A DNA stretch of 64,000 nucleotides from an uncultured Spirochaetota bacterium (lineage in GTDB: Bacteria; Spirochaetota; UBA4802; UBA5550), in assembly GCA_963827275.1 (NCBI GenBank), contig CAWHAA010000008.1, positions 448,001 to 512,000 on the forward strand. Direction: 5' to 3'. Made by a program: the position numbers and the translations under genes. Below, piece by piece: positions 1 to 64,000 of this stretch; the first letter of the stretch is position 1; each line of letters opens with the position of its first letter. The notes beneath the pieces are model-generated. The model saw only the letters and a list, made by a program, of their open reading frames with translations, did not search any database and was not told the origin of the DNA.

Positions 1-786
1 CCAGGCGGTGATCAGGACCTGCTGCCGCCTGAGCTGGGAACCGTAGAGGTCCCAGTAGGAGCAGAGTTCGAGCACTATGAAAAACCCGCACAGGACCTGG
101 AGACAATAATAAAGATATTCCTGCTCTGCGGGCCTTTTGATCGAAAAAAACAGGTACATGATGAAAAGGATCACCCCCAGCGCCATGATCATGAAGACCA
201 GCTCCACCACGAGAAACCGCGCTGCCATTCCGCTCCCGCTCCAGTCGTTGATGCCGGTCACCGCAAGTGTCCCCATGACGTCCCCGAACAGGAAATAGGA
301 GACCCGCACTGCGACGACATTCTCTTCTCCGGGCCGGATGAATCTTCCGCTTATCCGGTAATAGCGCGGATGGTTCCACATGGAATGGGCATGGGGCAGG
401 AACCCCCCCATGCCCCCGATCCTGACGCCGTTAAAGTAGGTCTCGTCGGCGTTGGCGATCCTTCCCAGTACCAGCCCCAGGTCTTCACCGGGCCGGACGC
501 CGTTCAGGCGGACTTTTTTTCTGAGCCAGAGAACGCCGCCGATTTTTTCCGACCTGCCGTACACGTAGGACATGAGGTTCGACGGAAGGGTGATGGCGTC
601 CCACCCGGAATCATTGAAACCGGCGGCGGCATACCGCGGGTCGTCGTCCGGTGATATTTTCCAGACGCCTTCCAGGGACACGCGCGTGCCGCCCCCGTCC
701 TCCCGGCCGGGCATGCCGCGGAAGGCCATGGAAATGACGAAAATGCAGCAGCCGATGACCAGATACAATAGGGTCCTGAGTATCAT
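1..786 (-). CDS. Membrane-anchored sensor regulator, N-terminal part (runs off window); paralog of 6788-8557
   Basis: Not in the ORF track. Manual translation from ATG 786 (GGAGG at 791-795) is open to base 1: MILRTLLYLVIGCC...RVSLEGVWK...LWLRKKV...DLGLVLGRIANADETYFNG...HSMWNHPRYY...YCLQVLC...YWDLYGS. This is colinear with the 589-aa protein. An AraC C-terminus is inferred, not seen. Confidence 0.85.
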   Translation of the reverse strand, partial: MILRTLLYLVIGCCIFVISMAFRGMPGREDGGGTRVSLEGVWKISPDDDPRYAAAGFNDSGWDAITLPSNLMSYVYGRSEKIGGVLWLRKKVRLNGVRPGEDLGLVLGRIANADETYFNGVRIGGMGGFLPHAHSMWNHPRYYRISGRFIRPGEENVVAVRVSYFLFGDVMGTLAVTGINDWSGSGMAARFLVVELVFMIMALGVILFIMYLFFSIKRPAEQEYLYYCLQVLCGFFIVLELCSYWDLYGSQLRRQQVLITAW

Positions 787-821
787 AGTTCCTCCGCCAT
801 TGAAAGGGCCGCTCACCGGCT

Positions 822-1811
822 TTATGCCTGGCCCGTATATTCGCCGAGCAGCCGCATCCCTTCGTCGAATGTTATTTCAGGCACGTAGTCAAAATCGTTG
901 CGGGCGGCGCTTATATCGAACCAGTGGGATGTCGACAGCTCGCGCGCGAGGAACCGCGTCACCAGCGGCTCCCCGTCGATGCGGAACAACCGGTACAGCG
1001 ATTCCAGCACCCAGCCCCCGGCATAGGCGATGCCGGCCGGGATGCGACGCCTGACCGGCGGGAGGCCGTACGCGCACAGCACGCGGTCCAGCACCTCCCC
1101 GATGGGCCGCGGGTCGCCATTAGATATGAAATAGGCCTTTCCCGCGAGGGGCGAACCGGGGGAGAGCCGGTCGGCGGCCTTCAGGTGGGCCTGCGCCGCA
1201 TTGTCGATATACACGATATCGATCCTGTTGTCGCCGGTCCCGACGATCCGCAACCTGCCCGCACGCGCCTTTTCCACGATGCGCGGGACAAGGTTGTTGT
1301 CCCCGGGCCCCCATATCAGGTGCGGCCGGAGCGCAACGGTGGACAGGACGCCGTCATTGGCGGAGAGGACCATGCGCTCGGCTATGGCCTTTGTCCGCGG
1401 GTAGCTGGCCTCGAAGCGGCTGGCGTAGGGGACGCTTTCATCGACGCCCTCCATGTCCCCGCCGTTAAAAACGACGCTGGGAGACGAGGTATACACGAGA
1501 CGCCGGACGCCCTCCAGCAGGCAGGCGTTAATGACGTTCCTGGTGCCCTCAACGTTGGCGCGGTAATAGTCGTCATAGGACCCCCAGGGTCCGGCCTTGG
1601 CGCCGACATGGAACACGGTGTCGCATCCCTCGACCGCCCGGATCACGTCATGGTCATTGCACAGGTCGCCCTGGACGTGGCGCACCCCCATCTCCTCCAG
1701 CGCGGGGTACCGGCCGCGCGAAAAACTCGTCACGCCGTCCCCGCGCCCGACAAGGTGGCGCACGATGGCGCCGCCCAGGAACCCTCCGCCTCCGGTGACA
1801 AGGGCCCTCAT
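822..1811 (-). CDS. oleD: OleD-type 2-alkyl-3-oxoalkanoate reductase (3-beta-HSD/extended SDR)
   Basis: TGGGGFLG, VYTSSPSVVF, YPRTK (YxxxK), LRPHLIWGPGD; ATGA overlap with the upstream oleBC. Confidence 0.85.
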   Translation of the reverse strand: MRALVTGGGGFLGGAIVRHLVGRGDGVTSFSRGRYPALEEMGVRHVQGDLCNDHDVIRAVEGCDTVFHVGAKAGPWGSYDDYYRANVEGTRNVINACLLEGVRRLVYTSSPSVVFNGGDMEGVDESVPYASRFEASYPRTKAIAERMVLSANDGVLSTVALRPHLIWGPGDNNLVPRIVEKARAGRLRIVGTGDNRIDIVYIDNAAQAHLKAADRLSPGSPLAGKAYFISNGDPRPIGEVLDRVLCAYGLPPVRRRIPAGIAYAGGWVLESLYRLFRIDGEPLVTRFLARELSTSHWFDISAARNDFDYVPEITFDEGMRLLGEYTGQA

Positions 1812-4444
1812 GACAGCCTCCGCGCGGCCCAGACGGCCAGTTTTTCCCGCAGGATTTTCGCGTTGTGCCTGATATCGACCGGGAATCGGTGATGGTAGAG
1901 CACGTGCGCGATAGGTTTCGTATGATCAAACTGGCGCGCCATTTCCAGGAGCTCGGCCGTGATCAGCTTTCTCTGGTGCCGTCCGCCCGGCGCGTTTTTT
2001 TCCAGCTCGATGCAGATGACCGGGACCGTGGCGCCTTTGATCCTGACCCCCACAAGCGCGCTGCGGTTCACGGCCGGATGGTTGTTGAAGATCGCCTCGC
2101 AGGGGAGCGTAAAGAACGTCCTCCCGGTGGTTTCAACCCGATGGCTCTTGCGCCCGCACATCCAGAGCCTGCCCTGTTCGTCCAGATATCCCACATCGCC
2201 CATGCGGTGCCATATGCCGCCGTCTTCCGGATCCCTGATCTTCGCAAGGGCGGTCTGCACAGGGCGGCGGTAGTATTCCCTGGTCACCACGGGCCCCTTG
2301 ACGGCGATTTCGCCAATCGTGCCGACCGGCTGCCTGAGTGAATCCGACCATGTGGTGACCGGTTCCTCGGAGATGGGAATGATGGCGACCGACATGTCCC
2401 TGACGGGATGGCCGACGCACACCCCACCTCCGCGTTCAGTGCGGCTCTTTGTCTCGCCGAGCAGGACGCTGCTTCCTATCACCGTTACCGGCAGGGCCTC
2501 GGTGGCCCCGTACGGGGTGAATATCTGCACGCCGGGCGCGAGCACTTTTGATAACCGGCTGATCGACGACATCCGCGCCGGCGCGCCCGCGGAAAAGACC
2601 CGCCGCAGGGTGGGCAGCTTGATACGCTTCTCCTCGCAATAGCGTCCGATTTTTTCCACCAGCGCCGGCGAGCAGAACATGTTGGTGCACTGGAAGTCGT
2701 TGATGGCCGTAATTAATTTTTTCGGATCGGCATCGGCGGGCCTGGTGGCATCCATGTCGGGCAGTATCGCCGGCACGCCGCACGCCGGGCCGAAAAGGGC
2801 AAAGGGCGGGAAGGTGGAAAGATCGATGTCATCGTCCTTCAGGTCGAGTATCTCTTTCAGGATGTCCAGCTGGGAAGAGAATATTCCGCTGGTATAGACG
2901 ACGCCCTTGGGGATGCCCGTGTTGCCGCTGGTAAAAGCGAGCATGACCATGTCGCCGGGGCGCGGCTTCTCGGTCATGATATAGTTCTCCGGCGATCCCA
3001 GCTCCCTGATGCGCCTGAGGGTGAACCCACCCCACAGGAATCGTCTCCCCGCGGTGACCTTGATCCTGACGGTGCGCCGCGCCCAGCCCAGGAGCACGCG
3101 TGCGAAATGGGCCTTCGGTATGCCGATGAACGCCTCCGGTTCGGCCTCTTCAATGCATTTCTTCAGGTTGCGGACCCCCATGCCCGGATCGACCAGGACC
3201 GGGATCGCACCGATCTTGAGTATCGCTGACAGGATGGCGAAGAAGTCAAGGCCGGGCGTAACCATCAGCACCGTGAGCATGCCCCTGGTAATTCCCGCCT
3301 TTTCAAGGCCGTGCGCGATGCGGTTGCTCTCCCGGTCGATTCCCGCGTAGGTCATGGTTTCATACCTGCCTTTTCCGTCGGATCCGATGCCGCGCATGTG
3401 CGCCACCACCAGGCTGTCAGGCTTGCGGGCCACGATCTGCATCAGGCGCTCCGCAAGGTCCATATATCCCGCCGTCTCGTTTTTCCGTTCCGCCGCGTGC
3501 ATGGCGGGAGGTTCGCAAAAGGGTATCCTGGTATCAATGAAGTTCTCGATGATGGGGATGATCTCCTCCCTCGCGTCTTCAAGGACGTAGTGGCCGGCGT
3601 CCTCGAAGCGGTGCACGCTGGCGCCGGGGAAATGCCGCACCCATTCGCCCAGCATCTTTTTGCAGAAGATGAAATCCTTCATCCCCCAGCAGAGGAGCAG
3701 CGGCTTGTCGCGGAGCAGCTTCAGCTTCGATTCCATGAGCAGGCCCATGTCGTACCCCGGGTCCCCCGGTTTCACGGGGATGTCCTGGATGAAGCGGTGC
3801 ACGGCGATCCGGTCTTTCCAGGAGCCGTAGGGAAAGAGCAGCCCGCGCGCCACGTCCTTCGGCATGCGGTTCCGCTTCATGCCGATGACAATGGCCCCGC
3901 GCGCGAACACGTTGAGTCCCCTGATAAACAAGTCGCTTCCCAGGGGGATGCGCGCAGAAAACAGGGCAAAGGGGAGCCGTTTTGTCACCGGCCAGATGAA
4001 TCCCGCCGTGTTCATCATCACCATCCCGGCGATCCGGTCCGGATTGAGCGACGCATAGGCGGTGCCGATGATGCCCCCCCAGTCATGCCCCACCAGGACG
4101 AAGCGCTTCAGCCCGAGGTGGTCGACGAGGGCCCCCAGGTCCTCCATCCGCCTGGTGGCGGTGTAGGGGTACCGGTCGTCACCCGGTTTTTCGCTCAGCC
4201 CCATCCCGATATGGTCAGGGACGATCACCCGGTATTTTTTCCTCAGGGCCAGGACCAGGTCTCGATAATAAAATGACCAGGTCGGATTGCCGTGCACCAT
4301 CACGACCGGAAAGCCTTCGCCTTCATCGAGATAGTGATACATTAAGCCGCCGCAATTGAAGAAATTGCTCCTGAATGGATAGAGGCCCGATGGGAAGCCC
4401 TCGGTGTATGTCTGCTCGTGCTGCGATACTGCTGATCTGTTCAT
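1808..4444 (-). CDS. oleBC: OleB-OleC fusion: beta-lactone decarboxylase (haloalkane dehalogenase fold) plus beta-lactone synthetase (ANL ligase)
   Basis: N-terminal HGNPTWSFYYR, GHDWGG, WGMKD, DAGHYVLED; C-terminal DPGMG, FTSGNTGIPKG, FPPFALF, YGATEALPV, HRMGDVG, FPVDIRHNAKI. Confidence 0.85.
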   Translation of the reverse strand: MNRSAVSQHEQTYTEGFPSGLYPFRSNFFNCGGLMYHYLDEGEGFPVVMVHGNPTWSFYYRDLVLALRKKYRVIVPDHIGMGLSEKPGDDRYPYTATRRMEDLGALVDHLGLKRFVLVGHDWGGIIGTAYASLNPDRIAGMVMMNTAGFIWPVTKRLPFALFSARIPLGSDLFIRGLNVFARGAIVIGMKRNRMPKDVARGLLFPYGSWKDRIAVHRFIQDIPVKPGDPGYDMGLLMESKLKLLRDKPLLLCWGMKDFIFCKKMLGEWVRHFPGASVHRFEDAGHYVLEDAREEIIPIIENFIDTRIPFCEPPAMHAAERKNETAGYMDLAERLMQIVARKPDSLVVAHMRGIGSDGKGRYETMTYAGIDRESNRIAHGLEKAGITRGMLTVLMVTPGLDFFAILSAILKIGAIPVLVDPGMGVRNLKKCIEEAEPEAFIGIPKAHFARVLLGWARRTVRIKVTAGRRFLWGGFTLRRIRELGSPENYIMTEKPRPGDMVMLAFTSGNTGIPKGVVYTSGIFSSQLDILKEILDLKDDDIDLSTFPPFALFGPACGVPAILPDMDATRPADADPKKLITAINDFQCTNMFCSPALVEKIGRYCEEKRIKLPTLRRVFSAGAPARMSSISRLSKVLAPGVQIFTPYGATEALPVTVIGSSVLLGETKSRTERGGGVCVGHPVRDMSVAIIPISEEPVTTWSDSLRQPVGTIGEIAVKGPVVTREYYRRPVQTALAKIRDPEDGGIWHRMGDVGYLDEQGRLWMCGRKSHRVETTGRTFFTLPCEAIFNNHPAVNRSALVGVRIKGATVPVICIELEKNAPGGRHQRKLITAELLEMARQFDHTKPIAHVLYHHRFPVDIRHNAKILREKLAVWAARRLS

Positions 4445-4484
4445 GTCATCCTCCCGTTAATTAATGTTGATGGAGTGCGGCATA

Positions 4485-5378
4485 TTACGCCACATAGGCG
4501 GCGCACGCGGATGAAAGCCCGGACCCCGCCGCCACGAACAGGACCTGGTCATACTTCTTGACAAGCCCTTCGGCCGCAATGGTATGGAATCCCAGGCTGA
4601 GGCACGATGTATGGGTATCGCCGAATTGCTCGTGGATTTCTACGGGCCGGGACTTCCCGTTCAGGCCCGAGGCCTTGTATATTTTGCCGGCCATCCCTTT
4701 CCCCTGCTGGGTCGTCACCAGGAATTTCACTCCCGAGGGATCGATGTTGGCGGACCGTATGTATTCCCTGGCGGTCTCCGCCGCCATATCGCCGAGCTGC
4801 TCAAGGTAATCGTCCTCCGTAATAAAAATCATGGACGACCTGCCGCTCGTCCCGTAGTGATCGGTGTCGGCATAGGCGGAGAAACCGCCTGACCCGTTGC
4901 CTGCCGTCCGGTAGATGACGTCGCGAAACCCCCTGCTGCCGTCCGGGTCATAGGAGAGGAGGACCGCCGCCCCCATGTGCCGGAACGGAAACGATCCGTC
5001 AGAATGCTTTGACGGGTGAACATCGCTGGAAAGTATCAGGACGTTCTTTGCCGTCCCGCAGCGCAGAGAGGCGTCGGCAACCTGCACCGCGTTGAGGAAT
5101 CCGCATGCGCCGTTGAGCAGGTCAAAGGAGAAGGTGTGCGTCCCTATGCTGCCGCTGCACGGGTCATTGTTGAGGCCCAGCCGTTTCTGCACGAGAGGGG
5201 CGATGGCCGGCTCCATGATGTTGTCGTCCCGATACACGCCGATATTGATCAGCAGGTCCACCTTTCCCGGCTCCACGCCCGCCATTTCGATGCAGCGCTC
5301 TCCTGCCGTGACTGACAGCTCTATTGAGCTGTCGACTGAATCCATGCATACCGCTGAGCCTGTTATGATTGTTCCCAT
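4485..5378 (-). CDS. KAS-III/OleA-fold protein with degenerate catalytic triad (LstB/NltB/PqsB-like partner subunit)
   Basis: Keeps GVYRDDNIMEPA (Glu56). Has DLLNGACGF (Ala at the nucleophile register), LVTTQ in place of IIPHQ, and FGDTHTS in place of FGNTST. Confidence 0.8.
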   Translation of the reverse strand: MGTIITGSAVCMDSVDSSIELSVTAGERCIEMAGVEPGKVDLLINIGVYRDDNIMEPAIAPLVQKRLGLNNDPCSGSIGTHTFSFDLLNGACGFLNAVQVADASLRCGTAKNVLILSSDVHPSKHSDGSFPFRHMGAAVLLSYDPDGSRGFRDVIYRTAGNGSGGFSAYADTDHYGTSGRSSMIFITEDDYLEQLGDMAAETAREYIRSANIDPSGVKFLVTTQQGKGMAGKIYKASGLNGKSRPVEIHEQFGDTHTSCLSLGFHTIAAEGLVKKYDQVLFVAAGSGLSSACAAYVA

Positions 5379-5390
5379 ACCTTTTTCTCC

Positions 5391-6437
5391 TTATTGTATT
5401 TGTATTTCCTGGATCTGTATACCGCCGATGCGCGCGAGCACAAACCCGACCACGATGCCCGACGCAAGGGCGATGAAGAGCACCCTCGATCCTTTTTTTA
5501 TTTTTCCCTGTTTGATATAATCATTGAGCACGACGAAATGCGACGTGGTGGACGTATTGCCGAATTTATCCAGGCTTATGCAGATTTCCGGTGAAACCTC
5601 AAAGTGCTGTTGGCACAGGTCCAGGGCCGAATGGATGGCCCTGCTGGAAGTCTGGTGCGGAATTATGAAATCGATATCCCGGGGCGAAATGCCGTGTTTT
5701 TTCATGATGTATCCCATGAGGTATGGCAGCCGCTGGATCACCTCCTTGTGGATTGCCATGGCGTCGGTATACATGGCCACCCCGGAATTTTCGCTGCTTG
5801 GCATACCGAAGCAGAGCTCGGCAAATTCCGACATGGTCATGAACTCTACCATCTCGATTCCTTCCGTATCCTCCGTCGCCCGGTCAAGTATATACGCGGC
5901 GCCTGAATCCCCCACGGTGAGGGAGGCAAACTGGCGGTCGACGGGCTCCCGTATCTCCTTGACGGCCGTCTCCGTAATGGGTGTAATACATTCCCCGCTT
6001 ACCACCATCCCGGTCCGGACCTGCCCGGACCGGATCATGTTGTCCAGAATAAAAAGCCCCGTGAGCATGCCGGCGCAGGCATTGGTTATGTCAAAGTTAA
6101 GGGCCCCGGGCCTGAGTCCCAGGTCGCTCTTGAGGCCTTTGCTCAGGGCAGGCTCCATGTAGAAGGAGAGGCCGTTTTTAAACCGCGTAATCGATGAACA
6201 GATGATAACGTCAAGGTCCCCGGCGCTATACCGGGATGAGTCCAGGCATTTGCGCGCTGCGGCAAGGGCGATCGAATACGAGTCCTCGTTTTCGTCCCTC
6301 CACCGCCGGTACTGGATGCCGGTCAGCTTTTCCAGGTCGAATACCGGCCTGTTCTTCATCCTCGCCACCAATTCCTGGGTTGAGACCGTCTGGCTGGGAA
6401 GATACACGCCCAGGCTTTCAAATCTTGTCTGCATCAT
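5391..6437 (-). CDS. KAS-III/OleA-family thiolase, catalytic subunit (LstA/NltA-like)
   Basis: MEPALS, FDITNACAGM (Cys), VVSGE, SLTVGDSGAA, IPHQTS (His), FGNTST (Asn); start moved to ATG 6437 behind a GGGGG RBS-like run. Confidence 0.85.
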   Translation of the reverse strand: MMQTRFESLGVYLPSQTVSTQELVARMKNRPVFDLEKLTGIQYRRWRDENEDSYSIALAAARKCLDSSRYSAGDLDVIICSSITRFKNGLSFYMEPALSKGLKSDLGLRPGALNFDITNACAGMLTGLFILDNMIRSGQVRTGMVVSGECITPITETAVKEIREPVDRQFASLTVGDSGAAYILDRATEDTEGIEMVEFMTMSEFAELCFGMPSSENSGVAMYTDAMAIHKEVIQRLPYLMGYIMKKHGISPRDIDFIIPHQTSSRAIHSALDLCQQHFEVSPEICISLDKFGNTSTTSHFVVLNDYIKQGKIKKGSRVLFIALASGIVVGFVLARIGGIQIQEIQIQ

Positions 6438-6543
6438 ACTGTACCCCCGCTGCCTCTTTGCCGCTTCTCCTGCACTGGTGTATGGCGGCACTGCCGGATC
6501 CGGCACGTCTTAAAAAACCGACCCGTCAGTTTATTAAGCCTGA

Positions 6544-6572
6544 ATGTACACTACCGCGCAGGGATTGTCCGG
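6544..6572 (-). promoter_or_regulatory. Candidate activator-dependent sigma70 promoter of the ole-like operon
   Basis: Minus strand CGGACA-N17-TACATT; the weak -35 overlaps the proximal repeat unit. Confidence 0.35.
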
Positions 6573-6696
6573 CCAAATAATGATTAATTGGATTGTGTCC
6601 GTGGCCAGTTACTGATTAATCTGATAATGACCGATACCATATAACGATTAATCAGCGAATGACCGGTTCCGAACAACGATGGATCAGCGGATGGCC
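6564..6696. repeat. Four degenerate direct repeats with exact 32-bp period
   Basis: GATTAAT at 6582, 6614, 6646 and GATGGAT at 6678; TG(T/A/G)CC at 6596, 6628, 6660, 6692. Confidence 0.75.
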
Positions 6697-6787
6697 TGCA
6701 GCGAGTGCGGGGTTCAGCAGCGCTGCAACATTTTTGGAGACAGGTGCCTCCATGCGGGGAGGGAGACCGGCAGCGGCCGGGGGATTT

Positions 6788-8557
6788 TCAGCTTTCTTCA
6801 ATTGCGGTTTTCGTTGAAAAGGTGACGGGCGCCTGGTCCCGCGGCGTGCTGTTTTTTCTGTATTCTTCCGGGGTCATCTTCATTATTTTTCTGAACACCC
6901 GGTTGAATGTCCTCAGGCTGTCAAAACCCGCTTCAAAGGCTATGGTGATAATGGTCGCATCTGATTCAAGAAGCTTCCTGGTGGCGGCATTGATCCTGAG
7001 TTCGTTGATGTAATCGCCGATGCGCATGTTCGCGTATATTTTAAAAAAGCGGCCAAGGGTGTCGGGATGTATGTCAACCATGGCGGCAAGTCCCTCGCGG
7101 GAGATGTCCTCGGTGAAATTTTCCCTGATGTACCTGAGCACCTGCTCAATCCTCTCGTCCGCGCGATCGATGATCGCGGCGGGAGCGGTGCTGCGCCTCG
7201 CGTCGCATGACTGTTCCAGACGCTCTTTCAGCATGGTATTTTGCGCGACAAAGCTCTCGACGCTGGAAGCAAGGATCCTCATCTCTCCCATGACGCGGTA
7301 ATAACTGGAGACCAGGCTCATGGTTATGGCGAACAGCAGCGGCAGCGAACCGAAGTGGGCAATCATGTAACCGGGGATTATCCATCCATAGTCAATCCGG
7401 GCGAAGCGCATGAAGCTGAGCAGCCCGTCGTGGATACATCCTATAAGGAATATGATATCGAATAGCGTGAAATAAAGCGGGCACCTTCGTTTTTTTACCA
7501 GCATGACGAGATTGATGGTAAGATTGTACAGCCCGAGGCTCAGAGTGGCGGCGATGAAGAGGATGCCGATTGTCCTGAGATTGTTTTCGTTAATAAAAAA
7601 CAGGGCAAGCGCTGCCGATGCCATAAAAAAGTAGAAACCGAAATACCTCTCGACTTTCTCACGCTTGAGATGGTAGAGCCGGTGCAGAAACTTCTGGTGC
7701 AGGACGGTAATGCCCCCCCACGCCAGTCCCAGCACCAGATATCTGGTGAGCAGGCTGCCGTACATGTCCCAATAATTACACCCGTCCAGGATAATCAAAA
7801 ACATACAGCAGAGCTGGAGACAGTAGAAGAGGGAATCCCGGGAGTTGTGGCCTTTTACCATGAAATAGAGGAATGCCAGGAAACAGGGGATCCCGGCCGC
7901 GATGAACAAATAGGGAAGTATGATCAAGAAAAAATTACTCAGGACCCTGCTCTGCTCCCACTCGGTCATGTTCGTGAGGCCCAGCGTGCCCTGGACCTCC
8001 CCGCTCAGATTATATGACAGCCGCACCGCAATGACATTGGCGCCTCCGAAGCGAATGACGGACCTGGGCACCTGGTAATGGCGGGGATGGTTCCACATGG
8101 AGTGTTCCGCCGGCGGGAAGTCTCCCAGCCCGCCGATCTTTTCGCCGTTAAAGAAGACTTCATCCGCGTGGGCTATCCGCCCGAGGATCAGGCCGATGTC
8201 TTCCCGGGGAACGGCGCTGTCGATAAAAACGGTTTTTCTCAGCCACAGAATGCCGGCATTTCCGCCGCCGCTCCTGTCTATTGTCGGCATCAGGTTGCCG
8301 GGAAGATCCACCGCTGTCCATGTTGAATCGTCATAATCAGGAGCGGCATATGCCTGCACATCTTTATTGCGCATCTTCCATGGGCCTGCCAGGCTGACTC
8401 GTGTTGCTACGGATGTTACCTGTACCTGGTCCCGGGATTCTGAAAGAGGATACGCAGGATTCGACGCGAAGTGAAAGAAGATACACAGCGCGAGAATAGC
8501 GACAGCCTGGTAACGTCGATCATGTAAGTTACGACTGAATACTTTAAATTTTCCCAT
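6788..8557 (-). CDS. One-component membrane regulator: extracytoplasmic beta-galactosidase-type jelly-roll domain, about 7 TM helices, AraC HTH
   Basis: N-terminal hydrophobic segment, SLAGPWK...DYDDSTW...LWLRK...ADEVFFNGEKIG, multiple TMs, and C-terminal YINELRI...IAFEAGFDSLRTFNRVFRKIMKMTPEEYR. Confidence 0.88.
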   Translation of the reverse strand: MGKFKVFSRNLHDRRYQAVAILALCIFFHFASNPAYPLSESRDQVQVTSVATRVSLAGPWKMRNKDVQAYAAPDYDDSTWTAVDLPGNLMPTIDRSGGGNAGILWLRKTVFIDSAVPREDIGLILGRIAHADEVFFNGEKIGGLGDFPPAEHSMWNHPRHYQVPRSVIRFGGANVIAVRLSYNLSGEVQGTLGLTNMTEWEQSRVLSNFFLIILPYLFIAAGIPCFLAFLYFMVKGHNSRDSLFYCLQLCCMFLIILDGCNYWDMYGSLLTRYLVLGLAWGGITVLHQKFLHRLYHLKREKVERYFGFYFFMASAALALFFINENNLRTIGILFIAATLSLGLYNLTINLVMLVKKRRCPLYFTLFDIIFLIGCIHDGLLSFMRFARIDYGWIIPGYMIAHFGSLPLLFAITMSLVSSYYRVMGEMRILASSVESFVAQNTMLKERLEQSCDARRSTAPAAIIDRADERIEQVLRYIRENFTEDISREGLAAMVDIHPDTLGRFFKIYANMRIGDYINELRINAATRKLLESDATIITIAFEAGFDSLRTFNRVFRKIMKMTPEEYRKNSTPRDQAPVTFSTKTAIEES

Positions 8558-8844
8558 ACAAGTAATTATAATAAATTAAATATTTTTATATTTTATTTTT
8601 TATATGGGATGGCGGTATGTCTTTTACCGACCAGCCGGCCGGTTTGTTATATTAATACACTAATTCGTCTGATAATGTCTGGCCACTTTCAGAAACATCT
8701 GAAACTGGCCATTTACAATATTTGTACTCAGATTCAAAAGCCTGATATTGTTACATATTCAATACTCTACTTCACCATGGGGGGCAGGTGGGGCGCCTGA
8801 GGAAGCGGAGATACATGACGAGTTATGAAGTGGTATGCAGCGGT

Positions 8845-10062
8845 TCAGCCTTTCAGGCGTCTCAGCAGCATGAAGACGTCGTTGTCATCCATAATCGTTG
8901 GTACGGGATAGGGGATGCACTCGCGGTGTATGGACCGCGCAATTTCAGCGAAGTCCTGCTCCTGGAGCTCCGGGATGGTCTCGCCGATGCCGTAGGCGCG
9001 ATTGAGGCCCCGTATAGCTTCGATGAAGGCCGCCGCCTTCTGGGGGTCGCTCATGCCCGGCTGTGACGCGTTGATGACATCGGCAAGCCTGGCGAGGCGT
9101 CGGTGGACCTTTGCGCCGTAGTACTCGAAGACGAGCGGCAGGACGGCGCCGATCACCCTGCCGTGCGGGAGGTCATACATGCCGCCGATCTTATGGGCAA
9201 ACGGATGGACATAGCCGGTCAGCGCGCGGTTAAGGACGATGCCGGCATAATAGGAGGCGAGAAGCATCCGGTTCCGTGCCTCGATGTCCTTGCCGTTTTT
9301 GCAGGCCCGGTCAATATTCCCGAATATCATCCTGACCGCTTTTTCCGTGTAGGAATCGGTATACGCACAGTGGGCGCCGCCGATATAGCCCTCGGTGGCA
9401 TGGGAGAGGGCGTCCATTGCCGTGACTGCCGTGATGAAGGGCGGCAGGCCGAGCGTGAGCTCGGGATCAAGCACGATATAGTGCGGGTGGATGAGAAAAT
9501 CGTTGACTGTGTATTTTACATGGGTTGCTGGATCGGTGACAACGGCAGCGCTGGTGGTCTCTGCGCCCGTGCCGGCGGTCGTCGGCACGGCGGCTATGCG
9601 CGGCAGTCTCTTTGGGACGGGCAGCATGATCTTGAAGTAGCCGCCCATCCTGTCCGCCGTCAGTCCTGGCCTCGCGACCCTTCCCGCGACGACCTTGGCG
9701 CAGTCCATGGAGGAGCCGCCACCGAACCCGACAACGGCGTCGCAGCCGTTTTTCAAATACTGCGCATACGCGTCCTCAATGTTTTCCACGGTGGGGTTCG
9801 GCTGCACGCCGCTGTATATCGCGTATGGCATTGTGATGGCATCAAACCCGGCAAAGAGACCTTGAAGCAGGTTTAACCTGATCAGCACGGAATCGGTTAC
9901 AACGAGCGGCTTTTTGATCCCCTTCGCCCGGAGCAGGGCGGGAAGTTTTTTAACGCTTCCCGGGCCCTCCAGGAGCACGCTTTTCTGCGGGGGCATGAGA
10001 TAATACGAATAGGCCAGGGTTGTTTTCAGGGCCCTGAGAAGCGGTTTTCTGAATGGTATCAT
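8845..10062 (-). CDS. Iron-containing alcohol dehydrogenase
   Basis: GGGSSMD, PTTAGTGAE, DALSH, VHPFAH, LPHG. Confidence 0.92.
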   Translation of the reverse strand: MIPFRKPLLRALKTTLAYSYYLMPPQKSVLLEGPGSVKKLPALLRAKGIKKPLVVTDSVLIRLNLLQGLFAGFDAITMPYAIYSGVQPNPTVENIEDAYAQYLKNGCDAVVGFGGGSSMDCAKVVAGRVARPGLTADRMGGYFKIMLPVPKRLPRIAAVPTTAGTGAETTSAAVVTDPATHVKYTVNDFLIHPHYIVLDPELTLGLPPFITAVTAMDALSHATEGYIGGAHCAYTDSYTEKAVRMIFGNIDRACKNGKDIEARNRMLLASYYAGIVLNRALTGYVHPFAHKIGGMYDLPHGRVIGAVLPLVFEYYGAKVHRRLARLADVINASQPGMSDPQKAAAFIEAIRGLNRAYGIGETIPELQEQDFAEIARSIHRECIPYPVPTIMDDNDVFMLLRRLKG

Positions 10063-10190
10063 CCTGTGGCCCCCTCTGTAATTTTAAACATCAGGGTGAT
10101 TGTAACAATATCATTTGTCAATGCTAATATTCAGGGCAAGGCGTTCCGCGCCAGAGTGTATTTTTTTGGATAAAATTAATCTTTTTTTTA

Positions 10191-10219
10191 TTGACAATAA
10201 CAAATGAAATGAGTAGGTT
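10191..10219 (+). promoter_or_regulatory. Candidate sigma70 promoter of the catabolic operon
   Basis: TTGACA-N17-TAGGTT in an AT-rich intergenic region. Confidence 0.55.
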
Positions 10220-10229
10220 TAATTGAGAT

Positions 10230-10246
10230 TTGGTTGGTCGTCCAAT
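10230..10246 (+). promoter_or_regulatory. Predicted TetR (BetI-like) operator 1
   Basis: TTGGTTGGTCGTCCAAT just downstream of the -10; near-identical copy at 10353, related copy at 25795. Confidence 0.6.
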
Positions 10247-10352
10247 TTAAATATTGGACTCAAAATTAAATAATAATTATCATCAATTTATTCGCCTTTT
10301 GTGTGGAGTATCGAGGGAACTGCCCATGAGCCGGTTTTTGCAAACTATTATA

Positions 10353-10369
10353 TTGGTTGGCCGTCCAAT
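10353..10369 (+). promoter_or_regulatory. Predicted TetR operator 2
   Basis: TTGGTTGGCCGTCCAAT, 16 of 17 bases identical to operator 1. Confidence 0.6.
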
Positions 10370-10442
10370 CAACACTCTGACCGGCGTTGTGGCATGCTAT
10401 GCATTGACGGCGTTCTTTTAAATCCCTGGCCGGCTGGTACCT

Positions 10443-11096
10443 ATGCTTCTCAAAGGCTGTCTTCATGTCCACACCACCTGTTCCGACGGGAAACTGTCGC
10501 CGCAGGAGATGGCTGACGCGTACGAGTCACGGGGGTATGATTTCCTGGCGTTCACGGACCATGACTACCTTTTGAAGCCGAACTACCGTGAGATGTACGA
10601 CCGGGTTAAAACCGGCATGATCATTTTTCACGGCATGGAGATTACGGTGTATGTCAGGGGCTACCTTCACGTGGGGCAAATCGAGGGCGACGGCGAAACG
10701 CTGCGCATCTTCAACCATATAGGCGAATATAACATGTCGCCGGAGCAGGTGCTTGAGCGGCTGGCGGTGCTGGAAACCATGTATCCCCTCGATGCCGTTG
10801 AGATAACGACAAAGGGATTCCGCGATGCCGCGTTCGAGTCGCTGGACCTGCGGTACCCGAAAATCGCGTCCGATGATTCGCATACGCTGGTGGGCGTCGG
10901 GCGGGCATGGGTGGAATTGGACGCCGCGCGCGAGAAAGATTCAATACTGAGGGCGATAAAAGAAGGGAAAATTCTGGAACTGCTATGTTTGATCATACAC
11001 GGCAGCGCAATACTACAAGATATCATGAAGGAGGTTCAGCGTGATCCTTTATTTTTTCAGCACCAACAGGAGGATTGGCAATGGGTAAGAGAATAG
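10443..11096 (+). CDS. PHP-family metal-dependent phosphoesterase (C-terminus possibly frameshifted)
   Basis: HVHTTCSDG, FTDHD, SDDSH; the tail overlaps the next gene and its RBS. Confidence 0.8.
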   Translation: MLLKGCLHVHTTCSDGKLSPQEMADAYESRGYDFLAFTDHDYLLKPNYREMYDRVKTGMIIFHGMEITVYVRGYLHVGQIEGDGETLRIFNHIGEYNMSPEQVLERLAVLETMYPLDAVEITTKGFRDAAFESLDLRYPKIASDDSHTLVGVGRAWVELDAAREKDSILRAIKEGKILELLCLIIHGSAILQDIMKEVQRDPLFFQHQQEDWQWVRE

Positions 11097-12226
11097 CGGT
11101 CTGCGCCGTCGCGCAGATCAAAAACGAACCGGCATACAACCATATGCGCTTCCAGAACATGCTGCTCGAGTGCTTCGAGCCGATCATGGAAGAGACCAAG
11201 GTCACCTTTGACATGGAGAAGGGGATCAGGAACATCATCACCTGCTCGGATGACGTGTTTGACGCGCGGACCATATCCAACAACGGCATCACCGACGTGG
11301 TGGGCGCCCACTTCCGCGGGGAAGAGAAGATGGCCCAGGAGAGCATCAACGGCCTCGGCTACGCCATGGCCTGCATCCTGAGCGGCCATGACGACGTGAT
11401 CCTGTTCATGGGCCACTGCAAGGAATCGCAGGGAGAGAGCAGGAGAATGGCCACCAACCTCGCGTACGACCCGTTCTACTGCAGGCCCCTCGGCATGGAT
11501 TTCCAGAACGCGGACGCGCTGCAGGCCAGGGCATACATGGAAAAATCAGGCGTCACCGACAGTCACCTTGCGAAGATAGTGGCGCGTTCAAGGAAAAACG
11601 CGAAGAAGAACCCCTACGCGCGGGAAAACAAGCTTGTCGATGAAAAAGAAGTCATGAATTCGCCGATGTACCTTGATCCGCTCCGGGAACTCCACGTGTA
11701 CCCGGTCACCGACTGGGCGTACGGGATGCTGCTCTGCTGCGAGGAGCGCGCCAGGGAGTTCACGAAAAACCCGGTCTGGATCACCGGGTACGGGAGCTGC
11801 ATGGACCGGTATTTCCTCGGCGACCGGGACCTTTCGTCGAACTTCTCCCTCAGGAACGCGGCCGAGCGCGCGTATGCAAAGGCGGGGATCAAGGACCCGA
11901 GAAAAGAGGTGCAGCTGTTTGAATTAAGCGACCACGCAGCGCACCAGCTCCCGATGTGGGCCGAAGGCGTCGGCATAGCGGAGGAAGGCAGGGGCGGCAC
12001 ATGGATCGATGACGGCGGCATGGACACGTTCAACGTGAACCTGTCGGGCGGCCAGCTCAATGGCAACCCGCTCCTCCTCGGGGGCGCGGCCAGGGCCATT
12101 GAATGCTACTACCAGCTCTCCGGCCAGGCGGGCGAGCGCCAGGTCAAGGGCGTCAGGAAAGCTGTCGCCCAGGCGGCAACCGGCGGGGCAGGCCAGCACC
12201 AGGCCGTCATAGTTATGGAAGCGTAG
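11081..12226 (+). CDS. Thiolase-fold protein, Ltp4-like, no catalytic Cys
   Basis: TCSDDVFDARTIS, EEKMAQES, NLSGGQLNGNP; GGAGG RBS before ATG 11081. Confidence 0.8.
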   Translation: MGKRIAVCAVAQIKNEPAYNHMRFQNMLLECFEPIMEETKVTFDMEKGIRNIITCSDDVFDARTISNNGITDVVGAHFRGEEKMAQESINGLGYAMACILSGHDDVILFMGHCKESQGESRRMATNLAYDPFYCRPLGMDFQNADALQARAYMEKSGVTDSHLAKIVARSRKNAKKNPYARENKLVDEKEVMNSPMYLDPLRELHVYPVTDWAYGMLLCCEERAREFTKNPVWITGYGSCMDRYFLGDRDLSSNFSLRNAAERAYAKAGIKDPRKEVQLFELSDHAAHQLPMWAEGVGIAEEGRGGTWIDDGGMDTFNVNLSGGQLNGNPLLLGGAARAIECYYQLSGQAGERQVKGVRKAVAQAATGGAGQHQAVIVMEA

Positions 12227-12238
12227 GGAGGTTTGACA

Positions 12239-13438
12239 ATGGCACACAGGAAGAAAAACAGGAATGTCGGCATAATAGGCATCGGGCAGACGAAGCACTC
12301 CAGCCACCGCGAGGACGTGAACCAGCCTGAAATGATACACGAGGCGGTCAGCCTGGCGTTGAAAGACGCGAACCTGACCATGAAGGACATCGACTGCATC
12401 GTCCATGGCAACATGGAGCTGTTTGAAATGATCCATCAGCCGGACATGTGGCACGTGCTGGGGACCGGCGGGTACGGCAGGGAGTGCATCCGGATCACCA
12501 CCGGCGGCACGGTCGGGGCGACCATCTCCTGCGCGTCGGACAACCTGGTGGCGTCGGGCATGTACGATATCGTCATGGCCATCGGCTTCGAGAAGCAGCA
12601 GGAGGGGCACACCACCGGCGGCATCACCAACATGGCGGACCCGCTCTGGTTCCGGAAAATCCAGGCGGGGGCGCTCACCGGCTCCGCGGCGTACGACGTC
12701 GAGCGTGAATTCGGGCTCGAGCGGGCCAACAAGGCGTCGCTGACCTACCGCATCATCATGGACAAGCACGCCGGGCTCAATCCCAACGCGCACCGCTCCT
12801 TCGGCCTGGACTTCAGCCAGATCGACGACCTCATCAAGAGCTCTCCGAAGCTCGTCGGCGACCTGAAGCTCATCGAGATGTGCTCCCAGTCGGACGGCGC
12901 CTGCTGCGTCATCTACGCCTGCGAGAAAAAGGCGAAGCAGCTTTCAAAGAACCCGGTCTGGATACGGGACCATATCACCAAGCACAAGGAAGAGACCTTC
13001 ACCATCTTCGGATACGACAAGAAATACCCCTGGATGATGACGCATAAGGTCGCGGCGGCGGAGCTCTTCAGGCGGAACGAAATCAAGAACCCGCTGGAAT
13101 ATTTCGACGTGTTCGAGATGTACGACCCGGCGACCTGGTGGGCGATGGACTGGATCAGGGACTTCTTCGCCCTGAAAGGCGACGAGCACCTGAAGCTCAT
13201 AGAGGACAGGGAGATCATGATCGGCGGGAAGATGCCTATCAACCCGTCAGGCGGCGTCATCGGCTCGAACCCGATCGGCGCGACCGCGCTGATACGCGTG
13301 GCCGAGGCGGCCCTGCAGGTGCGCGGCAACGCGGGCGGCCACCAGATCCCCACCCCGGTCAACCACGCGCTCGCCTCGGGCTTCGGCGGCACGATGTGGA
13401 CGGTGCTCACGATGCTCGAGAAGGAACTTAACTGGTAG
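12239..13438 (+). CDS. Thiolase-fold protein, Ltp3-like, no catalytic Cys
   Basis: IIGIGQTKH, RITTGGTVG, GFEKQQE, EMYDP, NPSGGVIGSNPIGA. Confidence 0.82.
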   Translation: MAHRKKNRNVGIIGIGQTKHSSHREDVNQPEMIHEAVSLALKDANLTMKDIDCIVHGNMELFEMIHQPDMWHVLGTGGYGRECIRITTGGTVGATISCASDNLVASGMYDIVMAIGFEKQQEGHTTGGITNMADPLWFRKIQAGALTGSAAYDVEREFGLERANKASLTYRIIMDKHAGLNPNAHRSFGLDFSQIDDLIKSSPKLVGDLKLIEMCSQSDGACCVIYACEKKAKQLSKNPVWIRDHITKHKEETFTIFGYDKKYPWMMTHKVAAAELFRRNEIKNPLEYFDVFEMYDPATWWAMDWIRDFFALKGDEHLKLIEDREIMIGGKMPINPSGGVIGSNPIGATALIRVAEAALQVRGNAGGHQIPTPVNHALASGFGGTMWTVLTMLEKELNW

Positions 13439-13448
13439 GAGGAGAACA

Positions 13449-14639
13449 ATGGCGGAATACTGGGGAATAAAAGTAGAAGATATATTCAACTCGATGAAGG
13501 AACGTTTCCGTCCCGAGGGAGCCAAGGGAGTCGACGCCGTGTTCGGCTACGACATCAAGGACGAGGGTAAATGGAAACTGACGGTACGGAACAATGAAAT
13601 GAAGCTGGAGAAGACCGATGACCTGTCGGGCGCTGTGGCGACCATGAAGGCCGACGGCGAGACCTTCGTGGGCGTCAACACCGGCAAGGTTGACGCGGCC
13701 AACGCCTTCATGGGCGGCAAGGTCAAGGTCGAGGGCGACATGGGCGCCTTCGGCAAGACCGGCAAGCTCTTTCGCAAGTATGTCATAGCGCCCAAAGCGA
13801 TGACGACGAAGGATTACCTCGCGGACATGTTCGGGACGATCGTGGCGCGCTTCAAGCCCGATGATGCCGCCGGCGTGGACGCGTCATTCGCCTACGATCT
13901 CGGCGGCCCTGACGGCGGGAAGTGGACCGTGTTCGTCAAGGACAAGACGTGCACGCTCACGACGACGATCGAGGGGAAGCCATCGGTGACCCTCGAGTTC
14001 AACGATGCCAGGGATTACGTCGATTTCATACTGGGAAAAATCGACGCGCAGAGCCTCCTGGCCGCCGGGAAAGGATCGGCAAAGGGAGACATCAACCTGA
14101 TTCAGACCAAGTGGCCTGTCATGTTCGAGAAATACAAGGACCCGATGGGCAGCGCCGTTCCCGAGCAGGAGCTCCTGGTGCTCAAGAAGATCATCTCGGT
14201 GAACCAGAAGTACGCGACCGGCCCGGTCATGGGCAAGTTCCTCAAGGGCCTGAAGGAGAAAACAATATTCGGGAACCGGTGCCCGAAGTGCGGGCGGATG
14301 CAGCTGCCGCCGCGCGAAGTCTGCGCCGAGTGCCGGGTGCGCGCCGCCGAGTTCGTGGAGGTCGGGCCGAAGGGCGAAGTCCGGTACATGGACATCGTCT
14401 ATTACGCCATGCCTGACCCGCTGACCGGCATTGCGCGCGAGACCCCGTACGGGGCCATCAATGTCCTGCTGGACGGCTGCAAGGGCAACGAGACCCTGCC
14501 GCATTTCATACGGAAGGACCAGATCGAAAAGATCCAGATGGGCTGGAACGAAAAGAAGGGGACCCGGGTCCGTCCCGTGTGGGAGGACAACCGTATCGGC
14601 GATATATGGGACATCAAATACTTCGAGATTGATGAGTGA
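13449..14639 (+). CDS. SCP2-SCP2-DUF35 (Zn-ribbon/OB-fold) fusion
   Basis: Two RF(R/K)PxxAxGVDAxFxYD...GKW repeats with FMGGKVKVEGD and LAAGKGSAKGD, then CPKC...PPREVCAEC OB-fold. Confidence 0.88.
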   Translation: MAEYWGIKVEDIFNSMKERFRPEGAKGVDAVFGYDIKDEGKWKLTVRNNEMKLEKTDDLSGAVATMKADGETFVGVNTGKVDAANAFMGGKVKVEGDMGAFGKTGKLFRKYVIAPKAMTTKDYLADMFGTIVARFKPDDAAGVDASFAYDLGGPDGGKWTVFVKDKTCTLTTTIEGKPSVTLEFNDARDYVDFILGKIDAQSLLAAGKGSAKGDINLIQTKWPVMFEKYKDPMGSAVPEQELLVLKKIISVNQKYATGPVMGKFLKGLKEKTIFGNRCPKCGRMQLPPREVCAECRVRAAEFVEVGPKGEVRYMDIVYYAMPDPLTGIARETPYGAINVLLDGCKGNETLPHFIRKDQIEKIQMGWNEKKGTRVRPVWEDNRIGDIWDIKYFEIDE

Positions 14640-14650
14640 GGAGCAGGGAT

Positions 14651-16078
14651 ATGACAACAAAGCAGATGAAAGGATTTGAAGACAGCTATATCGTTGAAGG
14701 CAAGATGGCGCTTCCTTATTCTTACTTCGCCGGCCGGGTCGGCAGCAAGTTCATCACGACCATCCGGGACCAGAAGAAGATCATGGGGGTGAAATGCCCG
14801 ACCTGCGACACGGTGTACCTTCCGCCGCGGCAGGTATGCGATAAGGATTTTACCGATATCCGCGACAACTGGGTGGAGGTGGGCAATAGCGGGACGGTGA
14901 CGAATTTCACGGTGGTGCGGTATGACGACAGGCACCTGCCCAGGAAGGCGCCCTTTGTCCTGGCCCTGATCAAGCTGGACGGGGCGACCACCCCGTTTGC
15001 GCACATACTCGAGGAATGCAGTATAGAGGATGTGAAGATCGGCATGAGCGTGGAGGCGGTGTTCGCCAAGGAAACGACGAGCACCATACTCGACATTGAT
15101 CATTTCAAGCCGGCCGCGGCGACACTGTCTGTCCATGAGCGCAACGCGGCCCGGAAGCAATGGGTTCCGGAGGAAGAGCCGGAGACACAACATCAACGGA
15201 AAGGGGGAAGACCGGACATGTCAAAACCAGTAATAATCACCGCGGCGCTCACCGGTGCCGCGACCATGAAGAACCAGAACCCGAGCGTGCCGTACACGCC
15301 GGCCGAATTCGCGGAAGAGGCGTACAAGTGCTGGAAGGCCGGCGCGGCCATGGTGCACGTGCACGCGAGGATGGACAACGGCTTCGCGACCGAGGACCAC
15401 GAGCGCATACGGACGACCCATGACGCCATCAAGCAGAAGTGCCCTGACCTCATCGTGAACCTGAGCTCGGCGGTGGGCATGGGCAAGACGGCGGAGCAGC
15501 GGATCAGCCAGATCGTGGCGGTCAAGCCGGAGATGGCGTCTCTCAACACCAATACGATGAACTTCAGCATCATCGACCGGAAGACCGGCAAGATCTTTAT
15601 CGATTACGTGTTCGAGAACACCTTCACCATGCTGCAGGACTTCGGCAGGGCGATGGAGGAGAACGGCGTGAAGCCCGAGATCGAGGTGTATGACATGGGC
15701 GGGTTCGACAACACCATGCTGATCGCGAAACAGGGCTTCTTTACCGACCCGATGAACTTCAACTTCGTGTGGGGCGTCGCCGGCGGCCAGTCGTTCAGGG
15801 CGGATTCGTTCATCGCGCTGATGAACGCGCTGCCGCCGAAGGCGAACTTCACGACCTGCGGCGTGGGCACCGACGAGTTCCCCGGCATCATGCAGTCCTG
15901 CCTCCTGGGCGGGCACATGCGGGTCGGCCTCGAGGACAACATCCGTATGCCGAACGGCGAGCTTGCCAAGGGAAGCTACGAGCTGGTCGAAGTGGCCGTC
16001 AGGGTGGCCGATTGCCTCGGCAGGCCGGTTGCGACGCCGGCGGAAGCGCGCGCGATCATGGGACTGAAGAAGAAGTAA
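14651..16078 (+). CDS. DUF35 fused to beta-keto acid cleavage enzyme (BKACE/Kce, DUF849)
   Basis: CPTC...PPRQVCDKD, LIKLDGA, VKIGMSVEAVF; then VIITAALTG, VHVHAR, PEMASLN, KPEIEVYD, HMRVGLEDN. Confidence 0.88.
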   Translation: MTTKQMKGFEDSYIVEGKMALPYSYFAGRVGSKFITTIRDQKKIMGVKCPTCDTVYLPPRQVCDKDFTDIRDNWVEVGNSGTVTNFTVVRYDDRHLPRKAPFVLALIKLDGATTPFAHILEECSIEDVKIGMSVEAVFAKETTSTILDIDHFKPAAATLSVHERNAARKQWVPEEEPETQHQRKGGRPDMSKPVIITAALTGAATMKNQNPSVPYTPAEFAEEAYKCWKAGAAMVHVHARMDNGFATEDHERIRTTHDAIKQKCPDLIVNLSSAVGMGKTAEQRISQIVAVKPEMASLNTNTMNFSIIDRKTGKIFIDYVFENTFTMLQDFGRAMEENGVKPEIEVYDMGGFDNTMLIAKQGFFTDPMNFNFVWGVAGGQSFRADSFIALMNALPPKANFTTCGVGTDEFPGIMQSCLLGGHMRVGLEDNIRMPNGELAKGSYELVEVAVRVADCLGRPVATPAEARAIMGLKKK

Positions 16079-16086
16079 TTAATGTT

Positions 16087-16138
16087 GCCTGCCCGCATGG
16101 AGGCGGGGTCACGTGACCCCGCCTCCATGCGGGCAGGC
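16087..16138. repeat. Perfect 52-bp palindrome with no spacer
   Basis: GCCTGCCCGCATGGAGGCGGGGTCAC followed directly by GTGACCCCGCCTCCATGCGGGCAGGC. Confidence 0.95.
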
Positions 16139-16174
16139 CGGGCATCATCACGTGCAATACCGAGGGAGAGCTCA

Positions 16175-16954
16175 ATGGCCGACAAATGCTATTATGAAGT
16201 GAACGAGCGGGGCATCGCCCTTCTGAAGATCAGCAACCCGCCGATGAACGCGCTGGACGAGGAGACCATGCGCCAGCTGGAGAGCTCAATGAAAAAGATC
16301 GCGGCGGACGAGGCGGTCAAGGTCGTCGTCGTGACCGGCGAGGGCGCCACGTTCGTTGTCGGCGCGGATGTCAGCAAGGTGAAGGAGGTCGACACGAGGG
16401 AGAAGGGGGAGGCGCTGACATCGGAAGCGCAGGGCATCATAAACCTGATCGAAAATTTACGGAAGCCGGTGATCGCGGCGATCAACGGCCTGTGCCTCGG
16501 CGGCGGGACCGAGCTTGCCATGGCGTGCCATATCCGCTTCATCGGAGACCAGGCCCAGATGGGCCTCCCGGAAATACTGCTGGGCATCATGCCCGCCTTC
16601 GGCGGGACGCAGCGGGCCGCGCGGCTGCTCGGCACGGCGCGCGCCATGGAGATCATGCTGACCGGCAGGTTCCTGCCGGCGGCGGAATGCGACAGGATCG
16701 GCCTGGTGAACAGGGTCGTCCCCCACGCGACGCTGCTTGAAGAAGCGATGAAGTTCGCGAAGGAGCTCTCGTACAAGGGGAGCGTGGCAATGGGCGCGAT
16801 AATCGAGGCGGTGACCAGGGGCGCGGACATGCCGCTTGCCGAGGGGCTGAAGCTTGAGAGCAGGCTGTTCGGCAGGCTGGCAGAGACGGAGGACAAGAAA
16901 GAGGGCATAGCGGCGTTTCTGGAGAAGCGGCGGCCGAGTTTTAAAGGCAGATGA
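16175..16954 (+). CDS. Enoyl-CoA hydratase (crotonase family)
   Basis: FVVGADV, AINGLCLGGGTELAMAC, GLPEILLG (both catalytic Glu present); start moved to ATG 16175. Confidence 0.92.
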   Translation: MADKCYYEVNERGIALLKISNPPMNALDEETMRQLESSMKKIAADEAVKVVVVTGEGATFVVGADVSKVKEVDTREKGEALTSEAQGIINLIENLRKPVIAAINGLCLGGGTELAMACHIRFIGDQAQMGLPEILLGIMPAFGGTQRAARLLGTARAMEIMLTGRFLPAAECDRIGLVNRVVPHATLLEEAMKFAKELSYKGSVAMGAIIEAVTRGADMPLAEGLKLESRLFGRLAETEDKKEGIAAFLEKRRPSFKGR

Positions 16955-17070
16955 GACAGATGCAGGCAATCACTCTATTCCGGAGCACGCGTTCCATGAG
17001 ATGTGCCGGGCATCTGAATGATGATGAGGACCTGGGGCTCAACGTCTGAAATTACAACAGGGGGAGTTCG

Positions 17071-18909
17071 ATGGATCTATCAGAAAAGACAATAAATGAT
17101 GTGTTCCGCAATCGTGTCACAAAGTACGGGGACCGGCTGGCGATCGAGAAAAAACTCCACGGCGTATGGGAAAGCGCGACATGGAACCAGTACTACGAGC
17201 GGGCCCGCGCGACGGGACTCGGACTGTATTCCCTTGGCATCAGGAAAGGGGAGATGGTCGCGATCCTGTCGGAAAACCGGCTCGAGTGGCTCTACACCGA
17301 TATGGGGAGCCTGGGGATCGGCGCTGTCGTGATACCGGTCTACCCGACCCTTGTTTCAGAGGAAGTCGAGTACCTCATCAACAACTCCGGATCGAAAATC
17401 ATCGTGGTGGAAAATAAGGCGCAGCTCAAGAAAGTGCTCGAGGTAGAGAGGAAGTGCCACTCCCTCGAGAAGATCGTCGTCATGGAAGAGAAGGACGCCG
17501 AAGGCCACGAGAAAGTCATGAGCTTCGGGGCCCTGATGGAATTGGGGCGCACAAAGCACGCTGAAGACCCGGCGCTCTTTGAAAAGCTGTCGAAAGAAGT
17601 GACGGTGGACGATCTTGCCACCCTCGTGTACACCTCGGGGACCACCGGGCTCCCCAAAGGGGCCATGATATCGCACGGCAATATATTCTGGGTCGTGCAA
17701 TCGCTCGACGCAATCACGCCGCATTTTGCATCCGACAGCGACTGCACGGTGCCGTTCCTCCCCCTCTCCCATGTCTTCGAACGGATCGCCGGGCATTTCT
17801 ACGGCATGTATTGCGGCATCACCTCTTCCTACGCGGAGAGCATCGATTCACTGCTGGCTGACTTCGAGGAGAAGCGGCCCACCATGATCCTGGCGGTCCC
17901 CCGCGTGTGCGAGAAGGTCTACCAGAAGATCATGGCGCAGGTGCGCGAGCAGTCCCCCTTTAAACAGAAGGTGTTTTTCTGGGGACAGAAGGTCGGCAAC
18001 CGGATCAGCCGCCGCCGCGAAAATCACAAGCGTATTCCCTTCCGGCTCAGGCTGGAATATAAAATAGCCTTCGCCATCATATTCAAAAAGCTCCAGGAAA
18101 AGCTGGGAGGGCGCGTCACCTGGATGACCGCGTCGGGGGCGCCCACCGCCGAGGAGATCATACGGTTTTTCAACGCCGCAGGCATTACCGTCATCTCGGG
18201 CTACGGCATGACCGAGACCACCGCGCCCGTCACCATGCAGTCTCTGGGCGACTACCGGATCGGGACCACGGGGAAGCCGATACCGGGGCAGGATATCAGG
18301 ATCGCCGACGACGGGGAAATCTTGATAAAAGGCGGCAATGTCATCAAGGGCTACTGGAAGCTTCCGGAGGAGACCGCAGACGCGTTCACGCCGGACGGCT
18401 ATTTCATGTCGGGCGATATCGGCATATTCGACGATGAGGGGAACCTCCTGATCACGGACCGCAAGAAGGACCTCATCATAACGTCGGGAGGCAAGAATGT
18501 CGCCCCGCAGAAGATCGAGGGCCTGTTCAAGTCTGACCCGCTCTTCACCCAGTTCATAGTCATCGGTGAAAGGAAAAAATACCTGACTGCGCTGTGCAAT
18601 ATCAACCTTGAGGAGGCGGTGAGGCTCGCCGGCATTGAGGGCGTCCCGTACAAGGAACCGGTTGATCTGCTGGAGAGCGACCGCTTCCTCGAAATCGTGA
18701 AGAAGCACGTCGCGGAGCGCAACACGCATCTGGCCAAGTATGAAACCATAAAGGACTATCGGATCGTCAAGAATGAATTTTCCCAGGAGGGGGGCGAGCT
18801 GACGCCGTCGCTGAAAGTGAAGCGCAAGGTCATCTTGCAGAAATACAAGGACCTTATCGATGAAATGTATGAACGGGAAGATATAGATGATCTGCACATG
18901 ATCAAATAG
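17071..18909 (+). CDS. Long-chain acyl-CoA synthetase
   Basis: YTSGTTGLPKG, FLPLSHVFE, GYGMTET, ITDRKKDLIITSGGKNVAP, ELTPSLKVKR. Confidence 0.93.
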   Translation: MDLSEKTINDVFRNRVTKYGDRLAIEKKLHGVWESATWNQYYERARATGLGLYSLGIRKGEMVAILSENRLEWLYTDMGSLGIGAVVIPVYPTLVSEEVEYLINNSGSKIIVVENKAQLKKVLEVERKCHSLEKIVVMEEKDAEGHEKVMSFGALMELGRTKHAEDPALFEKLSKEVTVDDLATLVYTSGTTGLPKGAMISHGNIFWVVQSLDAITPHFASDSDCTVPFLPLSHVFERIAGHFYGMYCGITSSYAESIDSLLADFEEKRPTMILAVPRVCEKVYQKIMAQVREQSPFKQKVFFWGQKVGNRISRRRENHKRIPFRLRLEYKIAFAIIFKKLQEKLGGRVTWMTASGAPTAEEIIRFFNAAGITVISGYGMTETTAPVTMQSLGDYRIGTTGKPIPGQDIRIADDGEILIKGGNVIKGYWKLPEETADAFTPDGYFMSGDIGIFDDEGNLLITDRKKDLIITSGGKNVAPQKIEGLFKSDPLFTQFIVIGERKKYLTALCNINLEEAVRLAGIEGVPYKEPVDLLESDRFLEIVKKHVAERNTHLAKYETIKDYRIVKNEFSQEGGELTPSLKVKRKVILQKYKDLIDEMYEREDIDDLHMIK

Positions 18910-18973
18910 TCATGGCGCATGAGTTATCTGTACCGGCGCACAATGATATCCGTAGTGAGAAAGGAGACAGGTC

Positions 18974-19969
18974 ATGAACAATGCGGTTGAGCTGAAACAG
19001 GGCCAGAACCAGCTGTTTGCGGACCCCGATGCCGATAAGGCGAGGGAATTCTTCAGGCACAAGTCCCGCGCCATGGTGAGCAAGGTCACCACGGCGGAAG
19101 AGGCCGTCAGGTCGCTTCTGAAAGACGGGGACTATCTGGCCATTGGCGGCTTCGGGGCCAACAGGATCCCCACCGCGATACTGCACGAGATCGTACGCCA
19201 GGGAAGGAAGAACCTGGCCTTCGCCGGCCATACCGCGACCCACGACATGCAGATCCTGGTCGGCGGAGACTGCATCGACCGGCTGGACATCGCCTATATC
19301 ATAGGGCTGGAGGCGCGGGGCCTTTCGCCAAACTCGCGTCGTGCCGTTGAGAGCGGAAAGATCAAGCTCACGGAGTGGACCAACGCGACGCTCTCGTGGC
19401 GCATCAAGGCCGCGGCCATGGGGCTTTCATTCATCCCGGCGCGGAACATCATGGGGACCGATACCTTCAAGTACAGCGCCGGGAAGGAGATCATCTGCCC
19501 CTTTACGGGCCAGAAATACGTCGCGCATCCGGCGCTCTATCCGGATTTCGCGGCCATCCATGTCCATGAGTGCGACATCTACGGCAATGCCCACGTGTAC
19601 GGGTCGTCCGTATCCGACCAGGACCTGGCCAGGGCGTCAAAGCGGGTCGTGCTCACCACGGAGCGGATCATCCCCAACGAAGAGATCAGGCGCCAGCCGC
19701 ACGCGACGTTCATCCCCTTCTGGTGCGTCGACGCGGTGGTGGAGGTCCCCTACGGGAGCTACCCGGGGAACATGCCGTACGAGTATTTTTCCGACGAGGA
19801 GCACATCCGGCAGTGGCTGAGCATCGAGAAGGACCCGGAGGAATTCAGGAAGTTTTTCAAGAAACAGATCCTTGACACGAAGAATTTCAATGAATATCTG
19901 GAGCTGAACGGCGGCATTGAAAAGATGCTGAAGCTGCGCTCCATCGAGCTTCTGACGAACAAGAGATAA
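18974..19969 (+). CDS. Family I CoA transferase alpha subunit, glutaconate CoA-transferase GctA-like
   Basis: DGDYLAIGGFG, AAAMGLSFIP, CPFTG, HVHECDIYGN, VVEVPYGSYP. Confidence 0.88.
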   Translation: MNNAVELKQGQNQLFADPDADKAREFFRHKSRAMVSKVTTAEEAVRSLLKDGDYLAIGGFGANRIPTAILHEIVRQGRKNLAFAGHTATHDMQILVGGDCIDRLDIAYIIGLEARGLSPNSRRAVESGKIKLTEWTNATLSWRIKAAAMGLSFIPARNIMGTDTFKYSAGKEIICPFTGQKYVAHPALYPDFAAIHVHECDIYGNAHVYGSSVSDQDLARASKRVVLTTERIIPNEEIRRQPHATFIPFWCVDAVVEVPYGSYPGNMPYEYFSDEEHIRQWLSIEKDPEEFRKFFKKQILDTKNFNEYLELNGGIEKMLKLRSIELLTNKR

Positions 19970-19980
19970 GGAGAACTGAG

Positions 19981-20751
19981 ATGGCGGACTATAACCCTAT
20001 GGAATTGATGATATGCGTCGCGGCGCGCAACCTCGAGGACGGCGCCACCGTCGTCGTCGGCACCGGCGCGCCCTGCGCCGCCGCGATGCTGGCGCAGAAG
20101 ACGCACTCGCCGAACCTCTGCATCATGTTCGAGGCGGGCGGCGTCGCGCCGATACTGCCGTCCATGCCGATATCGGTGGGCGATTCGCGCACTTTTCACC
20201 GGGCGATCCTGGCCAGCTCCATGCCCGACATCATGGAGACCTGCCAGCGCGGGATGGTCGACTACACGTTCCTCGGCGGGGCGCAGATCGACATGTACGG
20301 GAACATCAACTCGACCATGATCGGGGATGACCACGCGAAGCCGAAGGTGCGCTTTCCCGGGTCGGGCGGGGCCAACGACCTCGCCTCCCTCTGCTGGCGG
20401 ACGATGATGATGACGCCGCAGGACGCGAAGCGCTTCACCGAAAAGATCAATTTCATCACGTCGCCCGGCTACCTGACCGGCGGCAACTCCCGGTACGAGG
20501 CGGGCCTTCCCCGGGGGACCGGCCCCTACCGGATCATCACCAACATGGCGATCATGGGCTTCGAGGAACAATCGAAGCGGATGAAGGTCCTCAGCGTCAA
20601 CCCCGGCTACAGCCGGAAGGACATCCAGGACAATTGCGGGTTCGAGCTCCTCTGGGCGGACAAGATCACCGAGACCGCCCACCCCGACGCGGATGAGCTG
20701 CGCATACTCCGTGAAGATGTCGATCCGAACAGGTATATTATAGGAAGATAG
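19981..20751 (+). CDS. Family I CoA transferase beta subunit, GctB-like, catalytic Glu retained
   Basis: VVGTGAP, IMFEAG, FLGGAQIDMYGNINST, PGSGGAND, FITSPGY. Confidence 0.88.
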   Translation: MADYNPMELMICVAARNLEDGATVVVGTGAPCAAAMLAQKTHSPNLCIMFEAGGVAPILPSMPISVGDSRTFHRAILASSMPDIMETCQRGMVDYTFLGGAQIDMYGNINSTMIGDDHAKPKVRFPGSGGANDLASLCWRTMMMTPQDAKRFTEKINFITSPGYLTGGNSRYEAGLPRGTGPYRIITNMAIMGFEEQSKRMKVLSVNPGYSRKDIQDNCGFELLWADKITETAHPDADELRILREDVDPNRYIIGR

Positions 20752-20765
20752 CGAGGAGAAGAGCC

Positions 20766-21233
20766 ATGTCCGATCAATTCAAAGGCATCGAGCCGATGGT
20801 GTACGGCAGCAAGATCAACGTCCCCTATTCGTGGTGGGCGGGCGATACGGCGAGCAGGTTTTTTGTGTCGCTGCGCGATGAAAAGAAGATAACCGGGACG
20901 AAGTGCGGCGCGTGCGGCAGGGTGTTTATCCCGCCCCGGAAGGTCTGCCCGGCGTGCTTCACCGAGAACGCGGAGTGGGTGGACGTGTCCGGCGAGGGCA
21001 CGGTCGTGAGTTTTTCGGTGGCCCGGCGGCAGTTTGCCGCCATCCCTCACGACAAAAAAGCACCTGTCATATGGGGGCTGATCAGGCTCGACGGGGCCGA
21101 CACCGCCCTGCTGCACTACCTCGGCGACGTGAAGCCGGAAGACGTATCCATCGGCATGCGCGTGCAGGCGGTGTTCGCGGAAACGAGGAAGGGCACCATA
21201 CGCGACATCTCGCATTTTAAACCGGTGAAGTAA
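20766..21233 (+). CDS. DUF35 Zn-ribbon/OB-fold protein
   Basis: CGAC...PPRKVCPAC, LIRLDGADT, IGMRVQAVF. Confidence 0.9.
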   Translation: MSDQFKGIEPMVYGSKINVPYSWWAGDTASRFFVSLRDEKKITGTKCGACGRVFIPPRKVCPACFTENAEWVDVSGEGTVVSFSVARRQFAAIPHDKKAPVIWGLIRLDGADTALLHYLGDVKPEDVSIGMRVQAVFAETRKGTIRDISHFKPVK

Positions 21234-21246
21234 GGAAGGAGCAGAT

Positions 21247-22392
21247 ATGGACAGAGCGGCGATAATCGGCGTCGGCATGACAAGCATTGAAAAGAGAAAG
21301 GTCCGGGAGACCTTCGCGGACATGGCCTGGCAGGCGGTGAACAGGGCCCTGGACGACGCGGGGATGACCATCGACGATATTGACAACGTGGTGACCACCT
21401 CCAGCGACTTCTGGGACGGCAGGACGATCTCCTGCATGGCCGTCGGCGACGCCAGCGGCGCGGCGCACAAGAACGTCTCCTGCGTCGAGGGGGACGGCAC
21501 CTATGGGGCGTTTTACGGCATGACCAGGAGCCTTTCCGGATCGTACCGGACCACCCTGGTGACCGGGCATTCGAAAGGCTCCGAGAGCATTTCGAGCCTC
21601 ATCACGAATTCGGCCTTTGACCCGATATACGAGCGGGGGCTGGGCATGGACATGGTCACCGCGTGCGCGATGCAGGCGCGCTCCTACATGCACCGGACGA
21701 AAACGACGCCGGAGCAGATGGCGATGGTGTCGGTGAAGAACCACGGCAACGCGCTGAAGAACCCGCTGGCGCAGCTTCCGATGAAGATCACGGTGGATGA
21801 CGTGCTGAAATCAGAGATGGTGGCGGACCCGCTCCGCAAACTCGACTGCTCCCCGGTTTCCGACGGGTGCGCGGCGGTCATCATCGCCCACGAATCGGCG
21901 GCGACGGGCTTCAGGCAGAAACCGGTCTGGATCAGGGGCGTCTCGTTCTGCGCGGACAGCTTTTTCTTCGGTGACCGGGACCTGTCCCGCGCCCGGTCGC
22001 TTACCGCGGCGGCGAAGAAGGCCTATGCGATGGCGGGCATCAGGGACCCGAAAAAAGAGATCGATGTTGCGGAAGTGTACGACGCCTTCACCTATCAGGA
22101 ACTGATGTGGCTCGAGGAGATGGGTCTCGCTGATGATGCGACGGCGGGGAAGCTCCTCGAAAAAGGGGAATTTAACATGGACGGCAGGCTCCCGGTGAAC
22201 GCCTCCGGCGGGCGCCTCTCGGGGCACCCTGTCATAGCCGCCGGTCTCTACGGCATGGCCGCGGTCGTGAAGCAGATCAGGGGCGACGCCGGCGGCTACC
22301 AGGTGAAAAAGGCGAAGACGGGTCTTGTCCACGGCGTGAACGGCCTCGGGGGCCAGTCCCACTGCGTGTGGATTCTTGACAAGGACAGGTAG
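21247..22392 (+). CDS. Thiolase-fold protein, Ltp4-like (second copy)
   Basis: TSSDFWDGRTIS, SCVEGDGTYG, SPVSDGCAA, EVYDAF, NASGGRLSGHP. Confidence 0.85.
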   Translation: MDRAAIIGVGMTSIEKRKVRETFADMAWQAVNRALDDAGMTIDDIDNVVTTSSDFWDGRTISCMAVGDASGAAHKNVSCVEGDGTYGAFYGMTRSLSGSYRTTLVTGHSKGSESISSLITNSAFDPIYERGLGMDMVTACAMQARSYMHRTKTTPEQMAMVSVKNHGNALKNPLAQLPMKITVDDVLKSEMVADPLRKLDCSPVSDGCAAVIIAHESAATGFRQKPVWIRGVSFCADSFFFGDRDLSRARSLTAAAKKAYAMAGIRDPKKEIDVAEVYDAFTYQELMWLEEMGLADDATAGKLLEKGEFNMDGRLPVNASGGRLSGHPVIAAGLYGMAAVVKQIRGDAGGYQVKKAKTGLVHGVNGLGGQSHCVWILDKDR

Positions 22393-22403
22393 GAGGAAGA
22401 ACC

Positions 22404-23561
22404 ATGGCGAAACGAGTCGCGATTGTAGGGACCGGGCAGACCTTCCACAAGAGCCACCGCCCGGACGTGAACGGCCAGGAACTCATCAACGAGGCGGTCG
22501 TGCGGGCGCTCAACGACGCGGATTTGAAAATGAAGGACATCGATGCGATAGTTATCGGCAACATGGACCACTTCGAGGGGATCAATTACGTCGACTGCTG
22601 GAGCGTTGACGGCTCCGGCGGGACCATGAAGCCGATCATAAAGCTGACCACCGGCGGCACCACCGGCTGCACCGTCGCCATCGGCGGATACCACCTGGTG
22701 GGCTCCGGCATGTTCGAGAGGGTGCTGGTCATCGGCTGGGAGAAGAACTCTGAATCCGATACCACCGGCGCCATCACCACGGCCTTTGACCCGATATGGG
22801 ACCGGCTGGTGTTCGCCGGGGCGATTTCGGGGCTGGCGGCGGAGGCGCAGGCCTACATGGCCCGCTACGGCGCCTCCGACCGTGACGGCGCGCGCGTCAG
22901 CGTCCGGGACCGAAAGCACGCGATGAACAATCCCCATGCTCAGCTCAGGAAGGAAGTCACCATCGATGAGGTGCTCGCGTCCCCGATGCTGGCGGACCCG
23001 ATACACTTGCTGGACGTGTGCCCCCGCACCGACGGCGCCTGCGCGGTCATCATGGCGAGCGAGGACGTCGCCGAAACGATATGCCCGAAGCCGGACTGGA
23101 TCTGGGCCACGGCGGCGCGCCATTCATACAGCTACCTGGGCGACGCGGATTACGGCCGCCTGACGAGCATGCGCGAAGGCTCGCAGGAGCTCTGGAAGAA
23201 GGCGGGGATCAGCGAGCCCCGCAAGGAGCTTGATGTCATCGAAATGTACCAGCCGTACTCCTTCGGCGGGCTGATCTGGATCGAGGACATGGGGATCGTC
23301 GGCCCCGGGGAGGCGCCCCGATACATATGGGACGGGAACACCGACATGGGCGGCGAGCTCCCCATCAACCCGTCGGGCGGCGTCATTGCGACCAACCCGA
23401 TAGGGGCGACCGGCCTCATCCGCTGCGCGGAAGCGGCGATGCAGGTGATGGGCAGGGCCGGGGGACGGCAGGTGCCGGACGTGAATTTCGCCTTCAGCAG
23501 CGGCTTCGGCGGTTGCTGGTGGACCGATATGATCCTGCACGGGAAGAAGAAGCCTAAGTGA
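22404..23561 (+). CDS. Thiolase-fold protein, Ltp3-like (second copy)
   Basis: AIVGTGQT, DHFEG, KLTTGGTTG, GWEKNSES, EMYQPYS, NPSGGVIATNPIGA. Confidence 0.85.
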   Translation: MAKRVAIVGTGQTFHKSHRPDVNGQELINEAVVRALNDADLKMKDIDAIVIGNMDHFEGINYVDCWSVDGSGGTMKPIIKLTTGGTTGCTVAIGGYHLVGSGMFERVLVIGWEKNSESDTTGAITTAFDPIWDRLVFAGAISGLAAEAQAYMARYGASDRDGARVSVRDRKHAMNNPHAQLRKEVTIDEVLASPMLADPIHLLDVCPRTDGACAVIMASEDVAETICPKPDWIWATAARHSYSYLGDADYGRLTSMREGSQELWKKAGISEPRKELDVIEMYQPYSFGGLIWIEDMGIVGPGEAPRYIWDGNTDMGGELPINPSGGVIATNPIGATGLIRCAEAAMQVMGRAGGRQVPDVNFAFSSGFGGCWWTDMILHGKKKPK

Positions 23562-23573
23562 TAGATGCCGAGT

Positions 23574-23658
23574 TCCCCTCCCTTGATGGGAGGGAATAGG
23601 GGAGGGTGATAATCCATAGTACACCCCCACCCGGCCTCCCCCATCGAGGGGGAGGGGA
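23574..23658. repeat. REP/RIME/CIR-like composite intergenic inverted repeat
   Basis: TCCCCTCCCTTGATGGGAGGG...GGAGGGTG, a short spacer, then the inverted imperfect copy CACCCCCACCCGGCCTCCCCCATCGAGGGGGAGGGGA; each arm is itself a hairpin. Confidence 0.75.
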
Positions 23659-23676
23659 TACATAGGAGGAGTTTCC

Positions 23677-24141
23677 ATGGCAGATAACGAGCATATCATC
23701 ATAGAATCAGGCGATGCGGTCCAGCCCTTCGAGTATTCCGTCGGGATGCACGGGAGCAGGTTTTTCACCGAGATCCGGGACAACAGGCGCTTCATGGGGC
23801 TCAGGTGCCCCAGGTGCAAAAAAGTATATATCCCGCCGCGCGGCGTGTGCGGCCACTGTTTCGCCGAGATGGACGAATGGGTCGAGGTGGGGCCGAAAGG
23901 CGTCATCGGCACCTTCACCATCCTCCGCTTCGCTTTCATCGACCCGGAGACGGGCGCGCAGAAGCCGGTGCCCTACGGCTACGGCTTCATAAAGCTTGAC
24001 GGCGCCGATACCCTGTTCCAGCATTACATCAGCGTCGAGGACGAGAAGAAGATCAGGGTCGGCGCCAGGGTTGAGCCGGTATTCGCGAAGAATCCCAGGG
24101 GCAGCATACGTGACATCGAGTATTTTAAAGTGATAGATTGA
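23677..24141 (+). CDS. DUF35 Zn-ribbon/OB-fold protein
   Basis: CPRC...PPRGVCGHC, IKLDGADT, VGARVEPVF; AGGAGG RBS. Confidence 0.9.
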   Translation: MADNEHIIIESGDAVQPFEYSVGMHGSRFFTEIRDNRRFMGLRCPRCKKVYIPPRGVCGHCFAEMDEWVEVGPKGVIGTFTILRFAFIDPETGAQKPVPYGYGFIKLDGADTLFQHYISVEDEKKIRVGARVEPVFAKNPRGSIRDIEYFKVID

Positions 24142-24146
24142 CGGTA

Positions 24147-25040
24147 ATGGGAGAGTCACCACACGTGAGGATCAATCCATCGAAACGGATTGTGAAGATG
24201 CCGGGGGCAGTGTGCGGCGGGATCAGCACCGGCTCGGAAAAGATCAGGAGCGGCTACGGCAACGGCGATTGCCTGTACGCGGACTTCGGGCACCTGGTCT
24301 TCGCCGTGGCCGACGGATCCGAGCGCTTCCCCTGGGCGTCACGGGACCTTCTGGTCCGGTTATCGGAGCGCCTTGACAGGGACGGCGCGCCCGCTACGGC
24401 GCAGGGCTGGAAGGACCTGGTCAACACCGGGGTCTATGCCGGCCAGAAGTACCAGCATAAGACGACCTTCAGCTGCATCGCCGTCAGGCCCTCGGAGGAG
24501 GGCGTCTCCCTGGTCGTTTCGCACGGCGGCGACAGCGTGGTGACGGTGATCGACAGCGCCACCGGGGCGATATGCCACCAGACCGGCCGCGACATGAATT
24601 TTGCCGGGAGGAGTAAAGAGATCACCGACGTGACTGAATATCATACGGCGGACCGCAACTGCAGGGTGCTTGTGTCAACGGACGGGTTCGACGATGTGTG
24701 GCGCTTCTGTCTGCGGCGGTCGCTCCTGGGCAGCGCGAGCGAGGTTTTTTCACGGTACCCGGTGGACCGCATCTGCGAGGCCATCCTCGGCATACTCGAG
24801 GAGCACCGGGACGGGTTCGAGCACGATGACATCGGGTTTATCGTCATCGATCCGTTCCGCGTGGAGCGGATCCCCGGAACGGCGGTGCTCATCGGCGGGA
24901 CGCGGCCCCACGACGAACAGCGGTTCCGGTTGGAATACGCAGTCGGATCGCATGACGTATGGGTGCCGGCGGGGCAGTGGGGTGATTCAGCCGGGGTGTT
25001 CGCCGGAGCCGGGATTCAGGCGCATGCGCCGGGGCGATGA
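24147..25040 (+). CDS. PP2C/PPM-like phosphatase
   Basis: NGD, VFAVADG, HGGDS, STDGF, HDDI; start uncertain (24138 or 24147). Confidence 0.75.
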   Translation: MGESPHVRINPSKRIVKMPGAVCGGISTGSEKIRSGYGNGDCLYADFGHLVFAVADGSERFPWASRDLLVRLSERLDRDGAPATAQGWKDLVNTGVYAGQKYQHKTTFSCIAVRPSEEGVSLVVSHGGDSVVTVIDSATGAICHQTGRDMNFAGRSKEITDVTEYHTADRNCRVLVSTDGFDDVWRFCLRRSLLGSASEVFSRYPVDRICEAILGILEEHRDGFEHDDIGFIVIDPFRVERIPGTAVLIGGTRPHDEQRFRLEYAVGSHDVWVPAGQWGDSAGVFAGAGIQAHAPGR

Positions 25041-25123
25041 CTGCGCCGCAGGGGGATGTAACATGGGTCGGTTCACAGGGGGGAGGAAGATATATATTAT
25101 TCCAATGGAGTGTTTGGGCAGCC

Positions 25124-25738
25124 ATGAGTGAACGGAACAAGAGCGATATTATCAACCTCAGGCGGAACCAGCTTATCAGGGCGGCGTACAAGGTCGTGGG
25201 GCAAAAGGGGTATTATGATTTCACGATACGCGATATTGCCCGCGAAGCGAACCTGTCGACGGGGCTGGTGCATTATTATTTCAAGAACAAGGAAGACCTG
25301 CTGCTGAACCTGCTGAAGGAGATAAACAGGAACATGCTGGTCATCCTCAACCGTTCCATCGGCACGGCCGAAGACCCGCGGGAGAAGCTGGCTATCTTCA
25401 TGAAGCAGGCCTTTGACCTGGTTGAGAATGAGAAGGATTATTTCTACATCGTTATCGATTTCTGGACGCAGGTGAATAAAAACGACCGCATGAAGCGCGC
25501 GAACATCAAGCTCTTCAAGAGCTACCGCGACGAGATCGCAAAGATCCTGAAAGAGGGCATTGACCGGGGCGTGTTTGTGAAGATGGACGTCAATTATACG
25601 TCCGCGGTCATCATCTCCATCATACAGGGATTGATCATACAGTTTGTCATTGATAATAACGCGTTTGACTACAAGGAGTTCTCAAAGCGGGTGATGAAGC
25701 ATGTCAATGACCTGGTGCACAAGAAGAAGCAGGGGTAA
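25124..25738 (+). CDS. TetR-family regulator, BetI-like
   Basis: RRNQLIRAA...TIRDIAREANLSTGLVHYYFKNKEDLL; start moved to ATG 25124. Confidence 0.92.
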   Translation: MSERNKSDIINLRRNQLIRAAYKVVGQKGYYDFTIRDIAREANLSTGLVHYYFKNKEDLLLNLLKEINRNMLVILNRSIGTAEDPREKLAIFMKQAFDLVENEKDYFYIVIDFWTQVNKNDRMKRANIKLFKSYRDEIAKILKEGIDRGVFVKMDVNYTSAVIISIIQGLIIQFVIDNNAFDYKEFSKRVMKHVNDLVHKKKQG

Positions 25739-25752
25739 AGAAGAGTAACGGC

Positions 25753-25776
25753 GCCGCCCCGGCAAGCCGGGGCGGC
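25753..25776 (+). terminator. GC-rich hairpin after tetR, no U-tract
   Basis: GCCGCCCCGGC-AA-GCCGGGGCGGC. Confidence 0.4.
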
Positions 25777-25794
25777 TGCTGCCGCGTTCGATAA

Positions 25795-25814
25795 TTGGTT
25801 GAACGATCAACCGA
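25795..25814 (+). promoter_or_regulatory. Predicted TetR operator 3, next to a -10-like GATAAT
   Basis: TTGGTTGAACGATCAACCGA, palindromic core GGTTGA-N4-TCAACC. Confidence 0.6.
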
Positions 25815-25905
25815 AATTCGATACGCGGTGCAGGCGTCATCCCGGCGGATGACAGAGAGAGGGAGAAATCCCGGGCAAATCAAGCTATCGTCACAGGAGG
25901 ACACA

Positions 25906-27057
25906 ATGGAGTTCGGATTCACTGAAGAACAATTGATGTTTCGAGACACCGTGTACCGGTTCGCCAGGAAAGAGATCGTGCCGCTTGTCGAGCAGGCTGA
26001 CCTCAAGTCCGAGTTCTCGAAAGAGATATGGGGAAAGCTGGGGGGCATGGGCCTGCTGGGCCTGCCGTTCCCCGAGGAGCTGGGCGGCTCGGGCGCGAAC
26101 GTTGTCACCTGCTGCCTGTCGGGCGAGGCCCTCGGCCATGCCGGCGTCGACCAGGGGCACCTGCTGGCGCTGGGCGCGCACACCTACCTCTGCACCGACA
26201 CCCTCTACAAGAACGGAAACGACGCGCAGAAGAAGAAATATATACCGAAGCTCGCCAGCGGCGAATGGATCGGCTGCATGGGCCTTACCGAGCCGGGCTC
26301 GGGATCGGACGCGGGGTCGCTGCAGACGTCCGCCGTCAAGAAGGGCGACCGGTGGGTGCTCAACGGGTCAAAGACCTTCATCACCAACGCGCCGGTCTGC
26401 GACGTGTGCGTGGTCTACGCGACCATCGACAAGAAGCTGAAGCAGGGGGGCATTACCGCCTTTATCGTGGAGAAGGGCTTCACGGGATTTTCCACCGGCG
26501 CGCCCTTCCACAAGATGGGGGTGCGGGCGTCCACCACTTCAGAGGTGTTCCTGGACAACTGCGAGGTACCGGAGGAGAACCTCCTCGGCGAGGTGGGCAA
26601 GGGGATGGGATACGCGCACGAGACCCTCTCCTGGGACCGGAGCGCCCTGCTTTCGCCCTTCGTGGGCGGCATGCAGTTTGCCATCGAGGAGTGCGCGAAA
26701 TACGCGCAGGAGCGCGTGCAGTTTGAAAAGCCGATCAGCTCGTTCCAGGCGATCCAGCACAAGCTGGCCGACCTGAAGATAGTAAAAGAGGCGGCGAAGA
26801 TGGTGGTGTACCGCGTCGCGCATGACAAGGACACGGGCAAGCCCCTTAACCACATGCACACCTCCATAGCGAAAGCGGTGGTGGGCGACTGGGGCCTGAA
26901 GGCCGCCAGCGAGGCGGTCCAGATCTTCGGCGGGTACGGCTACATACACGATTATCCGATCGAGCGGTTCCTCAGGGACGCCAAGCTCGGGCAGATCGGC
27001 GGCGGGACTTCCGAGATTCAGCGGTTTATCATATCCCGGATACTGAGCATGTTTTAG
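25906..27057 (+). CDS. Acyl-CoA dehydrogenase with atypical catalytic base
   Basis: [56 protein letters not shown] before ATG 25906. Confidence 0.93.
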
Positions 27058-27106
27058 GAAGCGGCCCGATTACACGACACGATATCTCGGAAAGGAGAAG
27101 ATAACA

Positions 27107-28282
27107 ATGAACTACGATATGACACCGGAACAACTATCAATAAAGGAGAACTTCGCGAAGTTCTGCGCCAAGGAGATCGAGCCGCGGGCCCAGCTCCTTG
27201 ACAGGGCCTCCCATGAAGAGGTCGACAGGCTCATAAAAGAAAACATCAAGATGCTTGCCGACCTCGGCTACCTCGGCATGGGGCACGAGGAGGCGTACGG
27301 CGGCACTGACACGGACCTCTACTGCCAGGCGATAGCGGGGGAGCAGGTGGCCAAGGCGTGCGCCTCCACCTTCCTCTCCTGCGGCGCCTCGTGCGGGCTC
27401 TTCGGCGTGCCGCTGCGGCTCTTCGGCACCGACGCGCAGAAGCAGAAATACCTTCCCGGCATCATCAGTGGCGAGATCTTCGGCTGCTTCGGCCTGACGG
27501 AGCCGGAGGCGGGCAGCGACGCCGCCGCCATCAAGACGAATGCCGTCAAGAAGGGAGACAACTGGGTCATCAACGGGACCAAGACCTTTATCACCAACGC
27601 CACAATCGCGGACGTGGCCCTCGTCTTCGCCTACAACGACCGGGAGAAGGGCCCCGGCGCTGGGGTGACATGCTTTCTTGTCGACAAGGGAACGAAGGGG
27701 TTCTCCGTGAGCAAGCCCTTTGAGAAGATGGGCTTCCGGGGCTCTCCCACGGCGGAGCTGATCTTCGAAGACTGCGAGGTCCCGGAGAGCGCCGTGCTGG
27801 GAACAGTGGGCAGGGGCTTCATCCAGGCGATGCAGACCCTGGAATACGGGCGGATCGGCATGGCGACCGTGTGCCTCGGCATAGCGGCCAAGTGCCTCGA
27901 CGAGGCCAACAAGTATTCGAAGGAGCGCAAGTGCTTCGGCAAGCCCATCAACCGGTACCAGGAAATTTCCTTCAAGATCGCCGACATGATGATACTGTCC
28001 GACGTGGCGCGGCTTCTCATCTACCAGGCCTGCTGGGCAAAAATAACGAAGCAGCCTGATTCCGCCGTGCTCGCGTCGGTGGCCAAGGTGTGGGCGTCCG
28101 AAGCCGCGACGCAGATATCCAGTATGGCGGTGCAGGTCCATGGCGGATACGGCTACATAAAGGAGTTCCCGGTCGAGCGCCTCTACCGCGACGCGAAGCT
28201 GGGCGAAATCGGGGAGGGTACCTCGGAGATACAGCGGGTGCTGATCGCCAGGGACCTGCTGGGGAAGTATAAATCGAAATAG
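27107..28282 (+). CDS. Acyl-CoA dehydrogenase
   Basis: [35 protein letters not shown]. Confidence 0.93.
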
Positions 28283-28342
28283 AAATGATTCACTCCGGCA
28301 TACCGGGCCGGGGAGATTATCAAACATTACAAGGAGACCGAC

Positions 28343-28777
28343 ATGGAATATGAACTGGGCAAATCATTTGATGAAATCGAGATAGGCGAAACAGCGTCTT
28401 TTTCAAAGACCGTCACGGAAACGGATATCGCACTTTTTGCGGCGATAACAGGGGATTTCAATCCGATGCACATGAACGAGGAGTTCGCGAAGAAGACCCC
28501 CTTTAAGACAAGGATCGCGCACGGCGGGATTCCCCACAGCCTCATCGCCCCCGTATGGGGGACGAAGCTCCCGGGCCTCGGCACGATCGCGCTTGAGATC
28601 AAGACGCGGTTCAAGGCGCCCACGTATCCCGGTGACACCATAACGGCGACCACCGAGGTCATCGAGAAGCTCCCGGAGAAGAAATGGATCAGGATGAAGC
28701 TGACGTGGACAAACCAGAAAGGAGAAACCGTGGGACAGGGCGAGGGCCTGGTAATCCCGCCGCCGAAATTGAAGTAG
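28343..28777 (+). CDS. MaoC-like (R)-specific enoyl-CoA hydratase
   Basis: FAAITGDFNPMH, RIAHG, FKAPTYPGD. Confidence 0.9.
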   Translation: MEYELGKSFDEIEIGETASFSKTVTETDIALFAAITGDFNPMHMNEEFAKKTPFKTRIAHGGIPHSLIAPVWGTKLPGLGTIALEIKTRFKAPTYPGDTITATTEVIEKLPEKKWIRMKLTWTNQKGETVGQGEGLVIPPPKLK

Positions 28778-28868
28778 GCGAGGCCACCTGGCCTCGCGTT
28801 CCGAAGTCGCGTGACATCGCGGCCCCGGAACGCACACGAGAATTATTAAAAAACGAGGTGTTTCATAT

Positions 28869-30305
28869 ATGATAAAATTCAGCGATAAACAACTGGCGAT
28901 ACCGAAACTGATGAGGCCGGTCTACCTGGTGACGGCCGGGCAGTCAAAATTTGACAGGGCGTTTCCCGACAAGAGGACGGAAGAGCTCTGCGTCGACGCC
29001 CTGACGCAGGCCGCGGAGATGATCAACCTCACCCCGGCGGAGCTGAAAAGCTATATCCATACCTGCTACTACGGCCATTTCGCCGACCACTTCGGCGACC
29101 AGCTCCTCGGCGAAGCGCTCATCCACGACCGGCTGGGACTTGATCCCCTGGGCAACTGCGGCGTCAAGACCGGCGGGGCCACCGGCGGCACGACCCTGTG
29201 GGAGGGCGTCAAGGCGGTGGCGTCAGGCTATTCCAACTGCGTGCTCTGCATGGGCTGGGAGCGGATGGACGAGGTGCCCACGGATGAAGGCAACTTCTAC
29301 ATCTCCTGCGCCGCGGACAAGGACTGGGAAGGCCCCATGGGCCATATCTATACCGGGTACTACGCCGTCATGGCGCAGAAGTACTGGCAGGTCTTCGGCA
29401 AGCAGGAGGATTCCTTCAGGAAAACAATGGCGGAGATTTCCGTGAAGCACCACGGCTACGCGCGCATGAACCCCTACGCGCACGGGGCCATGAAGATCAC
29501 TGTGGACGATGTGCTCAAATCGCCGGTGGTCGCTCATCCCCTGCGCGCTCTCGACTGCTGTCTCATGAGCGTCGGCGCGGCCTGCGGCATCCTCTGTGAC
29601 GAGGAGACCGCGATGAAAATGACCAGGAACACGAAGAACAAGCCGCTCCGGATATGGGTCACCGCCGGTTCGCACACGCTGCGCGCGGCAGACCGGCGCG
29701 ACATGGCGATCCCGCTCCTGCCGAACGAGACCATGGATCAGTACAAAGACCTTGGCAAGAAGTTCCCCGGCGGCGAGCGCTACCCGGGCTTTACCGGCTT
29801 CCTCGCGGCCCGCATGGCCGCCTACTACGCGTACAACCAGGTCGGTGTCAAGGACCCGACGGAAGACCTCGACGTCATCGAGCTCCATGACGCCTTCACC
29901 ATCAGCGACATCCAGACTTACGAGGACATAGGGGTTCGTCCCTACGGCTATGGCCGCGACTACGTGGAATCGGGCGACTGCTATCACACGAACCCGAAGA
30001 CCGGCAAGCCGGGCAAACTTCCCTCGAACCTCTCGGGCGGGCTTATCGGCTGCATGCACTCGGTCGGCGCGACCGGCATCATGCAGGTGTTCGAGATTGC
30101 ATGCCAGCTCTGGGACCGCTGGGCGGAGGTACACGGCGACGAGAAGAGATGGAAGGCGTTCGGACGCCAGAAGCCTTCTGACTGGACCGACCTCCAGGTC
30201 AAGGGCGCGAAACGGGCCCTGGCCATCAGCCACGCGGGCGTCGGTTCGCATGTGACGTGCACTATCCTGATGAATCCGGACAATCTAATAAAAAATGATG
30301 CATAG
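28869..30305 (+). CDS. Thiolase-fold (SCP-x type) protein, no nucleophile Cys
   Basis: GVKTGGATGG, GWERM, IELHDAFT, NLSGGLIGCMHSVGATG. Confidence 0.82.
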   Translation: MIKFSDKQLAIPKLMRPVYLVTAGQSKFDRAFPDKRTEELCVDALTQAAEMINLTPAELKSYIHTCYYGHFADHFGDQLLGEALIHDRLGLDPLGNCGVKTGGATGGTTLWEGVKAVASGYSNCVLCMGWERMDEVPTDEGNFYISCAADKDWEGPMGHIYTGYYAVMAQKYWQVFGKQEDSFRKTMAEISVKHHGYARMNPYAHGAMKITVDDVLKSPVVAHPLRALDCCLMSVGAACGILCDEETAMKMTRNTKNKPLRIWVTAGSHTLRAADRRDMAIPLLPNETMDQYKDLGKKFPGGERYPGFTGFLAARMAAYYAYNQVGVKDPTEDLDVIELHDAFTISDIQTYEDIGVRPYGYGRDYVESGDCYHTNPKTGKPGKLPSNLSGGLIGCMHSVGATGIMQVFEIACQLWDRWAEVHGDEKRWKAFGRQKPSDWTDLQVKGAKRALAISHAGVGSHVTCTILMNPDNLIKNDA

Positions 30306-30316
30306 GAGAATAAACC

Positions 30317-30907
30317 ATGAGCATGAGCGGACAAGTATACGTTGAAGACAACAAGTATAAAATAAAAGGCGACTTTCACCACCTTGAGCTCGGCCAGCCG
30401 ATCCGCAACGCGGACGATGGATGGCGCCTGCTCGGGATAACCAATCCCCGGACGCTGATACACATGCATTCGTACGGCGGAGAGGCTGTGTTTTTCGAGT
30501 CGCTTTCGCAGGGCAAGCTCATGGCGGCCCGCTGCGACAACGGCAAATGCGAAAACAAGGGCTCGATCTATCAGCCGTTCAGGACCATCTGTCCGGACTG
30601 CCTGGTGAAGATGACTCCGTTTGACATGACCGATCTGGCCAAGAAAACCGCGAAGGTCCATACCTTCATGGTGTGCGAGCGGTCGGGGGCCTTCAACCTG
30701 CTGGAAAAACCGATCAAATTCATCAATATCGAATTCGACGGCGTGTGCACGATTTTATTCAGCTACCTGGCGTTCGGCGAACCCGGGATGGGCATGCGCG
30801 TGGTCCCGATCTTCCAGAAAAAGGACCCGACGTATACTATTCTTGACCTTGCATGGGTTCCCGATGGGACAAAGGCGGACCAGCTGCCGAAAGGATTCTC
30901 GTTCTAA
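30317..30907 (+). CDS. DUF35 Zn-ribbon/OB-fold protein, extended N-terminus
   Basis: FFESLSQGKLMAARCDNGKC...CPDC, IEFDG, GMRVVPIF. Confidence 0.8.
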   Translation: MSMSGQVYVEDNKYKIKGDFHHLELGQPIRNADDGWRLLGITNPRTLIHMHSYGGEAVFFESLSQGKLMAARCDNGKCENKGSIYQPFRTICPDCLVKMTPFDMTDLAKKTAKVHTFMVCERSGAFNLLEKPIKFINIEFDGVCTILFSYLAFGEPGMGMRVVPIFQKKDPTYTILDLAWVPDGTKADQLPKGFSF

Positions 30908-30964
30908 CATGGCGGGCGGACCGGCAGTCGTGCAGGAAAATGCGGTAACAGGGGGAGGATGCGA

Positions 30965-32122
30965 ATGGATTTCTGGCTGAATGAAGAACAGAAGATGCTC
31001 CGGTACAATGTACGGGAGTTCGCCGAAAAGGAGATCAAACCTAAAGCGCAGGAGCTTGACGAAAAAGAGGAGTTTTCCTGCGACATCACCAGGAAGATGG
31101 CGGAGCTGGGCCTCTTCGGCATCTACGTGCCGGAGGAGTGGGGCGGCGCCGGCATGGATTACCTTTCCTACTGCATCGCGGTCGAGGAGATCTGCCGTAT
31201 CGACGGGTCGCACGGCGCCACGGTCGCGGCGGGCAACTCGCTCGGGATCGGGCCCATCTATTATTACGGGAGCGAGAAGCAGAAGCGGGAGTGGCTCCCG
31301 CGGCTCTGCAGGGGCGAGATCCTGGCCTCCTTCGGGCTTACCGAGCCTGAGGCCGGTTCCGACGCGGGCGCGAGCAAGACCGGCGCGAAGCTGGAAAACG
31401 GCGAGTGGGTCATCAACGGCAGCAAGATCTTCATCACCAACTCAACGAGCAAAATGGCGGGGGTGTGCACGGTCCAGGCCGTCACCGGGACCAAGCCGGA
31501 CGGCAAGAAGGAAGTTTCCTGCATCCTGGTCCCGAACGGGACGAAAGGGTATACCCAGAAAAAGATGACGAAGAAGATGATGTGGCGCGCATCGGACACC
31601 GGCGAGCTCTACTTCGACGACTGCCGCGTGCCGGAGGAGAACCTTCTCGGGAAGCGGGGCGAGGGCTTCCACCAGATGCTGCAGACCCTGGATAACGGGA
31701 GGCTGGCCATTGCCGCCATGGGCCTGGGAGGGGCGCAGGGCGCCTACGAGCTTGCCATGAAATACGCGCGGGAGCGGAAACAGTTCGGCAAGCCGATTGC
31801 CACCTTCCAGGTGAACGCCTTCAAGCTGGCCGACATGGCCACCGAGATAGAGGCGGCGCGCAACCTGTTATACAAGGCCTGCCTGCTCAAAGACCAGAAA
31901 AAACCGTTCGGCAAGGAAGCGGCCATGGCCAAGCTCTACTGCTCGGAGGTGATGGGGCGCGTCGTTGACGAGGCGGTCCAGATCCACGGCGGGTACGGCC
32001 TCATGAAGGAGTACAACGTGGAGCGCTTCTACCGCGACTACAAGCTCCTCACCATCGGCGAGGGCACGTCGGAGGTCCAGCGCATCGTCATATCGCGGAA
32101 GATCGGGTGTTATGATGATTGA
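30965..32122 (+). CDS. Acyl-CoA dehydrogenase (short/branched-chain type)
   Basis: [37 protein letters not shown]. Confidence 0.93.
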   Translation: MDFWLNEEQKMLRYNVREFAEKEIKPKAQELDEKEEFSCDITRKMAELGLFGIYVPEEWGGAGMDYLSYCIAVEEICRIDGSHGATVAAGNSLGIGPIYYYGSEKQKREWLPRLCRGEILASFGLTEPEAGSDAGASKTGAKLENGEWVINGSKIFITNSTSKMAGVCTVQAVTGTKPDGKKEVSCILVPNGTKGYTQKKMTKKMMWRASDTGELYFDDCRVPEENLLGKRGEGFHQMLQTLDNGRLAIAAMGLGGAQGAYELAMKYARERKQFGKPIATFQVNAFKLADMATEIEAARNLLYKACLLKDQKKPFGKEAAMAKLYCSEVMGRVVDEAVQIHGGYGLMKEYNVERFYRDYKLLTIGEGTSEVQRIVISRKIGCYDD

Positions 32123-32137
32123 CGGAGAGGCGGAGGG

Positions 32138-32166
32138 ACCGTGCGGCCCGTTGCGGGCCGCACGGT
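32138..32166. terminator. 13-bp hairpin between convergent genes, no U-tract
   Basis: ACCGTGCGGCCCG-TTG-CGGGCCGCACGGT. Confidence 0.5.
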
Positions 32167-32173
32167 GACGCCG

Positions 32174-32452
32174 CTACAGGCATAAAATTTCGTCCTCGGT
32201 TAAATCCTCGACCCGCACCGGGTCTATACCCTTGATCATGGCGGCCAGCTGCTTGTTCGACATCTGTGGAAGGGTGTGCACTATGCGCCACTTGTTGTCC
32301 TGTGTCCAGAGGAAAAAACGCCAGGCGTAGCAGTCCTTGCAATGCACCCGCTTTTTGTCAAGGTAGGCATTTCCCGTAAGACCCTCAAGCGCCGTGTGCT
32401 GGGGGCACTTGATGTCGATGCAGAATGTTCCCGACGTGTATTCTTTGCTCAT
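32174..32452 (-). CDS. Small Cys-rich hypothetical protein, 92 aa
   Basis: MSKEYTSGTFCIDIKC...HCKDC; GGGGGA RBS; 3-prime part of ORF 32174-32833. Confidence 0.65.
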   Translation of the reverse strand: MSKEYTSGTFCIDIKCPQHTALEGLTGNAYLDKKRVHCKDCYAWRFFLWTQDNKWRIVHTLPQMSNKQLAAMIKGIDPVRVEDLTEDEILCL

Positions 32453-32580
32453 ATTGAGTCCCCCTTTTCGCCGCGTCCCTTTACAGCCGGCCGCGACAGG
32501 TACGTTGCATATTACTTGCACCCTTGTAAAAGAGCAAGGAAAATCGACCGGCGGCGCATAAAATTTTTTACCGGTCCCGG

Positions 32581-33381
32581 TCAGTGTCCAATAAAATGGT
32601 CCATCGCCCTGGTGACGCCGGTCACCCGTGCAAGCCAGTCGCCGAAGGGGGCCGGAAAAAATTTCAGCAGCGGCGTGATCTTCACCATCGCGGGCAGCTT
32701 GACGTAGGCCCGGTTCTTTTTCACGCCTTCGACTATCTTCCCGGCGACCTCGACCGGATCCAGGATCGGGTTGAACATCGGCGCCGTGAAGCCGGCAAAC
32801 ATGCCGGTATCGATGACCGAGGGGCATACGCACGTCACGTGGATGTCCCGGTGGCCGTCCTTGTGCATCTCCATCCTGAGGGAGTCGGTAAATCCCACGA
32901 TGCCGAACTTCGTGGCGCAGTAGTCGGCCATCCGCGGCACCGCGAGAAGGCCCGCGGCCGATGCGATATTGACGATATGGCCGGAGCCGCGCCTGATCAT
33001 GCCGGGCATGAACTGCTTGGTCATCCAGATAACGCCCATCAGGTTCACGTCAATGGTCTTCCGGATGTCGTCATAGGTGCTGTCGGCGATGGATTTCCCG
33101 GTAACGATGCCGGCGTTGTTGACCAGGATATCGACCTCGAAAAATTTTTGTACGAGCGCGGCGGTCTTCACCACCGCCTTCGGGTCGGAAACGTCGCAGA
33201 CCCATGTTTTAACGCGGACCCCCTGTGACGAGAGCTGTGCGGCGAGGCCGGCGAGCTTTTTCGCGTTGAGGTCAAGCAGCGCGAGGCTGGCTTTTTCGCG
33301 TGCGAAGAGGAGCGCCATCTCTTTCCCGATGCCGGCAGCGGCGCCGGTGATCACGACATTTTTACCTGCGAGTGTTTTCAT
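32581..33381 (-). CDS. Short-chain dehydrogenase/reductase (17-beta-HSD11/retinol dehydrogenase-like)
   Basis: TGAAAGIG, NNAG, ASAAG, YCATK, IDTGMF. Confidence 0.9.
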   Translation of the reverse strand: MKTLAGKNVVITGAAAGIGKEMALLFAREKASLALLDLNAKKLAGLAAQLSSQGVRVKTWVCDVSDPKAVVKTAALVQKFFEVDILVNNAGIVTGKSIADSTYDDIRKTIDVNLMGVIWMTKQFMPGMIRRGSGHIVNIASAAGLLAVPRMADYCATKFGIVGFTDSLRMEMHKDGHRDIHVTCVCPSVIDTGMFAGFTAPMFNPILDPVEVAGKIVEGVKKNRAYVKLPAMVKITPLLKFFPAPFGDWLARVTGVTRAMDHFIGH

Positions 33382-33454
33382 GGTTGTTCCACCGTTGTTG
33401 TATTTTTAATGCTGTCCGGGGTGCTGCCGCATCCCTGTCTGCCAGTTCCCGCGG

Positions 33455-33667
33455 TCATTCCAATCCCTTCCAGATGTTCTTCTCCGGGTCATCATTGCAG
33501 GCGCGGCAAAACACATGCGGGTCGCCGCTGCCGCACCCGGTGCACCATATATCGAATACGCGGCATTCCTTGCAGAGGGGCCGGTCGCAGCCGTCGCAAT
33601 ACACCACTGCCCCGTTCCTGCCGCAGATTGCGCAGGGCTCTCCCGTCGCGAGCCGGATCCTATTCAT
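33455..33667 (-). CDS. Small protein with five CxxC motifs (B-box/zinc-finger-like), 70 aa
   Basis: CAIC, CDGC, CKEC, CTGC, CRAC. Confidence 0.7.
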   Translation of the reverse strand: MNRIRLATGEPCAICGRNGAVVYCDGCDRPLCKECRVFDIWCTGCGSGDPHVFCRACNDDPEKNIWKGLE

Positions 33668-33717
33668 GGCTGACCCCGGCCCCGCGCCGCCGGAGGGGCG
33701 CGGCATCGGGTGTCCCG

Positions 33718-36000
33718 CTATTTTTCATCAACCCCCGTCCAGGGTGCTGCCTCGCCGTAGACGATGAACGGCATCGGGTTCAGGGATCCGCCGATGGGAG
33801 CTATTACGCTCATGCCGATATACAGCCTGCTGTTCACCCTGCGGACCTCGTCTTTTATAAAACATACCGGTCCCCTGTTGAACGGGGTGTAGTCCACGTG
33901 AAACGTCTCTCCGTCATCAACGCGCGATTTCCCGATATATGTTTTCATCTTGAGCGTGCGATAGACCGTTTCTTTGCCGTCCCCGGTCTTCCTGAAGAGA
34001 TTATATCCCCACCCTTTTTCGGGTGAAAAAGCCTTGCCGGACCAGAGGCCGGGTCCGAAAAAGTTGTTGATGTAGAAATCGCCGGCGAAGCCCATGATGC
34101 CGCACCCCGCCGTCTTCGTGTTGTACTCGCCGTTCAGCTCACGGTAGGACGGGGCCGCGGCCGCATGATACAGCTGCACCACCTGGGCGCGGGTCAGCTT
34201 CGTGATGTTTTCAACTGTCGCCGTTTCCGCCGGTACGCCCAGTATCTGTTCCATGGTCTGGCCCCTGTAGCCGCCGCACCCCTTCTGGGCGATGTTGATG
34301 CCGATTAGCATCGCGTCCAGGAGGACCAGTATCCCGATCCCGATGAGGATTTTCTTGATTATCTTCACTGCCGCGCTCCTTCTTTTAATTGGTATATTGT
34401 TGTTCAGAAAATTTGCCGGCGCATTTATTTTCGCGGGGATGAGGCCCATGGCGCGTTCCGCCAGTGCGGTGATGGTAAGTGCCGGGTTCACTCCCACATT
34501 GGCCGAAATCGCTGCGCCGTCCACGACATACAGGCCCGGGTAGCCGAAGACCTCGTTGTTTGTCGCGATGACGCCGTTTTCCGCAGAGGAACCCATGTGG
34601 CAGCCCCCCAGAATATGCGCGGTGGTGGACTGGTTCATCAGGCTTTCCATGATGACGTTTATCGGGTCCCCGCCCATCACACCGGCCAGGACACGGGCCG
34701 CTTCATTGGCGACGGGCAGGTTCGTGGGCGCTTCTTTGCCCCTGTAGCATTTTGATTTCAATCGCCGGCCCAGGAAGAACGAGACCGGGCTCCTGCCGTG
34801 GGTGAATGATATGCGGTTGTCCAGGTTCTGCATGACGGTAAGGACGGCGACCCGCTTGTTCCAGTTCCCCGCGCACCAGTTTCTGAGGAGGGTCATGGGA
34901 TGTGCAATGATGGCGCCCAGGGTCCTGAGGCTGCGCCGGAACGGATGGCTGTCGTTGACCAGCGGCCCGGCGTACCATTTCATGAAGTTGTATCCGCGGG
35001 GGAAACGGTTCTGCGTTATGTGCGTATGCCCGTCAGGGTAAAAATCGGACGAAATGGTGGTGCCCCGGGAGAGGTCCAGGTCCCTGTCGGGCGACAATGC
35101 CGCCACGATGGCCTCGCTGTTGGTGCGCACCACGGTGCCGAGCCCCCGTGAAATGCCGGGCAGGGTCCCGGCAACGTCCCTGCAGCGGAATAACAGCTCC
35201 AGTGTCCCGAGCACGCCCGCCGCGAGCACGACCTTGCTTGCCCTGATGGCCGGGCACCGCGCGAGCAGGCGGGTGGGGTCCGTCACCGCGAGATCGTACA
35301 TCCCGTCTTCCCGCGGAATGATGCCGGTCACCCTGCGGTTCGGCAGGATCGTCACGCCGAGCTTTTCGGCAAGGTAGAGATAGTTTTTGTCGAGGGTGTT
35401 CTTTGATCCGTGGGCGCACCCCGTAAGGCACTCGCCGCAGAGACGGCACCCTTCCCGGGACGGGCCGCTGCCGCCGAAAAACGGGTCGTCCCGCCTCTCT
35501 TCCGGCGTGCCGAAGTATATTCCGTTTTGAACGGGCCCGCAGGTCCCGACCGCGCCCATTTCCTTCGCGGTCTGCTTCAGGTATTCATCCATTTTGTCGG
35601 AGCAGGGATTGGTCGTGACGCCGAGCATCTTCGACGCCATGTCATAGTGGGGCGCGAGCTCCTTCTTCCAGTTGACGCCGAGGCCGCACCATGACGCGTC
35701 ATTGTAAAAATCATCTTTCGGTTTCAGCAGGACGGCCGCATACACGATGCTGCCGCCGCCGACGCCGATGCCGCCGACGATGTTGATGTGCTTGAAAAAC
35801 CTCTGGGTAAAAAAGCCTTTAAGCCCGATCCGGGGCATCCACATGAGCTTGAAGACGCTCTTTGACGCTTCTTCGATGTCGATGGGGGTCACGCGGTTGC
35901 CCTGCTCCAGTACAACGACCCGGTACCCTTTTTCCGCCAGCCTGAGGGCCGAGACGCTCCCGCCGAAGCCGCTGCCGATGACCGCGAAATCATAGACCAT
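33718..36000 (-). CDS. ChoD-like GMC flavoprotein (cholesterol oxidase family) with C-terminal TM and extra domain
   Basis: VIGSGFGGSV, GVGGGSIVYA, CRLCGECLTGC, KNTLDKNYL, RTNSEAI, TAHILGG, GVNPALTITALAERAM. Confidence 0.85.
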   Translation of the reverse strand: MVYDFAVIGSGFGGSVSALRLAEKGYRVVVLEQGNRVTPIDIEEASKSVFKLMWMPRIGLKGFFTQRFFKHINIVGGIGVGGGSIVYAAVLLKPKDDFYNDASWCGLGVNWKKELAPHYDMASKMLGVTTNPCSDKMDEYLKQTAKEMGAVGTCGPVQNGIYFGTPEERRDDPFFGGSGPSREGCRLCGECLTGCAHGSKNTLDKNYLYLAEKLGVTILPNRRVTGIIPREDGMYDLAVTDPTRLLARCPAIRASKVVLAAGVLGTLELLFRCRDVAGTLPGISRGLGTVVRTNSEAIVAALSPDRDLDLSRGTTISSDFYPDGHTHITQNRFPRGYNFMKWYAGPLVNDSHPFRRSLRTLGAIIAHPMTLLRNWCAGNWNKRVAVLTVMQNLDNRISFTHGRSPVSFFLGRRLKSKCYRGKEAPTNLPVANEAARVLAGVMGGDPINVIMESLMNQSTTAHILGGCHMGSSAENGVIATNNEVFGYPGLYVVDGAAISANVGVNPALTITALAERAMGLIPAKINAPANFLNNNIPIKRRSAAVKIIKKILIGIGILVLLDAMLIGINIAQKGCGGYRGQTMEQILGVPAETATVENITKLTRAQVVQLYHAAAAPSYRELNGEYNTKTAGCGIMGFAGDFYINNFFGPGLWSGKAFSPEKGWGYNLFRKTGDGKETVYRTLKMKTYIGKSRVDDGETFHVDYTPFNRGPVCFIKDEVRRVNSRLYIGMSVIAPIGGSLNPMPFIVYGEAAPWTGVDEK

Positions 36001-36061
36001 GGTACGCTCCTGTAGAAGAAAACATTCGAAATGCAGGGAAGTGGCGTGGCTGCCGGCGCCG

Positions 36062-36709
36062 TCACCCCGTGTAGATCACCGCCATGAAAACGGCTTTTTC
36101 AGTCGAAGAGACATTTACGATGTTGTGCGGCACCGTGGCGAGATAGTAGATGCTGTCCCCCTCGCTGAGCATCTCTTCCTTGCTCCCCAGGATCACCTTG
36201 ATGGAGCCTTCCATGATCACCACGAATTCTTCTCCCTCATGGGTGGAGAGCTCGTCGCTGTTGCTTCCGGGGGCAAGGGTCACCAGGAAGGTCTCCATGT
36301 GCTTGTTCCTGATGCCGCTGGCCAGGGACTGGTAGTGGTAGTTGGGCCGCTCCGAGGTGCCGGTCGTGAAGCGCTTGATGTCCTTGCGCTCTTTTTTCCG
36401 GACCACGGAATAGCTGTACCCGGAATCCTGGCCTAGGAGGAAGCTCGTCCCGATCCGCAGCGCCTTGGAGAGCTTCACGATCATGCCAAGGTCGGGAAGG
36501 ATTTTATGTTCCTCTATGTCCCGGAGCTTGTTTCTGTCGATGCCGGAAATTTTTGAAAATTGATCAAGGGTCATCTTCTGCATTTCGCGGATCTCTTTCA
36601 GCCGCTTCCCGATGGGAGTGACGTCCTCCTTCTGCTCCTGGCCGAGGTAATAGCCCTGGACCTCGTCGAAATATTCATTGTATTCCTTGCTTTCCTGCAT
36701 TACTTTCAT
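36062..36709 (-). CDS. XRE HTH plus cupin transcriptional regulator
   Basis: IGKRLKEIRE...PDLGMIVKLSKAL; HEGEEF...LSEGDSIYY...PH. Confidence 0.9.
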   Translation of the reverse strand: MKVMQESKEYNEYFDEVQGYYLGQEQKEDVTPIGKRLKEIREMQKMTLDQFSKISGIDRNKLRDIEEHKILPDLGMIVKLSKALRIGTSFLLGQDSGYSYSVVRKKERKDIKRFTTGTSERPNYHYQSLASGIRNKHMETFLVTLAPGSNSDELSTHEGEEFVVIMEGSIKVILGSKEEMLSEGDSIYYLATVPHNIVNVSSTEKAVFMAVIYTG

Positions 36710-36966
36710 GCGCCGTACCTCGTTCGCTATGTTGCTTCCATCACGTTAAAAAAGAGTACTGCCGGACATCCGTATCAGGCCCTGAGTGCCAGGACCGGAA
36801 GGAGTGCCGATCGCTGTCCATCGCGGTGACGATACTATAGCACGCGGCGATAAATGCAATTTGTCAAGACTAATGTACGGATTGATTTTTGTCCAAATAC
36901 AAAAAATAGCGTTTTGATGGGCCGTGCATGTTTTGTAACGGAATTTTTTATGACTTTTGATTTAAT

Positions 36967-36980
36967 TTGACGCAAGTCAA
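36967..36980 (+). promoter_or_regulatory. Crp/Fnr-family binding site
   Basis: Perfect TTGAC-GCAA-GTCAA, with -10-like TAGTAT at 37000, upstream of hemerythrin. Confidence 0.65.
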
Positions 36981-37045
36981 TGACATGTCCCGGAAATTTT
37001 AGTATTAATGTAGTACCATTATTCATCTTTAACAAGGAGGGAGCC

Positions 37046-37606
37046 ATGACGCCAACCGCTATTTTAAAAGAAGAACACACACTGATCGTGGCAATGCTCC
37101 AGGTGATTGATGCTGTCTGCGCGAAGATGGAATCGGGCGAGCAGGCCAACACCGAACACCTCGCCGGGATAATCGATTTTATCAGGAATTTCGCGGACAG
37201 ATGCCACCACGCGAAAGAGGAGAAGCTCCTCTTCCCCGCGCTGGAGGCGGCGGGTATTTCCCGAGAAAACGGCCCAATCGGCGTGATGCTGGCGGAGCAC
37301 ATCGCCGGCAGGAATTTCGTCAAGGGGATGGACCGCTCACTGGAAGAGATGAAACGCGGCAACGACGCGGCATCCGAGCAGTTTGTGGCTGACGCGCGGG
37401 AATATGTCCATCTCCTTGATGGTCACATCATGAAGGAGAACAACGTGCTCTTCGCGATGGCGGACGAGCGCCTGTCGGCGTCCCGGCAGCAGGACCTTGC
37501 TGAAGGTTTCGACCGTGTTGAGCGCGAAGAGATCGGCGCGGGAGTGCATGAAAAGTACCATGAGCTCCTTCACCGTCTCCGGGACCTGTATGCGCCGAAT
37601 ATATAG
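37046..37606 (+). CDS. Hemerythrin/HHE cation-binding protein
   Basis: EEH, CHHAKEEKLLFP, MLAEH, HIMKENNVLF; AAGGAGG RBS. Confidence 0.9.
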   Translation: MTPTAILKEEHTLIVAMLQVIDAVCAKMESGEQANTEHLAGIIDFIRNFADRCHHAKEEKLLFPALEAAGISRENGPIGVMLAEHIAGRNFVKGMDRSLEEMKRGNDAASEQFVADAREYVHLLDGHIMKENNVLFAMADERLSASRQQDLAEGFDRVEREEIGAGVHEKYHELLHRLRDLYAPNI

Positions 37607-37618
37607 AGGAGGATGAAC

Positions 37619-37804
37619 ATGAAAGCAACAGTTGACAAAGATGTCTGCACCGGGTGCGAGCTCTGCGTCCAGACCTGCCCCGAGGTGTTCAGCATGGACG
37701 GCGACTACGCCGTGGCGATTGACGGACCTGTTCCAAAAAAATATGAGAGTGAGGCGCAGCAGGCGGCCGACGAGTGCCCGGTGGAGGCGATTTCCATTTC
37801 ATGA
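37619..37804 (+). CDS. Single-cluster [4Fe-4S] ferredoxin
   Basis: CTGCELCVQTCP...CPVEAI. Confidence 0.92.
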   Translation: MKATVDKDVCTGCELCVQTCPEVFSMDGDYAVAIDGPVPKKYESEAQQAADECPVEAISIS

Positions 37805-37891
37805 GTAAAGCCGGGGGCCACGGGGCACAAAAAACCATGATGCTGTTGCGGTATCATGGAATAAAATGGAGAGGTCGATGGTCTGCGCCGC

Positions 37892-38335
37892 TTATCTGAC
37901 AACCATTGCTTCACAGGTTGACCGGTCGACCAGGTCTCTCGTCAAATGGTGGGTGTCTTTCAGCCAGCGCCGGTGATGCCGGTGCGGGGCGGCAACAACC
38001 AGGTCGATGGCGTTCTCATGCTCGAACGCCAGGATTTCGTCTACGACTGCGCCGAAGCGGATTTCCTTCACGATCTGGACGACGGAATCCGGAGCCGTTC
38101 GCGCGATCATCCCGTCCATTTTTAGCTCCGCATTTTCGCGGAGGGTTTTTTGCTCCGCCGCAATCTCCTGCTCGCCCAGGCAATAGTCCGCATAGCACTG
38201 TTGTACCGGCGTGATCACATGAAGCAGGTAAATTGTAGAGCGGAACTGTTCTCCGATGCCGACCGCTTCACGCAGGGCCGCATCGGATTCACCGGTGAAA
38301 TCGGTGGCAACCAGGATGCGTTTTGGCCTGAACAT
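37892..38335 (-). CDS. Universal stress protein (UspA family)
   Basis: KRILVATDF, IYLLHV, IDLVV; AAGGAGG RBS before ATG 38335. Confidence 0.88.
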   Translation of the reverse strand: MFRPKRILVATDFTGESDAALREAVGIGEQFRSTIYLLHVITPVQQCYADYCLGEQEIAAEQKTLRENAELKMDGMIARTAPDSVVQIVKEIRFGAVVDEILAFEHENAIDLVVAAPHRHHRRWLKDTHHLTRDLVDRSTCEAMVVR

Positions 38336-38506
38336 GGGGCGCCTCCTTATTGTATGATTGGCACTAGTTGCACCATTAATGTAGCGGCGACCGGGGAGCG
38401 AGTCAAGCCGGGTAATTGATTTAAAAATGAAAAAATGTATTGTCTTGACAGGCCGGCAGGGGAAGGGGGAAGATACCGTGCCAATTAATTCAAGGGGAGG
38501 TATGAT

Positions 38507-39700
38507 ATGCCTTTTAAGATCAAAAACAACATAACCTGGGTCGGAAAAGTCGACTGGGAGCTGCGAAAATTTCATGGTGATGAATATTCGACCCACCGGG
38601 GCTCTTCATACAACTCCTACCTGATACGAGAGGAGAAGGTGGCGCTCATTGATACCGTGTGGGCCCCTTACGCGAAAGAATTCGTCGCGAACCTTGAAAA
38701 GGTCATCGACCTGAAAAAGATCGATTACGTCATAGCAAACCATGGCGAGGTTGATCACAGCGGGGCCCTGCCTGAGCTCATGCGCCGCATCCCCGACGTG
38801 CCGATCTACTGCACCGCGAACGGGGTGAAGTCCCTGAAAGGCCAGTACCACCAGGACTGGAACTTCAAGACGGTAAAGACCGGGGACCGGCTGAGCCTGG
38901 GACCAAAGGAGCTCGTCTTCGTCGAGGCCCCCATGCTTCACTGGCCCGATACCATGATGTCCTACCTCAGCGGGGACGGCGTCCTCTTCAGCAACGACGC
39001 CTTCGGCCAGCACTATGCGACCAGCGGCATGTTCAACGACGCGGTGGACCAGGACGAGCTTTTCGCGGAGTGCCTGAAATACTACGCGAATATCCTGACC
39101 CCGTTCAGCCCGCTGGTGACAAAAAAGATAAACGAGGTGCTCTCCCTGAAGCTGCCGCTGGACATGATCTGCACCAGCCATGGCGTGATCTGGCGCTCCA
39201 ATCCCGTCCAGATCGTGGAGAAGTACCTGAAATGGGCGGACGCCTACCGGGAAAACCAGGTCACCCTCGTGTACGACACCATGTGGAACGGGACCAGGGC
39301 GATGGCGGAAGCGATCGCGGAAGGCATCCGCGGGGCTGACCCGGACACCGCTGTCAAGCTGTTCAACGCCTCCAAGACCGACAAGAACGACATCATCACC
39401 GAAGTGTTCAGGTCGAAGGCCATCGGCGTGGGCTCGCCCACGATCAACCAGGGGATACTCCACTCCGTGGCCGGGCTTCTGGAGGAGATGCGGGGCCTCA
39501 AGTTTAAAAACAAGAAGGCCTTCGCGTTCGGCGCCTACGGCTGGAGCGGCGAATCGGTGCGGATGATCAACGACGGGCTGAAGACGGCCGGGTTTGCGCT
39601 GATCGGGGAAGGCCTGAAGACCCTCTGGTACCCTGACGGCGGCGCGCTAAAGGCCTGTGCCGAGTTCGGGAAAGCAATGGCGGAGGGGATGCGGTCGTAA
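38507..39700 (+). CDS. fprA: Flavodiiron protein (O2/NO reductase)
   Basis: [37 protein letters not shown]. Confidence 0.93.
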
Positions 39701-39724
39701 CGGGCCCTGTCGCAGCCGCGGCGG

Positions 39725-41575
39725 TCACGTGGTGAATTCGAATACCATTTCATTATCGTCCGATTGAATCACCGAACCGGACCGGGCATGGTTGAAAATA
39801 TTGACCATATTCCTGTTCCCCGGCAGCACGACCGCCCGGACCCGCCTGATCCTGTTTTTCCTGGCGGTCTTCAGGATATACCCGACCAGGAACCTCCCGA
39901 TCCCCCGGCCCTGGAACTCCTCGTCCACCAGGAAGGCCATCTCGTAGCAGTCATTGGCCGCGTCATACGCGTACCTGCATTCCGCTATGATCCGCTCGGT
40001 CCCCCGCTGGTTGATGATTGCCACCAGCGAGAGGGAAGACTCGTAGTCGACGGATACATAGACCTGCATTTTTTTATGCGGCATCGCGCTGATGCGGCTG
40101 AAAAAGCGCAGGTAGCGGGACTGGTCGGAGAAGTTGTAGAAAAACCGGCGCATCATGTCCTCGTCGGACGGTTTTATCGCGCGTATCCTGACGGCAAGGT
40201 CCTTGCCGAATTGTTGTATCGTCTCGAGGTCATACGGGTAATTGGCGCTGTTCTTTACATTGTAGATCTGGTCGGGGTAGAGAATGCCGGCCGCCTTCGC
40301 GCCCTTCAGCAGCTCGCCCCGGTGCCGGGGGTGGGCAATGTCGATGAGCGCGAGCGCCCGCTCCCGTATCGACTTGCCTATCAGGTTGGCGACGCCGTAC
40401 TCGGTCACGACGTACTGCGCCGTGCCCAGCATGGACCGTATCCATTTTTTCGGGTCGGTATGCCGTATAACGATGTTGCTCTTCCCGCGGCGGTCCGTTG
40501 ATCGCAGAACGACGATCGATTTCCCGTTCCTCGAGCGCGCGGCCCCGAAGGAAAAATCAAGCTTGCCGTCGAACCCGGACAGGATGTTTTCCGATAGCGG
40601 CGGGACCACGGTGTCGGCGGTGATGTCGATTTTTTCAACGAACGTGATGGCGATCAGGCTTTTCAGCGCGCCGATCTGGGCCTGGTACCGAGATTGGATC
40701 AGGGGAAGGAACGTGAAGAGCGGATTGTTGTCGACATAGCGGTAGAGCTTCCTGGTGCCGAAGCAGGAGCTGGTGACGATCGGGCCCTGGCCGTCGCCGC
40801 CCTGGCGCGGCGCGATCGCGCCCGCTTTGATGAGATCGATCACCCAGTCCGAGATGACATACGAGAATATCTTCAGGTTTTTTTTGTCCGCACAGTGCAC
40901 CGCGATCGCGTCGTATATGCTGCCGTACTGCATCGACACCATGCACCCGTCTTCTATGAGGGTCGCCGTGTTCCAGCCGATGTCCGACAGCGTCCTGTCA
41001 TATGACGGCCGTTTCCGTGAAACAAGGGGGCGCCTGCTCTCCATGATATAATCGACCTGGTCGAGGGATATCGTTGTCTCGCCGAGGGTATGGGGCACGT
41101 TCGGGTTTATCTCCGCCACCACAAGGGGCGCGGTTTTGAGGATGCAGTCAGCGACATCGGTGACGATCCCGAGGTTGAGCCTTCCCTTGCTGTCGCTCGG
41201 GGAGGTCTGGATTATCGCGATGTCGATACCGAGCGAGTTGGTGGTGAACAGGTAGGGTATCTGCATGATGTTGGTCGGGATGAAGTCGATGTTTCCCTTC
41301 TGGAGCTCTTTCCCGATATTTTCACCGACAATGAACGTCTTCAGGCGGATGTCGGATTTCATGGCCCTGGCGCCCGGCAGGTAATCGTCCAGTATCACCA
41401 GCTGTATGATCTCGATGTCGGTCAGGTTGGGATGCTCGGTCGCGAAGAGCCGCGTGAGGGTGGTTATCGGCGTTGCCGGGCCGGTTGTTATGAATATCCT
41501 GGACCCTGGTTTTATCGTGTCAACCAGCTTGCTGAAGGATATTTTTTCGCCTTTTTTCCTGTTAATGTTCGTCAT
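39725..41575 (-). CDS. Degenerate acetyl-CoA hydrolase/transferase domain fused to GNAT acetyltransferase
   Basis: VAEINPNVP, YVVTEYGVANLIGKSIRERALALIDIAHP; SRYLRFF, EMAFLVDEEFQGRGIG. Confidence 0.85.
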   Translation of the reverse strand: MTNINRKKGEKISFSKLVDTIKPGSRIFITTGPATPITTLTRLFATEHPNLTDIEIIQLVILDDYLPGARAMKSDIRLKTFIVGENIGKELQKGNIDFIPTNIMQIPYLFTTNSLGIDIAIIQTSPSDSKGRLNLGIVTDVADCILKTAPLVVAEINPNVPHTLGETTISLDQVDYIMESRRPLVSRKRPSYDRTLSDIGWNTATLIEDGCMVSMQYGSIYDAIAVHCADKKNLKIFSYVISDWVIDLIKAGAIAPRQGGDGQGPIVTSSCFGTRKLYRYVDNNPLFTFLPLIQSRYQAQIGALKSLIAITFVEKIDITADTVVPPLSENILSGFDGKLDFSFGAARSRNGKSIVVLRSTDRRGKSNIVIRHTDPKKWIRSMLGTAQYVVTEYGVANLIGKSIRERALALIDIAHPRHRGELLKGAKAAGILYPDQIYNVKNSANYPYDLETIQQFGKDLAVRIRAIKPSDEDMMRRFFYNFSDQSRYLRFFSRISAMPHKKMQVYVSVDYESSLSLVAIINQRGTERIIAECRYAYDAANDCYEMAFLVDEEFQGRGIGRFLVGYILKTARKNRIRRVRAVVLPGNRNMVNIFNHARSGSVIQSDDNEMVFEFTT

Positions 41576-41698
41576 CGCAATGATGCGGCGCGGGCAACCG
41601 CTCTCTATGTCCGCCTTGCCGCTCCCCCCCAGGGTTATGCTGTAATTACTATATGATGCGACGGGACTTTGTCAATTAGTTTATGGCGCGGCGCCGCA

Positions 41699-42619
41699 TC
41701 AATCGCAGATCACCAGAACACCCCTGTCAGAGAGCTGCCGTATGGTGCCCGTGTCATGTATGGGGTTCCCGAGGAGGTTGACATACTGCAGGGCCTCCAG
41801 CTCCTTTAACACCGAGATATCCTCTATTTCATTGAAGGAGAGGTCCAGCTCCCGGAGGGCGGCCAGGGGGGCGAGACAGCTGATGTTCCGGATGCTGTTC
41901 CCTGACAGGAAGAGCGCCTCAAGGCGGGTCAGCGAGGCCAGGGGCTCGATCTTTCTCAGGTCGTTCCCGGACAGGTTGAGCGTGTGGATGTTTATGCAAT
42001 GCTCGATGCCCTTGAGGTCAACGATGTCATAATCCGACAGGTCGAGCTCGCCCTCCAGTTCATGAAGATCGTCCATGGTGATCGCCGCATCAAGGTTTCC
42101 GAAAAACAGCCGGTTGACGGCTTCGATAAATCCGTAGTCGCCCGCTTCACCGAATTCATCACGGTCTTCATGTTCATCCCCTGCGGGGATGTCCTCGTCA
42201 TAGGCGGCGCGCTCGTCATAACCGAAATCTTCGCCGGTATAGGAGTAGGTCTCGTCAGCCGCGGGGGCGCCCGTGAAGGTTATTCGCCGCGACGGTATTT
42301 CAAAAATGAATGTATTTCGAATGCGGATCAGCTCTTCCGCTTTTTTCTCGCGGTACTGCAGCTCGAGGTCTTTTGTTATCGCGGTAAGCTTGTCGGGGTG
42401 ATAGCACTGGATGACATGGGCGAAGAGCCTGCCGGTGCTGAGCCCGGCATGGTCAAGGCCCAGGAGGTCTGCGTAATAGGAGAGGCCGTCGCGGTCGTCC
42501 GCCCGGTACCTCGCTATCACGTCGACGCTGATCTCCTTTAAACGGGCAGGGGTGATCTGCTTTTTCAACTCGCGGTATATGCTGTCGATGTGGTCAGTCA
42601 TCTCCGCATCCATCGTCAT
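41699..42619 (-). CDS. Leucine-rich repeat protein with N-terminal HPD motif
   Basis: LDLSDYDI, LNLSGNDL, LFLSGNSI, LDLSFNEI, VNLLGNPI; YHPDK; start uncertain. Confidence 0.82.
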   Translation of the reverse strand: MTMDAEMTDHIDSIYRELKKQITPARLKEISVDVIARYRADDRDGLSYYADLLGLDHAGLSTGRLFAHVIQCYHPDKLTAITKDLELQYREKKAEELIRIRNTFIFEIPSRRITFTGAPAADETYSYTGEDFGYDERAAYDEDIPAGDEHEDRDEFGEAGDYGFIEAVNRLFFGNLDAAITMDDLHELEGELDLSDYDIVDLKGIEHCINIHTLNLSGNDLRKIEPLASLTRLEALFLSGNSIRNISCLAPLAALRELDLSFNEIEDISVLKELEALQYVNLLGNPIHDTGTIRQLSDRGVLVICD

Positions 42620-43274
42620 GGCACTCTGAGCACGAGCAGGTGAGCGATCCGCTCCGAGCCTTTTCTATCGATTCCCTCCCTTCGCGTAAGGCGAACCAGG
42701 CGATCCCCAGCCCCCCGATGATATCGACATACCCGACATGCAGCGCCTCGTAGAGCACGCTTGACGCCAGCAGGATGAATGACAGGTAGAAGCAGGTCCT
42801 GGTGCAATTGGCGTCCGCGATGATCGGCTCGGAGCCGAGGGCCCTGCCGACTTTCATCTTGTAAGAATAGAGGATCCACATGGTCGCGATGGACACCGCC
42901 GATATCACGATCCCCGCGACGGTGGTATCAGGGGTGACCCGGTAGATGATGTTGAGGACCGATCCGATGACCAGACCGCCCGCGAGCAGGAAGAAGCTGG
43001 TCCCGGTGACGTAGAGCGCCTGGCGCTCGAACCGGTCCCGCCCGCTGACCGGGCTGTGCCGCATGCGCCACACCATGTGGCCGATGCCCAGACCTGAGAT
43101 CACTTCCACAAAGCTGTCCACCCCGAACCCGAACAGGGCGATTGTCTCGTCCGCGTAGCCGAAGATGGTGGAAAAGAGCCCCTCGCCGATATTGTAGACC
43201 ACGGTGATGACGCTCAGGATGAAGGCGGCTTTTAACAGTTTTGCCGTTTGATGAGTTGATTCACTGTTCTTCAT
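42594..43274 (-). CDS. Cation efflux (CDF/TMEM163-like) membrane protein
   Basis: YNIGEG, ALFGFGVDSFVEVISG, IADA, Cys/His-rich tail; start moved to ATG 43274. Confidence 0.8.
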   Translation of the reverse strand: MKNSESTHQTAKLLKAAFILSVITVVYNIGEGLFSTIFGYADETIALFGFGVDSFVEVISGLGIGHMVWRMRHSPVSGRDRFERQALYVTGTSFFLLAGGLVIGSVLNIIYRVTPDTTVAGIVISAVSIATMWILYSYKMKVGRALGSEPIIADANCTRTCFYLSFILLASSVLYEALHVGYVDIIGGLGIAWFALREGRESIEKARSGSLTCSCSECHDDGCGDD

Positions 43275-43396
43275 GGTGCTATAGGGAAAAGTTATAAGCC
43301 GGAAGGCAAGTGATTTATCATGCTTTAATACGGAAAGCCCGTTGGGGGCTGCCGGGGGGTGTGTAAGGGAATGGCAGGACGTGTCTCCTGTAAAGT

Positions 43397-43539
43397 ACCG
43401 ATAACTATCGGTCGGGTGGCTGCTCTGACCCCCGGGAGCACCGATAACTATCGGCCGGGTGGCTGCTCTGACCCCCGGGAGCACCGATAACTATCGGCCG
43501 GGTGGTTGCTCTGACCCACGGGAAATACCGATAACTATC
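43397..43539. repeat. Tandem 43-bp repeat, three full units plus a partial, each with a palindrome
   Basis: Unit ACCGATAACTATCGG(T/C)CGGGTGGCTGCTCTGACCCCCGGGAGC at 43397, 43440, 43483 (44-bp variant), partial at 43527. Confidence 0.95.
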
Positions 43540-43643
43540 AGTTTTCCTGTTATTTTTAAGCACTGGCAGCTATTTATTAGAGTATTTTATCAAATTTTCA
43601 ATATATCAGCAAATGTAAAAAACCGTCTCGTCGGATTTTTTTA

Positions 43644-43672
43644 TTGACGTAATTATGATAAATAAATATAAA
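43644..43672 (+). promoter_or_regulatory. Candidate sigma70 promoter
   Basis: TTGACG-N17-TATAAA. Confidence 0.55.
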
Positions 43673-43736
43673 GAATTAAATATACATTACCCTTGTTGAG
43701 GATTGCCATAATTTCAAATGGGGGAAGGAGATAGCC

Positions 43737-46280
43737 ATGCAATACCGAGTTAAGTTTTTTTGTTTATCTGTGGTATTATTTTTATTTACCCTCTCCTCCG
43801 CTCTTACGGCGGGCGGCATGATGGATGCGTCGGTAAAAAGCGAAGTTGAGGATGAACTGAAAAAAGCCGGGATCATGGGATGCATCGTCGATTTAAATGT
43901 CCGCATCGATGTCCCGACTTCAGAAAATCCCTATCTCGAGTTATCGAAATACGCGGAGGATGAAGTCGCCGCGTCGCTCTGGGCCCTGGTAATACGGCCC
44001 AAGCGGACCCTCACCGAAGGCCCCCAGCCGACGATCCTCATGGCCACGGCGTACAGCCGCATGTTTTTAAATATTCTGGTCATACCGCTTGTGTCCTACG
44101 GGTACAACGTAGTCGTCGTTGACATGCGCGGGACCGGGACCTCCGAAGGCCACTGGAACACCATGGGCCTGATCGAGTCCTATGACGTGAAATACATCAT
44201 TGACCGGTGGATTCCGTCCAAATCGTGGTCTGACGGCACTGTGGGGATGGTTGGCCCGTCCTACATGGGTATACTCCAGATGCTGGTGGCCGGCATTGTC
44301 GACTGCGATTCAAAGGGCGTACCCATCCACTTCAAGGCAAGCATCGCCCAGGTCCCCTACAGCGATGTCTACGCCGACATCTGCATGCACGGCGGCAACT
44401 TTGACCTCGAATTCATCACCTTCTGGATCCTCCTCACCGAGGGGATCAATATCATGCCGGGCCTCACCTTCCTCGGCGAATACGCTCAGCTCCCCTACAA
44501 CGCGGTGACCGCCACCCAGGAGGACATCAAGGAGGCGACCGCGGAATTCCAGGCGTCGGTGAATAACGCCCTGGAACCCTTCTATGATCTTGTGTTCCTG
44601 GCAAACAATGACATGCGCAACGAGGACCTGCTCCAGAAATCTCCTATCATCTACTGGCCCGACAAGCCGGCCGGCGGATGGAATGTCGGCGTCAGGAATG
44701 AAGGGGAGAGGGTCTATCCCGCCAAACTGCCGACGATCATCACCGGCGGATGGTTCGATATCTTCACCCGCGGCTGCCTCAACCAGTACACCTACGGCCT
44801 GAAGAACCACGCTGTCGGCGACAAGGCCCTCATCGTGGGCGACTGGTACCATATCGACGCATCGATGGCCATGGGCCTGAACAGCTTTATGAACGGCTCC
44901 TTTTACGCCCGCTGGTTCGACTGGAAGATGCGGGGCAAGGACGACTGCTTCCTGACCCAATACCCGGTCATGATCAAGGTCATGGGCGTGGACCGCTGGC
45001 GCGGCGAGAAGACCTGGCCGCTCCCGGCGAGCAGGGTCGAAAAGAAGAGTCTCCACCTGTCAAAGAAGAAGGCGGACCCGATTCCCGGAGATGAATTCAC
45101 CAATAAAAGCACCAACCAGATCTTGTCTCTTGAATGGGACAGGGGCGACTGCGACCTGAACTCGGAAAACCCGATCATGAAGCATACCGCGATGCTCGGG
45201 GATTTCCACGGCGAGGGCTCGCGCTCATTCACCCGGTGGCTGATGGGGATCCCCGCGCTGGTGAGCCAGGTTTCGAAATTTTTCCTGAGCACCAACATTG
45301 ACAGCACCATGGAGTTTGAAAACGATAGCGATGACGACTGGAGGATCCCGACCTTTACGACGGCCCCCCTCGATACGGACGTCGAGATAGTTGGCCCGGT
45401 ATCCCTCAGGTTCTGGGCGCGCACCGATTTCAAGGCCCGCATCTACTCCGATGCCCTGATCGAGGACTACCTCGTGCAGATGCTGGCCACGCTGTTCAAT
45501 GTGAGCGTTGAGGGAACCGTCATCGGGCGCACCGTGTACGACAAGGAAGTGCAGTTCGTGGTCGAGCTGGACGACGTGTTCGCCGACGGCAGGGCCCGCA
45601 ACATCACCTCCGGCTGGCTCAGGTCTTCGCACCGCCAGCGCAACGACAGCGAGTCCTGGTTCGCCACCGAGCACGCCATCGACCCGAATTACAAGCCCTT
45701 CGACCCTCTCTATTTGACACCCGATGAGAGCCCGAAGCTGATCAACGAGGGCGAGCTCTATGAATACGTGGTCGAGCTGTGGCCGACCTGCAACGTGTTC
45801 AAGAAGGGGCACCGCATCCGCGTGACCATGACCGGCTCCGACTGGCCGCACCTGATGCCGATATTCGTCCCGTCGTGGAACGAGATCGTCATCGACTCGT
45901 CCCACCAGGCGCACCTCGATTTCACCACGACCAACACCAATGGCGAGGGCACAACCTGGAAGTGGCTCTCCGAAACGAGCAACAACAACTTCGCGTTTGA
46001 CAAGTATCTCACGACCCACAAGGATACACCGGTCGCGGCGGCACCCCCCACCGATACGACAGAAAGCGAAACTGACGATCCCGATGACGATTCGGGCGTT
46101 CTTCCGCTTCTCCTGAGCGGCCTCTCGTCGGGCGGCGGCTGCGGTTCAGCGGCGAACGCGTCGGCGTATCAGAATGGTCAACAGCCGGTGCTGCCGGGAG
46201 TTCTCGGTACCCTGGGGATGATGCTTATGCCCCTTGCCCTGATGGCGCTGCATCGAACGGTGAGACGAAGAAGAAAATAA
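43737..46280 (+). CDS. Secreted CocE/NonD (S15) serine hydrolase with C-terminal membrane sorting signal
   Basis: Signal peptide, DMRGTGTSEG, GPSYMG, GWFD, GDWYH, FKKGHRIRV; GGGCG...hydrophobic...RRRRK. Confidence 0.87.
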   Translation: MQYRVKFFCLSVVLFLFTLSSALTAGGMMDASVKSEVEDELKKAGIMGCIVDLNVRIDVPTSENPYLELSKYAEDEVAASLWALVIRPKRTLTEGPQPTILMATAYSRMFLNILVIPLVSYGYNVVVVDMRGTGTSEGHWNTMGLIESYDVKYIIDRWIPSKSWSDGTVGMVGPSYMGILQMLVAGIVDCDSKGVPIHFKASIAQVPYSDVYADICMHGGNFDLEFITFWILLTEGINIMPGLTFLGEYAQLPYNAVTATQEDIKEATAEFQASVNNALEPFYDLVFLANNDMRNEDLLQKSPIIYWPDKPAGGWNVGVRNEGERVYPAKLPTIITGGWFDIFTRGCLNQYTYGLKNHAVGDKALIVGDWYHIDASMAMGLNSFMNGSFYARWFDWKMRGKDDCFLTQYPVMIKVMGVDRWRGEKTWPLPASRVEKKSLHLSKKKADPIPGDEFTNKSTNQILSLEWDRGDCDLNSENPIMKHTAMLGDFHGEGSRSFTRWLMGIPALVSQVSKFFLSTNIDSTMEFENDSDDDWRIPTFTTAPLDTDVEIVGPVSLRFWARTDFKARIYSDALIEDYLVQMLATLFNVSVEGTVIGRTVYDKEVQFVVELDDVFADGRARNITSGWLRSSHRQRNDSESWFATEHAIDPNYKPFDPLYLTPDESPKLINEGELYEYVVELWPTCNVFKKGHRIRVTMTGSDWPHLMPIFVPSWNEIVIDSSHQAHLDFTTTNTNGEGTTWKWLSETSNNNFAFDKYLTTHKDTPVAAAPPTDTTESETDDPDDDSGVLPLLLSGLSSGGGCGSAANASAYQNGQQPVLPGVLGTLGMMLMPLALMALHRTVRRRRK

Positions 46281-46295
46281 AGAGCAGGAAAAGCG

Positions 46296-46330
46296 ATCGG
46301 GCCTTCCATCCAGGAAGGCCCGATTTTTTT
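46296..46330 (+). terminator. Rho-independent terminator, possibly bidirectional
   Basis: ATCGGGCCTTCC-ATCCA-GGAAGGCCCGAT then a T run, between convergent genes. Confidence 0.85.
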
Positions 46331-46332
46331 AT

Positions 46333-48153
46333 CTATTCCTTGTACATTTCCTCGATGATAGTGTTGTAATTGCCGAGAACCACCTTTCTCTTTACCTTGA
46401 GGGTGGGGGTGAGTTCGCCCGTGTCCTGGGTGAACGCGCGGTCGATGAGGGTAAATCGCTTGATCTGCTCCACGCGTCCCAGCGGCTTGTTCAGCTCGGC
46501 AACCGTCTCGTTGAATTTTTTCATCACCTCGGGATGGTCGATAAGTTTCTTCGGGTCGGTTTCGCCTATGTTTTTCGATTTTGCCCATTTAAACAGCTCG
46601 GGGAAGCAGGGCACGATGAGGGCCACCAGGTATTTTTTCTGGTCGCCAATGATGGCGACCTGCTCGATGAGCGGGTGCATGGTGAACATGCCCTCTATGA
46701 CCTGGGGCGCCACGTTTTTCCCGCCCGCGGTGATGAGGATGTCCTTCTTGCGGTCGGTTATTGTCAGGTACCCGTCCTCGTCGATCGTGCCGATATCGCC
46801 GGTGGCGAACCAGCCGTCTTTCGAGAGGACCTCTTTGGTGTCCTTCGGTTTTTTGTAATAGCCCTTCATGATCTGCGGGCCGCGGACCAGGATCTCGCCG
46901 TCATCGGCGATTTTACATTCCGTGCGGGGAAACGCCGGGCCGCAGGAACCCAGCTTGATCGGCTTGATATACGTGAAGGTGTTCAGGTGCGTGATCGGCG
47001 TGGTTTCGGTGAGGCCGTAGCCCAGGTGTATCTCAACCCCGATTATCTGGAAAAACGCGTTGATCTCGTTGGAAAGCGGCGCGCCACCGATCCCGATGGT
47101 GATCATACGGTCGAGCCCCAGGGCCTTGCGCAGTTTTGAATATATGATCGTGTCAAGAAGGCGATAGGCCCGGCCCAGGGGGAAGGGTATGGATTTGTTG
47201 TAAAGGATATAGGGGAGCGACTTTCTGCCGATGGCCATGGCGGCGTTGAACAGGGCCTTCTTGCTCGCCGGCGCGTTTCCCAGCTGCCCCATGACGCCTT
47301 CATAGATCTTTTCAAGGACGCGCGGCACGTATACGGCCAGCGTTGGCCTGATGTCCTTAAGGTCTTCAACCAGCGTTTCCGCCCCCTTGGTATAGGCAAT
47401 GGTGCCCCCCTGGAGAATCGCGGTATTGTAGCCTACCGTGCGCTCGAGCGCGTGGGACAGGGGAAGGAGCGATACACAGAGGAACTCCTCCGGAAAGGGG
47501 TGGTGCTCTGCGAACTGTTTCACGTTGGACACAAGGTTGTTGTGGGTCAGCATGACCCCCTTGGGATTGCCCGTCGTGCCCGACGTGTATATCAGGGTCG
47601 CGGTTTCTTCCGGGTCGATTTTTCTCAGACGCTTGTCGATCTCCTTGACGTTGAGGCTCTTCCTGCCGATCTCCAGGGCCTTTGAAAGCTTCACCACCAT
47701 GGGGTCCTTGTAATCGAGGTCGTCGAAAACGATGATTTCTTTCAGTTTCTTGAGGTGTTTCTTTTCTTTTAATAGATTGTCAACCTGGAACTTGCCGGCG
47801 CACATGCAAATCTTTGACTCGGAATCGTTCAGTACATATGATGCTTCCGGGCCGGAGTTGGTGGGGTAAATGGTGGCGTCCACCGCCCCGATGGCCAGGG
47901 TGGCGATATCCGCTATGACCCATTCGGGCCGGTTATTGGCATAGATGGCGATTTTGTCACCGGGCTTGATGCCTTTTTTAAGAAAGTACGAAGCCAGGGC
48001 GTTGACCTGCTCGCCGACCATGGTGTACGAGTATTCCTGCCACTTTTTGTTCGCGTCGCGGATTTTAAGAAAGATTTTTTCGCGGGATTTCTCAACCTGG
48101 TTCTTGAAAATGCCGGGAACCGTCGTCTCATCGTAGGGTTTGAAAATGCTCAT
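46333..48153 (-). CDS. Long-chain acyl-CoA synthetase, paralog of 17071-18909
   Basis: YTSGTTGNPKG, LPLSHALE, GYGLTET, ELTPTLKVKR. Confidence 0.93.
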   Translation of the reverse strand: MSIFKPYDETTVPGIFKNQVEKSREKIFLKIRDANKKWQEYSYTMVGEQVNALASYFLKKGIKPGDKIAIYANNRPEWVIADIATLAIGAVDATIYPTNSGPEASYVLNDSESKICMCAGKFQVDNLLKEKKHLKKLKEIIVFDDLDYKDPMVVKLSKALEIGRKSLNVKEIDKRLRKIDPEETATLIYTSGTTGNPKGVMLTHNNLVSNVKQFAEHHPFPEEFLCVSLLPLSHALERTVGYNTAILQGGTIAYTKGAETLVEDLKDIRPTLAVYVPRVLEKIYEGVMGQLGNAPASKKALFNAAMAIGRKSLPYILYNKSIPFPLGRAYRLLDTIIYSKLRKALGLDRMITIGIGGAPLSNEINAFFQIIGVEIHLGYGLTETTPITHLNTFTYIKPIKLGSCGPAFPRTECKIADDGEILVRGPQIMKGYYKKPKDTKEVLSKDGWFATGDIGTIDEDGYLTITDRKKDILITAGGKNVAPQVIEGMFTMHPLIEQVAIIGDQKKYLVALIVPCFPELFKWAKSKNIGETDPKKLIDHPEVMKKFNETVAELNKPLGRVEQIKRFTLIDRAFTQDTGELTPTLKVKRKVVLGNYNTIIEEMYKE

Positions 48154-48458
48154 AGTGTTCCTCCAAATTATGACGCTTGTCCCGGCTTCGGCAACAGGAG
48201 AAACAATGGCCGGTATGAGCGGCAGTCTGTTAATATTCGGTCACACTCTGAAGGGTATGGCATTATTGTCAATAAGACAATTAATTTTTGGAATACTTGA
48301 ATCAGGTGATTTTTGCGTAACAAGAAAAGGGATCATCGGGTGTTGTTTAACATGCGGTAAATTACGCACCGGCCCCGGGCCCGGTCTGTCTGCTTTTATG
48401 CATCCTGAAATGGCCGCAGGCCAAATGCCACTGCACAGCTGGCGCCAACTGTTCCGTA

Positions 48459-49031
48459 TTATACTGCCAGGTGCTCGATGAGGATTTTTATCCCGATGGC
48501 GACAAGGACCAGGCCGCCGATCGCCTCAGCGCGCTTTCCGAAAAAGGGGCCCACCCTGCTGCCGATGGCGACCCCGAGCGCGGAGATAAGGGCGCAGACG
48601 ACGCCGATGATGATGCTGGGAAGCAGGATGGGGCGGTTGAGCACGCCGATGGAGAGGCCCACCGCAAGGGCATCGATGCTGGTCGCGACCGAGAGTACGA
48701 TGAGGGACCAGCCGCGTGACGGGTCCGGGCGCTCGTCGATGGGACAATCCGCCTTCTCCCGGGAAAATGACTCCCGCACCATCTTCAGGCCGATGAAGAC
48801 CAGGAGGCCGAAGGCGAGCCAGTGATCGTATGACCTGATGTACCGCTCGAGGTACATGCCGCCGAAGAAGCCGATGACCGGCATCATGAACTGGAAGAGC
48901 CCGAAGCTCGCGGCGAGGCGGAAGTAATGGCCGGGACCGGGCCGCGGTATGGTAATCCCGCACGAAACGCAGACCGAGAAGGCGTCCATGGCGAGTGCGA
49001 CTGCGATGAAGAATATTGAAACCAGGTCCAT
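48459..49031 (-). CDS. mntP: Manganese efflux pump
   Basis: ALAMDAFSV, FGLFQFMMP, DHWLAF, ATSIDALAVG. Confidence 0.9.
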   Translation of the reverse strand: MDLVSIFFIAVALAMDAFSVCVSCGITIPRPGPGHYFRLAASFGLFQFMMPVIGFFGGMYLERYIRSYDHWLAFGLLVFIGLKMVRESFSREKADCPIDERPDPSRGWSLIVLSVATSIDALAVGLSIGVLNRPILLPSIIIGVVCALISALGVAIGSRVGPFFGKRAEAIGGLVLVAIGIKILIEHLAV

Positions 49032-49371
49032 GGGCCATGTATAGCGCGCACGGGCCGGCAGTCCATAACAATACCTATGCGTGTGTCAAAAAATCCCGGC
49101 GACCCTTCCGGGTTTAAAAATATTCCCCCCCGTGGAAATATGTATTGATTTTTATCTTCCGTTTGCCTAATTTGCCGTTCAGTGATTAAACATATAAATA
49201 TAAAGAAAGATGGAGGATTGCGATGCTGCGGTATGCAGCACCCTCCCTTGTTTTTTCGCTCTGTCTTGAATTCGGGTTGATTTACGGGAATCGCACCTGT
49301 GCCGCGTGAGGTGTGCTGCAAGGAGTGGGCCCGGCCCCGGTTCATAAATCCAATATGCAGAGGGAACAATA

Positions 49372-52300
49372 ATGAAATGGCTGGTTAAAATTTCCATCAA
49401 CAGGCCAAAGACGGTCATCGCCTGTATCGTCGCCGCTACGCTGTTTTTTGCCATCATGCTGGGTGTTAATTTCTCGGTCAATGTCGACCCGATGAAGGCC
49501 TTTTCCAGAAAGATGGACGTGATCAAGTATTACCACCTGACCCTGAAAAAATTCTCCATGAAGGACACGATCCTGATCGGCGTCGAGAACGAGAAGGACG
49601 GCATCTTTAACGTAAAGACGCTCCGCTACGTTGAGCAGGTGACCAGGCGGTTCAAGGCACTCAAGGTCGATAAGACGTACAAGAGCGTCTTCACCGGCGA
49701 GAAGGAAACGGTGGAGGTCCCGTCGCGGATCTCGACCGACCAGATCATGAGCATAATAAACGCCGATGACGTCATGGTGAACAAGGCGACCAACACGATC
49801 GTGATGGGAAACCTGACCAGCAGGGCGCGGGAAAAAGCCGGGCTCATCGACCAGGACCCCGAGGAGATGAAAAAGCTCCCGGAACGGGACGAGGATCTGG
49901 AGAAGCTCCTCCCCTATCTCAAGAAGGAGCTGGATGGGAACGACCTGCTGAAAGGCACGCTCTTTGCCGTCGACGGCAAGGCCTGCGCCATCATGGTCCC
50001 CGTTGAGAAGAGGATCGACAACAAGCTGGAGATCATACGCCGCGAGATGTCCTACATGGTGGACGCGTCAAAGCTGAGGGACCGCTTCAGCGGGAGGGAC
50101 TTTTATTTCCAGCATGACATATACAAAAAAGAGGTCAACGGCACCACGGTCGACGATGAGTTCATTGAGGACACGGTGGCGGCAAACAAAAAGAAGATCC
50201 GCTCATACATGCTCGGTCTTCTCTCTCCGTTCAGCGATCATTACAAGGATTTCTATGCATCACTGAAAAAGAACGAGGTGGACGAGGAATACCTGGACGC
50301 CATCTACCGGATGATTGAAAATGACGCGGCGTACGAGAAGCCCGATGTCGAGCTCACCTACCTGGACCTGATTGACGACCTGTACAAGTTTGTCATCGAG
50401 AACCTCGATCCCTACAGCAAAAACAACCTTGAATCGAAACTCTACAACGTCTCCAGCATATATGACGTCGGGCATATTTACAAGATATTCATCGACATCA
50501 CGGAGAAGGACAAACCGGCCGGGCTGAACATCTACATCGCCGGCATGCCGGTCGCCGAAGCCCTGCTGATGGGTCTTGTCACGAACGATCTCTCCATCTT
50601 CATGGCCCTGGCCACCTTCGTCATACTGCTGATACTGTTCCTCACCATCAGGACCCCCACCGGGATCTATCTCCCCCTGACTGCGGTGGTGATCAGCATC
50701 GTATGGCTTATGGGCGGCATGCTCATGGCGGGCATAGATTTTTCTTCGGGGACCATGGCAATGCCCTGTATCCTGATCGCGGTCGGCAGCTCTTATGTCA
50801 TCCATTATCTGGTACGGTATTACGAGAAGGTGGCAGGAAAAACCGCGGCGGATGTGAAGACGGTCCTCCTCGAAACAACGGACAGCATTGACACGGCGAT
50901 CTTTCTGTCAGCGATAACGACCATGGCCGCTTTTATCTCCGACGTGTTCATTGACGTCGTTGATATCCAGCGGCTGGGCTACCTTGTTACGCTCGGCATC
51001 GCGATAAACCTGTTCCTTACCTTTACCTATATCCCGGCCGTGCTCGCGCTCCAGCCCCCCCCGAAAGGGACCCGCGAGTCATTTTTTGAACGGATCATCA
51101 TGAGCGCGGTGCTGAAGGGCGGGGCCAACACCGCGCGGCACCCGCGCACGGTGTTCTGGGGGGCCCTTGCGCTGACCGGTGTCTTCCTGGTCGGGGTATT
51201 TTTTCTCAAGACCGAGAGCAGCATCTCCTTCATGTTCCTCGAGAAGAACCCGCTCCGGCAGGCGGACAAGTTCATCAACAAGGAGCTCACCGGCACCGGC
51301 CAGATGTGCATCGTCTTCCGGATGAGGGACCGTGTGAACCTTGAAAGCCGGGCGGCGCAAAAGGACCTTGCCGCACGGATAGACGCGTTTATCGCTTCGT
51401 ACCGGACTCTTGCGAATATCCACCCGGACCTGAACGTCTCGCCGGAGATAACCCGCTATTTCATAGATGACCTGGGGAATTTCAGGCAGAACACGCAGAA
51501 AAACCAGGGGGCCATCGAGGACCGGGTGGCGGTATTCACCGACATCATGAACGAATATTTCGAGAGCGAGCAGGCCGGCAAGGACGCCGCGAGCAGCATC
51601 GGCGCGTCCGCATCGAGCGATGACATCAGCGACATGGCCGATGACACGATGTACGCGAGCGGCAGGCACCTGACCATGACCCCGCAGGAAGCAGGCATAG
51701 AGAACATAATCGGCAGGGTCAAGACGATCGATACCGCCCGGGCGCGCGACGCGGCGCGCCAGTTTATCAGGGCCGCCCGCACCTATAAATACGACGCGGC
51801 GGGGAAGGTCTTTCTCGGGGACTTTTTCCTGCTGTCGGATTTTTTCCATACTGACATCACCCAGCCGGTCACGCTCCGCAAGATTGACGAGCTCGGCAAC
51901 GCGCTGAAGGCCCTGAAGGAGCCGCATGCCGTCATTGACGGCGTAACGGTGCGTCCGGTGGGCAACATCATGAGCATTACCGACACCCTGAAGGTCATCT
52001 ACAAGGTCTTCTACCACGAGGACAGCAATGAATTCAGGAAGATCCCGAGCGTCAGGGAGGACGGGATCCAGGACAGGTCGCTCACCGACCGCGGCATCAT
52101 CGGGGTCTGTTTGAACCAGTTCGCCGCGTCGCGGGAGGACGTGTACAAGTACCTGGTGACAGACGACATGAAGCTTATGCAGTACGTGGTGTTCATGCGG
52201 AGCGACAAGGCCGATTTTCTCCGCGAGTTCGAGAAAACCTTCAATGAAATGTTCAAAAAAATATTCCCGGATGATGATCCCTATGTGGAGAAGATCATCG

Positions 52301-52947
52301 TGTCGGGCATGCCGGCCATAAACCTGAAGATGAACGAGGCCATCCTGATCAACCAGATCCAGTCGATCATCGTGACGGTCATCATCGTGTTCCTGGCATG
52401 CACCTTTATCTTCCGCTCGTTTATCGGCGGCCTGTTCGTGTCCGTGCCCATCTCCTTCACGCTCATCATTACCCTGGGCATCATGGGATACCTCGGGATC
52501 CCGATCAACTACAGCACGATACTCAACGCATCGATCGCAGTGGGGGCGGGCATCGATTACTGTATCCACTTCATTGAGCGGTTCAAGTACGAGCATATTG
52601 TTATGAAGCTTGATTTTACCGATGCGTACCGGAGGACCCTGAAAACCACCGGGCTGGCCATCGTCACCTCTACCCTGACCGTCGGCCTCGGGTTTGCCGT
52701 GCTCGGCTTCTCCTCGTTCAAGATTTTAAAAATATCAGGCCTGCTGGTGACCGCTTCCATGATTCTGAGCGGGACCTTCTCGCTCACCGTGCTCCCGGCG
52801 ATGATCATCTGGCTTAAGCCGGGGTTCCTGAAAGAAGTGAAGCCGTGGGCGGTTGAAGAAAAGCTGACGGTGGTCTTTAAGGGCCTTCTGGACCGTGCGA
52901 AGAGCGTGAATTTAGAGCAGTTCAACATGTTCAGGAAGAAGTGCTGA
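49372..52947 (+). CDS. MMPL/RND-family transporter with large extracytoplasmic insertions
   Basis: Two 1+5 TM halves; IAVGSSYVIH and IAVGAGIDYCIH; LTVLPA. Confidence 0.85.
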   Translation: MKWLVKISINRPKTVIACIVAATLFFAIMLGVNFSVNVDPMKAFSRKMDVIKYYHLTLKKFSMKDTILIGVENEKDGIFNVKTLRYVEQVTRRFKALKVDKTYKSVFTGEKETVEVPSRISTDQIMSIINADDVMVNKATNTIVMGNLTSRAREKAGLIDQDPEEMKKLPERDEDLEKLLPYLKKELDGNDLLKGTLFAVDGKACAIMVPVEKRIDNKLEIIRREMSYMVDASKLRDRFSGRDFYFQHDIYKKEVNGTTVDDEFIEDTVAANKKKIRSYMLGLLSPFSDHYKDFYASLKKNEVDEEYLDAIYRMIENDAAYEKPDVELTYLDLIDDLYKFVIENLDPYSKNNLESKLYNVSSIYDVGHIYKIFIDITEKDKPAGLNIYIAGMPVAEALLMGLVTNDLSIFMALATFVILLILFLTIRTPTGIYLPLTAVVISIVWLMGGMLMAGIDFSSGTMAMPCILIAVGSSYVIHYLVRYYEKVAGKTAADVKTVLLETTDSIDTAIFLSAITTMAAFISDVFIDVVDIQRLGYLVTLGIAINLFLTFTYIPAVLALQPPPKGTRESFFERIIMSAVLKGGANTARHPRTVFWGALALTGVFLVGVFFLKTESSISFMFLEKNPLRQADKFINKELTGTGQMCIVFRMRDRVNLESRAAQKDLAARIDAFIASYRTLANIHPDLNVSPEITRYFIDDLGNFRQNTQKNQGAIEDRVAVFTDIMNEYFESEQAGKDAASSIGASASSDDISDMADDTMYASGRHLTMTPQEAGIENIIGRVKTIDTARARDAARQFIRAARTYKYDAAGKVFLGDFFLLSDFFHTDITQPVTLRKIDELGNALKALKEPHAVIDGVTVRPVGNIMSITDTLKVIYKVFYHEDSNEFRKIPSVREDGIQDRSLTDRGIIGVCLNQFAASREDVYKYLVTDDMKLMQYVVFMRSDKADFLREFEKTFNEMFKKIFPDDDPYVEKIIVSGMPAINLKMNEAILINQIQSIIVTVIIVFLACTFIFRSFIGGLFVSVPISFTLIITLGIMGYLGIPINYSTILNASIAVGAGIDYCIHFIERFKYEHIVMKLDFTDAYRRTLKTTGLAIVTSTLTVGLGFAVLGFSSFKILKISGLLVTASMILSGTFSLTVLPAMIIWLKPGFLKEVKPWAVEEKLTVVFKGLLDRAKSVNLEQFNMFRKKC

Positions 52948-53227
52948 GCCCCTTCCGGCTTTCTCGCTGATGATTTTGATGGACCGCCTGCGCCGCATTA
53001 CGGCATATCTGCCGATGCGGCGCAGACGGTCCACTACGCTCCCCATTCCCTGGTATCGCGGCCCTGCTCCACCCCTGACTGCCCGGCATGCCCGGCGTCC
53101 TGGATAGCGCCGGGTTCACGCGGCGCCTGCTGCGTTCCGGACCTGAAAAAATTTTCTTGTAATTATCATCATGATGTAGTATGAATGCAGCATACTCGAT
53201 AACTCGCGAAAAAGACCTGGATTGAGA

Positions 53228-55159
53228 ATGCCCAAAAAAACATTAACATCTCAAAAGAACAGATCTGTCAAAAAAACTACCGGCACACCGAAAACCGCGA
53301 AGGTGAAGACCCCGGCCGGGTCCCCCGTAAAAGGCCGGGGCGGTAAACCAGCCCGGGATTATCCCTCCGATATTTTTTCGAAAATTTTTGATGCCAATCC
53401 CATCGGCATGGCGGTGACGAGCATCGACGAGGGGCGGATTATCAAGGTCAACAAGGGCTTCCTTGAAATGACCGGCTATTCGGAGCAGGAAGTCCTCGCC
53501 CGCACAACCGCGGAATTGAACATCTGGGATTCCCCTGCTGAGCGGACGCATGTCATCGAACAACTCGGCGCCGCCGGCCATGTGCGCAATCATGAAGTAA
53601 CGATGCACAGAAAATCCGGGTCCACGCTGCATTGCCTTTTTTCCGCTGAATTTATCAGGCTGAAGGGCAAAAACTTTGTCCTGAGCATGGCGGTGGATGT
53701 TACCGAGCAGGTGAACGCCCGGCGGGCCATGGCAGAGGGCGAAGCGACGTTCCGGCTCCTGGTTGAGAACATGTCCGATTCCCTGTGGGTAATGGACCTG
53801 CGCACGATGAAAATTCAGTACACTTCCCCTTCCGGCTTCAAAATACTCGGGTACACCCAGGAGGAATCGCTCAGCCAGGGCGCGACGGACCTGGTGGCGC
53901 CGGACCATTTGCAGATGGTCATTTCCTCCATCGCGGAAGAGATCCGGAAGGACGGAGCGCCGGGAGTCGATCCGGAACGGACGCGCACTATTGAACTCAA
54001 GCAGATACACAAGAACGGATCGATCGTGTGGGTTGAAATGACCGTGCGGTTCCTCCGCGATGCATCGGGGAAGCCTGACCGGATCCTCGGCGTGTCCCGC
54101 GACATTACCGAGCGCAAGCGGGCCGGGGAGGAGCTGCAAAAGAGCCGGGACGCGTTTCGAAACATTGTAGAAAGCAGCCCTGTCGGCATCTTCAGGACCT
54201 GTCCCCCGGGGAGGTTCGTCATGGTGAATCCGGCGATGGCCCAGATGTTCGGCTTTGACACGATCGAAGAATTCCGCGAGCGGATGAATGATGAAGCCTC
54301 CCATGTATATTACAACGCGGAAGACCAGGAGCGTTTTTTATCATTAATCCGGAAGACCAAAAAATTCAACGGCGTTGAATTTTTATGCAGGAACAAAAGA
54401 GGTGAGCCCTTCTGGGCCATGGCGAGCTGCCGCGCCATCGTGAATGAGAAAGACGAGATAACCGCAATCGAAGGATTTTTCAGCGATATAACCGAGCAGA
54501 AGCGGGCAGAGGAAGGCCTGAAAAAATCACAGGAGCAGCTCCGGGACATGCTGAAGGAAAAGGAGGTCCTTCTCCGGGAGATCCACCACCGGGTCAAGAA
54601 CAACATGCAGATCATCTCGAGTCTCCTTGGCCTGCAGGCGGCGCACGTGAAGGACGGGCGTGACGGCAAACTCTTCGAGGTGAGCCAGGGCCGCGTCAGG
54701 TCCATGGCGCTGGTCCATGAGAAGCTCTACCGGTCCGAGTCCATCGCAGGGCTTGATTTCCAGGAATATATTACCGACCTTGTCAATGAGCTGTTCAGGA
54801 CCCACTACGGATTGGTGAAGGTAAATGTCATAGTTAACGCCAGGGATATTTTCATCCCCATCGACGATGTTATCCCCTGCTCCCTTATCATATACGAGAT
54901 GGTGACGAACGCGCTGAAGCACGCCTTTCCCGTGGACCGGGGGGGCACAGTGGTCATAGATTTTTTCTCCGAGGGGGATGAGAAGGTGCTCCGGATAAAA
55001 GACGACGGGGTCGGCATGCCGCCGGGCCTCGATTACCGGAACACCGATTCGCTGGGGCTGCAGCTCGTGAATGCGCTGGCGAAGCAGCTGAAGGGGGCGG
55101 TGCAGTACAACGGCAGCGGCGGCGCAGAGTTTACCGTCAGGTTCAGGGGGCAGTCATGA
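53228..55159 (+). CDS. Cytoplasmic triple-PAS histidine kinase, HisKA_2 type
   Basis: PAS/PAC motifs DVTE and DITE, EIHHRVKNN, EMVTNALKHAF, DDGVG, SLGLQLV. Confidence 0.92.
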   Translation: MPKKTLTSQKNRSVKKTTGTPKTAKVKTPAGSPVKGRGGKPARDYPSDIFSKIFDANPIGMAVTSIDEGRIIKVNKGFLEMTGYSEQEVLARTTAELNIWDSPAERTHVIEQLGAAGHVRNHEVTMHRKSGSTLHCLFSAEFIRLKGKNFVLSMAVDVTEQVNARRAMAEGEATFRLLVENMSDSLWVMDLRTMKIQYTSPSGFKILGYTQEESLSQGATDLVAPDHLQMVISSIAEEIRKDGAPGVDPERTRTIELKQIHKNGSIVWVEMTVRFLRDASGKPDRILGVSRDITERKRAGEELQKSRDAFRNIVESSPVGIFRTCPPGRFVMVNPAMAQMFGFDTIEEFRERMNDEASHVYYNAEDQERFLSLIRKTKKFNGVEFLCRNKRGEPFWAMASCRAIVNEKDEITAIEGFFSDITEQKRAEEGLKKSQEQLRDMLKEKEVLLREIHHRVKNNMQIISSLLGLQAAHVKDGRDGKLFEVSQGRVRSMALVHEKLYRSESIAGLDFQEYITDLVNELFRTHYGLVKVNVIVNARDIFIPIDDVIPCSLIIYEMVTNALKHAFPVDRGGTVVIDFFSEGDEKVLRIKDDGVGMPPGLDYRNTDSLGLQLVNALAKQLKGAVQYNGSGGAEFTVRFRGQS

Positions 55160-56811
55160 TCAGGTCAAGGCTGTTGCTCGTCGAGGATGAATACATCATC
55201 GCGCTCGGCATCCGGAAGAGCCTCGAGAGGCTGGGCTACGAGGTGTCCGCGGTCGTCACTACCGGCGAAGAGGCGGTGTCGAAGGCGATCGAGCTGTTGC
55301 CGGACCTGATCCTCATGGACATCGTCCTGGCGGGCCCCATGGACGGGGTGGAGGCGGCGCGCGCGATAGCGGCGGAGGCCGACATCCCGGTCATCTACCT
55401 TACCGCGAACGCCGACAGCGCCACGGTGGAACGGGCCCGCGATACCATGCCCTACGGCTATATGAACAAGCCGATCAACGACCGGGACCTGATGAGCAAT
55501 ATCGACACGGCGATCCACAAGCACCACATGGAGCGCCGCCTCAGGGAAAGCGAGGAAAAGTACCGGTCCCTTGTCGAAAATATCAACGATGTCATACTAT
55601 CGGTGGATGAAAACGGGACCGTGACCTACGCGAGCCCGCGGGCATATGATGTCGCGGGCTACCGGGAAGAGGACCTGCTGGGGAAGAACCTGATCAATTT
55701 CGTCTACCCGGATGACCGGGAGCTGGTGATCAGCCTCTTCGGGAACAGCAGGGCGGGCGGCTTTACCCCGGGCCAGTACCGGGTGCTGTCGAAATCGGGC
55801 GACATTGTCTGGGTGCGCACCTCGGGGAGGCCCATTTTCGTCAACGGCCGCTTCAACGGGGTCAGGGTCATCATGAGCGACATCACCGAGCGTATGAGGA
55901 TTGAAGACGAGGTGAAGATCAAGAACGAGGAGCTGACGTCGGCAAACGAGGAGCTCCAGGCCATCATCGAGGAGCTGGAAGCCACCAACGAAGAGCTGCG
56001 TACGGCCAACATCCAGTTTGAGGAGAAGAACCGGGAGCTCTCGCGTGCGCGGAAGGACCTGGCGGAGCAGGAGGCCTTGCTGGCAAGCATCTCCCGTGTG
56101 GCGCCGGCCGGCATCGGCCTGATCAAGGACAAGGTGCTGCACTGGACCAACAGCATGATACAGTCGATCTCCGGGTACGCGGAGGAAGAGCTCCTGGGAA
56201 AAAGCCTCAGGATCTTTTACACGAACGATGAAGAATACAAGTCGGCGGTCGATAGAATGTACCGCCAGATAGGCGAGCGGGGCATGGCCTCCTTCGAGGC
56301 CCGGTGCCGGCACAAGAACGGCTCAACCTACGATATCCTGATCAATGCCGCATTCCTTGACCCCCGGGGCAAGGAGGGCGGTATTGTCTTCACCGCGATG
56401 GATATCACGGAAAAAAATCGGGTATCGAATGCGCTTGCGGCAAGTGAACAGAAATTCAGCTTGATGCTAAAAGAATCGCCGTTTCCGATAACCATAATGG
56501 ACGGCAGCTCCAGATTCACGTACATGAACCCCCGGGTGATACAGGTCCTCGGCTACACGACCGAGACGATGCCGACGATAGAGGAGTGGTGGGAAAAGGC
56601 ATATCCCGATCCCGCCTACCGGGAGAAAATCAGGAAAGAATGGGAAGAGAATGTCCGCCGCGCCAGGGACGGCAATACCATAGTCAAACCGATGCCGGCG
56701 AAGATCCATTGCGCGGACGATACGTATAAGTGGATAGAGTTCCACATGATGTTTGTTGCTGATATGTCCTTTATTATTGCCAAAGAATTACCGGGAGAAC
56801 CCGCAGCGTAG
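55156..56811 (+). CDS. Receiver, PAS, coiled coil, PAS, PAS protein with no output domain
   Basis: LLVEDE, ILMDI, YLTA, KP; NEELQAIIEELEATNEEL; ATGA overlap with the kinase. Confidence 0.85.
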   Translation: MIRSRLLLVEDEYIIALGIRKSLERLGYEVSAVVTTGEEAVSKAIELLPDLILMDIVLAGPMDGVEAARAIAAEADIPVIYLTANADSATVERARDTMPYGYMNKPINDRDLMSNIDTAIHKHHMERRLRESEEKYRSLVENINDVILSVDENGTVTYASPRAYDVAGYREEDLLGKNLINFVYPDDRELVISLFGNSRAGGFTPGQYRVLSKSGDIVWVRTSGRPIFVNGRFNGVRVIMSDITERMRIEDEVKIKNEELTSANEELQAIIEELEATNEELRTANIQFEEKNRELSRARKDLAEQEALLASISRVAPAGIGLIKDKVLHWTNSMIQSISGYAEEELLGKSLRIFYTNDEEYKSAVDRMYRQIGERGMASFEARCRHKNGSTYDILINAAFLDPRGKEGGIVFTAMDITEKNRVSNALAASEQKFSLMLKESPFPITIMDGSSRFTYMNPRVIQVLGYTTETMPTIEEWWEKAYPDPAYREKIRKEWEENVRRARDGNTIVKPMPAKIHCADDTYKWIEFHMMFVADMSFIIAKELPGEPAA

Positions 56812-56822
56812 CGCCGCGCCGG

Positions 56823-57620
56823 TCAACGGGCGTCGTTCGTTCCGTCCTGAAACCGCATCACCCCGAAGTTCAGATTGCGCCCGCGGTCGCCGGCGCGGTA
56901 TGAAAAATACTCTTCGTTCGAGGCCAGGGTACACTGCCGCGCGCAGAAGATGTTGTCCGCCGGCACCCCCTCGCCGGTGAGCGAGCGCCCGATGCCCCCC
57001 CATAGATCGAGATAGAGCCTGCCGTTTTTTTCTTCGACGTCCCCCGGGAAGAGGTCCGCCACGTCGCGGCCCACCGTGTATGACGCGGGGCCGATCGAGG
57101 GGAGAATGAAGATCTGCAGGTCGCGGTACGACGAGCCCGCCCGGCGCGCCATCTCCCGCACCAGCGTGCGCGCTATGGCGAGCCGGGTGCCGCGCCACCC
57201 GGAATGGGCGGCGCCGAGGGCCCGGCGGACCGGGTCGTACGCGTACACGGGGACGCAGTCGGCGGTGCGGATGACCAGGCAGATGCCGGGCAGGAGGGTG
57301 AGGAGCCCGTCGGCGGCCCCGTGGATGAGGCGCTCCTCGCGGGGCGGCTCCTCGATCACCAGGATGGAGTCGCCGTGCTCCTGGTCGAGCGCGATGATGT
57401 CGCGCGCAGCGATGCCCGTGGCCCGCTCGAGGAGGGTTTTTTCCTGCCGCCGCACTTCGTCCGGCCCCAGGGAGTAATCGACCCGGTTGGCCGACCTGGC
57501 GATCACGCCGATGTCGAGTCCCGGGAAGGCATGGGTCAGGCGGTATACGCCGTCTTCCTGCTTATCGAGGGAAACCATGGCCGGTTCCTGGTACGCACGT
57601 GTGGTGTGCCGCGCGGTCAT
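56823..57620 (-). CDS. pgeF: YfiH/PgeF family (laccase-domain/purine nucleoside enzyme)
   Basis: QEHG, ADGL, TADCVPV, AHSGWRG, PSIGP, YFSYR. Confidence 0.88.
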   Translation of the reverse strand: MTARHTTRAYQEPAMVSLDKQEDGVYRLTHAFPGLDIGVIARSANRVDYSLGPDEVRRQEKTLLERATGIAARDIIALDQEHGDSILVIEEPPREERLIHGAADGLLTLLPGICLVIRTADCVPVYAYDPVRRALGAAHSGWRGTRLAIARTLVREMARRAGSSYRDLQIFILPSIGPASYTVGRDVADLFPGDVEEKNGRLYLDLWGGIGRSLTGEGVPADNIFCARQCTLASNEEYFSYRAGDRGRNLNFGVMRFQDGTNDAR

Positions 57621-58405
57621 AGCGGGATGTCATAGCGCTTCCGCTTTTTGAAGCCGGAGATTTTTCTGTATCCCGCGCGGGTTATCGCTTCGACCGCCTC
57701 CGGGAAGAGGCGGCCGATCCGCTCCGGCGCATGGGCGTCCGAGCCCAGGGTGACCGGGACATTGCTGGCGAAGAAGATCCCCAGGATGGCGTCGGACGGG
57801 TAGAGCTCCGCGGCGGGATGCGCCATGCCCGCCGTGTTGATCTCCGCGGCGATGTCATTGGCCGCCATGATGCGCGCGATGTTTTCAACGGCGGGGCGGA
57901 AGTCGCGGTCCGCCCTGAACCCGAATTTCTTGATGATGTCGAAATGGCCGGCAATGTTGAAGAGCCCCGATCGCGCCATCGATTCCATCTCCGAATAATA
58001 ACGGGCATGGATATCGTTGATGTCCCGGTCCCGGTACCCGTCGAGGTAGTCCGGGTGGTCGAAGGGCCAGCCGTCGATGAAGTGGCATGAGCCGATGAGG
58101 TAGTCGATCCGCGGGTCGGTAAAGTAGCGCTCTTCGAAGGAGGGCAGGAGGGGGTAGTCGACCTCGAAGCCGATGCGCACGGCTATCCTGTCCCTGTAGC
58201 GCTCCCTCTGTTCCTCGATGGCGCCGATATAGCGCTCGACCTCCCCCGCGGACATGGTGAATCCTTCGCGGGTCTCCTCCGGCATCGGCGCATGGTCCGA
58301 GAACCCTATTTCGCTGATGCCCTTCGAAAGGGCGGACTCGATATACTCGCTGACGGTCCCCGTCGCGTGGCCGCAGAGGCTGGTGTGCGTATGATAATCG
58401 ACCAT
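57617..58405 (-). CDS. hisJ: Histidinol-phosphatase, PHP family
   Basis: DYHTHTSLCGHA, GFSDHAP, IGSCH, GHFDIIKKF, EINTAG, GSDAH. Confidence 0.88.
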   Translation of the reverse strand: MVDYHTHTSLCGHATGTVSEYIESALSKGISEIGFSDHAPMPEETREGFTMSAGEVERYIGAIEEQRERYRDRIAVRIGFEVDYPLLPSFEERYFTDPRIDYLIGSCHFIDGWPFDHPDYLDGYRDRDINDIHARYYSEMESMARSGLFNIAGHFDIIKKFGFRADRDFRPAVENIARIMAANDIAAEINTAGMAHPAAELYPSDAILGIFFASNVPVTLGSDAHAPERIGRLFPEAVEAITRAGYRKISGFKKRKRYDIPL

Positions 58406-58410
58406 GGGAC

Positions 58411-59076
58411 TCAGTATCCGTGGCGGGAGTAGTAGAGGGAGATGTCGTTGAGCGCCTCGTAGACGCTGTCGTTCACCGCCGCCTTCTTGATGAGGAACTT
58501 GTCGATCGTGTCCTCGGGGCCGTGCCTGATCACCGAGAGGAGGTACCAGAGCGGGTGGACGTGCACGTCCTGCGAGTCCTCGCGCCTGACAATGTCGTCG
58601 GTGAGTCGGTCATTCAGCACCATGTCCATGTCCGGCCCGGAGAATTCATCGCTCCCGTCGCGGCCCGCGTAGCGCATCAGGTAGAAGTGGGGATGGAACA
58701 GGTACAGGACGAGGATTTTCTTCTTCCTCAGATACAGCCCGACCAGCTCGATGTTCCCGATCTCTATGAATCGCGGCCGTATCACGATTTTTTCTATATT
58801 GTAGAAGTCCGCCTTGTTCGGGTAGAACGAGAGGAGATACCGTACCCGGTCCGGGTTCATCAGCAGTGAATTGTTGCCGGGATACTGCAGGCCGGGGTGG
58901 ATGATCTCGATGATGGCGTCCCCGTGCTTGTACCGGTCACGGCGGTACAGGCTGTCAAAGCGGCTCGAGAGGAGCGCGTTTATGTCAAACGCGAGGTCGT
59001 CGTCGATGTTGACGATGTCCGGACGGGCGCTCCGCGGCCGTGAATCGCTGTCATAATATTCTTTTATATCGAACAT
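58411..59076 (-). CDS. Hypothetical protein
   Basis: 221-aa ORF ending 5 bp before the hisJ start; no motif recognised. Confidence 0.7.
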   Translation of the reverse strand: MFDIKEYYDSDSRPRSARPDIVNIDDDLAFDINALLSSRFDSLYRRDRYKHGDAIIEIIHPGLQYPGNNSLLMNPDRVRYLLSFYPNKADFYNIEKIVIRPRFIEIGNIELVGLYLRKKKILVLYLFHPHFYLMRYAGRDGSDEFSGPDMDMVLNDRLTDDIVRREDSQDVHVHPLWYLLSVIRHGPEDTIDKFLIKKAAVNDSVYEALNDISLYYSRHGY

Positions 59077-59254
59077 ATCGTGTCGTGTGCCTGCTAAAGT
59101 ACTGTATAATATAATTAAAAATCGCCGTTTTTGTCAATGATTTATGGTATTTCTGCCGTGTCGATCGAAATATGGCGAAAAAAAACCGGGGACGCGGAAG
59201 ATTCTCAACAAATAGAACTATTAATCCGAAAAATACCCTATACGCTGGCTGAAA

Positions 59255-59270
59255 TGGCATGATTTCTGCC
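59255..59270 (+). promoter_or_regulatory. Candidate sigma54 promoter
   Basis: TGGCATGATTTCTGCC, GG-N10-GC spacing. Confidence 0.4.
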
Positions 59271-59420
59271 GCGTTCTGCAAGAGTGGCCTGAAGAGGCGG
59301 CCGCACCGCTGTAAATTCTTTTCGACACCCCTAAAAGTACTAAAGTAAAGTGAGACAGAAACCGAATTTGAAACTGGGCAAAACCCTGTTCACGGAGGAA
59401 TGGGTATCCCGGGAGGTTTT

Positions 59421-59585
59421 ATGGGCGATCTCATGAAAAAGGATGATCGTGAGATTCAGCAGGACAAGAGGGAAATTGATGCTGACGCGATACTGCAATA
59501 CCGGAAGAAGATTTCCGATGACGCGTATCTCGAGCATGCAATCACCAGAATAGCCACTGATCTTTCTCACTATCTGACAAAGTAG
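59421..59585 (+). CDS. Small hypothetical protein, 54 aa
   Basis: GGAGG RBS; MGDLMKKDD...KKISDDAYLEHAITRIATDLSHYLTK. Confidence 0.65.
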   Translation: MGDLMKKDDREIQQDKREIDADAILQYRKKISDDAYLEHAITRIATDLSHYLTK

Positions 59586-59693
59586 CACGGTGTTACGGCG
59601 CCGGCCGCGCGGCGGGCGCCGGCGTGAAGCATAATCACTTCAGGGCGTGGCCTCTTCCCGAGCGGGAATGAGGCCTGACGCGCATGGCGGAGT

Positions 59694-60818
59694 ATGGTAA
59701 AAAGGGACTCCTATTTTGAATTGCAGCACAACAGGACGCTCAAGGTCCTGTTCTTTATCCTCTTCGGCGCGGTGATTGCCGGCCTGGTCTATATGTTCCG
59801 CTTTTTCTTCTGGCCATTCCTGTTCGCGGTGCTCCTCTACATGGCCCTGCAGCCGGTCTATAATGCGGTCATGCGGCGCGTCAGGCGGGGGTGGGCCGCG
59901 TCCGGCGTCATGATCCTCTTCCTGTTCGGGATGGTGCTCACGCCGCTCTTCTTCCTGGCGATCGCGGTGATCGACCAGGTGTACCTCCTCTATACCGTGG
60001 TGCAGGAAGAGATCAAGGCGGGCATCATCGAGGACTTCTATCGCAGCCAGATCGTCCAGCGGGCGCTGGCATCCCTGAATGTTGAGAGCGCGGACATTGC
60101 CGGTCGTGCCACCGATTTGATCCAGAACATGTCGGGCACGTTCCTTGCCAGCGTGCAGACCATGATCGCGTACCCCCTGCACCTGGCCCTGGATTTTGTC
60201 TTTCTACTGCTGATACTGTTTTTCCTGTTCAAAGACGGGGCCGGTCTCGGATCGCTCTTCTATAAAACAATGCCGTTCCCTGACGACCTCGAGGAGAGTG
60301 TGGTCTCCCGCCTTAAAGAGGTCGCCCGGGTGCTCCTGACGGGGAACCTCATGATCATGATAATACAGGGCTTCATGGTGGGCCTGGGGCTCTTCATGGT
60401 GGGGGTCCGGCTGGCCTTCCTCGCGGGCAGCCTCGCGGCCCTGCTCTCCCTGATCCCCGTGATAGGAACGTCCCTCGTGTGGCTGCCGGCGGTCATCTAT
60501 CTTGCCGCGACCGGGGCGTACCTGAAGGCGCTGTTCCTGGGCGTCTGGTGCCTCGCCTGGTACCTCCTGCTGGAGAACCTGGTGAAGCCCAAGGTGTTCG
60601 GGAAGAGGCTCAATTTCCATCCCGTGGTATTTTTCTTTATCCTGCTGGGTGGCATACAGGCCTTCGGGCTTCCCGGCGTATTCATCGGGCCGCTCCTCCT
60701 GACGCTCTTCTTCTCGCTGTGGGAGATCTACAAGATGCTTGAGGCCTACGACATGCACCATTATGGCGCGGAGAGAAAAACCCGCTCCTCAGCCAAAGGC
60801 ATGCGTAAAGACGAATAA
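59694..60818 (+). CDS. AI-2E family transporter
   Basis: LFFLFKDG, SLIPVIGTSLVWLP, ENLVKP, GGIQAFGLPGVFIGP. Confidence 0.9.
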   Translation: MVKRDSYFELQHNRTLKVLFFILFGAVIAGLVYMFRFFFWPFLFAVLLYMALQPVYNAVMRRVRRGWAASGVMILFLFGMVLTPLFFLAIAVIDQVYLLYTVVQEEIKAGIIEDFYRSQIVQRALASLNVESADIAGRATDLIQNMSGTFLASVQTMIAYPLHLALDFVFLLLILFFLFKDGAGLGSLFYKTMPFPDDLEESVVSRLKEVARVLLTGNLMIMIIQGFMVGLGLFMVGVRLAFLAGSLAALLSLIPVIGTSLVWLPAVIYLAATGAYLKALFLGVWCLAWYLLLENLVKPKVFGKRLNFHPVVFFFILLGGIQAFGLPGVFIGPLLLTLFFSLWEIYKMLEAYDMHHYGAERKTRSSAKGMRKDE

Positions 60819-60995
60819 TTATCCCCCTGTCCCCGTGCCCTTGCGGCGTCCCTTTTCTCTGTCAAAATCTTCATTGCCGTCCCGGTCATTTTTTCCCCTC
60901 GGGAGAAGCGGCGCTAATTTTGATAAATGTGTATTTTTATTCTTGAAATTATCCGGCGACAGGATGACGTTAACCTGAAAAAATACGAGGAGCGC

Positions 60996-63746
60996 ATGGC
61001 AAAATATCAGGGGAAAAGAACGCGGTTTTCGAAAGATGGGATGGCCAGGTCCCGCGAAAAAAGGGCCGCCCTCTTCCGCAGGGTGCGCGATATGCTTGAC
61101 CCCGCGCTGGTCAGGGCCAGGTCCCTGCTGGGCGCCGCCTCGGCGCGCCTCCGGTCGGCCCTGGAAAAGCTTGACGCCAGGCTCCCGGCAAACGTGAGGG
61201 TGAAAAAGGACGCGATCCTTGGCTCCGCGGGGATCAGGAAAGCGAAACGCTACGCCATCTCCTCCGCCTCCTCCCTGCCCGGGATCATCGACAGGTTTGT
61301 CGGGTATAGTATCGACCTCGTACGTTCGGCCTACGCGTTGATGCGGCGGAAGCCGTCGGTGTTCATCGGCATCGTGGCCGGCCTGGTGCTCCTCTTCGGG
61401 ATCATCCTCGCGCTCGACTTCAGCAGGGTGCGATCCCTGGCCACCTTTCAGCCCAGCGCCATGACGAAGATCTACGACCGGCACGGTGTCCTTGTCTCGG
61501 AGCTGTTCGCGCAGAAGCGCGACGTGGTGCCGCTCAGGAAAATACCGGGAGACCTTGTCCGGGCCATCGTCGCGATGGAAGACAATGAATTCTACGATCA
61601 CTGGGGGATTAATCCCAAGGGGATCGTCAGGGCCTTTTTCATCAATATATTTTCCGGAAGGATCAGGCAGGGCGGGAGCACCATAACCCAGCAGCTTTCC
61701 AAGGTGCTGCTCACCACGGGCGAGCGGAGCTATTACCGGAAAATGAAAGAGGCCTTTATCGCGGTCATGATGGAGGTCTTCTATACAAAGGACGAGATCA
61801 TGAGCCTCTACCTGAATCAGATATTCCTGGGACAGGGGACCTACGGCGTCGAGGCGGCGGCGCAGCTCTACTTCGACAAGCACGTGTGGGAGCTCAACCT
61901 GGCCGAATGCGCTCTCATGGCGACGCTCCCCTCGGCGCCGAACCAGTTCTCTCCCATCCGCCACACCAAGCGGTCGATGCAGCGGCACAAGATTGTGCTC
62001 GCGAAGATGGTCGAGATGGGATACGTCACCGTGAAGCAGGCGGAGCGGGCCTACCTCGATTTCTGGCCGGATTACCTCGGGTTCCTGAGCGAACTCTCCC
62101 CCTCGATGACCACCATAAGCGCCCGCACCAACAAGGCGCCCTGGTTCACCGAGTATGTGCGCCGCGAGCTGGTGAAGAAATACGGGGCGGAGATGGTCTA
62201 CGAGATGGGGCTTCAGGTCTATACCACGATGGACCTGAAAAAGCAGCTCGCCGCCCAGGAGGCGCTGAAGCGCGGCCTGGACCGGCAGACCGCCGCGTCG
62301 GCGAAGCTGGCCTTCAGGAACGAGGATTACATCATTGACCGCTTCGGCCCGGTGATTGAGCTGCTCGGGTATCTTTTCGACATGCCTTCCTTCAGGAAGA
62401 AGGGCTCGCGCCAGCGGGAGAAGCTGAATACCGTCATCCAGGACGAGATCGTCGAGGAGCTTGACGCGCTCAACTACCTTGCGGGCATGGACAGCGTGAA
62501 CAGGTTCCTCGAGGGGTACCGGGCCACCTACCTGGACGACAGGAACCAGCAGCGGGTCGAAGGGTGCATCATCTCCATCGACCACCGCAACGGATACATC
62601 GAGGCGATGGTGGGCGGGAGCGAGTTCACCAGCATCAACCAGCTGAACCGCGCCATGCAGGCGCGGCGGCAGCCCGGCTCCTCCATCAAGCCGCTCATCT
62701 ACGCGGCGGCCATAGAGAGCGGCGATTTCACCGCCGCGACCACGGTGCTCGATTCGCCGGTGGTCTTCCTCGACAACGAGGGGGGCGACTGGATACCGGA
62801 GAACTACGAGGAGGATTATTCAGGCTTCGTACGGCTCAGGAAGGCCCTTGCCCTTTCAATCAACGTGGTCTCCATCCGCATTTCCCAGCAGCTGGGGATC
62901 CAGTACGTGATGAATTACCTCGGCAAGCTCCTGAAGTTCGACCGGTTCGAGGCGAAGGAGCGCATCCCCCGGAACTTCTCCATCGCCCTCGGGTCGATGG
63001 ACGTAAGCCCCTTTGAGCTCACGAGGGCTTACGGCATCATCGCCAACGGCGGCAGGGACGTGATCCCGTTCGCCATCAGGTACGTGAAGGACCGCGAGGG
63101 AAAGACACTCGAGAACCGCGAAGAGGACGTGCGGAAAATTATCGAGGAGCGGGACAAGCACGGGGTGATGCAGATCATAAAGCCCGAGACGGCGCAGGTC
63201 CTGATCAGCATGCTGCAGAGCGTCATAAGCGGCGGGACCGGCGGCGCGGCGTCGCCCGGCAGGCCGGCCGGCGGCAAGACGGGCACCACCAACAGCTGGA
63301 AGGACGCCTGGTTCGTGGGGTTCACCCCGCAGGTCACCACCGGCATCTGGGTGGGATACGACAAGATGGGACTCTCGCTCGGGATCGGGCAGTCCGGCGG
63401 CTCCGTGGCGGCGCCGATATGGGGAGAATACATGCGCCGCGCCCTGGAGGACGAGCCGGTCCTTGATTTTCCGCAGTACGCCGCGCTGCTCTCGCACGAG
63501 GTGTGCGAGCGCTCGGGGCTCCTGCCGTCGCAGGATTGCGGCGAGACCATCGAGGAGATCTTCGTGCCCGGCACGGTCCCGGAAAAGAGCTGCGACGTGT
63601 GCGCCGGTCTGCTCAGCGGCGGGAACGTTCCCAGGCAGGGGCCGAAGGAGAACATCTCGCGCGACCAGAAGCAGACGATCAGGCAGATGGACCGCAAAAG
63701 AGAGGAATCGATCATCGATCATATCGATGATGACCTGCTCGAATAA
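60996..63746 (+). CDS. mrcA: Class A penicillin-binding protein 1A
   Basis: EDNEFYDHWG, QGGSTITQQL, RKMKE, RQPGSSIKP, SIN, KTGT; GAGGAG RBS before ATG 60996. Confidence 0.92.
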   Translation: MAKYQGKRTRFSKDGMARSREKRAALFRRVRDMLDPALVRARSLLGAASARLRSALEKLDARLPANVRVKKDAILGSAGIRKAKRYAISSASSLPGIIDRFVGYSIDLVRSAYALMRRKPSVFIGIVAGLVLLFGIILALDFSRVRSLATFQPSAMTKIYDRHGVLVSELFAQKRDVVPLRKIPGDLVRAIVAMEDNEFYDHWGINPKGIVRAFFINIFSGRIRQGGSTITQQLSKVLLTTGERSYYRKMKEAFIAVMMEVFYTKDEIMSLYLNQIFLGQGTYGVEAAAQLYFDKHVWELNLAECALMATLPSAPNQFSPIRHTKRSMQRHKIVLAKMVEMGYVTVKQAERAYLDFWPDYLGFLSELSPSMTTISARTNKAPWFTEYVRRELVKKYGAEMVYEMGLQVYTTMDLKKQLAAQEALKRGLDRQTAASAKLAFRNEDYIIDRFGPVIELLGYLFDMPSFRKKGSRQREKLNTVIQDEIVEELDALNYLAGMDSVNRFLEGYRATYLDDRNQQRVEGCIISIDHRNGYIEAMVGGSEFTSINQLNRAMQARRQPGSSIKPLIYAAAIESGDFTAATTVLDSPVVFLDNEGGDWIPENYEEDYSGFVRLRKALALSINVVSIRISQQLGIQYVMNYLGKLLKFDRFEAKERIPRNFSIALGSMDVSPFELTRAYGIIANGGRDVIPFAIRYVKDREGKTLENREEDVRKIIEERDKHGVMQIIKPETAQVLISMLQSVISGGTGGAASPGRPAGGKTGTTNSWKDAWFVGFTPQVTTGIWVGYDKMGLSLGIGQSGGSVAAPIWGEYMRRALEDEPVLDFPQYAALLSHEVCERSGLLPSQDCGETIEEIFVPGTVPEKSCDVCAGLLSGGNVPRQGPKENISRDQKQTIRQMDRKREESIIDHIDDDLLE

Positions 63747-63826
63747 CAGAGGCTTGCGGCCCCGGGGCCGCGCCTGGCATATACCGCGTCCCCGGAGTCC
63801 GGGGAACATCCATGGGAGGGTCCGCC

Positions 63827-64000
63827 ATGAACACCGATCAATGTATCCTGAAGCGTGAAGACACCGCGCTGCTGGTCATCGACATCCAGGAAAAGCTCGC
63901 GGCGGCCATGAATGCCGAGGTCATGGCCCGGACGGTGAAAAACAGTGCCATACTGATCGAAACGGCGAAGCTGTTCGGGATGCCGGTGATCGTGTCCGAG
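63827..64000 (+). CDS. Isochorismatase/cysteine hydrolase, partial
   Basis: Manual translation MNTDQCILKREDTALLVIDIQEKL...FGMPVIVSE; GGAGG RBS. Confidence 0.8.
   Translation, partial: MNTDQCILKREDTALLVIDIQEKLAAAMNAEVMARTVKNSAILIETAKLFGMPVIVSE

Follow-up and report, generated by a model that had tools for sequence, protein, structure and literature searches.

Two described designs bear closely on the locus reported here. Clusters of the oleABCD type, known from Xanthomonas, Shewanella and, with an oleBC fusion, Micrococcales, open with the KAS-III gene of a single homodimeric OleA followed by oleB, oleC and oleD. The nltABCD and lstABCDEF clusters start instead from a pair of KAS-III subunits, A and B, with the catalytic triad in A and an essential Glu in B, and according to PMC7064751 these β-lactone clusters are without oleB. 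The same paper lists three gene contexts, oleABCD, the oleBC fusion and oleACD, none of which includes an A/B pair. Both NltA and LstA are reported to need their B partners (10.1101/856955, PMC12141560), the conserved Glu being E60 in LstB and E57 in NltB, where it is described as essential (10.1101/856955). The names LstA and LstB have also been used for unrelated genes (PMC13192835).

The window, a stretch of 64,000 nucleotides from the genome of an uncultured spirochaete (G000), holds a cluster that, judged from its sequence, is a chimera in which an LstAB/NltAB-type pair replaces OleA in front of ordinary ole-lineage OleB, OleC and OleD. It shares with oleABCD the lineages and order of oleB, oleC and oleD, the OleB pentad and the leading position of a KAS-III gene, but the starter is an A/B pair with ~22-35% identity to OleA-type genes and the single homodimeric OleA is absent from the cluster. 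With nltABCD and lstABCDEF it shares the A/B pair, the triad in A and the Glu in B, window A being 40-49% and window B 36-44% identical to the subunits of actinobacterial A-B-C-D loci; it differs from them in its fused oleB, in OleC and OleD of another clade and in having no NRPS. The hybrid design proposed in an earlier note on this DNA is upheld by the thiolase, OleC, OleB and OleD trees. The cluster is a real and recurrent recombination of known parts that is apparently undescribed: no description of an A/B pair together with oleB was found in the full-text literature searched, and the earlier note's remark that it knew of no such cluster stands within that coverage.

Organisation of the locus and its surroundings

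The four open reading frames lie on one strand at the place and with the tight spacing first described (Table 1). A and B are separated by 12 bp and B and oleBC by 40 bp, oleBC and oleD overlap by 4 bp, and GGAG/GGAGG-type ribosome sites precede B, oleBC and oleD. Pfam places ACP_syn_III and ACP_syn_III_C in A and also in B, Abhydrolase_1 (46-158) and AMP-binding (339-725) in the 878-aa frame and 3Beta_HSD in the 329-aa protein. Measured against the nearest relative, L001, dN/dS is 0.076 for A, 0.113 for B, 0.093 for OleB, 0.095 for OleC and 0.104 for D, values that indicate purifying selection on all five parts. As the fusion is one recurring open frame and dN/dS lies at 0.08-0.11, the locus is neither a product of chance nor decaying. 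No second oleC and no second A/B pair was found in G000, no OleA-clade gene was found there with the queries used, and no NRPS or tailoring gene adjoins the cluster. Promoter-like sites numbered 4 where 4.3 were expected, and terminator-like ones 12 where 7.3 (sd 3.0) were expected; neither count was put to use. No RNA run was listed as carrying the sequence, and three sequencing runs contained 5-10% of the words and assembled to scattered short contigs only, with no bearing on expression or habitat.

Table 1 Position of the cluster genes, the domains of the fusion and the flanking regulators in the window
Feature	Position	Strand	Size and basis
KAS-III subunit A (LstA/NltA type)	5391..6437	-	348 aa; Pfam, tree
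KAS-III subunit B (LstB/NltB type)	4485..5378	-	297 aa; alignment, tree, AF2 model
oleB-oleC fusion ORF	1808..4444	-	878 aa; single open frame
OleB domain of fusion (HLD-III alpha/beta hydrolase, predicted beta-lactone decarboxylase)	3500..4444	-	pentad
OleC domain of fusion (predicted beta-lactone synthetase)	1808..3484	-	PRK09274; P-loop TSGNTG
OleD-type reductase	822..1811	-	329 aa; TGGGGF, S..YPRTK
AraC regulator upstream of cluster	6788..8557	-	HTH_18 at 490-568
Second AraC paralogue, 5' part; runs past window edge	1..786	-	35 bp after oleD

The N-terminal part of the upstream AraC regulator is long and reads as a sensor with membrane helices. The second paralogue is 40% identical to it, and the whole-gene counterpart of this paralogue in L297 carries HTH_18. 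Both AraC flanks recur in L001, and kinase-AraC fusions are present in L002. The upstream gene is a possible candidate regulator of the cluster; the recurrence of the flanks in L001 and L002 notwithstanding, regulation is unproven because G000 has several AraC paralogues.

Further into the window, positions 11075-32122 hold a large acyl-CoA catabolic region that resembles steroid or fatty-acid degradation. It includes two more tandem thiolase-like gene pairs (11075-13438 and 21247-23561) together with SCP2, OB-fold proteins, a β-keto acid cleavage enzyme, a CoA transferase and acyl-CoA dehydrogenases. A 1191-aa MMPL-family protein is encoded at 49372-52947, 43 kb from the cluster.

The KAS-III pair and its relatives

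The catalytic triad is intact in A (C121, H261 and N294), which also keeps E95. The triad columns of B are replaced by A91, T223 and D254, the Cys of its NGACG motif standing one place off register relative to the catalytic column, and across the alignment the Cys-His-Asn triad is present in 43/43 A rows and 0/19 B rows. In B, E56 is invariant in all 36 aligned homologues, drawn from the 120 matches listed, and by manual count the invariant Glu is residue 57 of the Nocardia homologue P0094, which matches the numbering of the essential Glu of NltB. This column holds Glu in every B (19/19) and OleA (24/24) row, whereas 35 of 43 A rows have it, the rest being 4 Asp and 4 Lys; the residue is thus fixed in B and relaxed in A, a pattern that would follow if the base came from B; among Nocardia/Streptomyces-type (A-B-C-D) A subunits it is kept in 15 of 16. 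The retention of E95 means that an A homodimer is chemically possible, although the Nocardia/Streptomyces-type A subunits that keep this Glu still depend on B. A might on this view work as OleA does, with B as an accessory to folding or specificity or as a dispensable protein. The complete triad of A and the Glu-Cys-His-Asn set kept in 10/10 A subunits of the syntroph order agree with such an arrangement. It is rendered quite improbable by a Glu that is invariant in B yet Lys or Asp in 8/43 A subunits, by the dN/dS of 0.11 of B, by the existence of natural A-B fusions and by the requirement of NltA and LstA, too, for B.

The two window subunits are 22% identical, and LstA and LstB 23% (PMC12141560). 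Of 456 loci 80 were kept, and in 79 of these an A gene immediately precedes B, the exception falling at a contig edge. All 27 longer matches are natural A-then-B fusions, which lend indirect support to an obligate heterodimer. Such fusions are probably already known, since a review mentions natural chimeras of this sort and credits them to the LstAB paper. The AF2 model of B (pLDDT 89) displays a KAS-III fold, and a fold search with B returned the same fold (TM ~0.8, 15-20% identity) at a level at which subfamilies are not told apart. PqsBC is likewise a KAS-III-fold heterodimer with one inactive subunit, but PqsC is a weak match for A (E 1.5e-8), the pathway partners differ and no chain named PqsB occurs among the 37 PDB matches of B. 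NocG and PpyS share the Glu and Cys-His-Asn chemistry (PMC9486936) but are stand-alone non-decarboxylative ketosynthases, encoded by single genes with other partners.

A tree of 40 rows gives one branch each to A (13 rows, SH-aLRT 97), B (13, 99), OleA (8, 100) and FabH (4, 100), and the window A and B sit among the Nocardia/Streptomyces subunits. The same grouping appears in a larger 88-row thiolase tree without FabH; both trees were quick and without bootstraps, and the LstA/B, NltA/B and OleA types in them were taken from gene context and from stand-ins of the genera concerned. A search pattern for OleA, EPxx[AS]x(14,18)DxxNACL, has been published (PMC7158056); it matches 21/24 OleA rows and 0/43 A rows, window A among the latter, which may explain why the combination has gone undescribed. 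The pair is accordingly classed, on residues and trees, as subunits of LstAB/NltAB type that are neither OleA nor FabH. The type given to the pair in the earlier note is borne out by the loss of the triad from B, by the Glu that B retains and by the grouping with Nocardia/Streptomyces; the phylogeny proposed there as a check did not place the two thiolases with ordinary FabH, which forms its own clade.

A role of the pair as a FabH-type fatty-acid primer, beside the ole genes by chance, was also considered. No protein of G000 reaches the FabH cut-off, the one that comes nearest to the fabH model is A, and the best PDB sequence matches of the pair are FabH. However, the pair scores 131 (A) and 64 bits against a cut-off of 292 (TIGR00747), and in addition to their separate clade the FabH rows carry Pro-Ser/Asn without Glu in 4/4 cases. 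FabH above cut-off is found in 0/17 genomes of the genus, those without the pair included, so the pair does not fill the FabH role. This role is rejected on score, separate clade and a genus that is FabH-less regardless of the pair, and a chance neighbourhood of this kind is highly improbable.

Several other arrangements of A/B and KAS-III genes were observed. Bare A/B pairs, many of them in Smithella, occur in L003, L004, L005, L007, L010, L012, L019, L026 and L113-L115, and some of the nearest have unrelated neighbours. Lys replaces Glu in four bare-pair A subunits, and G014 carries four A/B pairs; the product of a bare pair might be a long-chain ketone. A-B-oleD without oleC or oleB is present in the proteobacterial loci L013 (4257-10889) and L016 (4294-10909), upstream of which, in both, lie genes for a Condensation-domain protein and an MMPL exporter, and A-B-D occurs also in L015, L018, L020, L024 and L039. 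Esters of mycolate-like 2-alkyl-3-hydroxy acids may be produced, and exported, by these clusters. NRPS-type proteins, several of them named Mycobacterium sp., end in a fused A-B KAS-III pair placed after adenylation and carrier domains (P0242-P0244, P0246-P0249, P0251-P0253, P0259, P0265 and P0266). In L006 (1593-8503) genes for aconitase X subunits, for an SDR and for an oxidoreductase of the old-yellow-enzyme type come after A-B, and in L110-L112 (G013, G012 and G002, of the same genus as the host) A-B-C-D is followed by an alpha/beta hydrolase only ~25% like OleB. Two more KAS-III genes, at C5:591698-592693 and C5:639179-640210, stand alone in G000 itself; they encode Glu-Pro and Cys-His-Asn and adjoin sensor genes and an amidase. 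The same genome has two ketosynthase-rich regions, C4:81895-123825 and C11:6262-25753, that resemble type II PKS or FAS clusters.

OleB, OleC and OleD and the spread of the combination

The OleB domain retains the full pentad (N53, D121, W122, D257 and H285), the Asn-Asp-Trp-Asp-His set defined for HLD-III proteins in PMC10503415, and the alignment thereby confirms the intact-looking OleB motifs of the earlier note. The pentad is present in 35/35 OleB rows (9/9 A/B-linked and 26/26 OleA-linked) and in 11/11 loci of the syntroph order, and the best PDB match of the domain is the HLD-III protein 8ckp. Among NCBIfam models the fusion protein passes PRK09274 (710 bits, cut-off 478) and stays below cut-off on the Shewanella (665/850) and Xanthomonas (631/900) olefin β-lactone synthetase models; the best model for D is OleD, at 458 bits against a cut-off of 580. 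The window OleC is 41-54% identical to OleCs encoded by separate genes in single-OleA clusters, the best exceeding 50%, and 35-42% identical to those of actinobacterial A-B-C-D clusters, the corresponding values for OleD being 44-64% and 32-37%. In a 68-row tree the window OleC falls inside a clade of 37 OleA-linked and 10 A/B+oleB rows (SH-aLRT 97), apart from all 20 A/B rows without oleB. OleD likewise lies within a group of 24 rows, 19 of them OleA-linked and 5 A/B+oleB (SH-aLRT 95). By identity and tree position, OleB, OleC and OleD are thus placed as descendants of single-OleA olefin-cluster lineages and not of Lst/Nlt ones.

The oleBC fusion recurs, with 83 fused proteins among the 120 matches listed, 32 of which, the window included, lie at 58-100% identity. 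In the P-loop TSGNTG of the OleC domain the Asn, Asn508, is shared by 31/32 members of its clade, vs Ser in 34/37 single OleCs. Actinobacterial oleBC fusions (31-37% identity) form a separate long-branch clade, so that the window fusion probably arose independently of them; the earlier note had called OleBC fusions best known in Actinobacteria, and the trees set the fusion seen here apart from those. One non-actinobacterial oleBC fusion has been reported before (PMC7064751).

The end product might be a β-lactone or hydroxy acid of which OleB removes only part, as one stereoisomer, for editing or for self-protection. Both characterised A/B pairs start β-lactone pathways, OleB reportedly acts on cis-lactones only, lipstatin being trans, and A-B-C-D loci without oleB exist in the same genus (L110-L112). 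Moreover, most of oleB has been lost in L029, a locus of the same OleC clade as the window with an oleB truncated to 114 aa. Such an outcome is nevertheless unlikely given that OleB, OleC and OleD are all of olefin-cluster lineages, that an OleB with intact pentad and a dN/dS of 0.09 is fused to OleC, and that neither an NRPS nor a tailoring gene stands beside the cluster.

The combination of A/B with oleB is also not unique, since the synteny survey found A/B with an intact oleB at 19 loci. These lie in spirochaete MAGs, in a single order of syntrophs (that of G282), in Desulfobacula, in a bin assigned to an archaeon and in contigs from metagenomes. The count leaves out L256 and L264, which belong to unpublished genomes, and takes L154 together with L235; L029 and L344 (contig edge) stand outside the 19, as do hints of further A/B+fusion loci. 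The exact gene order of the window, A-B-oleBC-oleD, recurs in L001, L002 and L017, and most A/B+oleB loci have oleB and oleC as separate genes. These include L023 (Desulfobacula), L038 (the archaeal bin, possibly misbinned), L235, L156 and L160, the last with A-B running convergently to oleBCD. They also include 10 of the 11 other loci from the order of G282, the eleventh ending at a contig end. G282 carries both an A/B-oleBC-oleD cluster (L017) and a single-OleA cluster (L244) whose oleD looks truncated.

In a 201-genome sample of the syntroph order 17 genomes have oleC, of which 12 are A/B-type, 4 single-OleA only and 1 uncalled. Three of the 17 genomes of the host genus carry the cluster and 3/17 carry A-B-C-D without oleB. 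In metagenomes the pair is present at 3 of 75 loci, picked by OleBC likeness in a partial scan, and it was found at 0/6 loci sampled from the 178 positive genomes of the order of G283 (3 single OleA, 3 uncalled). A/B+oleB is thus a minority form. On the OleC tree the A/B+oleB label requires 4 changes, and 5 with more rows, and a single clade of A/B+oleB OleCs (25 of 68 rows) is rejected by an AU test (p-AU 7e-59) that was run after the tree had been inspected. The pairing of A/B with ole genes seems, from these trees, to have arisen several times, repeated recruitment being the simplest reading and its direction inferred.

Predicted pathway and meaning

An A/B heterodimer probably takes the place of OleA in a pathway that ends in a long-chain, head-to-head cis-olefin. 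By analogy with NltAB, LstAB and OleA (PMC8180931 for the mechanism of OleA), A and B would form a heterodimer with a single active site, in which an acyl group would be loaded on C121 of A and E56 of B would act as the base in the site of A, deprotonating the alpha-carbon. Attack on a second acyl-CoA would give a 2-alkyl-3-oxo acid, which OleD would reduce to the hydroxy acid; the OleC domain would then use ATP to close the β-lactone, which the fused OleB domain would turn into the alkene by decarboxylation. The acyl-CoA pool of the host would set the chain lengths. No PfaA-family gene above cut-off is present in G000 (genome 92% complete), making a Pfa-derived C31:9 polyene product unlikely; with no second oleC or pair in that genome either, ordinary acyl-CoAs are the likely substrates. 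Against an olefin-forming A/B pair stands the finding that its closest relatives are often bare pairs without C, D or OleB in the locus, and the pair can thus serve other ends. The unusual P-loop Asn of OleC, the scores of OleC and OleD below the cut-offs of the characterised Xanthomonas/Shewanella models and the truncated oleB of L029 also weigh against this reading.

The earlier note had further deduced from the heterodimer that two different acyl-CoAs are joined to an asymmetric olefin. This is not borne out, as NltAB joins identical acyl-CoAs, condensing two myristoyl-CoAs in vitro to the same ketone as OleA, though the chains of natural nocardiolactone are unequal (both 10.1101/856955). 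Mixed iso, anteiso and straight olefins are already formed by single-OleA Micrococcales (PMC7158056), and NocG, a single gene, is strictly asymmetric with its choice of C6+C8 (PMC9486936), so asymmetry needs no heterodimer. An asymmetric product of the window cluster is therefore possible and not implied. A bolder and rather unlikely reading is that anaerobic spirochaetes, syntrophs and sulfate reducers repeatedly swapped OleA for an A/B heterodimer with one active site because B, left with no catalytic duty but its Glu, reshapes one acyl channel and fixes two different donors. If this were true, an olefin of defined asymmetry would result, made by a class of olefin synthase not yet described and invisible to surveys by the OleA pattern.

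The chemistry itself is already known, and the cluster breaks the rule of product prediction by which an A/B pair means a β-lactone and a single OleA with OleB an olefin. Since the OleA pattern misses such genes, counts of olefin capacity among lineages of anaerobic wastewater and sediment are probably too low. Those who engineer hydrocarbons or β-lactones gain further starter enzymes and an OleBC fusion of separate origin, and because nature has placed either OleA or A/B before the same OleBCD, the effect of a heterodimer on substrate choice could be tested directly.
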